34,272 nucleotides of DNA, taken from positions 19,463 through 53,734 of the forward strand of contig VAXY01000013.1 of assembly GCA_005885085.1 (NCBI GenBank). Reading direction: 5' to 3'. The notes beneath the pieces are model-generated. The model was not told the DNA's origin and made no database searches. It saw nothing but the letters and a program-made list of their open reading frames with translations. Shown here in pieces: positions 1 to 34,272 of the stretch (positions are counted from its first letter, which is position 1; the number at the start of each line of letters is the position of its first letter). The stretch comes from Actinomycetota bacterium. Lineage in GTDB: Bacteria; Actinomycetota; Thermoleophilia; Gaiellales; Gaiellaceae. A program made the position numbers and the translations under genes.

Positions 1-1
1 C

Positions 2-676
2 GCGGCGCGCCATCACACGCAGTTCGCCGAGGGACGGGCGACCGAAAAGAAGGTGGTCGGGATGCCCACCGTCCCCGCGTACGCGCCGCGCTCGCTGGGA
101 CTCGCGTTCGCCGTCGCGGCCGTGCTGTTCCTGATGGGGGGTCTGATCCAGATCAACCCGATCTGGCAGTGGGGGCCGTATCACGTGTCGCAGGCGACGA
201 ATGGTGCGCAGCCGGATTGGTATCTCGGCTGGCTGATCGGCGCTCTGCGGCTCGTGCCGAACTTCGACGTGACGATCGGTCACTACACCCTCGTGCCGAA
301 TCCGTTCTGGGGCGGCGCCGGCTTCCCGATGTTCGTGTTCCTCGTCCTGTTCGCGTGGCCGTCGCTCGAGCGGCGCGTGACCGGTGACTACGCCTTCCAC
401 AATCTGCTCGACCGCCCGCGGGACGCGCCGTGGCGGACTGCGATCGGCGTCGCCTTCTTCACGTGGATCTTCGTCGTCTTCCTCGCCGGCGCCGCCGACC
501 GGATGTTCGTGATGTTCGACCTCTCGTATCGCGGCCAGATCTGGGCGTTCCGCGTGCTCGTCTGGGTCCTTCCGGTCGTTGCGCTGTTCGTCGCGAAACG
601 CGTCTGCGAGGAGCTCCTGCGAGGCGAGGTGGTCGAGGTGCGGCGAAAGCTCGTCGAAGCGGAGCCGGTCGGCTAG
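2..676 (+). CDS. qcrB: Cytochrome b subunit of menaquinol:cytochrome c reductase (QcrB-like), C-terminal part; 5' end outside window
   Basis: The frame is open from the window edge (AARHHTQFAEGRATEKKVVG...) into ORF 53..676. INPIWQWGPY and QPDWYLGW motifs plus several hydrophobic helices match the C-terminal half of actinobacterial cytochrome b. Confidence 0.75.
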   Translation, partial: AARHHTQFAEGRATEKKVVGMPTVPAYAPRSLGLAFAVAAVLFLMGGLIQINPIWQWGPYHVSQATNGAQPDWYLGWLIGALRLVPNFDVTIGHYTLVPNPFWGGAGFPMFVFLVLFAWPSLERRVTGDYAFHNLLDRPRDAPWRTAIGVAFFTWIFVVFLAGAADRMFVMFDLSYRGQIWAFRVLVWVLPVVALFVAKRVCEELLRGEVVEVRRKLVEAEPVG

Positions 677-1092
677 ACAGGCAGCTCGGGCGCGACGCGT
701 TCGGCCAGCGCTTCGGCGACGCCGCGGGCGACCTCAGGCGACTTCTTCACGAGCGCGTCGAAGGCGCGCTCGGTGATCACGAGCACGTGGACGTCGGTCG
801 TCGCCGTGACGCTTGCCGTACGCGGCATCTTGGTCACCAGTGCGATCTCGCCGAAGAAATCGCCGTTCTTCATCGTGTTGATGCGCTTGCCGCCCTTCGT
901 CACCTGCGCTTCGCCTTCGAGCAGAACAACGAATTCGCGGCCCCGGTCACCTTCGGTCGCCATCTCCTTGCCGGCCGGGAGATCGATCTCGTCGGCGATG
1001 TGTGCGACGTCCTGGAGGGCGCGTTTGCTGAGCCGCGCGAAGAGCGGCACCTTCTTCAGGAGCTCGATCTTGGCGTCCTTGCGGAGTAGCAC
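673..1092 (-). CDS. Stand-alone cyclic-nucleotide-binding domain protein (139 aa)
   Basis: GTG start. PLFARLS...GDFFGEIAL...RTASV is the cNMP-binding (CAP effector domain) signature. No DNA-binding or other output domain is attached. Confidence 0.75.
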   Translation of the reverse strand: MLLRKDAKIELLKKVPLFARLSKRALQDVAHIADEIDLPAGKEMATEGDRGREFVVLLEGEAQVTKGGKRINTMKNGDFFGEIALVTKMPRTASVTATTDVHVLVITERAFDALVKKSPEVARGVAEALAERVAPELPV

Positions 1093-1136
1093 AGGACGAA
1101 TCTATCGCCTTCCGAGCCCTTGGTTACGGTGATCCG

Positions 1137-1454
1137 GTGGCCGTCGTCCCCGAGATTTTCGGAGCAGCCGCCGGTTTGGCGGGCCTGCTCCTGGTCTTCC
1201 TCGGGGTTTCGATCTCGACCTTCCAGTCCTATGCGGGCGATGTGCCGGCGGCGGCGACGGCGCGTTTCCGGCGTGCGGGCGCCCTGATCCTCGGGGCCTT
1301 CCTGCTGGGCCTGGTGGATGTGGCCGTCTCGTTCTCGTGGTTGCTGACGCCCGGCCGCGGCCTGCGTGACGTGTCCGTCGTCCTCTTCGCCGTCGAGCTG
1401 GCGGCGACCGCGCTGGCGGCCGCCGTCACTGCGTGGGTCGTGCTGTGGCGCTGA
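1137..1454 (+). CDS. Hypothetical small membrane protein (about 3 TM helices)
   Basis: 105-aa ORF with three hydrophobic stretches and high GC3. No recognisable family. Confidence 0.45.
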   Translation: MAVVPEIFGAAAGLAGLLLVFLGVSISTFQSYAGDVPAAATARFRRAGALILGAFLLGLVDVAVSFSWLLTPGRGLRDVSVVLFAVELAATALAAAVTAWVVLWR

Positions 1455-1735
1455 GCCTCAACAAGCTCAAGCGTCTCGGCGACGCGAGCTTGACGGAGCT
1501 GTTCGAGGAGGACCGCAAGCTCTGGACCGCGATGGTGAAGGACGCGTACGGCTACACGAAGAAGTTCATCGGCGCCGACGTGCGGCCCGACGACGTCGTC
1601 CCGACGCTGGTGCCGGCGCTGGAGGTCTCCGACCGCCTGCGCACGTATCTCGCAGGGCGGAAGCTGACGCAGAACTACTGGTACACGTGGTTCGCGGAGC
1701 TGATCGTCGACCGTCTCTGGGCTGACCTACACTAG
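1433..1735 (+). CDS. Hypothetical protein (about 96-100 aa; start GTG 1433 or 1445)
   Basis: Protein-like composition (LNKLKRLGDASLTELFEEDRKLWTAMVKDAYGYTKKF...), unlike the Arg/Pro-rich shadow ORFs. Overlaps the preceding ORF end. Family not recognised. Confidence 0.5.
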   Translation: MGRAVALSLNKLKRLGDASLTELFEEDRKLWTAMVKDAYGYTKKFIGADVRPDDVVPTLVPALEVSDRLRTYLAGRKLTQNYWYTWFAELIVDRLWADLH

Positions 1736-1739
1736 GACG

Positions 1740-1928
1740 GTGGCGAAGGCCCCGGATGCGGACCGGCAAGCGCGGGAGTACATCGACCGCGTGGTCGAGT
1801 CGCACCGCAAGAACGGCTACGGGCTGCGCCTGTCGAAGCAGCGCTACGAGGAAGCGGTCGGCCGGGTCGCCGCCTCGTTCCGCGACCTGATCGACGCCTC
1901 GCGTGGCCGACCGACGTCCGGGGTCTGA
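1740..1928 (+). CDS. Hypothetical protein (62 aa)
   Basis: Balanced composition and starts 5 nt after the previous stop. Its last codons and stop (1926-1928) lie inside the GGGGTCTGACCCC repeat. Confidence 0.4.
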   Translation: MAKAPDADRQAREYIDRVVESHRKNGYGLRLSKQRYEEAVGRVAASFRDLIDASRGRPTSGV

Positions 1929-1934
1929 CCCCGG
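1918..1934. repeat. Single unit of the GGGGTCTGACCCC palindromic repeat family (CCGGGGTCTGACCCCGG)
   Basis: 8-nt arms around a central T. Sits between the convergent ends of ORF 1740..1928 and acnA (stop 1944). The same 13-mer recurs at 8648, 14712, 14728 (rc), 8666 (rc) and 30085. Confidence 0.85.
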
Positions 1935-1943
1935 CCCGTTGAT

Positions 1944-4646
1944 TTACGCGAGCAGGCGGCGCAGCACGTAACGCAGGATCCCGCCGTGCCGCAGGTACTC
2001 GCGCTCTTGCTCGGTGTCGAGGCGGACGCGGGCGCGGAACTCCTTGTCGTCGGCACGCACCGTCACCTCGCGCGCGTCGCCGTTCTCGACCCCGGCGATC
2101 GCGAATTCCTCATGGCCCGAGAGCCCGAGGGAGTCGGCGTTCTGTCCGTCCTGGTACTGAAGTGGCAGGATGCCCATCATCAGCAGGTTCGAGCGATGGA
2201 TCCGCTCGTACGACTCGGCGATTACCGCGCGCACGCCGAGTAGGTTCGGCCCTTTCGCCGCCCAGTCGCGTGAGGACCCGGTCCCGTATTCCTTCCCGGC
2301 AAGCACGATCAACGGCACATCCTCCGCGAGGTAGCGCTCGGACGCCTCGTAGATCGTCATCTCCTCGCCGCTCGGCACGTGCACCGTCCATGTTCCCTCG
2401 GAGCCGGGCGCCAGCAGGTTCTTCAGCCGCACGTTGGCGAACGTCCCGCGCACCATCACCTCGTGATTTCCCCGCCGCGAGCCGTAGGAGTTGAAGTCCT
2501 TGCGTTCGACGCCGTGCTCGACGAGATAGTGACCCGCGGGCGAGTCGGGCTTGATCGCGCCCGCCGGCGAGATGTGATCCGTCGTCACCGAGTCTCCGAC
2601 GCGAACGAGGCACCGTGCGCCCGAGATATCCTCGACGCGACCCGGCTCGCGCGACATCCCCTCGAAGTACGGCGGCAGGCGCACGTAGGTCGACTCCGGA
2701 TCCCAGTCGAACAGCGCGCCCTCCGGCACTGGTAGCTCGCGCCACGCGGGATCGCCAGTGAAGACGTCTGCATACGTTCGCGAGAACATCTCGCCGCGGA
2801 CGGCGCGGGAGATCGTCTCCTGAATCTCCTCGGCGCTGGGCCAGATCTCATGCAGGTAAACGTCGTTGCCGTCGCCGTCCTCTCCGATCGGCTCGTTCAC
2901 GAGGTCGACGTCCATCCGCCCGGCGAGGGCATAGGCCACGACGAGCGGCGGCGACGCGAGGTAATTCGCCTTCACCTCGGGGTGGATGCGCGCCTCGAAG
3001 TTCCGGTTCCCGGAGAGCACCGAGCACACGACCAGGTCGCCCTCCGCGACCGCGTCGGAGATCGATTCGGGCAAGGGGCCGGAGTTTCCGATGCACGTCG
3101 TGCAGCCGTACCCGACCGTCTGGAATCCGAGCTCGTCGAGATACCTCGTCAGGCCCGCCTGCTCGTAGTACTCGGTCACGACCTTGGAGCCTGGCGCGAG
3201 CGAGGATTTCACCCAAGGCTTGCGCTTCAACCCCCGTTCGACGGCGCTCTTTGCCAGGAGGCCGGCGCCCACCATCACCTGCGGGTTGGAGGTGTTCGTG
3301 CAGGACGTGATCGCAGCGATCACAACTGAGCCGTGCCGGAGCTCGACCTCCTCGCCGTCCACCTCGGCCCTGACAGCGTGTTGGCGTATCGCGACGGCCA
3401 CGCCGCCGTCCGTCTCGACCTTCGCGCCTTCCCTGATCTCGATGGTCGACGGCGGATCGCTCGCCGGGAACGACTCCGCGATCGCCTCGTCCCGTGCGTT
3501 GCCGTAGTCGACGCCGAAGGTCTCGAGCGCGTCGACGAACGAGCGCTTCGCCTCCCGCAACGGGACGCGGTCCTGGGGCCGGCGGGGCCCCGCGAGCGAG
3601 GGCTCGACCGTGCCGAGGTCGAGCTCGATCACCTGGGAGTAGTCCGGCTCGTGCTCGGGCTCGTGCCAGAGCGAGTTCTGCTTGCAGTACGCCTCGACGA
3701 GGGCGAGCCGCTCCTCGTCGCGGCCGGTCAGCCGCAGGTACTTGAGCGTCTCGTCGTCGACCGGGAAGAAGCCGCACGTCGCGCCGTACTCGGGCGACAT
3801 GTTCCCGATCGTCGCCCGGTCGGCGAGCGCCAGGGAGGCGAGCCCGGGCCCGAAGTACTCGACGAACTTCCCGACGACGCCCGTCTCGCGAAGGATCTGC
3901 GTCACGGTCAGCACGAGGTCGGTCGCGGTCGCTCCCTCCGGCAGCGAGCCGCCGAGCTTGAAGCCGACGACCTGCGGGATCAGCATCGACACGGCCTCGC
4001 CGAGCATCGCCGCCTCGGCCTCGATGCCGCCGACGCCCCAACCGAGGACGCCGAGCCCGTTGATCATCGTCGTGTGCGAGTCCGTCCCGACCAGCGTGTC
4101 GGGGAACGCCCAGCCGTCGCGTGACTCGACGACGCGCGCCAGGAACTCGAGATTGACCTGGTGGACGATGCCGGTGTTCGGCGGGACGACCTGGAAGTTC
4201 TCGAACGCCTGCTGTCCCCAACGGAGGAACGCGTAGCGCTCGCGGTTGCGCTCGAACTCGAGCTCCGCGTTCCGGAAGCGCGCCCGCGCCGTCGCATACT
4301 CGTCCACCTGCACCGAATGGTCGATCACGAGCTCAGAGGGAAGCTGTGGATTGATCTTCGCGGGATCGCCGCCCAAGTCCGCCATCGCATTCCGCATCGC
4401 CGCCAGATCGACGATCGCCGGGACGCCGGTGAAATCCTGGTGCAGGACCCGCGCGGGACGGTAGGAGATGGCATGCGAGGGCTCGGCCCGGGGATCCCAG
4501 CCGGCGATCGCCCGTGCGTCCTCGTCTTCGCCGTGCCGCAGCGCGTTCTCCAGCAGGATCCGGAGGGTGTAGGGCAGGCGCTCCGCGCCCTCGAGCCGCG
4601 AAATCTCGTAGCTGCGGTCGCCCGCGGTGAGGGTCGAGGAGCTCAC
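1944..4646 (-). CDS. acnA: Aconitate hydratase A
   Basis: 900-aa ORF with GTG start and full-length match to AcnA/IRP-type aconitase. Motifs include [37 protein letters not shown] and [12 protein letters not shown]. Confidence 0.95.
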
Positions 4647-4681
4647 CTGACCGATTCTATGGAACCCCCGCCGCTTCTCAT

Positions 4682-4710
4682 TTGACGAGCGCGCGGCTTC
4701 TCCCTAAAGT
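4682..4710 (+). promoter_or_regulatory. Putative sigma-70-type promoter of the sulfate ABC operon (TTGACG-N17-TAAAGT)
   Basis: TTGACG at 4682-4687, an exact 17-nt spacer, then TAAAGT at 4705-4710. Lies 33 nt upstream of the sbp ATG (4743), in a locally AT-richer patch. Confidence 0.45.
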
Positions 4711-4728
4711 CCACCAACTCGGTGGACT
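4708..4728. promoter_or_regulatory. 8-5-8 perfect palindrome AGTCCACCaactcGGTGGACT overlapping the -10 element; candidate operator
   Basis: Seen directly. The left arm overlaps the putative -10 and the right arm ends 3 nt before the AAGGAG ribosome-binding site. Confidence 0.4.
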
Positions 4729-4742
4729 AATAAGGAGAGCCC

Positions 4743-5711
4743 ATGCGGCGCATTAGCTTGACTTTGATCCTCGCGCTCGCCTTCCCCGCCCTCGCGGCCG
4801 GAGCGGCGAAAGACACGAAGCTCGCGTTGGTCGCGTACTCAACGCCCCGTGAGGCGTATGCACAGCTGATCCCGGCCTTCCAGAAGACTGCGGCCGGCAA
4901 CGGCGTGAGCTTCTCGCAGTCCTACGGCGCGTCGGGCGAGCAAAGCCGGGCGGTCGCATCCGGGCTCGACGCCGACATCGTCGCGTTCTCGCTCGCGCCG
5001 GACATCACCTCGCTCGTCCAGAAGAAGCTCGTGCCTCAAAGTTGGAACAGGGACAAGTGGCACGGGATGGTCACGCGCTCGGTGGTCGTGTTCGTCGTGC
5101 GCGACGGCAACCCGAAGAAATTGAAGACGTGGAACGACCTGCTCAAGCCGGGCGTGCAGATCGTGACGCCGAACCCGTTCACGTCCGGCGGCGCACGCTG
5201 GAACGTGATGGCGGCATACGGCGGCGCGCTGCGCGCCGGCAAGACGCCGAAGCGGGCCCAGGCCTACCTGGCCCAGATGTGGAAGCACGTGGTCGCGCAG
5301 CCGGCCAGCGCCCGCGAAGGGCTGGCGACGTTCCTCGCGGGCCGCGGCGACGTCTTCCTCGCCTACGAGAACGAGGCGCTGTTCGCGCAGCAGAAGGGCC
5401 AGCCGGTGCAGTTCGTGATCCCGAAGGCGACGATCCTGATCGAGAACCCGATCGCGGTCACGACGACGTCCACGCACAAGCAGCAGGCTCAGGCGTTCGT
5501 GAACTTCCTGCACACGAAGCCCGCGCAGCGGATCTTCGCCCAAAACGGCTACCGGCCAGTGATCAAGGGCGTGACCCAGGGCCTGAACTTCCCGGTGCGG
5601 CCGCAGCTGTTCACGATCAAGTACGTCGGCGGCTGGGCGCAGGTGGAGAAGAAGTTCTTCGACCCGCGCACGGGGATCATGGCCAAGATCCAAGGATCGA
5701 GTGGCGGCTAG
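4743..5711 (+). CDS. sbp: Sulfate/thiosulfate ABC transporter substrate-binding protein
   Basis: Signal peptide (LILALAFPALAAGAA). Sbp/CysP-like sequence (VTPNPFTSGGARWNVMAAYG, FLAYENEAL). First gene of a cysTWA operon. Confidence 0.9.
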   Translation: MRRISLTLILALAFPALAAGAAKDTKLALVAYSTPREAYAQLIPAFQKTAAGNGVSFSQSYGASGEQSRAVASGLDADIVAFSLAPDITSLVQKKLVPQSWNRDKWHGMVTRSVVVFVVRDGNPKKLKTWNDLLKPGVQIVTPNPFTSGGARWNVMAAYGGALRAGKTPKRAQAYLAQMWKHVVAQPASAREGLATFLAGRGDVFLAYENEALFAQQKGQPVQFVIPKATILIENPIAVTTTSTHKQQAQAFVNFLHTKPAQRIFAQNGYRPVIKGVTQGLNFPVRPQLFTIKYVGGWAQVEKKFFDPRTGIMAKIQGSSGG

Positions 5712-6507
5712 AGCCGCCGCTCTTCCGGCTCCCAGGGCCCGGCGCTCGGCGGCGCCGGGGCTTGCCGTCGGTCTCAGCACGCTCTATCTGAGCGTGATCG
5801 TCCTGCTCCCGCTCGCGGCGCTCGGCTGGCGCGCGCACGGGTGGAACGCGATCACAACCCCACAGGCCGTCTCGGCGCTCGAGTTGACGCTCGTCGCGTC
5901 GGGCGTCGTCGCCTTGATCAACGCGGTCGCGGGCACGGCAATCGCCTGGACGCTCGTCCGCGACCGGTTCTTCGGCCAGGGCGTCGTCAACGCGCTCGTC
6001 GACCTGCCGTTTGCGCTGCCCACGATCGTCGCCGGCCTGACGCTGCTCGCGCTGTACGGCCCGAGGTCGCCGGGCGGCGTCGACGTCGCGTTCACGCGCT
6101 GGGCGATTCTCGTCGCGCTCTTGTTCGTGACGCTGCCGTTCGTCGTCCGGACGGTGCAGCCGGTCCTGTTCGAGCTGGACACCGAGATGGAGGACGCCGC
6201 TGTCTCCCTCGGCGCCTCCCGGATGGCGACGTTCCGTCGCGTGATCTTCCCGAACATCCTGCCCGCGATTCTGTCCGGCGTCGCGCTCGCGTTCGCACGT
6301 GCGATCGGGGAATTCGGGGCCGTCGTGTTGATCTCCGGCAACCTGCCCTTCAAGACCGAGGTCGTCTCGGTGTACGTCTTCGGCCGGATCGAGAGCGGCG
6401 ACACCGGTGGAGCCGCGGCCGCTTCGGTCGTCATCCTCGGGATCTCGTTCGGCGTCCTGCTCGCAATCGGCGGCGTCCGCCGCTGGGCGACGCGCCATGA
6501 TCGGTAG
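5701..6507 (+). CDS. cysT: Sulfate ABC transporter permease CysT
   Basis: GTG start overlapping the sbp end. Contains a BPD-transport permease core (DLPFALPTIVAGLTLL) and the EAA-type loop (EDAAVSLGASRMATFRRVIFPNILPA). Confidence 0.85.
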   Translation: MAARAAALPAPRARRSAAPGLAVGLSTLYLSVIVLLPLAALGWRAHGWNAITTPQAVSALELTLVASGVVALINAVAGTAIAWTLVRDRFFGQGVVNALVDLPFALPTIVAGLTLLALYGPRSPGGVDVAFTRWAILVALLFVTLPFVVRTVQPVLFELDTEMEDAAVSLGASRMATFRRVIFPNILPAILSGVALAFARAIGEFGAVVLISGNLPFKTEVVSVYVFGRIESGDTGGAAAASVVILGISFGVLLAIGGVRRWATRHDR

Positions 6508-7222
6508 GTACGCCCTCCGCTTCGGCGCGCTCGGCTACCTCGCCGTTCTCCTTGCGGCCCCGGTCGGGTACGTGTTCTGGCGGACGTTCGAGCACGGCTT
6601 CTGGCCGGCCTGGCACGCCGTCACCGCGCCTGACGCACTGCATGCGCTGAAGGTGACGCTGATCCTCGCAATCGTGCGCCACCGCTTCCCGGGATCAGGC
6701 GTCTTCAACGCCGTCGTCGACCTTCCGCTCGCGCTGTCGCCTGTCGTCGTGGGCCTCGCACTGGTGCTCTTGTACGGCCGCGGCGGCTGGCTCGGCGGAC
6801 ACCACGTCGTGTTCGCGCTGCCTGGCATGGCGCTCGCGACCATCTTCGTCTCGCTGCCGTTTGTCGTGCGGGAGGTCGTCCCCGTGCTGCGCGAGATCGG
6901 GACGGAGCAGGAACAGGCGGCCGCGACGCTCGGAGCGTCCGCCTTGCAGACGTTCGCGCGCATCACGTGGCCGGCCATCCGCTGGGCGACGGCGTACGGC
7001 GTGGTGCTGACGACGGCACGGGCGCTCGGCGAGTTCGGCGCAGTGAGCGTCGTCTCCGGGCACCTGGCGGGACAGACGGAGTCGCTGACGCTGTACGTGC
7101 AGGACCGCTATCAGGCGTTCGACGAGGTCGGCGCGTACGCCTCAGCCGTGCTGCTCGCACTGATCGCCGTCGCCACCCTCATCCTGATGACGACGCTGAA
7201 GCCGAAGCAGGAGACACGATGA
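6497..7222 (+). CDS. cysW: Sulfate ABC transporter permease CysW (apparently lacking about 16 aa of a TM helix)
   Basis: ATG at 6497 ([10 protein letters not shown]...) overlaps the cysT end; the longer track ORF from 6407 is an Arg/Ser-rich extension. [27 protein letters not shown] is a CysW-type loop. See the finding on the internal deletion. Confidence 0.8.
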
Positions 7223-8169
7223 TCGAGGTCCGGGGGATCGTGAAGCGCTTCGGTGACTTCACTGCGCTCGACGGCGTGTCGGTCGAGGTGCCTGCCGGGT
7301 CGCTGACCGCGTTGCTAGGGCCGAGCGGCAGCGGCAAGTCGACCCTCCTGCGCGTGATCGCGGGACTCGAGCAGCCGGACGAAGGCGTCATCTGTCTGGC
7401 AGGACAAGACGTGACCAAGATCCCGCCGCAGGCGCGCGGGGTCGGCTTCGTCTTCCAGCACTACGCCGCGTTCAAGCACCTGACGGTCTGGGAGAACGTC
7501 GCCTTCGGCCTCAAGATCCGGCGTCGCCCGCGCGCCGAGATCCGACAGCGCGTCACGGAGCTGCTCGAGCTCGTGCAGCTGGCGCGGCTAGGCGACCGCT
7601 ATCCGGCGCAGCTCTCAGGCGGGCAGCGGCAACGGATGGGACTGGCGCGCGCCCTCGCGGTCGATCCGAAGGTCCTCTTGCTCGACGAGCCGTTCGGAGC
7701 GCTGGACGCGCGCGTCCGCAAGGAGCTGCGGAGCTGGCTCCGCCGTCTGCACGACGAGACGCATACGACGACGGTGATCGTCACGCACGATCAGGAAGAG
7801 GCGATGGACGTCGCCGATCGCGTCGTCCTCATGAACGGGGGCCGCATCGAGCAGGAGGCGACCCCACGGGAGCTGTACGACCGGCCGGCGAACGAGTTCG
7901 TGATGTCCTTCGTCGGGCCGGTGAACCGTCTCGGCGACGCCTTCATCCGGCCGCACGACGTCGAGCTGCTGTTGGAGCCGAACGGCTCGACGCAGGAGGC
8001 GATGGTGCAGCGCCTTGTCCACCTCGGCTTCGAGGTCCGAGTCGAGCTCATGCGTGACGACGGCGAGGTGCTCTCCGCCCAGCTGACACGGGAGCAGGTG
8101 GAGGCGCTCGAGTTGCTACCAGGTCAGATCGTCCACGTCAGGCCGACCCGGCAGACCGTGTTTCAGTGA
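7219..8169 (+). CDS. cysA: Sulfate ABC transporter ATP-binding protein CysA
   Basis: ATG 7219 forms an ATGA overlap with the cysW stop. Walker [10 protein letters not shown], signature LSGGQRQR, Walker [12 protein letters not shown], and a C-terminal TOBE-like domain. Confidence 0.9.
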
Positions 8170-8642
8170 GGCTGCCACGCATCGGGATTCGCGGCGAGCT
8201 GTTCGATGGTCGCGGGCAAATCGCCCAGCGCGACGTCCGCGATCGTCACGTGCTCCAAGACAGCACGCAGGTTCGCGCGTACCGCGATCCAGACGTCGCG
8301 TAACCGGGCTGCCGAGCCTGCGTACTCGACTTGCTCGGGACCGAGACCGCGCACGTTCGCGATCGGCCCTTCGACGGCGCGCACGACCTCGGCGACGGTG
8401 ATCTCGTCCGCCGCCCGTGCGAGCCAGTAGCCGCCCTCCACGCCGCGCTGACTGCGGACGATGCCCGCGTGCCGCAGGTCGCCGAGGATGTTCTCGAGGA
8501 ACTTGAGCGGGATCTCCTGCGCCTGCGCGATCCGCTCGCCCTTGACCGGCCCGTCGGCGCCGGCCGCGAGCTCGATCACCGCCCGCAGCGCGTAGTCCGC
8601 CTTTGCCGAGACGCGCACCCCGCCATTGTGAGCGAACTGCAA
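8163..8642 (-). CDS. Rrf2-family transcriptional regulator (start TTG 8642, or more likely GTG 8618)
   Basis: [18 protein letters not shown]... is the Rrf2 wHTH N-terminus, followed by [17 protein letters not shown]. No three-Cys cluster motif is seen. Convergent with cysA. Confidence 0.85.
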
Positions 8643-8644
8643 CT

Positions 8645-8681
8645 GCCGGGGTCTGACCCCAAGAAGGGGTCAGACCCCGGC
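8645..8681. repeat. Dimer of the GGGGTCTGACCCC repeat forming a 16-bp perfect hairpin (loop AAGAA)
   Basis: gCCGGGGTCTGACCCC aagaa GGGGTCAGACCCCGGc. Lies between the stop of the collagen-like gene (8690) and the start of the Rrf2 gene; probably terminator-like. Confidence 0.9.
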
Positions 8682-8689
8682 CCTGGCTG

Positions 8690-9283
8690 CTAGCCGAAGA
8701 CGACGACGTAGAACGCGTGGTCCGAAGGCACTGCCGCGCTGTTCCGCGTCTGAACGAACAGGTGCGTGTTCGTGTCGAAACCCGTCGGGCAGGTCAGCCC
8801 TTCGCTGCCGCCCCCGCACGGGCCGGCGGTAGTCTCCCCCCGCTGGTCGGCTACGTCGCCTGCGTAGGCGCCGGACGCAAGGATCGGATGGCCGCTCACC
8901 GCGGCGCTGAAGGTCAGGATGTAGTTGCCGGAGCTCGGATGCGCCCCGAGCGCGATGCCGCCGGACTGCGCGGCGATCCCTCCGTCAGGGCGCACGAGCG
9001 CCCACCGCAAAGTCGCGCCTCCTCCCGCGGCTCCCGCCGGGCCTGCAGGTCCCGCAGGTCCCGCCGGCCCCGCCGGGCCCACCGGCCCGATCGCGCCCCG
9101 CGGCAGCTGACCGGACTTGAAGTCACGGGCCAGCAGGCTGTGATCCTTCACCTGCACCGTCGTGACGCTGTTCCGCGGCAACGCCTTACTGGCCGCGTAC
9201 CCGGTCCCCCCGAGCACGAGTAGCAGCGCGATGCACCCGATCACCATGGCCGGGGACGGCCGCAGTCGTTTGAACCACCTCAT
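8690..9283 (-). CDS. Membrane-anchored protein with a short collagen-like G-X-Y repeat (197 aa)
   Basis: ATG 9283 is preceded by GAGGTGAGG. It has an N-terminal TM anchor (VIGCIALLLVLGG) and nine G-X-Y triplets (GAIGPVGPAGPAGPAGPAGPAGAAGGG; nt 9017-9097), then a C-terminal domain of about 110 aa. The upstream part of track ORF 8690..9439 was rejected. Confidence 0.7.
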   Translation of the reverse strand: MRWFKRLRPSPAMVIGCIALLLVLGGTGYAASKALPRNSVTTVQVKDHSLLARDFKSGQLPRGAIGPVGPAGPAGPAGPAGPAGAAGGGATLRWALVRPDGGIAAQSGGIALGAHPSSGNYILTFSAAVSGHPILASGAYAGDVADQRGETTAGPCGGGSEGLTCPTGFDTNTHLFVQTRNSAAVPSDHAFYVVVFG

Positions 9284-9371
9284 TCGCCTCACCTCACAGG
9301 GTCGTTTTCGGGCGATATCGCCGGAAACCGTAGGACGTACACCGTTAGAGCCGTGTAAAGGCCGCAGACAC

Positions 9372-10145
9372 CTATGTGCCTGAGCTCTCGGCCGCTTGCA
9401 CCGAGCGGACGAAGGTGACGAACAGCAAGCCGCCGGCAAGATTTCCCGCCACGGCCAGGCCGAGGTTCGCCAGCAGCTGCGAGAGATCGACGTCCGCGCC
9501 GTAACGCATGCCGAAGACGAGTTCGAGCGTGCTGACGATCGCGTGGTTGAACGTCCCGAGCAGGATCAGCGCCCCGGTGATCCAGGCCATCACGATGCGC
9601 ACGCCGAGGGAGTCCGCAGCGCCCTCGACGAACCAGGTCATCAGGGTCATCAGTGCGCCCGCGACGAGCGCGCTGAGGAACGACGTCAGCGTCGAGTAGC
9701 CCGCGATGTGCTCCGCGAGTGTCACCAGCGGCTCGCCGCTCCCGTCCGGAAGCACGCCGTGCGATGTCAGGATGACGGCCACGAGCACGCCGCCGAGGAT
9801 GTTGAGCACCAACGCGACGGCCCACAGCTCACCGAGCTTCAACCAGGAGCCGAGCCGGTCGCGGTCGAGGCCCGCGACGGGAATCAGGAAGTTCTCCGTG
9901 AAGAGCTCAGAACGCCCGACGACAATGAAGACGAAGCCGATGCCGAAGGCCACCGCGCCGACGAGGTGCCGTGCGCTCCCGTCGATCGTGCGCACGGCTA
10001 GCGCGTACGCCGCGACGCCGAACGCGACGTCGAAGCCGCCGACGAGCGCCGTCGCTGCCAGCTCGACTGCGGGCCGTCTGAGCCGTCGCTGCCCCTCTTG
10101 CCGCGTCTCCCGGTAGATCTGCTCCGGCTCACGCGCCGAAGGCAT
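9372..10145 (-). CDS. Formate/nitrite transporter (FNT) family channel, YfdC-like
   Basis: GRSELFTENFL and FNHAIVS motifs, six TM helices, 257 aa. The start ATG shares one nucleotide with the stop of the upstream LLM gene (TGATG). Confidence 0.8.
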   Translation of the reverse strand: MPSAREPEQIYRETRQEGQRRLRRPAVELAATALVGGFDVAFGVAAYALAVRTIDGSARHLVGAVAFGIGFVFIVVGRSELFTENFLIPVAGLDRDRLGSWLKLGELWAVALVLNILGGVLVAVILTSHGVLPDGSGEPLVTLAEHIAGYSTLTSFLSALVAGALMTLMTWFVEGAADSLGVRIVMAWITGALILLGTFNHAIVSTLELVFGMRYGADVDLSQLLANLGLAVAGNLAGGLLFVTFVRSVQAAESSGT

Positions 10146-11078
10146 CAGAGCTTAGGGAGCAGCTCGTTCTGCGCGAACGTGAGAAACCCGGCCTGGTCGG
10201 GGCCGACCTGGTGGAAATACACGTGGGTGTAACCCGCCTGGTCGTACTCCTTGATCCGGTCGAGGTACTCGTCGGGATCCGGCCCGAGTGTGAGCGTGCC
10301 CTCGAGCTCGTCCGCATTGCGGTCCTCGACGAGTTGCTCGTAGCTCCTGTGACGCCGATCCCTCCACCAAGGCATTCGGCCATACCTCGAACGCTGTCTT
10401 CTTCGCCTCGTCCTTCGACTGGGCGTAGTGGACCGTGATCTGACCGTACTTCGGCTTGCCCTTGCCGCCGCCCTGCTCGAACTTCTCGATGATCTCTTCC
10501 TCGGGCGCGACGTTCACGAGCGCGTCGCCGATCCGGCCCGCGAGCTCCGCCGCCTGCGGCTGCATCGCGGCCACCGCCACCTCGACCGGCTCGTCAGGGA
10601 GGTCGAAGATGCGCAGGTTTTCGACCGTGTAGTGCTTGCCGCGGTGTGTCTGGTACCCGCCCTGCCAGAGCAGCCGCATCACCTCGACCGCCTCTTCCAA
10701 CATCTCGAGCCGTTCGTCGGCTGCGGGCCATTTCGCCCCGAGCACGTGCTCGTTCAGGTTCTCGCCGGTACCGACACCGAGGAAGAAGCGGCCCGGCATC
10801 AGGCAAGCGACGGTCGCCGCACCATGCGCGACGATCGCCGGATGGATCCGGATCAGCGGGCAGGTCACGCCCGTGCCGATCCGGAATCTCTCCGTGGCCT
10901 GTGCGATCGAGCCGAGCACCGACCATACGAACGCGCTGTGACCCTGCGCGTTCGTCCAGGGGTGGATGTGGTCGGAGATCAGCCCGAACCCGAAGCCTGC
11001 CTGCTCCGCCGCGCGCGCATGCCGCACCAGAGCTGCAGGCGAATGCTCCTCCGAGGAGAGCGCGTAGCCAAGCTCCAC
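10145..11078 (-). pseudogene. LLM-class F420-dependent oxidoreductase (G6PD-like subfamily), reading frame broken near 10343
   Basis: The N-terminal 240 aa or so (ORF 10152..11078: ISDHIHPW, FFLGVGTGENLNEH) and the C-terminal 60 aa or so (ORF 10145..10375: YEQLVEDRNADELEGTLTLGPDPDEYLDRIKEYDQAGYTHVYFHQVGPDQ) of one family lie in frames offset by +1. Confidence 0.8.
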
Positions 11079-11139
11079 CGGCAGTCCTTACCGAGGGCTG
11101 CGATGTTTTACTCCTCTTGCGCTTGGTAGATAGCGCGCG

Positions 11140-14100
11140 ATGGGCTTCTCGAAGCTCGTCGAGTCGTGGCCGGTCGTACGGCAGTTTCGAGAGGGCGACC
11201 CGCTCGGGTTGGGCCGTGCCGTACGCTCGGAGCGCTCGCGGACGCTGACACCTCGCATCGACGAGGCAGATCAGGTGGCGCATTCGATCTGCCCGTACTG
11301 CGCCGTCGGCTGCGCCCAACTCGTGTACGTCAAGGACGGCGAGGTCGTCCAGATCGAGGGCGATCCCGCCAGCCCGGTCTCGCGCGGCCGCCTCTGCCCG
11401 AAGGGCGCTGCGTCCCAGAACTACGTCCAGAGCCCCTTGCGCGAATACAAGGTCAAGTACCGCCGGCCCTACGGAAACGCGTGGGAAGAGCTGCCGCTCG
11501 ACGAGGCGATGGACATGATCGTCGACCGCGTTGTCGGCACCCGCGAGGAGAACTGGCAGACGGAGAATGAGCAGGGCGATCCGGTGAGGCGCACGCTCGC
11601 GATCGGGAACCTGGGCGGCGCGACGCTCGACAACGAAGAGAACTACCTGATCAAGAAGCTGATGACGGCGCTCGGCGTCGTCCAGGTCGAGAACCAAGCG
11701 CGCATATGACACAGCTCCACGGTCCCCAGTTTGGGGACCTCGTTCGGCCGAGGCGGTGCGACGACCTTCCAGCAAGACCTGCAGTACTCGGACTGCATCC
11801 TGATCATGGGCTCGAACATGGCCGAGAACCACCCGGTCGGATTCCAATGGGTGATGGAGGCCAGGGAGCGCGGCGCGCAGGTGATCCACGTCGATCCGCG
11901 CTTCACCCGCACGAGCGCAATGGCGACAACGTGGGTTGGCATCCGCGCCGGCTCCGACATTGCCTTCCTCGGCGGGATCGTCAACTACATCCTCGAGCAC
12001 GGCCGCTGGTTCGACGAGTACGTCAAGACGTACACGAACGCACCGGTCCTGATCGACGAGAAGTACGAGGACACCGAGGCGCTCGACGGCTTCTTCTCCG
12101 GCTGGAACCCACAGGAGGGTCGATACGGCGAGTACGACATCACCACGTGGGCGTACGAGGGGACGGAGCCGCAGACCGCTCCCGGCTCGAAGGCGAGCCA
12201 CACCCGCGGCGAGCAGTCCGGACACGGCGGACACGGCGGCGGTCTCTCACACGGTGAGCCGCCCGAGGAGGATGAGACGCTGCGGCACCCGCGCTGCGTC
12301 TTCCAGATCCTGAAACGTCACTTCGCGCGCTACACGCCCGAGTTCGTCGCCGAGACGTGCGGCTGCACGCCGGAGGAGTTCACGGCCGTCGCGGAGGCGC
12401 TGTGCGCCAACTCCGGACGCGAGCGCACGAGCTCGATCGTGTACGCCGTCGGCTGGACGCAGCACACCGTCGGTGTCCAGATCATCCGCGCGGCGGCGAT
12501 CATCCAGCTGCTGCTCGGGAACGTCGGCCGTCCGGGCGGCGGCGTGATGGCGTTACGCGGACACGCGTCGATCCAGGGCTCCACCGACCTCGCGACGCTC
12601 TTCAACATCCTTCCGGGCTATCTCTCGATGCCGCAGTCCGACGCCAAGGGCGGCCTGAAGAAGTACATCGAGAGCGCCACCGCGCCGGCGGGCTGGTGGG
12701 GCCGGGCCGACACGTACATCGTCAGCCTGCTCAAGGCGTGGTGGGGGGCGGCGGCGACGAAGGAGAACGACTTCTGCTTCGAGTACCTGCCGAAGATCGA
12801 CGAGGACCACTCCGAGTACTGGACGTTCGTGCAGATGCTCGAGGGAAACGTCAAGGGCTACATCGTCGTCGGCGAGAACCCGGTCGTCGGGTCCGCGAAC
12901 GGGAGACTGCACGCGAAGGGCCTGACGAAGCTCGACTGGCTCGTCGTGCGCGACCTCGTCGAGATCGAGACCGCCGCGTTCTGGCAGGAGGCGCCCGACG
13001 AGATCGGCACGGAAGTCTTCTTCCTGCCGGCGTCGTCGCACGTCGAGAAGGACGGGTCGTTCACGAATACGCAGCGGCTCGTGCAGTGGCACTTCAAGGC
13101 CGTCGACGCGAAAGAGGACTGCCGTTCCGAGCTGTGGTTCTACTACCACCTCGGGCTCAAGATCCGTGAGCGGCTGAAGGGCTCGCAGGATCCGAAGGAC
13201 CAGCCGATCCTCGACCTCAGCTGGCACTACCCGACTCACGGCGAGCACAACGAGCCGAGCGCCGAGGCCGTGCTCGCCGAGATGAACGGCCGGGACGACA
13301 ATGGCAAGGCGCTGCCTGGCTACAAGCAGCTGAAGGCTGACGGCTCGACGGCGTCCGGGTGCTGGCTGTACGCGGGCATCTACGCCGACGAGGTCAACCA
13401 GGCCGCGCGCAAGAAGCCGTGCTGGGAGCAGGACTACGTCGCCGCCGAGTGGGCGTGGTCGTGGCCGGCGAATCGGAGGCTGATGTACAACCGCGCCTCC
13501 GCGGCCCCGGACGGGCAACCGTGGTCGGCGCGCAAGCAGTACGTGTGGTGGGACGCCGGGGAGAAGAAATGGACGGGCAAGGACGTCCCCGACTTCGACG
13601 AGCAGAAACCGCCGGACTACGAGCCGAGCGATGACGCGGAGGGCCCGGACGCCATCCGCGGCGACCATCCGTTCATCATGCAGTCGGACGGGCAGGGCTG
13701 GCTCTACGTCCCACAGGGGCTCCTCGACGGCCCGCTGCCGACGCACTACGAGCCGCACGAGTCGCCGTTCCAGAACCCGCTCTACAGCCAGAGCGCCAAT
13801 CCGCGCCGCCAGCGGTTCGATCGGCCCGAGGATCCGCAGAACGACCCGGATGGCTACCCGTACGTCGTGACGACGTACCGGTTGACGGAGCACCACACGG
13901 CCGGCGGCATGTCGCGGTTCGTGCCGTACCTCTCCGAGCTACAGCCCGCGATGTTCTGCGAGGTGCATCCCGAGCTGGCGCGCGAGCGCGGGCTCGTCCA
14001 CGGCGGCTGGGCGACGATCCGCACCTCCCGGGCCGAGATCGAGGCACGCGTGCTCGTCACCGACCGGATCAAGCCGGTGCGGTCGAACGGCCGCGTCGTG

Positions 14101-14227
14101 CACCAGGTCGGTCTGCCGTACCACTGGGGCTCACGACCTCGCGCACATGACGCTCGACCCGAACGTACACATCCAGGAGGTCAAGGCGCTCACGTGCGAC
14201 ATCCGGCCGGGACGGCGCACGCGATGA
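11140..14227 (+). CDS. fdhA: Formate dehydrogenase alpha subunit (molybdopterin, actinobacterial FdhA type) with in-frame UGA (Sec) at 11707-11709 and an apparent +1 frame change near 14128
   Basis: CPYCAVGCAQ 4Fe-4S motif. ENQARI-[TGA]-HSSTVPSLGTSFGRGGATT matches the active-site Cys/Sec position, and ORFs 11140..11709 and 11731.. share a frame. The C-terminal AHDLAHMTLDPNVHIQEVKALTCDIRPGRRTR* is read in the +1 frame and stops at 14225-14227, overlapping the fdhB ATG. Confidence 0.9.
11721..11739 (+). other. Candidate SECIS hairpin (GGTCCCCA gtt TGGGGACC)
   Basis: An 8-bp perfect stem with a 3-nt loop, beginning 11 nt after the UGA. This is the position expected for a bacterial SECIS. Confidence 0.5.
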
Positions 14228-15123
14228 GCGACTTCGCCACTCTCGTGGACCTCACGGGCGAGCCGGACGGTTGGTCGGAGACCTATGGCGACGAGACGCA
14301 GCCGCGCATGGGCTTCTTCACGGACACGTCGATCTGCATCGGGTGCAAGGCCTGCGAGGTGGCGTGCAAGGAGTGGAACGTGATCCCTGAGGACGGCCTC
14401 GTCTGGACCGGCGAGTCCTACGATCACACGTCGACGCTCGGCGCGAACTCGTGGCGGCACGTCGCGTTCGTCGAACAGAGGAAGCCGTTGCGCGGCGAGG
14501 ACGGCGGCGGAGACGCGCTCCGCTGGCTGATGTCGTCGGACGTGTGCAAGCACTGCACGCACGCCGCGTGCCTCGACGTCTGTCCGACGGGATCGCTCTT
14601 CCGCACGGAGTACGGCACGGTCGTCGTACAGGAGGACATCTGCAACGGCTGCGGCTACTGCGTCCCGGCCTGTCCCTTCGGCGTGATCGACAAACGCCAC
14701 CTGCCGAGGCCGGGGTCTGACCCCGCTGGGGTCAGACCCCAGGAGGACGGGCGCGTCTGGAAGTGCACGCTCTGCTACGACCGGCTCAAGGGCGGACACG
14801 AGCCCGCGTGCGCCAAGGCATGTCCCACGAAGTCGATCCAGTTCGGCGAGGTCGACGAGCTCCGCGAACGTGCCGACGCGCGGCTCGCGAAGCTCCAGGC
14901 CGAGGGTTGGAACGGACCGCAGCTGTACGGACGCGATCCCGGTGACGGTGTCGGTGGTTTCGGCGCCTTCTTCCTGCTGCTGGACGAGCCCGAGGTCTAC
15001 GGGCTGCCGCCGGATCCCGTCGTGGCGACGAAAAACTTGCCGGAGATGTGGAGCACGGCGGCAATCGCGGCTGGCGCACTCGTCGTCGGCGTGCTCGGTG
15101 CCTTCGTCGGAGGGTCCCGGTGA
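14224..15123 (+). CDS. fdhB: Formate dehydrogenase beta subunit (4x[4Fe-4S] ferredoxin-type, C-terminal TM anchor)
   Basis: CIGCKACEVACKEWN, CKHCTHAACLDVCP, CNGCGYCVPACPFG and CTLCYDRL...CAKACP cluster motifs. C-terminal helix AAIAAGALVVGVLGAFVGG. ATGA overlap with fdhA. Confidence 0.9.
   Translation: MSDFATLVDLTGEPDGWSETYGDETQPRMGFFTDTSICIGCKACEVACKEWNVIPEDGLVWTGESYDHTSTLGANSWRHVAFVEQRKPLRGEDGGGDALRWLMSSDVCKHCTHAACLDVCPTGSLFRTEYGTVVVQEDICNGCGYCVPACPFGVIDKRHLPRPGSDPAGVRPQEDGRVWKCTLCYDRLKGGHEPACAKACPTKSIQFGEVDELRERADARLAKLQAEGWNGPQLYGRDPGDGVGGFGAFFLLLDEPEVYGLPPDPVVATKNLPEMWSTAAIAAGALVVGVLGAFVGGSR
14712..14740. repeat. Dimer of the GGGGTCTGACCCC repeat (13-bp arms, loop GCT) located inside the fdhB reading frame
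   Basis: GGGGTCTGACCCC gct GGGGTCAGACCCC, translated in frame as G-S-D-P-A-G-V-R-P. Confidence 0.9.
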
Positions 15124-16037
15124 GCGAGTCGATCACGGCCGTCGGCAGCGAGATGCGGTCGTACTACGGGCGGCCGATCTTGAAGGAGCCGGTCTGGCAA
15201 CCCGAGATCCCGTGGTACCTCTTCACCGGCGGGCTTGCCGGCGCCTCGTCGATCCTCGGCCTCGCCGCCCGCGCGACCGGCAACCGGCCGCTCGCGAAGG
15301 CGGCGCTGTACATCAGCATGGCCGGGGACGCCGTCAGTCCCGCGCTGCTCGTTTCGGACCTCGGCCGCCCGGAGCGCTTCTTGAACATGTTCCGCGTCTT
15401 CAAGGTGACGTCGCCGATGAGCGTCGGCTCGTGGATTCTCGGCGCCAGCGGCGCCTCGACCACGGTCGCGACCGGCCTCGAGCTGCTCGACCGCGCCCCG
15501 CGGCTGAAGGTCGTGGCCGAGACGGTCTCGGCCGCGCTCGGCGCGCCGCTCTCCGTCTACACCGCGACGCTCGTGTCCGATACGGCCATTCCCGTCTGGC
15601 ACGAGGCACGACACGAGCTGCCGTTCGTGTTCGGCGCGAGCGCGGCGGCGAGCGCGGGCGCGGCAGCGGCGGCCGTGGTCGCGCCGGCCGACGCCGGCCC
15701 AGCCCGTCGGCTCGCGGTCGGGGGCGTCGTGGCGGAGAACGCGGCGATGCTGGCGATGGAGGCGCGCCTCGGGATGGTCGGCGAGCCGTACCACCGGGGC
15801 GAGGCCGGAAGGTACAACTGGATCGCCAAGGCGTGCACGATCGCGGGCGGCGCGCTCCTCGCGACGTCGGCCAGGCGCAGCCGGTTTGCGGCGACCGCGG
15901 GGAGCGGTCTCGTGCTCGCCGGGGAGGCGGCGCTGCGCTGGTCGGTGTTCAAGGCCGGGTTCCAGTCCGCGAGAGATCCCAGGTACGTCGTCGAGCCGCA
16001 GCGGCGGCGAAGGGAGAGGCCCGAGCAGGGCTCGTAA
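15120..16037 (+). CDS. fdhC: NrfD/PsrC-family integral membrane subunit of the formate dehydrogenase
   Basis: GTG 15120 forms a GTGA overlap with the fdhB stop. SYYGRPILKEPVWQPEIPWYLFTGGLAGAS is the NrfD-family N-terminus, followed by about 8 TM helices. The track ORF start at 15048 was rejected. Confidence 0.8.
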   Translation: MSESITAVGSEMRSYYGRPILKEPVWQPEIPWYLFTGGLAGASSILGLAARATGNRPLAKAALYISMAGDAVSPALLVSDLGRPERFLNMFRVFKVTSPMSVGSWILGASGASTTVATGLELLDRAPRLKVVAETVSAALGAPLSVYTATLVSDTAIPVWHEARHELPFVFGASAAASAGAAAAAVVAPADAGPARRLAVGGVVAENAAMLAMEARLGMVGEPYHRGEAGRYNWIAKACTIAGGALLATSARRSRFAATAGSGLVLAGEAALRWSVFKAGFQSARDPRYVVEPQRRRRERPEQGS

Positions 16038-16086
16038 AGGCTTTCGGATACGTGTTCCGTCCGGCGGCGCCGGGTAGGGCGCGGCC

Positions 16087-16536
16087 ATGACCCGGCTGGC
16101 GGCATGGCTCTCCTGGTCCGGGGGCTTGTTCGTCCTGTGGCTTCTGCTCGTCGGCACCGTCCAGGACGTCGAGCTGATCGCCGGCCTATGTGCCGCGGCC
16201 GTCGGCGCCACGGCGGTCGAGGTCGTACGGTCGCAGCGACTGCTCCGGTTCCGGGTGGAGCGGCAGTGGCTCTGGCTCGTCCGGCGGCCGCTCAGGCGCG
16301 TCGTGCCGGACTTCTTCGTCGTCCTGTCGGCGCTGGTTCGGCCTTCGCGTGGGCGGTTTCGACGGATCGAGTTCCCGACGGGCGGCGAGCGCGCCGTCGA
16401 CTCGGGCCGCCGCGCCTTCGCCGTCCTCGGCCCCTCGCTCGCGCCGAACCGGCTGGTCGTCGACGTCGATCCGGACAGCGGCGAAGCGCTCGTCCACGAC
16501 CTCGTGCCCTCGTCGGCCCCGCCCGAGCTGCTGTGA
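16087..16536 (+). CDS. mrpE: Mrp/Mnh-type antiporter subunit E
   Basis: 149 aa. N-terminal TM pair and a C-terminal LAPNRLVVDVDPDSGEALVHDL motif typical of MnhE. Starts 49 nt after fdhC. Confidence 0.75.
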   Translation: MTRLAAWLSWSGGLFVLWLLLVGTVQDVELIAGLCAAAVGATAVEVVRSQRLLRFRVERQWLWLVRRPLRRVVPDFFVVLSALVRPSRGRFRRIEFPTGGERAVDSGRRAFAVLGPSLAPNRLVVDVDPDSGEALVHDLVPSSAPPELL

Positions 16537-16784
16537 ACGTCTGGCTGTGGGGCGCGACGGCCCTGCTGCTCGGCGTCTTGCCGTGCGGCTGGGTGGCCGT
16601 GCGCGCGTCGCGCGTCGACGCGCTCGTCGGGCTGCAAACGGCCGGGACGGTCGTGACGCTGGCGCTCGTCCTGCTGGCGGAGGGATTCCACCGCTCCTCG
16701 TACATGGGCGTCGCGGTGACGCTTGCCTTCCTGTCGTTCGTCGGGACGCTGCTGATCGCGCGCTTCCTGGGAGGCCATCTATGA
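16533..16784 (+). CDS. mrpF: Mrp/Mnh-type antiporter subunit F
   Basis: GTG 16533 (GTGA overlap). 83 aa with three TM helices, of MnhF/PhaF size and pattern. Confidence 0.7.
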   Translation: MNVWLWGATALLLGVLPCGWVAVRASRVDALVGLQTAGTVVTLALVLLAEGFHRSSYMGVAVTLAFLSFVGTLLIARFLGGHL

Positions 16785-17065
16785 GCGCCCACGACGTCGT
16801 CCTCGGCGTTCTCGTCGGCGCGGCCGTCGCGGGCGAGCTGCTCTGCTGCATCGGGCTCGTCGTGATGCGCGACGTGTACGACCGCCTGCACTACGCGATG
16901 GCCGCGTCGGCTGTGCCGCCGTTTCTGGTGGCCGCAGCAGTGCTTGTGGAGGAGGACTGGACGCAGCCCGGCATCAACGCTCTGCTGATCGCCGTCGCGC
17001 TGTTCTTCGTCTGTCCGGTTCTGGCACACGCGACCGCGCGGGTCGCGCGAACCCGGCGTCGATGA
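16781..17065 (+). CDS. mrpG: Mrp/Mnh-type antiporter subunit G
   Basis: ATG 16781 (ATGA overlap). 94 aa. The VMRDVYDRLHYAMAAS motif resembles the MnhG PDxxxRxHA signature. Confidence 0.7.
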   Translation: MSAHDVVLGVLVGAAVAGELLCCIGLVVMRDVYDRLHYAMAASAVPPFLVAAAVLVEEDWTQPGINALLIAVALFFVCPVLAHATARVARTRRR

Positions 17066-17304
17066 TTCCGCTGCAACTCGTCACGATCGCCCTGGTCGGG
17101 CTCGGCGGACTCGCGGTCGTGACGTCGCGAGACCCGTTGCGGCAGACGATCGTCGCCGGGCTCTACGGCCTCGTGCTCGTCGTCCTGTTCGTGGTGCTCC
17201 AGGCCCCGGATGTCGCTCTGTCGGAGCTGGTCGCCTCGACGGTTGCGTTTCCGTTCATCGTGCTCGCGGCGCTCGCGAAGCTGCGCGACCGCCGTCGCGA
17301 ATGA
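17062..17304 (+). CDS. DUF4040-type subunit (MbhD / MrpA C-terminal-like)
   Basis: ATGA overlap. 80 aa. QAPDVALSELVAS matches the APDVALTEA signature of DUF4040. Confidence 0.7.
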   Translation: MIPLQLVTIALVGLGGLAVVTSRDPLRQTIVAGLYGLVLVVLFVVLQAPDVALSELVASTVAFPFIVLAALAKLRDRRRE

Positions 17305-18023
17305 GCCGCAACGTCCGTCTCGGCCTCTTCGCCGCGGCGGGCGCGATGCTCGCCGCGCTGCTCGTCTGGGGCTTCACGGGGCTGCCGGCGTTCGGCGACT
17401 TCCAGGGCGAGTACGGCTGGATCCTCAACGACGTTGCGGGCCACGAACGACACGTCACGAACGTCGTCGCGTCGGTTGTCTTCGACTATCGCGGTTTCGA
17501 CACGCTCGGAGAGGAGTTCATCCTCTTCGCCGCCGCGATCGGCGTTGCCCTGCTGTTGCGCGAGGCGCGGGACGACCGCGAGCGGCCTCGAGACGAAGTG
17601 CGCAGCGACGCCGTCAGAGCGGTCGGTCTGATGCTCGTCGGGCCGACGGTCGTCGTCGGCCTCTATCTCGTCGCCCACGGCTATCTGACGCCCGGCGGCG
17701 GCTTCCAGGGCGGCGTGGCCGTCGCCGCCGGCGTGGTGTTGCTCTACGCGGCTGGGCGGTACCGGGCGTACAGCGCCGCGAGCCCGCACGGGCTGGTCGA
17801 GTTGGCGGAGGGCGCCGGTGCCGGCGCGTACGCCGCCGTCGGCGTCGCCGCGCTGTTCGCGGGCGGTCTGTTCCTGGAGAACGTCGTCGAGCTCGGGACG
17901 AGGGGGACGCTCGCATCCGGCGGCACGATCCCGATCCTCAACGCCGCGGCCGGCCTCGAAGTGACGGCGGCGGTCGTCCTGCTCCTCCACGAGTTCCTCG
18001 AGGAGGTCATGTACCCGGCGTGA
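17301..18023 (+). CDS. mrpB: Mrp/Mnh-type antiporter subunit B (MbhE/F-like)
   Basis: ATGA overlap. NVVASVVFDYRGFDTLGEEFILFAAAIGV is the MnhB-domain signature. Confidence 0.8.
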   Translation: MSRNVRLGLFAAAGAMLAALLVWGFTGLPAFGDFQGEYGWILNDVAGHERHVTNVVASVVFDYRGFDTLGEEFILFAAAIGVALLLREARDDRERPRDEVRSDAVRAVGLMLVGPTVVVGLYLVAHGYLTPGGGFQGGVAVAAGVVLLYAAGRYRAYSAASPHGLVELAEGAGAGAYAAVGVAALFAGGLFLENVVELGTRGTLASGGTIPILNAAAGLEVTAAVVLLLHEFLEEVMYPA

Positions 18024-18367
18024 CGCTGCTTCCGTATCTCCTAGCGGCCTGGCTGTTCCTCGTCGGCCTCTACGGCGTCGTCACGAGCCGGCACCTCGTG
18101 CACCTCGTGATCTGCCTGAGCGTGATGCAGTCGGCCACCTACGTCCTGCTGCTCGCGATCGGCTACCGGAGCGGCAAGAAAGCTCCGATCTTCACCGCCG
18201 GCGTGCCCGTGAAGGTCGGCGCCGTCGATCCCGTCGTGCAGGCGCTGACGCTGACCGACGTGGTCGTGAGCGTGACCGGCGTCGCTCTCCTGCTCGCGCT
18301 CGTGGTCGAGATCTGGAAGCGGGCTGGCACCGTCGATCCCGACCGGCTGCGGCGGAAGGAATTGTGA
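18020..18367 (+). CDS. mrpC: Mrp/Mnh-type antiporter subunit C (NuoK-like)
   Basis: GTG 18020 (GTGA overlap). 115 aa with three TM helices and a NuoK/MnhC pattern. Confidence 0.8.
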   Translation: MTLLPYLLAAWLFLVGLYGVVTSRHLVHLVICLSVMQSATYVLLLAIGYRSGKKAPIFTAGVPVKVGAVDPVVQALTLTDVVVSVTGVALLLALVVEIWKRAGTVDPDRLRRKEL

Positions 18368-20133
18368 GCTCGACGCTCGTCCCGCTCGTCGTCGCCGTGC
18401 CGCTGCTCGCAGCGGCCGCGCTGGGAGCTCTCGGAAACTTCGCACCGTCCCGGTTCGACAATCTCGTCGCGATCGCGGTGGCAGTGGCGGTGACCGTGTT
18501 CTCCGTGCTGCTGATCTTCCGCTCCGCGGATCAGACGATCCACTACTGGTTCGGAGGCTGGAAGCCTCGCAGCGGCATCGCGATCGGCATCTCTTTCAGC
18601 GTCGATCCGCTCGTTGCGGGAGTCGCCGCGCTGATCGGCGTGCTCGCGACGGCTGCGCTCGTCGTCAGCTGGGATTACTTCGGCGAACAGGTGCCGCAGC
18701 ACTTTCACGTCCTGATGCTCATCTTCCTTGGCTCGATGACGGGTTTCGCACTTTCCAGTGACCTGTTCAACATGTTCGTCTTCTTCGAATTGATGAGCAT
18801 CGCGGCGTTCGCGCTCACCGGTTACCGGATCGAGCAGTCATCGGCGCTGCAGGGGGCGATCAACTTCGCGGTCGTGAACTCGATCGGCGCGTTCATGCTG
18901 CTGACCGGGATCGCGCTGCTGTACGGCCGCACGGGTGCGCTCAACCTCGCGCAGATCGGGCAGGTGCTGTCGCGCGGACGTGCGGACGGGCTCGTGGTCG
19001 TCGCGTTCACACTCGTGGTCGTCGGGTTTCTGACCAAAGCCGGCGCGGTGCCGTTCCACTTCTGGCTCTCCGACGCCTACGCAGTCGCCCCGGCGCCCGT
19101 CTGCATCCTCTTCGCCGGGGTCATGAGCGACCTCGGCCTGCATGCCACCGGCAGGACGTACTGGGAAGGATTCTCAGGTGTGCTCGGCGCGGACGCGGGC
19201 TCCGTCCGTGGGGTGCTGGTCGGCCTGGGCGTCGGGACGGCTCTCCTCGGCGGCGCGATGGCATTCGTGCAAGCCGGGCTCAAGCGGATGCTCGCGTTCG
19301 TAGTGATCAGCCATGTGGGTATCTTCCTCGCCGCGATCGGTCTGCTCACGGCGCGCGGGCTCGCCGGTGCGACGGTGGGCATTGTTGCGGACGGGCTGGT
19401 GAAGGGTGCCCTGTTCTGCGCGGTCGCGTCGCTTGCGCGGCGCCTCGGCGAGACCGACGAGCTGTCACTACACGGTCGCGGCACGCCGATCCCGATCACG
19501 GGTGCGGTCCTCGGCGTCGGTGCCGTCGGGCTCGCGGTGGTCCCCCCGTTGGCGATCCTGTCCGGCGACGGGTGGCTGCGCGGCCTGCTCGTCGTTGCGA
19601 GTGCGCTGACGGGCGGCGCGGTCCTCCGTGCGGCGGGAAGGATTTTCCTCGGCCTCGGGCCGAAGCAGGACGAGCTGCTCGTCGAGCCTCAGGCAGGCGC
19701 GGAGGCCGAGCTCCGTCGCGCACCGCGCGCCGGCGCGCTGCTCTGGCTGCCCGGAGTCGCCTTGCTCGCGGCGGGACTGACGCTCGCGTTCACGCCAGGC
19801 CTCGCGCGCCGCGCGGTCCAGCATGCCAAGCTCAGCGTCGATCGACCTGCGTTAGCACGCGAGACGTTGCACGGCGTGCGCACGCCCCTGCCGAAGCCGA
19901 GCTTCGAGCGGAGCCCCGCTGCCTACGCCTACGCCGGCGCCGCGGGGCTGCTGGCGATCGGGTTCGCCGCGCTCGGGCTCTATCGCCGTCGCGTGCCCGT
20001 GCTGGTCGCGGCGCCGATGCACCGCCTGAAGTTGCTGCACGACGGCGTCGTGGGGGAGTACGTCACATGGCTCACGGTCGGCACCGCCGTCATCGGGGTC
20101 CTCTTCGCCGTTCTGATCGCCAAACGCCCTTAA
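18364..20133 (+). CDS. mrpD: Mrp subunit D / NuoN-L-M-type proton-conducting antiporter-like subunit with a C-terminal extension of about 100 aa
   Basis: GTGA overlap. 589 aa. Proton_antipo_M core (FFELMSIAAFALTGY, VPFHFWLSDAY), plus extra C-terminal helices after residue 470 or so. Confidence 0.85.
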   Translation: MSSTLVPLVVAVPLLAAAALGALGNFAPSRFDNLVAIAVAVAVTVFSVLLIFRSADQTIHYWFGGWKPRSGIAIGISFSVDPLVAGVAALIGVLATAALVVSWDYFGEQVPQHFHVLMLIFLGSMTGFALSSDLFNMFVFFELMSIAAFALTGYRIEQSSALQGAINFAVVNSIGAFMLLTGIALLYGRTGALNLAQIGQVLSRGRADGLVVVAFTLVVVGFLTKAGAVPFHFWLSDAYAVAPAPVCILFAGVMSDLGLHATGRTYWEGFSGVLGADAGSVRGVLVGLGVGTALLGGAMAFVQAGLKRMLAFVVISHVGIFLAAIGLLTARGLAGATVGIVADGLVKGALFCAVASLARRLGETDELSLHGRGTPIPITGAVLGVGAVGLAVVPPLAILSGDGWLRGLLVVASALTGGAVLRAAGRIFLGLGPKQDELLVEPQAGAEAELRRAPRAGALLWLPGVALLAAGLTLAFTPGLARRAVQHAKLSVDRPALARETLHGVRTPLPKPSFERSPAAYAYAGAAGLLAIGFAALGLYRRRVPVLVAAPMHRLKLLHDGVVGEYVTWLTVGTAVIGVLFAVLIAKRP

Positions 20134-20135
20134 CG

Positions 20136-20165
20136 CAGCGTTAACGGACCACAACCCAGCGTTAA
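20136..20165 (+). promoter_or_regulatory. Direct repeat CAGCGTTAA-N12-CAGCGTTAA (21-bp period) between mrpD and htrA
   Basis: Seen directly. The first copy is part of the palindrome TTAACGCaGCGTTAA (20130-20144), which overlaps the mrpD stop. AT-rich relative to its surroundings. Confidence 0.3.
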
Positions 20166-20191
20166 GAGCCGCCTGGCTAGAAACACCCTGG

Positions 20192-21377
20192 ATGGATCAC
20201 ACCCTCCTTCCACGCCGCGCCGCCGGGCTCATTGCCTCTGCCGTCCTGGGTGGAGTTGTTGCGCTCGGCGGCGCGGCCGCGTTGGGAAGGCTGGGCGAAA
20301 AGACGACGGTGATCCGCGAGGAGGCGGCACTGAGCTCTTCTGAGCCCGCTGCCTTCCCGAACGGCCGGCGGGAGTCGATCAACGCGATCTACCGCGCGTC
20401 GGCACCGGGTGTGGTGCACATCGAGACGACCACGCGCGTCCAGCAGCCCCTCGATCCGTTCTTCGGCAATCCTTTCGGGACGACGCAGACGCAGCGCGCG
20501 CTCGGCTCCGGCTTCGTGATCGACAAGGCCGGTCACATCGTCACGAACTACCACGTCGTTCGCGGGGCCAACACGATTCAGGTCAGCTTCTCGAACAACG
20601 AGCGTTTCAAGGCAAGGCTCGTCGGTGTCGACCCGTCCACCGATGTCGCGGTGCTCAAGGTCGACGTCAAGTCCCGGGCGCTGAAAGCTCTGCCCTTGGG
20701 CGATTCCGACAGCGTCCGCGTCGGCGACGAAGTGATTGCGATCGGGAACCCGTTCGGCCTCGATCGTTCGGTTACCGCGGGCATCGTCAGCGCCGTTCAG
20801 CGGCGGATCGAAGCGCCGAACCGGCTCTCGATCTCGCACGTGATCCAGACGGACGCGGCGCTGAACCACGGCAACTCGGGCGGTCCCCTGCTCAACGCAC
20901 AGGGCGAGGTGATCGGCGTGAACGCGCAGATCGAGACCGGCGGCGTCAGCGACGGGAACGTGGGCAATCGGGTTCGCGATTCCGATCAACACCGTGAAGG
21001 ACGTCGTCGCCGGCCTGATCAGGCACGGGAAGGTCGAGCATGCGTTCCTCGGCATCGAAGGCAAGACATTGACGCCGCGGATCGCGCAGCTCTTCCACCT
21101 GCCGGTGTCGAGCGGCGTGCTCGTCGCGACCGTGCGGCAGGACAGCGGCGCCGCCCAGGCCGGCCTGAAGGCCTCGACGAACGAGGTCACCGTCGAGGGG
21201 GAGAGCTGGCCGGCCGGCGGTGACGTGATCGTGAAGGTCGACGGCCAGCCGGTCCCGACCGTCGATCGTCTGATCGATCTGATCGGGGCGAAAAAGCCGG
21301 GCGACAAGATCGACGTCGAGATCGTCCGCGGCACGAGCCACCAGACGCTGACCGTGAAGCTTGGACGGCAACCGTGA
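20192..21377 (+). pseudogene. htrA: HtrA/DegP-family serine protease with PDZ domain, frame broken by one extra nucleotide near 20966
   Basis: TNYHVV, DVAVLK and GNSGGPL form the catalytic triad in ORF 20192... After GNVG the expected IGFAIPINTVKDVVAGL... continues in the +1 frame (ORF 20994..21377, PDZ domain). The junction reads ggc-a-atc. Confidence 0.85.
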
Positions 21378-21458
21378 TGCGCCGCCGTCCCGACTGGCCC
21401 CGAACCCCTGGGGGCCTGCTTCCGCCGGAGCCGTAGGCCAGCACGGCGTGCGGAAGCA

Positions 21459-21633
21459 CGAGCTAAGGGCCCGACCGCCTGCCCGGGCCCTTAGCTCAAC
21501 ATCTGCTCGGGCCCTTAGCTCGAAGCGAAGTGCCGAGACTTCAGTCTGGCTTGGCCGTACAAAAGCTGCCCGACCGCCTGCCCGGGCCCTTAGCTCAACA
21601 TCTGCTCGGGCCCTTGGCTCGAAGCGAAGTGCC
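21459..21633. repeat. Structured intergenic repeat region: a 66-nt segment duplicated (21469-21534 and 21568-21633, 65/66 identical) carrying four direct and one inverted copy of the 14-mer CGGGCCCTTAGCTC
   Basis: Direct 14-mers at 21484, 21508, 21583 and 21607 (the last with one mismatch). An inverted copy at 21460-21473 pairs with 21484-21497 as a 14-bp hairpin. Confidence 0.85.
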
Positions 21634-21679
21634 TTTCGACCCAGCTTTCCGGTTCAACGCCGCGTGCAAGACTCACACG

Positions 21680-22279
21680 GTGGGCATCATCTCGCGTGGC
21701 TTCAGAGGACGCGGCCGCGGTGACGACAGCGGGCGTCTCCCGCCCGGCCAGTACGCGACCGACGATTTTCCGGTCCTGTCCGCCGGGCCGACGCCGCACA
21801 CGCCGCTCGACGAGTGGACGTTCACGATCGAGGGAGGCGCCGAGCCGGTGCGCTGGACCTGGGACGAATTCCGCACGCTGCCCACCGAGACCGTGACGAA
21901 GGACATCCACTGCGTCACGAAGTGGTCGAAGTTCGACACCGACTGGGAAGGCGTGTCGGTCGACGCGCTGCTCGAGAGCGTCGACCACGACCGAGCCTAT
22001 GCGGTCGCCTTCTGCGACGGTGGGTACACCACGAACCTGCCGGTCGAGGACCTCACTGGCGGCAAGGCGTGGGTCGCGTTTGCCTACGACGGCGAGCCGC
22101 TCGAGCCCGAGCACGGTGGTCCTGCGCGGCTGCTCGTCCCGCACCTCTACTTCTGGAAGAGCGCGAAGTGGGTGCGCGGACTGAGCCTTCGCGACGAGGA
22201 CGAGCCGGGCTTCTGGGAGACCAACGGCTACCACAACTACGGCGATCCTTGGCGGGAACAGCGCTACTGGGGCGACTGA
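21680..22279 (+). CDS. Sulfite-oxidase-like molybdopterin-dependent oxidoreductase (small, about 199 aa)
   Basis: GTG 21680. VGIISRGFRGRG...LPPGQYATDDFPVLSAGPTP...IHCVTKWSK...GGPARLLVPHLYFWKSAKWV matches the Oxidored_molyb domain. The upstream part of track ORF 21530.. lies in the repeat region and was rejected. Confidence 0.8.
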   Translation: MGIISRGFRGRGRGDDSGRLPPGQYATDDFPVLSAGPTPHTPLDEWTFTIEGGAEPVRWTWDEFRTLPTETVTKDIHCVTKWSKFDTDWEGVSVDALLESVDHDRAYAVAFCDGGYTTNLPVEDLTGGKAWVAFAYDGEPLEPEHGGPARLLVPHLYFWKSAKWVRGLSLRDEDEPGFWETNGYHNYGDPWREQRYWGD

Positions 22280-22995
22280 CCTGGCTCGTTGCCGAGGTCA
22301 CCGAGACGGTGACCGAGACGCCGCGAGTCCGAACGCTGATCCTCGACGTCGACGGCTGGCCAGGGCATCGGGCCGGCCAGCACGTCGACGTGCGCCTCAC
22401 GGCGGAGGACGGCTACCAGGCGGAGCGGAGCTACTCCCTCGCCTCGGCCCCGGAAGACCCTCCCGCGCTTACGGTCGAGCGTCTCGACGACGGTGAAGTC
22501 TCCCCGTACCTGGTCGACGAGGTCGTTCCCGGCGACCGCTTCGAGCTGCGCGGGCCCGTCGGCGGCTACTTCGTGTGGGACGCGGACGCTTTGCCCGAGC
22601 CGCTGCTCCTCGTCGCCGGTGGCTCGGGTGTCGTGCCGTTGATGGCCATGCTCCGCCATCGCGCCGCCGCGGGCTCGACGGTGCCCGCGAAGCTGCTCTA
22701 CTCGTCGCGCACGTACGAGGAAGTCATCTACCGCGAGGAGCTGGAGCGGCTCGACGGTCGTGGCGACGGCTTGGAGATCGTGCACACACTCACGCGTGCC
22801 CAGCCGCCCGGATGGACCGGGCATGCGGGCCGCGTCGACGTCGACCTGCTGCGCGAGGTCTCGTTCCCGGCCCGGCGCGCCCCGCGCGTGTTCGTCTGCG
22901 GCCCGACGAGCTTCGTCGAGGCCGTGGCGGAAGGTCTCGTCTCGCTCGGCCACCGGCCGGGGCGGATCCGGACGGAGCGGTTCGGAGGGACGTGA
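22276..22995 (+). CDS. FNR-like FAD/NAD(P)-binding oxidoreductase (start uncertain: CTG 22276 or TTG 22249)
   Basis: RSYSLAS (RxYS FAD motif) and LLLVAGGSGVVPLMAM (NAD-binding motif). Homologues begin about 13 residues before ETPRVRTL, which corresponds to CTG 22276 overlapping the upstream TGA. Confidence 0.75.
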   Translation: MTWLVAEVTETVTETPRVRTLILDVDGWPGHRAGQHVDVRLTAEDGYQAERSYSLASAPEDPPALTVERLDDGEVSPYLVDEVVPGDRFELRGPVGGYFVWDADALPEPLLLVAGGSGVVPLMAMLRHRAAAGSTVPAKLLYSSRTYEEVIYREELERLDGRGDGLEIVHTLTRAQPPGWTGHAGRVDVDLLREVSFPARRAPRVFVCGPTSFVEAVAEGLVSLGHRPGRIRTERFGGT

Positions 22996-22996
22996 C

Positions 22997-23248
22997 GTGA
23001 CCCATCTCGACGGCAATGCGATCGCCGGTGTCCTCGAGCAGCTCTTCGGGCGCGACCTGACCCTTGCCTCGAGCCGCTGCACGGGCTGCGGCGCCATGCG
23101 CGAGGTCGCTGATATCCATGTCTACCGTTCGGCCGGCATCGTCGCACGATGTCCGGACTGCGACACGGTGCTGTTCCGGATCGTCGAGGCGCGCGACCGG
23201 ATGTGGCTCGACTTCCGCGGTTTCTCGTCGCTCCAGGTTCGGAGCTAA
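22997..23248 (+). CDS. Small Cys-rich protein (DUF6510-like) accompanying the Mo/FNR pair
   Basis: GTG 22997, 2 nt after the upstream stop. 83 aa with CTGCG...CPDC. The family assignment is from memory. Confidence 0.55.
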   Translation: MTHLDGNAIAGVLEQLFGRDLTLASSRCTGCGAMREVADIHVYRSAGIVARCPDCDTVLFRIVEARDRMWLDFRGFSSLQVRS

Positions 23249-24600
23249 GCGGCCTGCTCGGCTGCCGCCTTCACTCCTTCGGAGAAGCTCGGGTAGACGT
23301 GGTGGACGCTCGCGAAGTCATCGACTGTCGCACCTAGCTGCAGGGCGACGGCGAGACTCCCGACGATGTCGCTTGCGCCGCGGGAGACGACATGTACGCC
23401 CAGCACGCGGCGGCTCGAGCTGTCGAAGACGATCTTGTAGAGGCCGTACTTCGCACCGAAGTACTGGGCGCGCGTGACGGAGCGCAACGGGTGCCTCACG
23501 ACGTCGACGTGGAATCCTTGCTCGGAGGCCTCCGCCTCGGTCAGCCCGACGCCGCCGAGCTCCGGGTCGGTGAAGATCGTGGTCGGCAGGGCGGAGTAGT
23601 CGACCGTCCGCGAGCCGTCGCCGAACATGTTGTCGATCGCAACACGCGCCTGATACTGGGCCGCGGGAGTGAACATCGGGCCCGTCGCCACGTCGCCCGC
23701 GGCCCAGATTCCGTCGACGGTCGTGCGCTGGTGCTCGTCGACGACGATGCCGCCGCGTGTCACCTCGACGCCGATGCGGTCCAGCCCGAGCTCCTCCACG
23801 TTCGGCGTGCGGCCCGAGGCGAGGAGAACGTGCGACACGCTGAGCGTGCGTTCCTGCACGAGTGCCTCGACCCGACCGTTGGCGCGCGAGAACGAGTGCA
23901 CGCCCGTGTTGAGCACGATCTCGATCCCCTCTTCCTCGAGTGCCATGCGAAGCGCGTCGGCGGCGTCTGCATCGGCGCGCGCGGCGATCTGCGGCCCATG
24001 GTTGACGACCGTCACGCGCGAGCCGAAGCGCGCGAAGATCTGCGCGAATTCCAGTCCGACCGGGCCGCCGCCGACGACGAGCAGAGATTCGGGAACCTCC
24101 TCGAGCTCGAGGGCGCTGATGTGATCGATCCAGTCGATCTGCTCGATCCCGGGAATCAGCGGCACCGCCGTCCGGCCCCCGGTCGCGATCAGGATCCTCT
24201 CGGCGCTCAGCAACTCGTCGCCGACGCGGACGGTGCCGCTGTCGACGAACGTCGCCTCGCCGGGGTAGATGCCGTAGCCGGCCTTTTTGAGGAGATCGAC
24301 CCAGCTCTCCTGATCCCTGATCAACGACGTCTTCCACGCGCGCGTCCGTGCGAGCTCGATGCTCGGCGCCGGCAGGTCGATCCCGCGCTCGGCCGCGTGG
24401 CGGCTCACGTCGTGCATCTGCTCTGCAGCGACGAGATAGGCCTTCGTCGGCCGGCAGGCGACATTCGGGCATGAGCCGCCCCAGCGTGTGCGCTCGACAA
24501 TGGCGACGCGCGCGCCGTGCTCTCGCGAGGCTCTGCCGGCGGCATCTCGCGCTGCCGATCCCGCCCCGAGGACGATCAGGTCGTAGGTCTCGCTTGTCAT
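23245..24600 (-). CDS. Class I pyridine nucleotide-disulfide oxidoreductase (flavoprotein disulfide reductase; not MerA)
   Basis: DLIVLGAGSAA FAD motif. Redox-active GGSCPNVACRPTK. VVGGGPVGLEFA NAD motif. C-terminal HVYPSFSEG dimerisation-domain His-Glu. No NmerA domain and no C-terminal Cys pair. Confidence 0.85.
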   Translation of the reverse strand: MTSETYDLIVLGAGSAARDAAGRASREHGARVAIVERTRWGGSCPNVACRPTKAYLVAAEQMHDVSRHAAERGIDLPAPSIELARTRAWKTSLIRDQESWVDLLKKAGYGIYPGEATFVDSGTVRVGDELLSAERILIATGGRTAVPLIPGIEQIDWIDHISALELEEVPESLLVVGGGPVGLEFAQIFARFGSRVTVVNHGPQIAARADADAADALRMALEEEGIEIVLNTGVHSFSRANGRVEALVQERTLSVSHVLLASGRTPNVEELGLDRIGVEVTRGGIVVDEHQRTTVDGIWAAGDVATGPMFTPAAQYQARVAIDNMFGDGSRTVDYSALPTTIFTDPELGGVGLTEAEASEQGFHVDVVRHPLRSVTRAQYFGAKYGLYKIVFDSSSRRVLGVHVVSRGASDIVGSLAVALQLGATVDDFASVHHVYPSFSEGVKAAAEQAA

Positions 24601-24651
24601 CTTCGCCTCCGTCTGTCTTCACGCGAGCGTACGGCGTTACAGTCGCCGGCG

Positions 24652-25254
24652 ATGGAGGAGCTGCTGTCGCCGGAGGACGCCCGGCTCGTCGAAGGTTTGC
24701 GCAACGGCGACGAGGCGGCGTTCCGAGGGGTGATGCGCGAGTACGGCAGCGCGATGCTCCGCGTCGCGCAGATGTACGTCTCGAGCCGAGCCGTTGCCGA
24801 GGAGGTCGTCCAGGAAGCGTGGCTCGGTGTGCTGAAGGGGATCGGCAGGTTCGAGGGCCGTTCGTCGCTGAAGACGTGGCTCTTCCGGATCGTCGCGAAC
24901 ACGGCGAAGACGCGCGGTGTGCGCGAGGCGCGGAGCATCCCGTTCTCGGCTCTCGGCGACGACGAGGACGCGGTCGACCCGGATCGCTTTCTCGGCCCGG
25001 AAGAGCGGTTTCCCGGACACTGGGCGCAGCCTCCCGAGGGCCGCGTGCTCGGGGCCGAGGCGATGCATGTGATCGAGCGGGCGATCGAACGGCTTCCGCC
25101 GGCGCAGCGCACCGTGATCACGCTCCGCGATCTCCACGGGCTCAGCGCGGAGGAGGTCCGTAACGCTCTCGACCTCACCGAGACCAATCAACGGGTGTTG
25201 TTGCACCGCGCACGAGCGAAGGTGCGAAGCGCTCTCGAGGAGTACATGAGATGA
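24652..25254 (+). CDS. ECF-family RNA polymerase sigma factor
   Basis: ATG 24652. Region 2 (EEVVQEAWLGVLKGIGRFEGRSSLKTWLFRIVAN) and region 4 (LPPAQRTVITLRDLHGLSAEEVRNALDLTETNQRVLLHRARAKV). Confidence 0.85.
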   Translation: MEELLSPEDARLVEGLRNGDEAAFRGVMREYGSAMLRVAQMYVSSRAVAEEVVQEAWLGVLKGIGRFEGRSSLKTWLFRIVANTAKTRGVREARSIPFSALGDDEDAVDPDRFLGPEERFPGHWAQPPEGRVLGAEAMHVIERAIERLPPAQRTVITLRDLHGLSAEEVRNALDLTETNQRVLLHRARAKVRSALEEYMR

Positions 25255-25499
25255 GGCTGGACCGAGAACTTGCGTGCCGGGACATCGTCGAGCTGGTGAC
25301 GGGGTATCTCGAGCATGCTCTCCCACCCGGCGACCGCGAGCGCTTCGAGGAGCATCTCGTCTTCTGCGACGGCTGCGGCACGTACCTCGACCAGATGCGC
25401 GCGACGATCGCGGCGACCGGCCGGCTCGAGCCGGCTGCGCTTCCGGCGGAGCTGGAGGCCCGCTTGCTGGAGGCGTTCCGCGGGTGGCGCCCGGCGTGA
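25251..25499 (+). CDS. Zinc-finger (zf-HC2/ZAS) anti-sigma factor, soluble, 82 aa
   Basis: ATGA overlap with the sigma gene. H-LVF-C-DG-C matches HxxxCxxC, with an upstream Cys. Confidence 0.75.
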   Translation: MRLDRELACRDIVELVTGYLEHALPPGDRERFEEHLVFCDGCGTYLDQMRATIAATGRLEPAALPAELEARLLEAFRGWRPA

Positions 25500-26005
25500 T
25501 CGCCTACAAGTTCCTCGACGACGGTGCCGCCGGGCCGTTCACGGGCTTTCGCTGGCCGGTCGGCGAGTGGGTCGACGCCGGAGGCGTGGACCCGTGCCTC
25601 GAGGGGATCCATGCCTGCCGTCTCCGTGATCTCCCCGTCTGGATCGGCCGCGAGCTGTGGGAAATCGAGCTCGACGGCGCACTGGTCGAACAGGCGCGGA
25701 AGGTCGTCGCCCCGCGCGGCCGGCTGACGCGGCGGATCGACGCGTGGAACGGACAGGTCGCGCGTGAGTTCGGTCGCTTCTGTGCGCGCCGGACACGCGA
25801 GCGGGTCGGGTATGTGCCCGTCCTGGCCGGTTTCGTCGCGGACGTCGAGCGCTTCGTGGCCGCAGATCGCATCCCTATCGCCGGGTTTGCCGCGGCGCGC
25901 GCGGCGGAGCTTCGGGACGGGCCGGCCGCGTACGAGGAGGAACGCCTCGCCCAGGCGAACTGGCTAGCCGAGCGGCTCGGGCTCAAGGCCGGCGACCCCG
26001 GCTGA
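25496..26005 (+). CDS. Conserved hypothetical protein (169 aa) translationally coupled to the anti-sigma factor
   Basis: GTG 25496 forms a GTGA overlap. Sequence is YKFLDDGAAGPFTGFRWPVGEWV...CLEGIHACRLRDLPVW...ELWEIEL. Family not recognised. Confidence 0.6.
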   Translation: MIAYKFLDDGAAGPFTGFRWPVGEWVDAGGVDPCLEGIHACRLRDLPVWIGRELWEIELDGALVEQARKVVAPRGRLTRRIDAWNGQVAREFGRFCARRTRERVGYVPVLAGFVADVERFVAADRIPIAGFAAARAAELRDGPAAYEEERLAQANWLAERLGLKAGDPG

Positions 26006-27178
26006 GCCTTCGTGCAGAAGCGTCAGTGCGGCCAGCGGGAAGAGGAGCACGGACAGCAGGCCAGCCGCCACGAGAGCCGCGCCCGTGGCCTGGCTGATCA
26101 GTCCGAGCTCCATCCCGATCTGTCCGGCGACGACGAGAAAGCTCAGTGACGTCGCCTGAAGCAGCGCCGCGGCAGCCGTTCTCCGTTCGCCGAGCGTGCG
26201 GCGGTAGAGGAGAGCGGGCACGCCCCTCGCGGCCAGCAGCGCGACGACGAAGATCGGCACTCGCGCAATCGTCGACCCGCTCGCGAACAGCGCGTCGAGG
26301 TTGAAGCGCACGCCGCTCGTGACGAAGAAGAACGGGACGAAGACGCCGAAGCCAGCCGCTTCGAGCTTCCGGCGAAACTGGGGGTGCGTCATCGCGCGAT
26401 CGGTGTCGACCAGCTTGAGCACCGCTCCCGCGACGAAGGCGCCGAGGATGGCCTCGAGCCCGAGCTTCTCGGCGAGGACGACGAACGCCGTCAGCAGCAC
26501 GAACGCTCCACGCACCCGGATCTGCGCGGTGGTGTCCTGGAGCCGCACCAGCGCCTTCGAGATGCGCATCGACCGTTGCGCCTGCAGGACAGCGATCCCG
26601 ATTGCGCCGACGAGCGCAGCGAAGCCGCCGAGGAGAACGAGTTTGGCGCCGACGCCACTCGACTCCTGCGAGAAGAACAGCGACAACAGCACGATCGTCG
26701 CGACGTCGGCGATCGACGCGGCCGCGATCACGAGCTGCCCGAACTGCGTCGACGCCTCGCCGCTGTCTTTCAGCACGGGGATCACGACGCCGAGCGATGT
26801 CGCCGACAGCATGATCGCGAGCAGCAGAGGCGCGCCGGTGAGCCCTGCGGCGTCGAGAATCAGGCCCACGGCGAGCGCGATCCCGAACGACAGCGCGAAA
26901 CCGGCCGCCGTGAGTCGGAGCAGCTGGCCGCGCAGCATGTCGAACTCCACCTCGAGGCCCGCCAACAGGAGCAGGAACGCGAGCCCGAGCAGCGAGAGCA
27001 CCTCGACCGGCGGATCGACGTGCACCCAGCCGAGCACCGAGGGGCCGACGACGATGCCGAGCACGATCTCGAGCACGACCGACGGGAGCCGCAACGCCGG
27101 GGCGAGTCCCAACGCGAGCGGCGCCGCGAAGGCGACGGCCGCGACGATCGCCAGGCTCGTGAACGAGAGATGCACCAC
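25964..27178 (-). CDS. Cation:proton antiporter (CPA2/Kef-type Na+/H+ exchanger family)
   Basis: 404 aa with about 12 TM helices and the Na_H_Exchanger pattern (VVLEIVLGIVVGPSVLGW...). No KTN/RCK domain. Confidence 0.85.
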   Translation of the reverse strand: MVHLSFTSLAIVAAVAFAAPLALGLAPALRLPSVVLEIVLGIVVGPSVLGWVHVDPPVEVLSLLGLAFLLLLAGLEVEFDMLRGQLLRLTAAGFALSFGIALAVGLILDAAGLTGAPLLLAIMLSATSLGVVIPVLKDSGEASTQFGQLVIAAASIADVATIVLLSLFFSQESSGVGAKLVLLGGFAALVGAIGIAVLQAQRSMRISKALVRLQDTTAQIRVRGAFVLLTAFVVLAEKLGLEAILGAFVAGAVLKLVDTDRAMTHPQFRRKLEAAGFGVFVPFFFVTSGVRFNLDALFASGSTIARVPIFVVALLAARGVPALLYRRTLGERRTAAAALLQATSLSFLVVAGQIGMELGLISQATGAALVAAGLLSVLLFPLAALTLLHEGSAGVAGLEPEPLG

Positions 27179-27211
27179 CGTAAGGTGTGACAGTGGGTGT
27201 TCGCCGTTACA

Positions 27212-27240
27212 AGACTTAGTGGCTCAGAGCCACTAAGTCT
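27212..27240. repeat. Perfect palindrome aGACTTAGTGGCTC-A-GAGCCACTAAGTCt (14-bp arms), copy 1
   Basis: Seen directly. Lies in the divergent intergenic region between the CPA2 gene (start 27178) and the ligase cassette. About 48% GC in a roughly 70% GC context. Confidence 0.9.
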
Positions 27241-27258
27241 GGCTCAAGGGCGGGCTTG

Positions 27259-27309
27259 CGGCGCCCGACCAGAGAGGCCGCGACGGCTTTGCCGGCGGGC
27301 GCCGTTTTT
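27259..27309 (+). terminator. Intrinsic-terminator-like hairpin (9-bp GC stem CGGCGCCCG/CGGGCGCCG) followed by TTTTT, with no upstream plus-strand gene
   Basis: The stem pairs 27259-27267 with 27296-27304, and T5 runs 27305-27309. An outer pairing CTCAAGG/CCTTGAG (27243-27249 / 27310-27316) encloses it. Confidence 0.35.
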
Positions 27310-27322
27310 CCTTGAGTTCGTC

Positions 27323-27351
27323 GCAGATGAGCTCAAGGGCCCGGGCGGGCG
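27323..27351 (-). repeat. Partial, inverted copy of the 21469-21506 repeat segment (GCAGATG..AGCTCAAGGGCCCGGGCGGGCG)
   Basis: Aligned by eye to the reverse complement of 21469-21506: about 27 of 31 positions match, with a 3-nt gap and a 1-nt insertion. Confidence 0.5.
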
Positions 27352-27427
27352 CGGCTAGACGCGCCCACGTCCGACCCGACTGCGGCTGCGGACCGGACTA
27401 CCCGGACCCCGGTCCTAGAGTGCCCGA

Positions 27428-27754
27428 TTGCGGAGGTTTCTGACGGGTAGCCTGATTCCCGTGGAGCAGGGCGGAATCGAGCTGATCCAAGCCGAACAGC
27501 TCTGGCAAGACGACGACGCGGCAGACCACGGTGGCAACGGCTGCACTTTCGTCGCGGATTTCATGACCGCCGCCCACCTGATCCTGGTGTGGGAGCAGCG
27601 GGACGATCCGAATCTTCTTCACCATGCGCAGCGCGCCAAGGAGGTTGGGCGCAACCCACGGATCGAGGCGTACGCGAGCCAGTACGGCCCGAGCGCCTCG
27701 TACTACGCGTGGGAGGCGGCGGGGGGCCCGGTTCACGGCGTTCGCGCTCGGTGA
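27428..27754 (+). CDS. Hypothetical protein (up to 108 aa; start TTG 27428 or GTG 27461)
   Basis: High GC3 (about 80% by eye) and non-shadow composition. Its stop TGA overlaps the GTG start of the downstream ligase (GTGA). Family not recognised. Confidence 0.55.
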   Translation: MRRFLTGSLIPVEQGGIELIQAEQLWQDDDAADHGGNGCTFVADFMTAAHLILVWEQRDDPNLLHHAQRAKEVGRNPRIEAYASQYGPSASYYAWEAAGGPVHGVRAR

Positions 27755-28794
27755 TCGAGCAGAACTTCGGACGCTCCTTGACGCTTGGGGTCGAGGAGGA
27801 GCTGATGATCCTCGACGCGGAGACGCATGCCCAGAAGGCGGCGAGTCACGAGCTGATCCCGGCGGTGGAAGTGCCGCGTGGTGCCGTGAAGACGGAGCTG
27901 TTCCAATCCGTGATCGAGCTCAACACGGACGTCTGCGACTCACCGGCCGACGCCGCGGAGGTCCTGAGTAGCCTGCGGCGTAGCACGACGGACGCTGCGC
28001 AACGGTTGGGCTACGTGATCGCGGCGGGTGGGTCGCATCCGTTCGACACCGTGTCCGAGCAGCCGATCGCGGACAACCCCCACTACAGGAAGTTCGTCGA
28101 CTACGCGGGCCGGGCAGCGAGGCGCCAAGGCGTGAGCGGGCTGCACGTGCATGTCGGCATGCCTGATGCGGATTCATGTCTCCGGGTGCTGGAGCTCGTT
28201 CTGCCCTGGCTCCCGCTCGTGCTGGCGCTCTCCGCGAATTCGCCGTGGTTCGAACGCGAACGCACCGGGCTGAAGTCGACACGCGCCGAGATCCTCGGGT
28301 TGCTGCCGCGACACGGCGCGCCTCCGCATTTCGGTTCGTGGCACGAATGGGAAGAGCTGGTCGACACCTTCGTCCGTTCAGGCGTGGCGAGCGGGTACAC
28401 GGCTCTGCACTGGGACATTCGCCCGCATCCGACGCTGGGGACACTCGAGATCCGGGTTCCGGATCAGCCCACGTCGCTGATCACGACCACCCGCTTTGTC
28501 GACCTGTTGCACGCGCTCTGTCGGTGGGCGCTCGACGAGACCGCGCGCAAGCCGCTTTCGAGGGCGATCTACGAGCAGAATCGCTGGGCAGCGTCGACCT
28601 ACGGCCCGGGAGCGGAGCTGATCGATCCGGACGATGCCCGGGCCGCGAGCGTTCCGGATCTCTACCGGGAGCTCGTCGGCATGATCGGCCACGATCCGAA
28701 CCTCGACCCGACCGTCTGCGAGGCCGACCGGCAACTCGAGTTCGAGCGGCCGGAGGAGGCGACGGCGGACCTGGTCGAGCGCTCGATAGCCTGA
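27751..28794 (+). CDS. ybdK: Carboxylate-amine ligase, glutamate-cysteine ligase family 2 (YbdK-like)
   Basis: GTG 27751. LTLGVEEELMILD, KTELFQSVIELNT, GLHVHVGMPD and SANSPWF...TGLKSTR are GCS2/YbdK family motifs. 347 aa. Confidence 0.85.
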   Translation: MIEQNFGRSLTLGVEEELMILDAETHAQKAASHELIPAVEVPRGAVKTELFQSVIELNTDVCDSPADAAEVLSSLRRSTTDAAQRLGYVIAAGGSHPFDTVSEQPIADNPHYRKFVDYAGRAARRQGVSGLHVHVGMPDADSCLRVLELVLPWLPLVLALSANSPWFERERTGLKSTRAEILGLLPRHGAPPHFGSWHEWEELVDTFVRSGVASGYTALHWDIRPHPTLGTLEIRVPDQPTSLITTTRFVDLLHALCRWALDETARKPLSRAIYEQNRWAASTYGPGAELIDPDDARAASVPDLYRELVGMIGHDPNLDPTVCEADRQLEFERPEEATADLVERSIA

Positions 28795-28799
28795 CCGTC

Positions 28800-29021
28800 G
28801 TGCGTCGCGAGGAGACGATTCAGGTCAGCGGCATCCGCTGCGAGCGCTGCGTCCTGCGGCTCGGCAAGGTCCTCGAAGGGCACGACGGCCTGGAGACCGC
28901 GAACGCAAACCTGATCGGCGAGGTGTCACTCGCCTGGGACGACGAGCGAACGTCCCGCGAGGCGCTGCTGGAGGCGATGGCGCGCGGTGGCTTTCGGGAG
29001 TTAGTGGCTCAGAGCCACTAA
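28800..29021 (+). CDS. Heavy-metal-associated (HMA/CopZ-like) fold protein with a CxxC motif (CERC), 73 aa
   Basis: IQVSGIRCERCVLRLGKVLEGHDGLETANANLIGEVSLAWDD...LLEAMARGGF follows the beta-alpha-beta-beta-alpha-beta HMA pattern. GTG 28800 lies 5 nt after the ybdK stop. The last 7 codons and the stop lie in palindrome copy 2. Confidence 0.6.
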   Translation: MRREETIQVSGIRCERCVLRLGKVLEGHDGLETANANLIGEVSLAWDDERTSREALLEAMARGGFRELVAQSH

Positions 29022-29024
29022 GTC
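28998..29024. repeat. Palindrome GAGTTAGTGGCTC-A-GAGCCACTAAGTC, copy 2 (26/27 identical to copy 1)
   Basis: Seen directly. It contains the TAA stop of the HMA gene (29019-29021) and the TAG stop of the convergent small ORF (29020-29018). Confidence 0.9.
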
Positions 29025-29176
29025 CGTTCCGGCTCGCTTGCCTCTTTGATGCGGTTGCCGACGAGACCCGGCAGGGGCTCGTGGCCCTCGGGATCGCGGT
29101 TCTCCTCGTCCTCGCCCTGCTCGGCGGAGAGCTCCTCGCGAATCTCGGCGCGCCGCTGTTCGGTGTCCTTTTCCAT
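29018..29176 (-). CDS. Small acidic protein, 52 aa (below the ORF-track cutoff)
   Basis: ATG 29176 is preceded by GGAAAGGGG. Translation is MEKDTEQRRAEIREELSAEQGEDEENRDPEGHEPLPGLVGNRIKEASEPERT. About 84% G/C at third codon positions (counted by hand). Confidence 0.55.
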   Translation of the reverse strand: MEKDTEQRRAEIREELSAEQGEDEENRDPEGHEPLPGLVGNRIKEASEPERT

Positions 29177-29191
29177 CCCCTTTCCGTACCC

Positions 29192-29217
29192 GGAATGAGT
29201 GTGGATAACCGGACGTT
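29192..29217 (+). promoter_or_regulatory. SigR/SigH-type promoter GGAAT-N18-GTT upstream of the sigma gene
   Basis: GGAAT at 29192-29196, an exact 18-nt spacer, then GTT at 29215-29217. Lies 33 nt upstream of ATG 29250. Matches the published SigR/SigH consensus for autoregulation. Confidence 0.65.
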
Positions 29218-29249
29218 TATGCCAAGAACACCTTGCTAGGGTGGCCCGG

Positions 29250-29843
29250 ATGAGCGAGACGACTCGGGAGCCCGACGCTCGAAGACTGGCAGCTGATGCG
29301 CGCGACCGCGTGCGCTTCGAGGAGGACGCTCTTGCATTGTCGGATCAGGTCTATCGAGTCGCCCGCCATCTCGTCGGCTCCCGCGAGGAGGCGGAGGATC
29401 TGATGCAGGAGACGTACGCGCGCGCGTTCCGCAGCTGGCGTTCCTTTCAGCCTGGGACGAACCTGCGTGCTTGGCTCTTGCGGATCCTCACGAACCTGAA
29501 TATCGACCGGGGCCGCCGGCAGCAGCGCTCTCCCGACATGCAGCCGCTCGAAGAAGGCGACTACTTCCTCTACAACAAGCTCGAGGCGGCGGGCGACGGC
29601 ACAACCGGCGAGGAACAGGTCGTGGAGCGTCTGTCGCAGAATGACGTGGTCGCCGCGCTCTCGGAGGTGCCGCACGACTTTCGCGACGTCGTCGTGCTCG
29701 TCGACATCGGTGACTTCACCTACGCCGACGCCGCCCAGATCCTCGATATCCCGATCGGCACGGTGATGTCACGTCTGCACCGCGGTCGGCGTATCCTGAA
29801 ACAGGCCATGGCCGAGGCGGCGCTTGGAGGCGGAGCGGCGTGA
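29250..29843 (+). CDS. sigH: ECF sigma factor of the SigR/SigH (thiol-oxidative stress) type
   Basis: ATG 29250; an in-frame GTG at 29199 could give a longer isoform. Region 2 (EDLMQETYARAFRSWRSFQPGTNLRAWLLRILTN) and region 4 (YADAAQILDIPIGTVMSRLHRGR). Followed by an RsrA-type anti-sigma gene. Confidence 0.85.
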   Translation: MSETTREPDARRLAADARDRVRFEEDALALSDQVYRVARHLVGSREEAEDLMQETYARAFRSWRSFQPGTNLRAWLLRILTNLNIDRGRRQQRSPDMQPLEEGDYFLYNKLEAAGDGTTGEEQVVERLSQNDVVAALSEVPHDFRDVVVLVDIGDFTYADAAQILDIPIGTVMSRLHRGRRILKQAMAEAALGGGAA

Positions 29844-30079
29844 CCGCGTACGATCCATGCGCGCACTGCGAAGAGGTGATGCAGCCGTTCATGGACCGCG
29901 TGCTCACGGACGCGGAGCGCGCAGAGGCCGAAGCGCATCTGGACGAGTGCTCGTACTGTCGTAAGCGCTACCGCTTCGAGGAGTCGCTGCGGGTCTTCGT
30001 CCGGCAAGCCGTCGCATCCGAGCCGATGCCGGTCGACCTGAAAAGGAAGCTGCTCGACCTCAGGACCCCGCTGCAGTAA
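29840..30079 (+). CDS. rshA: RsrA/RshA-type redox-sensing ZAS anti-sigma factor
   Basis: GTGA overlap with the sigma gene. N-terminal CAHC plus H-LDE-C-SY-C (HxxxCxxC). 79 aa, no TM segment. Confidence 0.8.
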   Translation: MTAYDPCAHCEEVMQPFMDRVLTDAERAEAEAHLDECSYCRKRYRFEESLRVFVRQAVASEPMPVDLKRKLLDLRTPLQ

Positions 30080-30084
30080 GGCTG

Positions 30085-30097
30085 GGGGTCTGACCCC
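30085..30097. repeat. Single unit of the GGGGTCTGACCCC repeat
   Basis: Lies between the convergent ends of rshA (30079) and the HTH-LytR_C gene (30109). Confidence 0.8.
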
Positions 30098-30108
30098 TGT
30101 AGTTCGGT

Positions 30109-30804
30109 TTACTCGCCGGGTCCTCTCGCAGGACCGACGATGACAAAGAGCTGGCACGCCCCGCTGCCGCCGGGGAGGGGCTCTGTGGTGACGCCGAGCT
30201 GCTTCGCAAGCCGTAGGGCGACGCCCTCGCAGCGCGGCGGGAAGTAGACCGTCGTCTGCGGATACGAGAAGTTCGAAGCCCGGCCGACCTTCTTGATCGT
30301 GTAGCCGAATGCGCCGACGTGGCTTGCGACCTGACGCGTGTAGTTGATGTCGCCGCTGCCGTTCAGGACGGTCACCGCGATCCGCCACGGTGGCGGCAGG
30401 ATCGCGCCGCCGCTGCCCGAGGCGTGCTTGCCGCCGGAATGAGGGATCAGGAGCAGCGTTGCGAAGACCGCCAGCGCGAGCAACACGGCGCCGAGCACGA
30501 CGAGTCGGGGCAGCGGATCTCGCTGGACCGGCAACTGCGGAACCGGCAGGCCGGCGAGCTCTCGTGCCTCCCGGTTGTCGATTCCGAGCGCGCTCGCGTA
30601 GAGCACGGTTGCGGCGAGCGCGTCGTCCGGCCGCGGGAAGCGGTACACGCGTCCCTCCTCGAGCCAGCGCACCTCCTCCACGGAGATCCCGGCCCGCCGC
30701 GCCGTCTCCTCGACCGTCAGCTGCCGGTGCAGGCGCGCACGCGCGAGTGCTGACTCTTCGCCGGTCGGCTCGAGCGGCTCAACGAGCTCCATGCCGGTAG
30801 TCAT
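30109..30804 (-). CDS. HTH (XRE/RodZ-like) - TM - LytR_C domain protein (start ATG 30804, 30792 or 30846)
   Basis: LTVEETARRAGISVEEVRWLEEG forms the HTH, with a central TM helix (LVVLGAVLLALAVFATLLL). C-terminal VTVLNGSGDINYTRQVASHVGAFGYTIKKVG... is a LytR C-terminal domain. Confidence 0.7.
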   Translation of the reverse strand: MTTGMELVEPLEPTGEESALARARLHRQLTVEETARRAGISVEEVRWLEEGRVYRFPRPDDALAATVLYASALGIDNREARELAGLPVPQLPVQRDPLPRLVVLGAVLLALAVFATLLLIPHSGGKHASGSGGAILPPPWRIAVTVLNGSGDINYTRQVASHVGAFGYTIKKVGRASNFSYPQTTVYFPPRCEGVALRLAKQLGVTTEPLPGGSGACQLFVIVGPARGPGE

Positions 30805-31327
30805 TCTGCTCCTCCGTGCGGCCACCTTCAGCAACCTGATCGGCAAAATCGACGTCGCCTGGAGGGTCGAGGTCGTCGCAGGGCACCAACGCAGCCGGCA
30901 GCGCCCTCAGACCGGCGTCGGGGACGGCATCCCAGGCGTCGCGTGCCAGCAGCAGCGGATGGAGCCGCACGCCCCCGTACGTCGCCGCCACACGCTCGCC
31001 GGCGCCCCCACGCCAGGCCGCGATCACGCGATCGATCGCCCGTGGATCGACGTCCGGCCCGTCGCCGAGCACGACCACGGCGGCCTCGACCTCGTCGCCA
31101 AGCGCCGCGAGTCCGCAGCGGAGCGACGCACCGGGCCCGCGCTCCCACTCCCGACAGTGGACGACACGCGCGCTCGTCTCCACCTCGTGCGCGCCGAGCA
31201 CGGCCACGACCTCGTCGAGCGCGTGACTCTCGCGCACGCGCTCGACGACGGGCTCGAGCAGCACGGCCTGCTTCGGGGAGCCGAACCGCCTCGAGGCGCC
31301 GGCCGCGAGGACGATCGCCGAGATCAC
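30779..31327 (-). CDS. MobA/MocA-like nucleotidyltransferase (probable molybdenum cofactor cytidylyltransferase)
   Basis: GTG start. AIVLAAGASRRFGSPKQ matches the LAAGxSxRxG NTP-transferase motif. Located next to xanthine-dehydrogenase-family genes. Confidence 0.7.
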   Translation of the reverse strand: MISAIVLAAGASRRFGSPKQAVLLEPVVERVRESHALDEVVAVLGAHEVETSARVVHCREWERGPGASLRCGLAALGDEVEAAVVVLGDGPDVDPRAIDRVIAAWRGGAGERVAATYGGVRLHPLLLARDAWDAVPDAGLRALPAALVPCDDLDPPGDVDFADQVAEGGRTEEQNDYRHGAR

Positions 31328-31336
31328 GAGGTCAGG

Positions 31337-31951
31337 CTACGCCGTGAGGGTCATGCGCAGCACCGCCACACGGCGCGTCGGCCGTTCGGTCACGCGGTTG
31401 CCGAGGCGGCCGATCCGTTCCACCACCTTGAGGCCCTTCGTGACCACGCCGAGGATCGCGTAGTCCGGGGGCAAGCCCGCGTCGGGGCCGGTGACGATGA
31501 AGAACTGGCTCCCGGCCGACCCGCGCGGCTCCGTGGAGGACTTCGCCATCGCGACGACGCCCTCCGTGTACAGCGCATTGGCCGGCGGCACGTCGGCAAC
31601 CGTGTACCCGGGCCCGCCTCGCCCGGTTCCGGTGGGGTCACCGCCCTGGATGACGAACCCTGGGACGATCCGGTGGAAGATCGTCCCGTCGAAGAAGTGC
31701 TTTCGCACGAGTGCTGCGAACGACGACGTCGTGCAGGGGGAATCCTGAACGTCGAGACGGAAGGCGAACTCCCCGAGGTTCGTCAGCACGTCGACGTTGT
31801 GCGGCTCGTGGGGATCGAGCAGGGGAAACGTCACGTGGGCGCCCGTTGTCGGACAGCGATTCTCCGTCTCCGCCTTGCCGCGGCCGCCCCCACCGCACGC
31901 GGCCAGCAGGAGCACGGCGGCGGCTAGCGACAGCCGCGCAAGTCGCGCCAC
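31337..31951 (-). CDS. Cyclophilin-type peptidyl-prolyl cis-trans isomerase, probable lipoprotein
   Basis: GTG 31951 gives VARLARLSLAAAVLLLAAC (lipobox LAAC). FHRIVPGFVIQGGDPTGTGRGGPGY is the cyclophilin signature. The upstream part of track ORF ..32056 was rejected. Confidence 0.85.
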   Translation of the reverse strand: MARLARLSLAAAVLLLAACGGGGRGKAETENRCPTTGAHVTFPLLDPHEPHNVDVLTNLGEFAFRLDVQDSPCTTSSFAALVRKHFFDGTIFHRIVPGFVIQGGDPTGTGRGGPGYTVADVPPANALYTEGVVAMAKSSTEPRGSAGSQFFIVTGPDAGLPPDYAILGVVTKGLKVVERIGRLGNRVTERPTRRVAVLRMTLTA

Positions 31952-31958
31952 AGGGCGG

Positions 31959-32810
31959 TCACGTTCGCGGCCGGTCGGCGACCTCTTCCAGCGCGCGACG
32001 CACGAGCACGCGTGCGATCTCAACCTTGTAGGCCGTGCCCGGAAGGGGCGTGGCATCGTCGAGAGCCGTGGCTGCGTCGACGGTCCAGGGGATCGGAGCT
32101 ACCCCGGCGAGGGCAATACGAATCCCACCGGCACTGCGCACCGCGGCGACCCCGACGAGCGGAAACGCCCACTTCCGTCGGTCCATCGCCTTCAGGTACG
32201 TGGACGCATCGGGCACGGGCACGTCGACCTCGAGGATCAGCTCGTCGGGCGCGAGCGTCGTCGTATTGCGCGCGTCGTCGCTCGGGAGCCGGTACAGCTC
32301 CGCGACCGGCAGTTCACGCGCGGTCGTCCGCAACGTTCCGCCCAACGCGACCAGCGCGGCGGCGACATCCGAGGGATGCGCCGACGCGCAGAGCTCGTTC
32401 CCGAAGATCGCGTGCTCGCGATGTGCGCCGTCCTTGGCGAAGCAGCGCTCGCCGCCGTGCAGCCAGCAGTCGAAGCCCAGGCGCCAGTACCAGCAGCGGG
32501 TCGCCTGCAGCAGGTTGCCGCCCAGCGTTCCCATCGAGCGCAGCTGCGGCGAGGCGGCCAGCGAGCACGCTTGGCGGAGGGCCTGAGGGATCTGCGGATC
32601 GACCTCGAGCTCGGCCAGCGTCGTTCCGGCCCCGATCGTCGTCCCGTCGATGCCACGCGGAACCGCATCCGTGAGGTGGACGAGCGTGTCCGCGTGGACG
32701 AGCCCTTCACGGAGCAGCGGGACGATCTCGGTCCCACCCGCCAGCGCAACGGAGCCGTTGCCGAGCGCCGCCTTGGCTTCGTCCGCGCTAGACGGCCGTA
32801 GGAGCTCCAT
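31959..32810 (-). CDS. Xanthine dehydrogenase family FAD-binding (medium, CoxM-like) subunit
   Basis: ALAGGTEIVPLLREG and SMGTLGGNL are FAD_binding_5 motifs. 283 aa. Overlaps the upstream Mo-subunit gene by 23 nt. Confidence 0.85.
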   Translation of the reverse strand: MELLRPSSADEAKAALGNGSVALAGGTEIVPLLREGLVHADTLVHLTDAVPRGIDGTTIGAGTTLAELEVDPQIPQALRQACSLAASPQLRSMGTLGGNLLQATRCWYWRLGFDCWLHGGERCFAKDGAHREHAIFGNELCASAHPSDVAAALVALGGTLRTTARELPVAELYRLPSDDARNTTTLAPDELILEVDVPVPDASTYLKAMDRRKWAFPLVGVAAVRSAGGIRIALAGVAPIPWTVDAATALDDATPLPGTAYKVEIARVLVRRALEEVADRPRT

Positions 32811-34272
32811 GGCGCTCCCTCTCGCGCTCGGCCGCTTCTCGCAGCGCGCGCAGCATCTCCTCCCGGCTGATCGGCAGGGAGCGGACGTCCGCGCCCGTCG
32901 CGTCGCGGATCGCGTTCGCTATCGCCGCGGCCGTCGGGACGATCGGCGGCTCGCCGAGCCCTTTCGAACCGAGGTTGGTCAGATGCGGATCGGGCACGTC
33001 AACGAGGTCGGTGACGATCTCCGGGACGTCGGCGATCGTGGGCACCTTGTACGCGTCCAGCGTCCGCGTGAGGATCGATCCGGTCACAGGATCGACAATG
33101 CGCTGCTCGGAGAGCGTGTGGCCGATGCCCTGGATGATCCCGCCCTCCACCTGGCTCGACGCACCGAGCTGGTTGATCACGCGGCCGACATCGTGAATCG
33201 CGACGATCTTGTCGACGCGAACCTCGCCCGTCTCGACGTCGACCGCGACCTCCGCCACCTGGACGCCGAACGTCAGCACTTGCATGCCGGCGGGGTTTGG
33301 CCCGCGCGCGCCTTTGCCGAGGATCTGGCCGTCCTCGAGCAGGCCGGTGATCTCCGTCAGCGGCCACGAACTGCCGTCGGAGGAGACGATCTGGCCGTTC
33401 TTCACGTCGAGCACGCGCTCCTCGAGGTGGAACCGCTGTGCTGCGATCTCGATCAGCTGGCGTTTCGCGTCGGCGGCCGCAGAGCGCACGGCCGGGCCCA
33501 TCGAGGGCACCGTCGACGAGCCGGCCGAGATCGATGCGAACGGACCGCGGGCAGAGTCGCCGAGCGAGACCTGCACGTGCTCGAGCGGGACGCCGAGCTC
33601 CTCGGCGGCGATCTGTGCCATCGCGGTGCGCGTGCCGGTGCCGATGTCCTGCATCGCCGTGACGACCTGCACGCGGCCGTCCGCGCCCAGGCGGATCCAG
33701 GCGTACGACGGTGGTCCGCCACCGCCGTACCAGATCTGAGAGGCGAGACCGATGCCGTGCTTCCACGGTCCCTCGCTGCGCGCACGCACCTCGTCGCGCT
33801 TCGCCCAGTGCGGCTCCGCGCGCCGGTAGCACTCTTCGAGATTCTTGGAGGAGAACGGACGGTCGTCGACCCGGTCGGAGCCGGCGTAGTTGCGACGGCG
33901 CAGCTCGAGCGGGTCGAGGTCCAGCTTCGCCGCCAGCTCGTCGAGGAGGCATTCGAGCGCGAATGTGCCCTCGACGAACCCGGGCGCGCGGAACGCGGCC
34001 ATCGGCGGCAGGTTCAGCTTCGCCGGGTACTGAACTGTGCGCACATTGTCGCACGCGTACAACATCTTCATCGGCCCTTCGGTCGAGGCCGACCAGCCGG
34101 AGAGCCCAATCGCGTTGACGAACTCGCCGCCGAGCGCAACGAGCGTTCCGTCGGACTTGGCGGCCGCCGTGAGTCGTTGGATCGTCGCGTTGCGGTTGCC
34201 CGCCGCGATGTTCTCCTCGCGCCGCGTGAGCGCGCATTTGACCGGGCGGCCGGTGCGCTTAGCGAGCTCGGC
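32788..34272 (-). CDS. Xanthine dehydrogenase / aldehyde oxidase family molybdopterin-binding (large) subunit, C-terminal ~495 aa; 5' end outside window
   Basis: The frame stays open upstream of the track Met to the window edge (AELAKRTGRPVKCALTRREENIAAGNRNA...). Aldehyde-oxidase/XDH a/b-hammerhead C-terminal motifs include QDIGTGTRTAMAQIAAEELG, VHDVGRVINQLGASSQVEGGIIQGIG and GLGEPPIVPTAAAIANAI. Confidence 0.9.
   Translation of the reverse strand, partial: AELAKRTGRPVKCALTRREENIAAGNRNATIQRLTAAAKSDGTLVALGGEFVNAIGLSGWSASTEGPMKMLYACDNVRTVQYPAKLNLPPMAAFRAPGFVEGTFALECLLDELAAKLDLDPLELRRRNYAGSDRVDDRPFSSKNLEECYRRAEPHWAKRDEVRARSEGPWKHGIGLASQIWYGGGGPPSYAWIRLGADGRVQVVTAMQDIGTGTRTAMAQIAAEELGVPLEHVQVSLGDSARGPFASISAGSSTVPSMGPAVRSAAADAKRQLIEIAAQRFHLEERVLDVKNGQIVSSDGSSWPLTEITGLLEDGQILGKGARGPNPAGMQVLTFGVQVAEVAVDVETGEVRVDKIVAIHDVGRVINQLGASSQVEGGIIQGIGHTLSEQRIVDPVTGSILTRTLDAYKVPTIADVPEIVTDLVDVPDPHLTNLGSKGLGEPPIVPTAAAIANAIRDATGADVRSLPISREEMLRALREAAERERERHGAPTAV

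Follow-up and report, generated by a model that had tools for sequence, protein, structure and literature searches.

A palindrome from a mostly intergenic repeat family translated within a hypervariable linker of a Gaiellaceae formate dehydrogenase iron-sulfur subunit

In the window analyzed here (the whole 34,272-nucleotide stretch of DNA, from an uncultured Gaiellaceae bacterium), a short palindrome lies in frame inside fdhB, the gene of the iron-sulfur subunit of a formate dehydrogenase. This palindrome is probably the core of a normally intergenic REP-like repeat, translated as a tolerated passenger in a permissive loop of FdhB. Comparisons between loci demonstrate that it belongs to a repeat family, that this family is biased towards intergenic positions and that the linker that carries it is hypervariable. 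A first-pass annotation had proposed that an intergenic REP-like element had landed in, or been exapted as, a loop of this protein: the family membership, the translation in a variable linker and the predicted hairpin agree with the landing, but not with exaptation. Repeats inside genes are an event of a known kind, of which the present case is a clear example and not a new principle.

Results

The repeat found in fdhB is a perfect hairpin of 29 bases (14712-14740), GGGGTCTGACCCC-gct-GGGGTCAGACCCC, whose 13-nt arms are 100% complementary and separated by the 3-nt spacer GCT (Table 1). It is translated without any stop codon as P-G-S-D-P-A-G-V-R-P-Q (14710-14742) and leaves the frame intact, which confirms the initial description of a perfect 13-bp inverted repeat within an unbroken ORF. 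Comparison of the borders of this copy revealed neither the flanks of the family (see below) nor any direct repeat, i.e. no target-site duplication; it therefore falls outside the definition of MITEs (terminal inverted repeats and target-site duplication, 70-300 bp).

Table 1. Positions in the window of fdhB, of its palindrome and of the other copies of the 13-mer
Feature	Position	Strand	Description
fdhB	14224..15123	+	FdnH-type four-cluster iron-sulfur subunit, 299 aa; 16/16 cluster cysteines; C-terminal hydrophobic helix
FdhB hypervariable linker, H159-E174	14698..14745	+	third Cys motif (CNGCGYCVPACP) on one side, conserved DGRVWKCTLC on the other
Palindrome left arm GGGGTCTGACCCC	14712..14724	+	itself a 6+1+6 palindrome; (G)GG TCT GAC CCC = G-S-D-P
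Spacer GCT	14725..14727	+	hairpin loop; Ala codon
Palindrome right arm GGGGTCAGACCCC	14728..14740	+	exact reverse complement of the left arm; GGG GTC AGA CCC = G-V-R-P
Single 13-mer	1920..1932		11 nt beyond the stop of the minus-strand aconitase gene (1944..4646)
Intergenic dimer CCGGGGTCTGACCCC aagaa GGGGTCAGACCCCGG	8645..8681		stop of a minus-strand gene (8690..9439) on one side, Rrf2 regulator gene on the other
Single 13-mer	30085..30097		amid convergent stops: TAA 30077-30079, TTA 30109-30111

The 16 cysteines of FdhB (four motifs, four [4Fe-4S] clusters) are invariant across 110 sequences, and the protein matches E. coli FdnH (1KQF_B) with an E value of 2.6e-47. Its TIGR01582 score (171.5) is under the cut-off (334.7), which makes it, by sequence, a relative and not an NCBIfam equivalog. 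Its neighbors are those expected for the type, fdhA (molybdopterin, Sec) and the NrfD-like fdhC on either side. The host protein thus has the sequence features of an FdnH/FdhB-type formate dehydrogenase beta subunit. In the window, fdhA shows a frameshifting 29-bp deletion; if this deletion is real, it could reflect an ongoing decay of the fdh operon in this strain.

The 13-mer is also present, with zero or one mismatch, at 1920-1932, 8648-8660, 8666-8678 and 30085-30097. When up to two mismatches were allowed, 13 strand-matches were found in the window, compared to 1.4 expected from shuffled sequences, and none of 100 shuffles reached 13. In total, the window carries six units of the family at four sites, three of which are intergenic. 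The first-pass annotation had stated that, outside fdhB, the 13-mer is limited to gene ends; the three other sites are indeed all non-coding, located between genes or just beyond stop codons. Among the positions that it gave, 30085 was exact, but 1918 and 8645 were off by two to three bases. The stem of the intergenic dimer, with its spacer AAGAA, extends to 16 bp and folds with a predicted energy of -44 kcal/mol (z = -7.6). In L081, one of the fetched loci, the same dimer is found at the orthologous position with a different spacer. The right flank of the copy at 30085-30097, TGTAGTTCGGTTTA, matches the flank consensus of the family, AGCAGTTCGG.

The 80 other actinobacterial fdhB loci (1.41 Mb, of which 106 kb come from seven Gaiellaceae MAGs) yielded no copy of the 13-mer; the metagenome scan, for its part, revealed at least 120 loci with the dimer. 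Altogether, the window and the fetched loci contain 140 dimers, 13 of which were verified to be in frame within genes; most of the others lie just past stop codons. The contigs that carry them come from soil, marine and freshwater samples, have GC contents of 32-75% and belong to Actinomycetota and to outer-membrane-bearing bacteria. The spacers range from 1 to 9 nt (mostly 2-4 nt), and the arms reach 16-23 nt in the dimer at 8645-8681 and in L177, the latter having full 23-nt arms. The full unit has about 48 bp, CCGAAC.GCT-GGGGTCTGACCCC-N2-4-GGGGTCAGACCCC-AGC..TTCGG, and its flank consensus (ccgaAc.GCt / aGc.tTTcgg) is partly palindromic. More complex arrangements include an 81-bp element with 25-bp terminal inverted repeats (L187), a fusion of the 13-mer to the DnaA-box-like sequence TGTGGATAA (L187 and L124) and a composite element that successively comprises a GGGGGAACC hairpin, a GTCCGC hairpin, a GGCCGC hairpin and the 13-mer (L212, L081 and L208). 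Orthologous intergenic sites carry differing hairpins.

At least eight further genes, with Pfam support and from different bacteria, contain an in-frame dimer, which in each case lies in a linker, a tail or a poorly conserved segment. Of the three possible phases of the dimer, two are open and the third contains TGA; the G-S-D-P phase is the only one seen in genes (13 of the 13 verified in-frame dimers). In the tail of the RNase E/G of L177, the dimer is flanked by a long duplication, which was also considered; with only 73% identity between its copies, this duplication is an old event unrelated to the insertion.

Searches of the literature for the 13-mer and for its 11-mer core retrieved only unrelated primers and viral sequences, and a BLAST search of plasmids with the 49-nt consensus element gave no match. 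In viral contigs, the dimer and two composition-matched control hairpins were found once, zero times and zero times, respectively, counts too low to judge enrichment. In the 213 fetched loci, no transposase of any kind was found adjoining the copies, and no candidate transposase ORF was found between copies. Likewise, a phmmer search of the 12,543 ORFs of all loci with approximate RAYT and DnaA domain IV queries gave no match in these short loci. RAYT genes are single-copy, and short loci could therefore miss one. Mobility of the family is thus deduced from the distribution of its copies.

The span between the two motifs that border the linker is 21 aa in most Actinomycetota, which is the basal state, and 28-56 aa in Gaiellaceae (35 aa in the window). 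According to the first-pass annotation, about 14 residues (42 nt) were inserted in FdhB. This is true of the comparison with E. coli FdnH (1KQF_B), relative to which the CPF-to-KCTLC linker has 14 additional residues, and with the basal 21-residue linker. However, the closest repeat-free orthologues have linkers of 28, 34, 38, 39 and 41 residues, which are unrelated in sequence and for the most part reach or exceed the 35 residues of the window. Alignment of these orthologues, which had been suggested as a check for an equivalent loop, thus gave a mixed outcome: their loop is equivalent in length, which speaks against an insertion, but dissimilar in sequence. The remainder of FdhB is 78-98% identical, and no residue of the linker segment is conserved within the Gaiellaceae clade. 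The palindrome therefore takes up about 10 codons in a loop that was already expanded. On this evidence, it did not enter a minimal loop as a clean insertion of 14 residues but would have replaced part of an expanded hypervariable linker. All the repeats observed in the linker take the place of loop sequence, and none simply lengthens it; the immediate pre-insertion state is absent from the sampled sequences. From this hypervariability, we infer that the linker is permissive. AlphaFold2 models of FdhB were poor (mean pLDDT of 38 with 23 sequences and of 56 with 110 sequences). We also considered that every linker type of Gaiellaceae could be a decayed palindrome, but the 28-, 34-, 38-, 39- and 41-residue types fold like shuffled sequences (z from about -0.25 to +1.4). 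Soil metagenome contigs carry many alternative fillings of 14684-14761, which correspond to other linker variants.

Comparison of the relatives demonstrates, at the sequence level, that the FdhB linker has been colonized at least four times independently by three families of intergenic palindromes. In L084, whose branch in the tree falls within short-linker orthologues, the linker harbors the 13-mer dimer too, but at a different position, with a 2-nt spacer and in a different phase (GSDPRGSDP), and this copy has the left flank of the family, CCGAACTGCT. The 56-aa linker of L208 holds about 78 nt of the multi-hairpin element that is also intergenic in L212 and L081, with four and five differences over 77 and 63 shared columns, respectively. 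The linker of L207 holds the 21-mer GAGTTAGTGGCTCAGAGCCAC, identical to the intergenic palindromes located at 27212-27240 and 28997-29025 in the window. The palindrome was also lost in one close relative: the sequences of L081 and L083 share about 99% identity along 4.6 kb, apart from a SNP-dense tract of about 230 bp that ends at the loop and in which the window sides with L081. Such a pattern identifies the loss of the palindrome in L083 as the result of a homologous recombination patch of about 230 bp.

It is possible, though in our opinion doubtful, that the allele of fdhB bearing the palindrome was itself inherited or imported by homologous recombination from another Gaiellaceae lineage, in which case its presence would say little about the activity of the repeat in this genome. 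In its favor, the comparison of L081 with L083 directly shows an allelic replacement of the loop tract, the layout of the window is also found in P0022 and P0025, which are placed elsewhere in the tree, and soil metagenome contigs contain many fillings of 14684-14761. However, the five other copies of the family in the window show that it is present in this genome. Furthermore, such an import concerns only the route of arrival and is compatible with the capture of an intergenic repeat as the original event.

The palindrome of fdhB is predicted to form, in its context, an RNA hairpin of -39.9 kcal/mol (z = -3.2), so that the strong mRNA hairpin expected by the first-pass annotation in the middle of the operon stands as a prediction. 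Unusually good folding is limited to repeat-bearing linkers (z = -3.2, -3.5 and -2.8). The hairpin could be a functional internal RNA element (a U-tract-free pause or termination site, or a site of RNase processing or stabilization uncoupling fdhA-fdhB from fdhC), or the encoded peptide could be a loop contributing to the function of FdhB; we regard this as unlikely. Its best arguments are the perfect 13-bp stem found in the window, the location of intergenic members where terminators or stabilizers are expected, the differing hairpins at orthologous intergenic sites, which suggest that a hairpin is needed there, and the exclusive use of the G-S-D-P phase. In addition, the stem shows no change in its inner 9 bp among four lineages, and of the five positions that did change, three still form a G-U pair, which is compatible with a constraint at the RNA level in this sample of four. 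However, the sequence directly 3' of the stem, AGGAGGACGGG, is devoid of T-run; the hairpin is therefore unlike a classical intrinsic (Rho-independent) terminator. The terminator scan found no terminator-like site at 14712-14740, an Rfam scan of the whole window found no family at threshold, and ribosomes unwind hairpins within ORFs. RNA runs contain at most 10% of the words of fdhB. Besides, the linker of the close relative L083 is unrelated, many orthologues are repeat-free, and the presence of three unrelated palindrome families in one loop fits tolerance better than a specific function.

The evolution of the copies found in relatives points in the same direction. Those of L209, L081 and L205 decay without compensation, by synonymous and non-synonymous changes that occur at about the background rate and include P to L, A to G, G to E and D to Y. 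No compensatory change of the stem was found in pair counts, although four sequences do not suffice to assess selection on it. With these rates and no compensatory pair, the exaptation that had been envisaged is unsupported. The copy of the window is perfect and those of its relatives are decayed. A perfect copy could reflect a recent event or conversion, or some selection in this strain.

An origin in place, by which a quasi-palindrome of the loop would have been perfected by template-switch mutation and would resemble the intergenic 13-mer by convergence or chance, is very improbable. Admittedly, the common 39-residue linker starts with CCG GGA GAC (P-G-D), like CCG GGG TCT GAC, the loop is a hotspot of indels and all the copies that L084 has in 14.7 kb lie within fdhB, which is a hint in this direction. 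However, both arms exactly match intergenic 13-mers of the same window, L084 also has the flank of the family, the 78-nt and 21-nt stretches of L208 and L207 are identical or nearly so to intergenic elements, and the common linker types do not fold unusually. Lastly, although chimeric joins can occur at palindromes and the nearby 29-bp deletion in fdhA is suspicious, the probability of an assembly or sequencing artefact is negligible, since the same or a slightly decayed palindrome occupies the same site in independent NCBI, ENA and JGI assemblies (L081, L082, L209 and L205; at least five assemblies with this layout, with lineage-specific point differences) and Logan contigs from four soil runs show neither base difference nor indel relative to the window over 14700-14745.

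Discussion

REPs located within genes were reported earlier; in recB, for instance, two Xanthomonas species carry different REPs at about the same position (PMC3733652). According to the same source, REPs lie mostly downstream of genes, often as inverted dimers, and are occasionally found in frame, where they encode about 10-30 residues; its authors suggest that intragenic REPs are neutral because they lie in flexible linkers or loops. They also describe uvrA as a frequent host of intragenic REPs (Di Nocera, De Gregorio and Rocco 2013, PMC3733652), to be compared with L187. Like the repeats described here, these are short palindromes, mostly downstream of genes and sometimes in frame (PMC3733652). 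However, the hosts named there are mostly Proteobacteria, whereas ours is an uncultured member of Gaiellaceae (Actinomycetota) and the host gene encodes the Fe-S subunit of a formate dehydrogenase. Furthermore, unlike in these reported cases, a single loop has been used here at least four times by three families, and the core 13-mer is itself palindromic. In the window and the fetched loci, the family consists of short, multi-copy and mostly extragenic palindromes that pair in inverted orientation into a larger hairpin, as expected from REPs, but its unit starts with GGGG and lacks the GTAG (or CGTC) end tetranucleotide.

Other repeat systems show partial likeness. Rickettsia palindromic elements (RPEs) are selfish palindromic DNA translated in frame and reported to be compatible with protein fold and function (Ogata et al. 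2000, summarised in PMC10969869), and they share with our repeats their presence in frame in ORFs of functional genes. However, RPEs measure about 100-150 bp, their translation is a conserved peptide of 30-50 residues and they are described as confined to Rickettsia, which are AT-rich obligate intracellular bacteria (PMC10969869), whereas the elements described here have 29-80 bp (29 for the core, 48 for the full unit), are GC-rich, belong to a free-living soil host and are mostly intergenic. REPIN/RAYT and TIRYT repeats are, as here, hairpin-forming inverted doublets with lineage-specific abundance (PMC3733652, PMC6006769), REPINs being usually longer (about 100 bp) than our unit. The start of the right arm, GGGGTCAG, fits the GGGG[AT][CG]A[CG] (GGGGWSAS) motif of TIRYT-flanking repeats, a weak match since this motif has 8 nt, and TIRYTs (TnpA_REP subclass 2.1) are reported with a DnaA-type C-terminal HTH domain (PMC3733652, PMC6006769). 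The link to TIRYTs thus relies on an 8-nt motif and on a statement of the literature, and the fetched loci carry no RAYT or TIRYT gene near the copies. Finally, the bacterial interspersed mosaic elements (BIMEs) of E. coli and terminator-like repeats such as the pneumococcal SPRITE (PMC10969869) form multi-hairpin mosaics at 3' ends of genes, like the composite element of L212, L081 and L208, but have no sequence relation to the family described here, whose hairpins lack a U-tract.

If the palindrome of fdhB derives from the intergenic family, this family would have multiplied in this Gaiellaceae lineage and one intergenic copy would have reached fdhB by copy-and-paste. Two routes, which we weigh about equally, can be envisaged: (i) the action of a HUH tyrosine transposase of RAYT/TIRYT type on single-stranded hairpins, and (ii) templated repair or ectopic gene conversion at microhomologies. 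Copies landing in this linker would survive only if the frame is kept and the TGA-containing phase avoided, and a surviving copy would add to the protein a Gly/Ser/Asp/Pro-rich stretch of about 10 residues. Translating ribosomes would normally melt the hairpin, which would therefore have at most a minor effect on expression. We infer that the insert is a passenger with little or no effect on fitness rather than an adaptation.

A bolder proposal is that GGGGTC(T/A)GACCCC dimers are the mobile ends of a widespread family, moved by a TIRYT-type HUH transposase and repeatedly reseeding protein loops, with the FdhB linker as a hotspot; we find this rather improbable at present. If so, the DnaA-like HTH domain of the transposase would bind the DnaA-box-like sequence found next to the 13-mer in some copies, and breakage and repair induced by the palindromes could drive the hypervariability of the linker. 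Repeats encoding the turn-forming G-S-D-P could then remodel protein loops across bacteria. Through its spread across phyla and its match to the TIRYT motif, the 13-mer gives a testable lead on the substrates of this class of transposases.

Apart from this proposal, fdhB provides a natural example of non-coding repeat DNA turned into protein sequence, with the intergenic donor copies still visible, and a single loop displays repeated entry by different families, stages of decay and one allelic replacement. The FdhB linker appears highly tolerant to insertion, which could help to engineer tags into FdnH-type subunits. Intragenic hairpins can also disrupt assembly and gene calling. A peptide of the form 'GSDPxGVRP' or 'GSDPxGSDP' should be read as a signature derived from a repeat and not as a conserved motif.

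Results

At 14712-14740, GGGGTCTGACCCC and GGGGTCAGACCCC form a perfect inverted repeat of 13 bp around the 3-nt spacer gct. As the first-pass annotation had proposed, it is read in frame within fdhB, the gene of the FdnH-type iron-sulfur subunit of formate dehydrogenase, as PGSDPAGVRPQ, without any stop or change of frame. The product of the host ORF is similar to E. coli FdnH (1KQF chain B, E = 2.6e-47), and all sixteen cysteines of the clusters are conserved in it. No T-run was found 3′ of the palindrome hairpin. The linker between the third and fourth cysteine motifs (CPF to KCTLC) is 14 residues longer than in FdnH, which agrees with the insertion of about 14 residues (42 nt) initially estimated; however, these residues were not added to a minimal loop, as the linkers of relatives are already expanded. 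The motif-to-motif span is 21 residues in most Actinomycetota (e.g., CPFGVIDKREADGRVWKCTLC). The 120 closest homologues share 77-98% overall identity, yet are highly variable in the linker, both in motif-to-motif length (28, 34, 35, 36, 37, 38, 39, 41, 42 or 56 residues) and in sequence (unrelated segments such as TAERK, ADPPPVLGKK, FDPSPELLPIFGKK, KPDDAPLALPLLGKK and SSNDPPAEILGLQLGKK). The suggested comparison with orthologues therefore gave a mixed answer: relatives do have long linkers (28-56 residues), but their sequences are unrelated to the palindrome segment. Soil metagenome contigs (four metagenomes) also display many alternative fillings at 14684-14761. The palindrome thus fills about ten codons in a linker that is free of constraint and was already expanded.

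Coordinates and context of the features (window numbering unless a related or metagenome locus, L, is named)
Feature	Location	Remarks
Single 13-mer	1920	Non-coding, just beyond the aconitase stop codon; ≤1 mismatch
13-mer dimer, spacer AAGAA	8648 + 8666 (8645-8681)	Non-coding, flanked by a gene end and by the Rrf2 regulator gene; ≤1 mismatch
fdhA	11140-14227	29-bp gap, junction near 14130 (14125-14135)
fdhB ORF	14224-15123	299 residues; contains the palindrome in frame
Third palindrome family	27212-27240 and 28997-29025	AGACTTAGTGGCTC a GAGCCACTAAGTCT; GGAGTTAGTGGCTC a GAGCCACTAAGTCC
Single 13-mer	30085	Between two convergent stop codons; ≤1 mismatch
Composite multi-hairpin element, ~80 nt	L208 5215-5295; L212 6127-6211; L081 2040-2098	In frame in fdhB (L208); intergenic (L212, L081)
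Rrf2-side hairpins	Window 8645-8681; L081 6143-6172; L212 6127-6211; L208 ~715-755	
13-mer fused to DnaA-box-like sequence	L187 13552-13634; L124 616-685	
fdhB	Window and L084	In-frame dimer
GT4 glycosyltransferase	L121	Dimer in interdomain linker
UvrA	L187	In-frame dimer
RNase E/G	L177	Dimer in C-terminal tail
CusB/HlyD-type protein	L088	Dimer after metal-binding domain
beta-CASP/metallo-beta-lactamase RNase	L104 4390-5344	Marine contig, 55% GC; four in-frame dimers
TonB-dependent receptor	L147	Dimer after signal peptide
ATP-grasp protein	L199	41% GC contig; in-frame dimer

The three other 13-mer sites of the window are all non-coding and at gene ends, as first described; the position 30085 was exact, while 1918 and 8645 were off by 2-3 bases (1920 and 8648). 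When up to two mismatches are allowed, the window has 13 strand-matches against 1.4 expected, a number attained by none of the shuffles. The closest species-level genomes are Gaiellaceae MAGs (78-80% protein identity); nearer relatives (90-98% identity) are soil metagenome assemblies, among them L081, which is syntenic with the window. The 13-mer was not found in 80 other fdhB loci (1.41 Mb, including 106 kb of seven Gaiellaceae MAGs), and there are six copies in the 34 kb of the window, five in 21 kb of L081 and twelve in 14 kb of the metagenome locus L122. This absence and uneven density indicate that the family expanded in certain lineages. A metagenome scan retrieved the dimer (two inverted arms and a short spacer) in at least 120 loci. 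Among the dimer loci listed, the flank consensus of the GC-rich subset is partly palindromic (ccgaAc.GCt-[13]-N2-4-[13]-aGc.tTTcgg), and many of the copies have a stop codon at a distance of ~15 nt or less, on one side or both; L177 carries a complete unit with 23-nt arms. Judged by sequence, this layout matches that of REP-like repeats, and the non-coding copies near stop codons and palindromic flanks support the earlier assignment of the palindrome to an intergenic REP-like family. In the orthologous interval from the Rrf2 regulator gene to the adjacent gene, the hairpin differs from lineage to lineage: it is a 13-mer dimer (spacer AAGAA or CGAA), the composite element together with one 13-mer, or an unrelated palindrome (GCAGCCGCGGCTCG...CGAGCCGCGGCTGC). 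This suggests that hairpins turn over at this site, which may need one.

Four repeat-bearing linker types were identified in orthologue DNA. In the first, that of the window's clade, the related loci L209, L081/L082 and L205 share the layout of the window and differ by point changes. The second, L084 (85% protein identity), is nested among orthologues with 28-residue linkers in a loop-masked tree; its linker has the same two arms with a 2-nt spacer in a different phase (LGSDPRGSDP), shifted relative to conserved codons, and includes the left flank of the family, CCGAACTGCT. This palindrome would most simply derive from a second, separate event. In the third, the 56-residue linker of L208 contains ~78 nt of the multi-hairpin element (AGCTGGGGGAACCtcccGGTTCCCCCAG...GTCCGCttgcGCGGAC.GGCCGCttcGCGGCC), with four differences in 77 columns from the intergenic copy of L212 and five in 63 from that of L081. 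This element combines a GGGGGAACC hairpin, a GTCCGC hairpin and a GGCCGC hairpin, and in L212 GGGGTCAGACCCC-AGCAGTT follows it immediately, indicating that the families form BIME-like mosaics. In the fourth, the linker of L207 includes the 21-mer GAGTTAGTGGCTCAGAGCCAC, identical to the two third-family palindromes of the window. One FdhB linker has thus been hit by three palindrome families. Compared with shuffled sequences, folding is clear for types 1-3 (z = -3.2, -3.5 and -2.8) and weaker for L207 (z = -1.5). That every linker type is a decayed palindrome was rejected, as the common types (z from about -0.25 to +1.4) fold no better than shuffles. Separately, the downstream third-family copy of the window provides the TAA stop (29019-29021) of ORF 28176..29021, so that the final residues of this protein are repeat-encoded.

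Two related loci, L081 (palindrome present) and L083 (TPGDEPLALPLLGK in its place), share ~99% identity over 4.6 kb, except for a SNP-dense tract of ~230 bp (~55 differences) ending at the loop, from ~170 bp upstream of it to ~10 bp beyond. In L083, this tract replaces the palindrome-bearing linker by a linker of the 39-residue type. Since the window agrees with L081 inside the tract, L083 lost the palindrome by homologous recombination, through an imported foreign tract. Within the window's clade, the stem has changed from C to A (L209), from CC to TT (L081) and at three positions (L205), with P to L, A to G, G to E and D to Y changes in the peptide. No compensatory double change was found in the 13 pairs (four sequences), and of the five stem positions that changed, three keep a G-U pair. 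These changes fit neutral decay, and with four sequences a weak RNA-level constraint may still be at work.

The majority of the 140 dimers found in the window and the loci examined lie outside long open frames of coding-like composition, but 13 are in frame within ORFs of clear Pfam or PDB identity. The four of L104 are grouped in two pairs separated by 72 nt, with ~33 residues gained from each (…KGSDPAGSDP…KKGSDPMGSDP… and …MGSDPVGSDP…MGSDPAGSDP…). The TonB-dependent receptor among them implies a host with an outer membrane, so the dimer also occurs outside Actinomycetota. One phase of the 13-mer contains a stop (GGG GTC TGA CCC) and two are open; the first arm is read as G-S-D-P in all 13 verified in-frame dimers and as G-L-T-P in none. 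This would occur by chance about once in 8,000 if the open phases were equally likely, and is less extreme if the four L104 dimers are not independent. This bias suggests that a hydrophilic, turn-forming reading is selected or that insertion prefers one phase.

Discussion

This work reveals a palindrome of intergenic type that is translated within a linker tolerating almost any sequence, a situation repeated with different families, and whose copies decay and are exchanged through recombination. The insert would be a tolerated passenger, for which selection would filter only the frame, the absence of stops and perhaps a hydrophilic turn-forming reading. With no T-run behind it and a position within a translated ORF, the predicted hairpin is not expected to affect transcription strongly.

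In-frame repeats in genes are already known, and this example is a further instance of that kind. The cases described in PMC3733652 include REP dimers encoding 20-30 residues, host genes of which uvrA is one, and distinct REPs at nearly the same recB site in two Xanthomonas species; the RPEs of Rickettsia are the classic in-frame palindromes (PMC10969869). The present case departs from these in its host (a soil Gaiellaceae that is uncultured), in its host gene (for a formate dehydrogenase Fe-S subunit), in the lack of a GTAG or CGTC tag in a repeat whose 13-mer is a palindrome by itself, and in the presence of three families in one loop.

Two routes of arrival could be considered. Templated repair or ectopic gene conversion at microhomologies is suggested by the partial nature of the copies (core only in the window, left flank only in L084, segment of a longer array in L208), by the replacement, and not merely lengthening, of the loop sequence in every case, and by the 7-nt direct repeat (CGCGGCC) bordering the L208 insert. 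Alternatively, the palindromes may have been moved by an HUH transposase of RAYT/TIRYT type; these enzymes act on single-stranded hairpins and do not make target duplications. No gene of this type was found in the loci examined, but the right arm fits GGGG[AT][CG]A[CG] (GGGGWSAS), the motif reported for repeats flanking TIRYT genes (PMC3733652, PMC6006769). In L187 and L124, a DnaA-box-like sequence directly adjoins the 13-mer, and together they make up a 25-bp inverted repeat (GGGGTCAGACCCCTGTGGATAAGTC ... GACTTATCCACAGGGGTCTGACCCC), 81 bp overall and MITE-like. As TIRYT transposases are reported to carry a DnaA-type C-terminal domain, this adjoining sequence could be a binding target of that domain.

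The fdhA gene of the window lacks 29 bp, ACGCGGGCTGACGAAGGGCGGGTCGGCGA, directly after ...TACCACTGGGGCTC, which are present in six of six relatives. Because of the gap, the conserved C-terminus of FdhA (DLAHMTLDPNVHIQEVKALTCDIRPGRR) is no longer in frame, and the resulting main frame is stop-free into fdhB, predicting an FdhA-FdhB fusion. Among public soil contigs, one that is near-identical to the window inserts the 29 bp at the gap, and another is identical up to 14135 and then diverges, consistent with an undeleted fdhA. The gap may reflect an assembly error or a rare variant; a genuine deletion would raise the possibility that the operon is decaying in this strain. No match to SECIS or any other Rfam family was above threshold across the whole window. 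An in-frame TGA of fdhA (11707-11709) is located at the expected selenocysteine position (...ENQARI*HSSTVPSLG...).

Follow-up and report, generated by a model that had tools for sequence, protein, structure and literature searches.

A dispersed, Gaiellales-specific 27-bp palindromic repeat that probably marks gene 3' ends

How transcript 3' ends form in high-GC actinobacteria is poorly understood, and canonical terminators are rare there. Canonical intrinsic terminators carry a 3' U tract (with a 5' A tract if they are bidirectional), and their sequence is not common to different sites. REPs are imperfect palindromes with a GTAG head, usually present in hundreds of copies and arranged as inverted pairs (REPINs) that are associated with a RAYT transposase. 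To our knowledge, TRIT is the sole conserved motif at transcript 3' ends in high-GC actinobacteria, and its function is unproven. In Mycobacterium, TRIT has been described as a palindromic motif with 147 copies, most of them bidirectional, whose centers fall ~8 nt within the coding sequence, and its authors also suspected a factor recognizing the conserved stem (PMC3152330). Mapped 3' ends in M. tuberculosis show minimal overlap with predicted TRITs and with U-less hairpins (bioRxiv 10.1101/2022.06.01.494293). Two further hairpins at gene ends have been characterized: REP325 is both a terminator and a stabilizer (bioRxiv 10.64898/2026.03.23.713779), and a stem-loop between convergent genes positions polymerase collisions (bioRxiv 10.1101/2022.10.23.513370).

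The window analyzed here, a whole stretch of 34,272 nt from a Gaiellaceae contig, contains two copies of a 27-bp palindrome, which lie among the following features:

25964..27178, minus strand: CPA2 / Na-H exchanger gene, an ORF whose orthologues match PF00999
27213..27239, no strand: palindromic repeat of 27 bp, copy 1, with the CPA2 gene (minus) and the leader of the three-gene unit (plus) diverging from it
27428..27754, plus strand: unknown ORF, listed at 108 aa, which opens the conserved unit and whose TGA overlaps the GTG start of the YbdK-type gene
27751..28794, plus strand: YbdK-type carboxylate-amine ligase (GCS2) gene, 347 aa, PF04107, 100% cluster P0001
28800..29021, plus strand: HMA-like gene, 73 aa, whose orthologues match PF00403 weakly
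28998..29024, no strand: copy 2 of the 27-bp palindromic repeat, holding the stop codons of the HMA-like gene (plus) and the 52-aa gene (minus)
29018..29176, minus strand: 52-aa acidic protein gene, convergent with the HMA-like gene, its last codon and TAG lying within copy 2

Copy 1 (GACTTAGTGGCTCAGAGCCACTAAGTC, 27213-27239) belongs to a perfect palindrome that spans 27212-27240, with 14-nt arms around a central A, and copy 2 (GAGTTAGTGGCTCAGAGCCACTAAGTC, 28998-29024) is perfect over 29001-29021. The two copies are identical at 26 of 27 positions and their centers lie 1785 bp apart. Recomputation thereby bore out the positions, identity, and spacing on which the original prediction was built, and as an observation the palindromes are confirmed. 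Its value of about 48% GC for the palindromes held for the 21-mer (48%) but not for the 27-mer (52%); the GC content of the window is 68.7%. When the 21-nt core was searched with up to three mismatches, it matched the window only at copy 1 and copy 2, and it gave 0 matches in 100 dinucleotide shuffles, so that chance is no explanation for the palindromes. As RNA, copy 1 folds into a stable hairpin (-20.9/-22.1 kcal/mol) and copy 2 into one of -19.5/-16.4 kcal/mol, with z-scores for both of -3.2 to -5.8. No Rfam family was found over either copy at gathering or permissive thresholds, and a terminator scan of the window called neither of them.

As predicted, the intergenic region that holds copy 1 is divergent. 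The copy precedes the GTG start of the minus-strand CPA2 gene (27178) by 34 nt, and no gene 3' end adjoins it. A minus-strand 30-aa ORF (27244-27336) that ends 4 nt from this copy was judged to be non-coding because its GC3, counted by hand, is ~67%, not above the overall GC of the window. Copy 2 does contain both of the convergent stop codons attributed to it: the TAA at 29019-29021 terminates the 73-aa HMA-like ORF on the plus strand, and the minus-strand TAG at 29020-29018 terminates the 52-aa ORF. Copy 2 also encodes the final seven codons (ELVAQSH) and the stop of the HMA-like gene; in relatives without the palindrome, the C termini read GGFRESAALSP, GGFRELSAF, or GGFRELASA, directly followed by the stop.

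Outside the window, the exact 19-mer was found in at least 117 blocks of 8 kb among the matches listed, and the hosts of these listed blocks are almost all Gaiellaceae, Gaiellales, or Thermoleophilia genome bins. Single genome bins harbor at least 9 to 13 exact copies, and the copy number appears to be in the tens of sites per genome rather than in the hundreds. The 870 kb fetched contain 160 occurrences of the 13-mer core and 11 of the next commonest palindrome, while the viral contigs scanned for the 19-mer gave 0 matches. The consensus is a 27-bp palindrome, GA[C/G]TTAGTGGCTC-W-GAGCCACTAA[G/C]TC, in which the loop base is A 46 times and T 30 times. Its conservation boundary is sharp, with pairing falling from 68% at +/-13 to 27% at +/-14. 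The 15-bp core GTGGCTCWGAGCCAC is invariant, and copies with one mismatch are almost nonexistent. In orthologous copies, the core is 100% identical despite flanks that have diverged to ~80%, which implies constraint. Pairing of the outer stem is maintained by compensatory changes: at +/-11, the pairs CG (45) and GC (29) contrast with GG (11) and CC (10) (p=2e-7), and compensatory pairs were also found at +/-8 (p=6e-6) and +/-10 (p=3e-4). We saw no strand asymmetry (G.U-compatible mismatches, 23 sense versus 18 antisense), and hence nothing favors RNA over DNA as the active form; nor was a U tract seen (T makes up 17% of the 12 sense-strand nt downstream, versus ~15% background). An uptake-sequence-like logic was also considered and rejected, isolated half sites being no commoner than chance 8-mers. 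Full-text literature searches with the core sequences found no relevant paper, and those on Gaiella plus palindrome found nothing relevant. The element is a new, Gaiellales-specific repeat family of an already known kind.

We then compared the intergenic regions that host the repeat with the baseline of the same loci, gene ends in these positional counts being GC3-based gene calls. Of the host regions, 51% lie between convergent genes, 40% between tandem genes, and 8% between divergent ones, versus 18%, 60%, and 22% at baseline. The stop codon lies within the element at 51 of 161 facing 3' ends and within 10 nt of it at a further 32, i.e., 83/161 facing gene ends are inside the hairpin or no more than 10 nt from it. 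The stop codons peak at the TAG of TTAG, at the TAA of CTAA, and at a TGA that uses the outer GA. Almost half of the single sites (36/79) are common to two converging gene ends, and 13 of the 38 doublets have a separate gene end next to each copy. The neighboring genes are functionally unrelated (rplS, rpoD, dnaX, transporters, dehydrogenases), and clustering of the neighbor proteins for a recurrent partner returned only orthologous groups of housekeeping genes.

The copies of a doublet lie 53 to 102 bp apart, with preferred centre-to-centre distances of 68-70 bp and 77-80 bp, and two orthologous pairs switch between these two spacings. The spacers are unrelated between loci and fold like shuffles (mean z, -0.16), and no conserved hairpin was hidden in the doublet spacers checked. 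A CRISPR-like reading of the 69-bp doublets was rejected because the units number only two or three, their period ranges from 53 to 102 bp, and stop codons directly adjoin the copies.

Two orthologous junctions carry a GGGG hairpin in the window and a TTAG palindrome in other genomes. The hairpins of the window at these junctions are as follows:

1918..1934, no strand: CCGGGGTCTGACCCCGG hairpin between convergent genes, its loop holding the TGA of the plus-strand gene (1740..1928)
30085..30097, no strand: GGGGTCTGACCCC hairpin where the anti-sigma gene converges with the LytR_C gene

The junction orthologous to the CCGGGGTCTGACCCCGG site harbors a TTAG-family doublet in two contigs (L023 and L036). 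At the anti-sigma/LytR_C junction, L030 carries a TTAG-family doublet, L123 and L125 a GTCCCAGGGACWGTCCCTGGGAC doublet, and L118 a unique hairpin. Sister lineages thus carry different perfect palindromes at the same orthologous junctions, and the GGGGTCTGACCCC hairpin is the probable functional counterpart of the TTAG palindrome found at that junction elsewhere. It is doubtful that the two palindromes are unrelated to the GGGGTCTGACCCC family, as had been claimed: both are odd palindromes centred on TCWGA, and both families read GG[C/G]TCWGA[G/C]CC with one pair swapped.

We consider it reasonably probable that the palindromes of the window are copies of a dispersed, Gaiellales-specific 27-bp repeat marking gene 3' ends, and the repeat probably acts in 3'-end formation or mRNA protection. 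Its dispersal at many unrelated gene 3' ends fits the third alternative of the original prediction, a second terminator-type repeat family; the interpretation as a whole is partly supported. A short hairpin repeat at the ends of many unrelated genes is no mark of a mobile cassette or of a regulator site. The element would work as a stable hairpin at transcript 3' ends (predicted at ~-20 kcal/mol for the RNA). Where genes converge, as at copy 2, the hairpin could set the stopping point of two converging polymerases and may shield both mRNAs from 3' exonucleases, as reported for REP and bidirectional terminator hairpins. Copy 1, between divergent genes, would be atypical and of recent acquisition, with a hairpin predicted to lie in or next to the 5' region of the CPA2 gene. 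Swaps of palindrome family at single orthologous junctions, along with the likeness to TRIT in a separate lineage, offer a comparative handle on the role and spread of such elements.

If the element acted only as a hairpin, its 15-bp core would not be expected to stay absolutely invariant across species. This counts against the repeat being a gene-end hairpin, as do the lack of a U tract and of strand asymmetry, the location of copy 1 away from any gene 3' end, and the minimal overlap of TRITs and U-less hairpins with mapped 3' ends in M. tuberculosis. It is conceivable, at a low probability, that the palindromes are instead DNA sites for a sequence-specific dimeric protein with a nucleoid-organizing, topological, or recombination role, their location at 3' ends reflecting mere tolerance. 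The invariance of the core without one-mismatch variants would be expected of such sites, and so would the perfect symmetry with neither strand asymmetry nor U tract, the number of merely tens of sites per genome, and the two favored spacings of paired copies, which recur although the spacers are unrelated and between which two orthologous pairs switch. However, compensation at three stem positions suits selection for pairing better than independent recognition of half sites, and the unrelated perfect palindromes at the same junctions in sister lineages suggest that a hairpin, and not the site of one particular protein, is what these junctions require. The narrow peaks of overlap with stop codons and the failure to find a recurrent neighboring protein family also argue against a protein site.

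A 23-bp variant of the palindrome, GGTAGTGGCTCWGAGCCACTACC, has an identical 19-bp core and occurs in Acidobacteriota, Verrucomicrobiota, and other soil contigs. Perfect direct repeats flank 10 of 20 copies of this variant (8 bp in nine cases and 9 bp in one), and near-perfect ones flank several more. It shows no 3'-end preference and has GGnnnTG ends; GTAG occurs only here and not in the Gaiellales 27-mer. In ISfinder, GGnnnTG ends combined with a duplication of 8-9 bp characterize IS1 and most IS6/IS26 elements (PMC10425158; PMC6807381). The combination of TIRs and target-site duplication that characterizes DDE-type MITEs was found only in the 23-bp variant of other phyla and not in Gaiellales, where 101 independent copies gave no direct-repeat signal at half-lengths of 7 to 17 and duplications of 2 to 9 bp. 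With hand-written query sequences, tBLASTn found no match to E. coli RayT or IS200 TnpA in ~0.9 Mb around the copies, nor to the IS26 and IS1 transposases in the fetched loci (~0.9 Mb). Filled sites are 19 to 43 nt longer than empty ones in the pairs compared, which are 75 to 85% identical, and in L097 versus L029 the old stop codon survives downstream of the filled site. The core held in common with a duplication-flanked 23-bp element of other phyla is a concrete lead on origin.

These data bear on a further, doubtful possibility, namely that Gaiellales possess a sequence-specific gene-end punctuation. The invariant 27-bp palindrome would be read by a dedicated factor, as a DNA cruciform or an RNA hairpin; its core would have been borrowed from the ends of an IS1/IS6-like transposon, which in other phyla would still leave 23-bp footprints flanked by duplications. 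The palindrome would be set on stop codons and paired at 69 or 78 bp, and at the same junctions in sister lineages other families would have replaced it. If true, transposon ends would have been domesticated as gene-end signals, with a turnover like that of REP-RAYT co-evolution and a different copying machinery.

Less probable still, the palindrome could be a miniature, selfish mobile element in which two transposon ends abut, devoid of host function and kept at gene ends by purging elsewhere. This would account for the duplication-flanked variant with the same core in other phyla and for its IS1 or IS6/IS26 signature, as well as for the longer filled sites and the old stop retained downstream. 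It is also consistent with copy 1 being unique to the lineage of the window and copy 2 common to few relatives, so that gain or loss is recent. On the other hand, the Gaiellales copies lack a target-site duplication at all boundaries and lengths tried, isolated half sites do not exceed chance, and the tBLASTn searches with hand-written queries revealed no IS1-, IS6-, IS200-, or RAYT-like ORF in ~0.9 Mb. Moreover, the core is fully kept where the flanks are not, implying constraint, and the variant that does bear duplications has no preference for 3' ends.

That the palindromes are operators of a local dimeric HTH regulator, the second alternative of the original prediction, is very improbable: the dyad symmetry of the arms and the placement of copy 1 among divergent promoters, 34 nt ahead of the CPA2 start, would suit an operator, but 92% of host regions hold a gene 3' end, a bias that argues against operators, divergent regions are depleted 2.6-fold (8% versus 22%), copy 2 sits at two gene ends, the neighboring genes form no coherent set with a common function, and relatives regulate the same genes without the site.

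The first alternative, in which the two copies are recombination boundaries of a mobilized three-gene cassette, was addressed by comparison with relatives. The same three genes occupy the same place in 11 related contigs, of which 0 carry copy 1 and 3 carry copy 2. Copy 1 is absent from all related contigs with DNA at this position, whether the CPA2 gene is present (L123, L124, L144) or absent (L118-L122, L142, L143). Copy 2 is found as the same palindrome at the same junction in L119, L142, and L143 and is absent from this junction in L118, L120-L125, L144, and L030. In relatives, the unknown ORF is 110 to 121 aa long, and Pfam gave no match for its orthologues; the relatives of the ligase are named YbdK family and belong to Gaiellaceae. 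The 52-aa acidic protein falls into 92 protein clusters of 51 to 59 aa, all on Gaiellaceae-type contigs, and its gene has the same position beside the sigma-factor gene in L142-L144. These comparisons show the three-gene unit to be an ordinary block of synteny, inherited vertically and present in genomes that lack the palindromes.

The original prediction had named two outcomes as refuting the cassette reading, and both were obtained: many unrelated sites hold the palindrome without any cassette pattern, and related genomes have these three genes in an identical setting with the palindromes missing. With 11 relatives that lack copy 1, and mostly copy 2, the reading is refuted, and we give it next to no probability even though the two copies bracket the unit exactly, each borders a segment that varies among relatives (the CPA2 gene and the 52-aa gene), and a few other loci have two copies 1.5 to 3.8 kb apart. 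The variable segments lie outside the bracket and not within it, direct repeats are absent, and synteny breaks are not enriched at palindrome sites (30% versus 21 to 37% at control intergenic sites). Genes and sites are also not present or absent as one unit, as those of an integron-like cassette would be, since the 11 relatives have at most one of the two palindromes. To see a mobile cassette in the YbdK/HMA unit is a tempting but wrong reading, which is now removed; nor do the palindromes say anything about how the unit is regulated.

Compared with known systems, the repeat resembles IS1- or IS6/IS26-derived miniature elements in the 19-bp core that it has in common with the 23-bp GGnnnTG palindrome, but it differs from them in its outer bases (GAST, not GG), in its lack of duplication, in its strong 3'-end bias, and in that no parent IS was found. 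Like bidirectional intrinsic terminators, it forms a stable stem-loop (-16 to -22 kcal/mol) just downstream of genes and, as in copy 2, between converging stop codons; unlike them, it has no U-rich tract 3' of the stem (T, 17%) and reuses the same 27-mer.

With the REP/BIME/REPIN elements of Enterobacteria and Pseudomonas it shares the form of short palindromes dispersed in many copies, extragenic or over the last codons, near 3' ends and between convergent genes. REPs likewise form species-specific families, persist at orthologous positions, and are reported as mRNA stabilizers and partial terminators. In contrast to REPs, the Gaiellales palindrome is perfect and has a TTAG rather than a 5' GTAG head, its doublets have unrelated spacers instead of a conserved one that forms a single long hairpin, and tBLASTn with hand-written queries gave no RAYT match in the ~0.9 Mb around the copies.

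The likeness to TRIT extends to a conserved palindromic sequence-and-structure motif that is dispersed in a high-GC actinobacterium and restricted to one lineage. It also extends to a bidirectional palindrome in a narrow position over the stop codon, overlapping the end of the coding sequence (TRIT at about -8; in Gaiellales, the main peak has the stop 7 nt inside the element). The Gaiellales element belongs to another order and probably has another sequence, and it is shorter (27 nt) and perfect, with an invariant core and probably fewer copies; we liken it to TRIT by the published description and do not claim homology. Gaiellales are a second, independent lineage with a conserved palindrome on stop codons, of the same kind as TRIT.

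Both palindromes flanking the unit formed by the unknown ORF, the YbdK/GCS2 ligase gene and the HMA-like gene are present in the sequence as originally predicted. When the window was searched with their 21-nt core, allowing up to 3 mismatches, these two copies were the sole matches, and none of 100 shuffled sequences gave one. The relevant features are as follows.

27213-27239: copy 1, GACTTAGTGGCTCAGAGCCACTAAGTC, a perfect palindrome over 27212-27240 with arms of 14 nt and a central A
28998-29024: copy 2, GAGTTAGTGGCTCAGAGCCACTAAGTC, perfect over 29001-29021
29018-29176, minus strand: gene for a highly acidic 52-aa protein, MEKDTEQRRAEIREE...DPEGHEPLPGLVGNRIKEASEP

Copy 1 is located upstream of the minus-strand CPA2 gene, 34 nt from its start. 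Copy 2 does contain the stop codons of both convergent genes, namely, the TAA of the 73-aa HMA-like ORF and, on the opposite strand, the TAG of the 52-aa ORF. Each copy gives a stable hairpin whichever strand is folded (-16 to -22 kcal/mol). No T run is present 3' of either copy, a simple terminator scan called neither, and no Rfam family was found over copy 1 or copy 2.

A genome-wide search, already proposed with the original prediction, was run on one genome per species and recovered TAGTGGCTCNGAGCCACTA in at least 117 blocks of 8 kb, identifying it as a dispersed repeat. Among the matches listed, nearly all blocks came from bins labelled Gaiellaceae, Gaiellales, Thermoleophilia or Actinomycetota, and single bins harbored at least 9 to 13 exact copies. 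The window is from this group too: its YbdK protein has relatives named Gaiellaceae at 63 to 65%, together with many closer metagenome relatives. In the 870 kb of fetched sequence, the 13-mer core was the commonest palindrome, with 160 occurrences (11 for the runner-up). After removal of orthologous duplicates, 105 copies gave the 27-bp consensus GA[C/G]TTAGTGGCTC-W-GAGCCACTAA[G/C]TC, the edge of which is sharp: conservation stops beyond ±13, and pairing, still 68% at that position, is only 27% at ±14. The 15-bp core GTGGCTCWGAGCCAC is invariant; a search tolerating two mismatches added 34 copies whose core is intact and whose outer stem differs; copies with one mismatch in the core were essentially missing. 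Compensatory changes were observed at ±11 (C:G 45 and G:C 29 versus G/G 11 and C/C 10; p = 2e-7), ±8 (A:T 85 and T:A 6 versus 6 unpaired; p = 6e-6) and ±10 (T:A 72 and C:G 8; p = 3e-4). The centre-to-centre distances of paired copies peak at 68-70 bp (about 10 independent loci) and 77-80 bp (about 8), as seen in the fetched contigs L004, L023, L026, L062, L066, L085, L086, L111 and others. The spacers of these doublets are unstructured and unrelated between loci, and two orthologous doublets switch between exactly these two spacings.

We then related the copies to genes called with a crude GC3 criterion, a caveat that applies to all position figures below. Intergenic regions holding the element (n = 84) and the other regions of the same loci (n = 526) were distributed as follows.

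Convergent regions: 51% of element-holding, 18% of others
Tandem regions: 40% of element-holding, 60% of others
Divergent regions: 8% of element-holding, 22% of others

By the same gene calls, 51 of the 161 gene 3' ends facing a copy have their stop codon within the 27-mer, with sharp peaks at the TAG of TTAG (26), the TAA of CTAA (13) and the TGA completed by the outer GA (9); 32 more end within 10 nt of the copy. Single sites are common to two converging gene ends in 36 of 79 cases, and the two copies of a doublet each adjoin a separate gene end in 13 of 38 cases. Use of the element's TAA as a stop gives the protein tail (D/E)LVAQSH or DLVALSH, carried by the window HMA protein, an MFS transporter in contig L005 and one member of the 52-aa family. 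The genes beside the copies are mutually unrelated (rplS, rpoD, dnaX, transporters, dehydrogenases). Among the readings first proposed, the evidence supports that of a second terminator-type repeat family.

Several points against a plain terminator keep a rival alive, in which a sequence-specific factor would recognise the element, possibly as DNA. There is no U tract 3' of the element (T makes up 17% of the 12 nt downstream), G.U-compatible mismatches do not favour the sense strand (23 versus 18), and the loop base has no clear orientation. In M. tuberculosis, U-less hairpins and TRITs coincide minimally with mapped transcript ends (bioRxiv 10.1101/2022.06.01.494293). Furthermore, the need for a hairpin does not by itself account for the invariant core, and the two preferred doublet spacings are kept despite unrelated, unstructured spacers. 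As for the terminator-type reading, stem-loops between convergent genes have been found to position polymerase collisions (bioRxiv 10.1101/2022.10.23.513370), and it is plausible that the stem-loop of copy 2 would act likewise.

The locus was also compared among the relatives retrieved, in each of which the three-gene unit has an ECF-type sigma/anti-sigma pair on one side and a SigH-like sigma/anti-sigma pair on the other. All hold the three genes.

Contigs L118, L120-L125 (80-82% YbdK identity), L144 and L030: copy 1 absent, copy 2 absent
Contigs L119 (90% YbdK identity), L142 and L143: copy 1 absent, copy 2 present at the same junction of the HMA and 52-aa genes

The CPA2 gene of L123, L124 and L144 has no palindrome upstream, and over all loci synteny breaks at 30% of palindrome sites versus 21 to 37% of control intergenic sites. 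The proposal that the palindromes bound a mobilised three-gene cassette is refuted, since the same unit occurs in the same place without copy 1 and mostly without copy 2, and synteny breaks are not raised at palindrome sites. The element tells nothing special about the three genes, which it happens to bracket.

An indel hot spot spans the region left of the conserved leader (25964-27178 and its counterparts), in that some relatives have and others lack the CPA2 gene, and the same holds for a DUF7666 gene and for the ECF sigma/anti-sigma pair (L118-L124, L142-L144). About 100 nt of noncoding sequence upstream of the unit's first gene (27340-27440; GGGCGCGGCTAGACGCGCCC...GACTGCGGCTGCGGACCGGACTACCCGGACCC.GGTCCTAGAGTGCC) is near-invariant in six related contigs. 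Rfam gave no match over this stretch, which varies too little for its structure to be judged; a cis-regulatory RNA and a promoter/operator region are candidate roles. Within the unit, the unknown ORF and YbdK share GTGA (27751-27754), which holds the GTG start of the latter and the overlapping stop of the former, suggesting translational coupling.

The short 52-aa gene is genuine and conserved: its product is represented by 92 protein clusters, all of Gaiellaceae type, and has no Pfam family. Copy 2 thus falls into the convergent-junction class as an ordinary member, and copy 1, specific to its lineage, belongs to the rare divergent class. In the window, L119 and L142-L144, the 52-aa gene is divergent from the SigH-like sigma-factor gene, and its product, a small protein, is a candidate partner or target of this factor. 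A GGAAT-N18-GTT motif upstream of the sigma-factor gene (29205-29230), which we take to resemble a SigH/SigR-type autoregulated promoter, is kept in all relatives.

Other hairpins occupy corresponding sites, as at the junction of the anti-sigma gene and the convergent LytR_C gene.

Window: GGGGTCTGACCCC
L120: imperfect copy of GGGGTCTGACCCC
L030: TTAG palindrome doublet
L123 and L125: doublet of GTCCCAGGGACWGTCCCTGGGAC
L118: unique hairpin

Similarly, the GGGG hairpin at 1918-1934 in the window, whose loop contains the TGA stop of the plus-strand gene, corresponds to a TTAG doublet in L023 and L036. The conserved feature at these junctions is a perfect hairpin over the stop codons, and the sequence supplying it varies by lineage. 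The GGGG and TTAG families had been described as unrelated, a term better avoided because they share the centre GG[C/G]TCWGA[G/C]CC with one pair swapped. GTCCCAGGGACWGTCCCTGGGAC is a third perfect-palindrome family (L123, 5192-5214 and 5388-5410; L125, 2685-2707), with a doublet spacing of 196 bp. GGGGTCWGACCCC occurs six times in the window (1920, 8648, 8666, 14712, 14728 and 30085), including inverted pairs 16 to 18 nt apart at 8648/8666 and 14712/14728, the latter within the long open frame 11710..15123; the copy at 1920 is the one with a TGA stop in its loop. The family is nearly missing from the other fetched Gaiellaceae loci, the window accounting for 6 of the 7 copies in 870 kb.

Regarding origin, Gaiellales copies show no target-site duplication and have no isolated half sites, and tBLASTn with approximate query sequences found no RAYT, IS200, IS1 or IS6-like gene in the 0.9 Mb around the copies. 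In two comparisons of filled versus empty sites, the filled one was longer by a net 19 and about 43 nt; the element provides a new stop codon at filled sites, and the old stop persists downstream in one case. Acidobacteriota, Verrucomicrobiota and other soil contigs (L002, L011, L126-L141) carry a 23-bp palindrome, GGTAGTGGCTCWGAGCCACTACC, whose 19-bp core is identical. Perfect direct repeats flank 10 of its 20 copies (8 bp in nine, 9 bp in one), and several more have near-perfect repeats. IS1 and most IS6/IS26 elements are characterised by GGnnnTG ends together with duplications of 8-9 bp (PMC10425158, PMC6807381). Since GGTAGTGGCTCWGAGCCACTACC shares the core and has both direct repeats and GGnnnTG ends, the Gaiellales element may descend from transposon ends. 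The 23-bp variant has no 3'-end preference, its parent element was not found, and it resembles a pair of directly joined ends of IS1 or IS6 type, flanked by a target duplication; as such it would, to our knowledge, rank among the smallest transposition products.

Overall, elements of this kind are known, but this particular family is undescribed. REP elements are similar in distribution and in their proposed role as terminator and mRNA stabiliser (bioRxiv 10.64898/2026.03.23.713779), but they differ by their GTAG head, imperfect stems, REPIN organisation and RAYT link. The closest analogue is the TRIT of Mycobacterium, which is likewise conserved, palindromic and mostly bidirectional, with 147 copies centred about 8 nt within the coding sequence and limited to one genus (PMC3152330).
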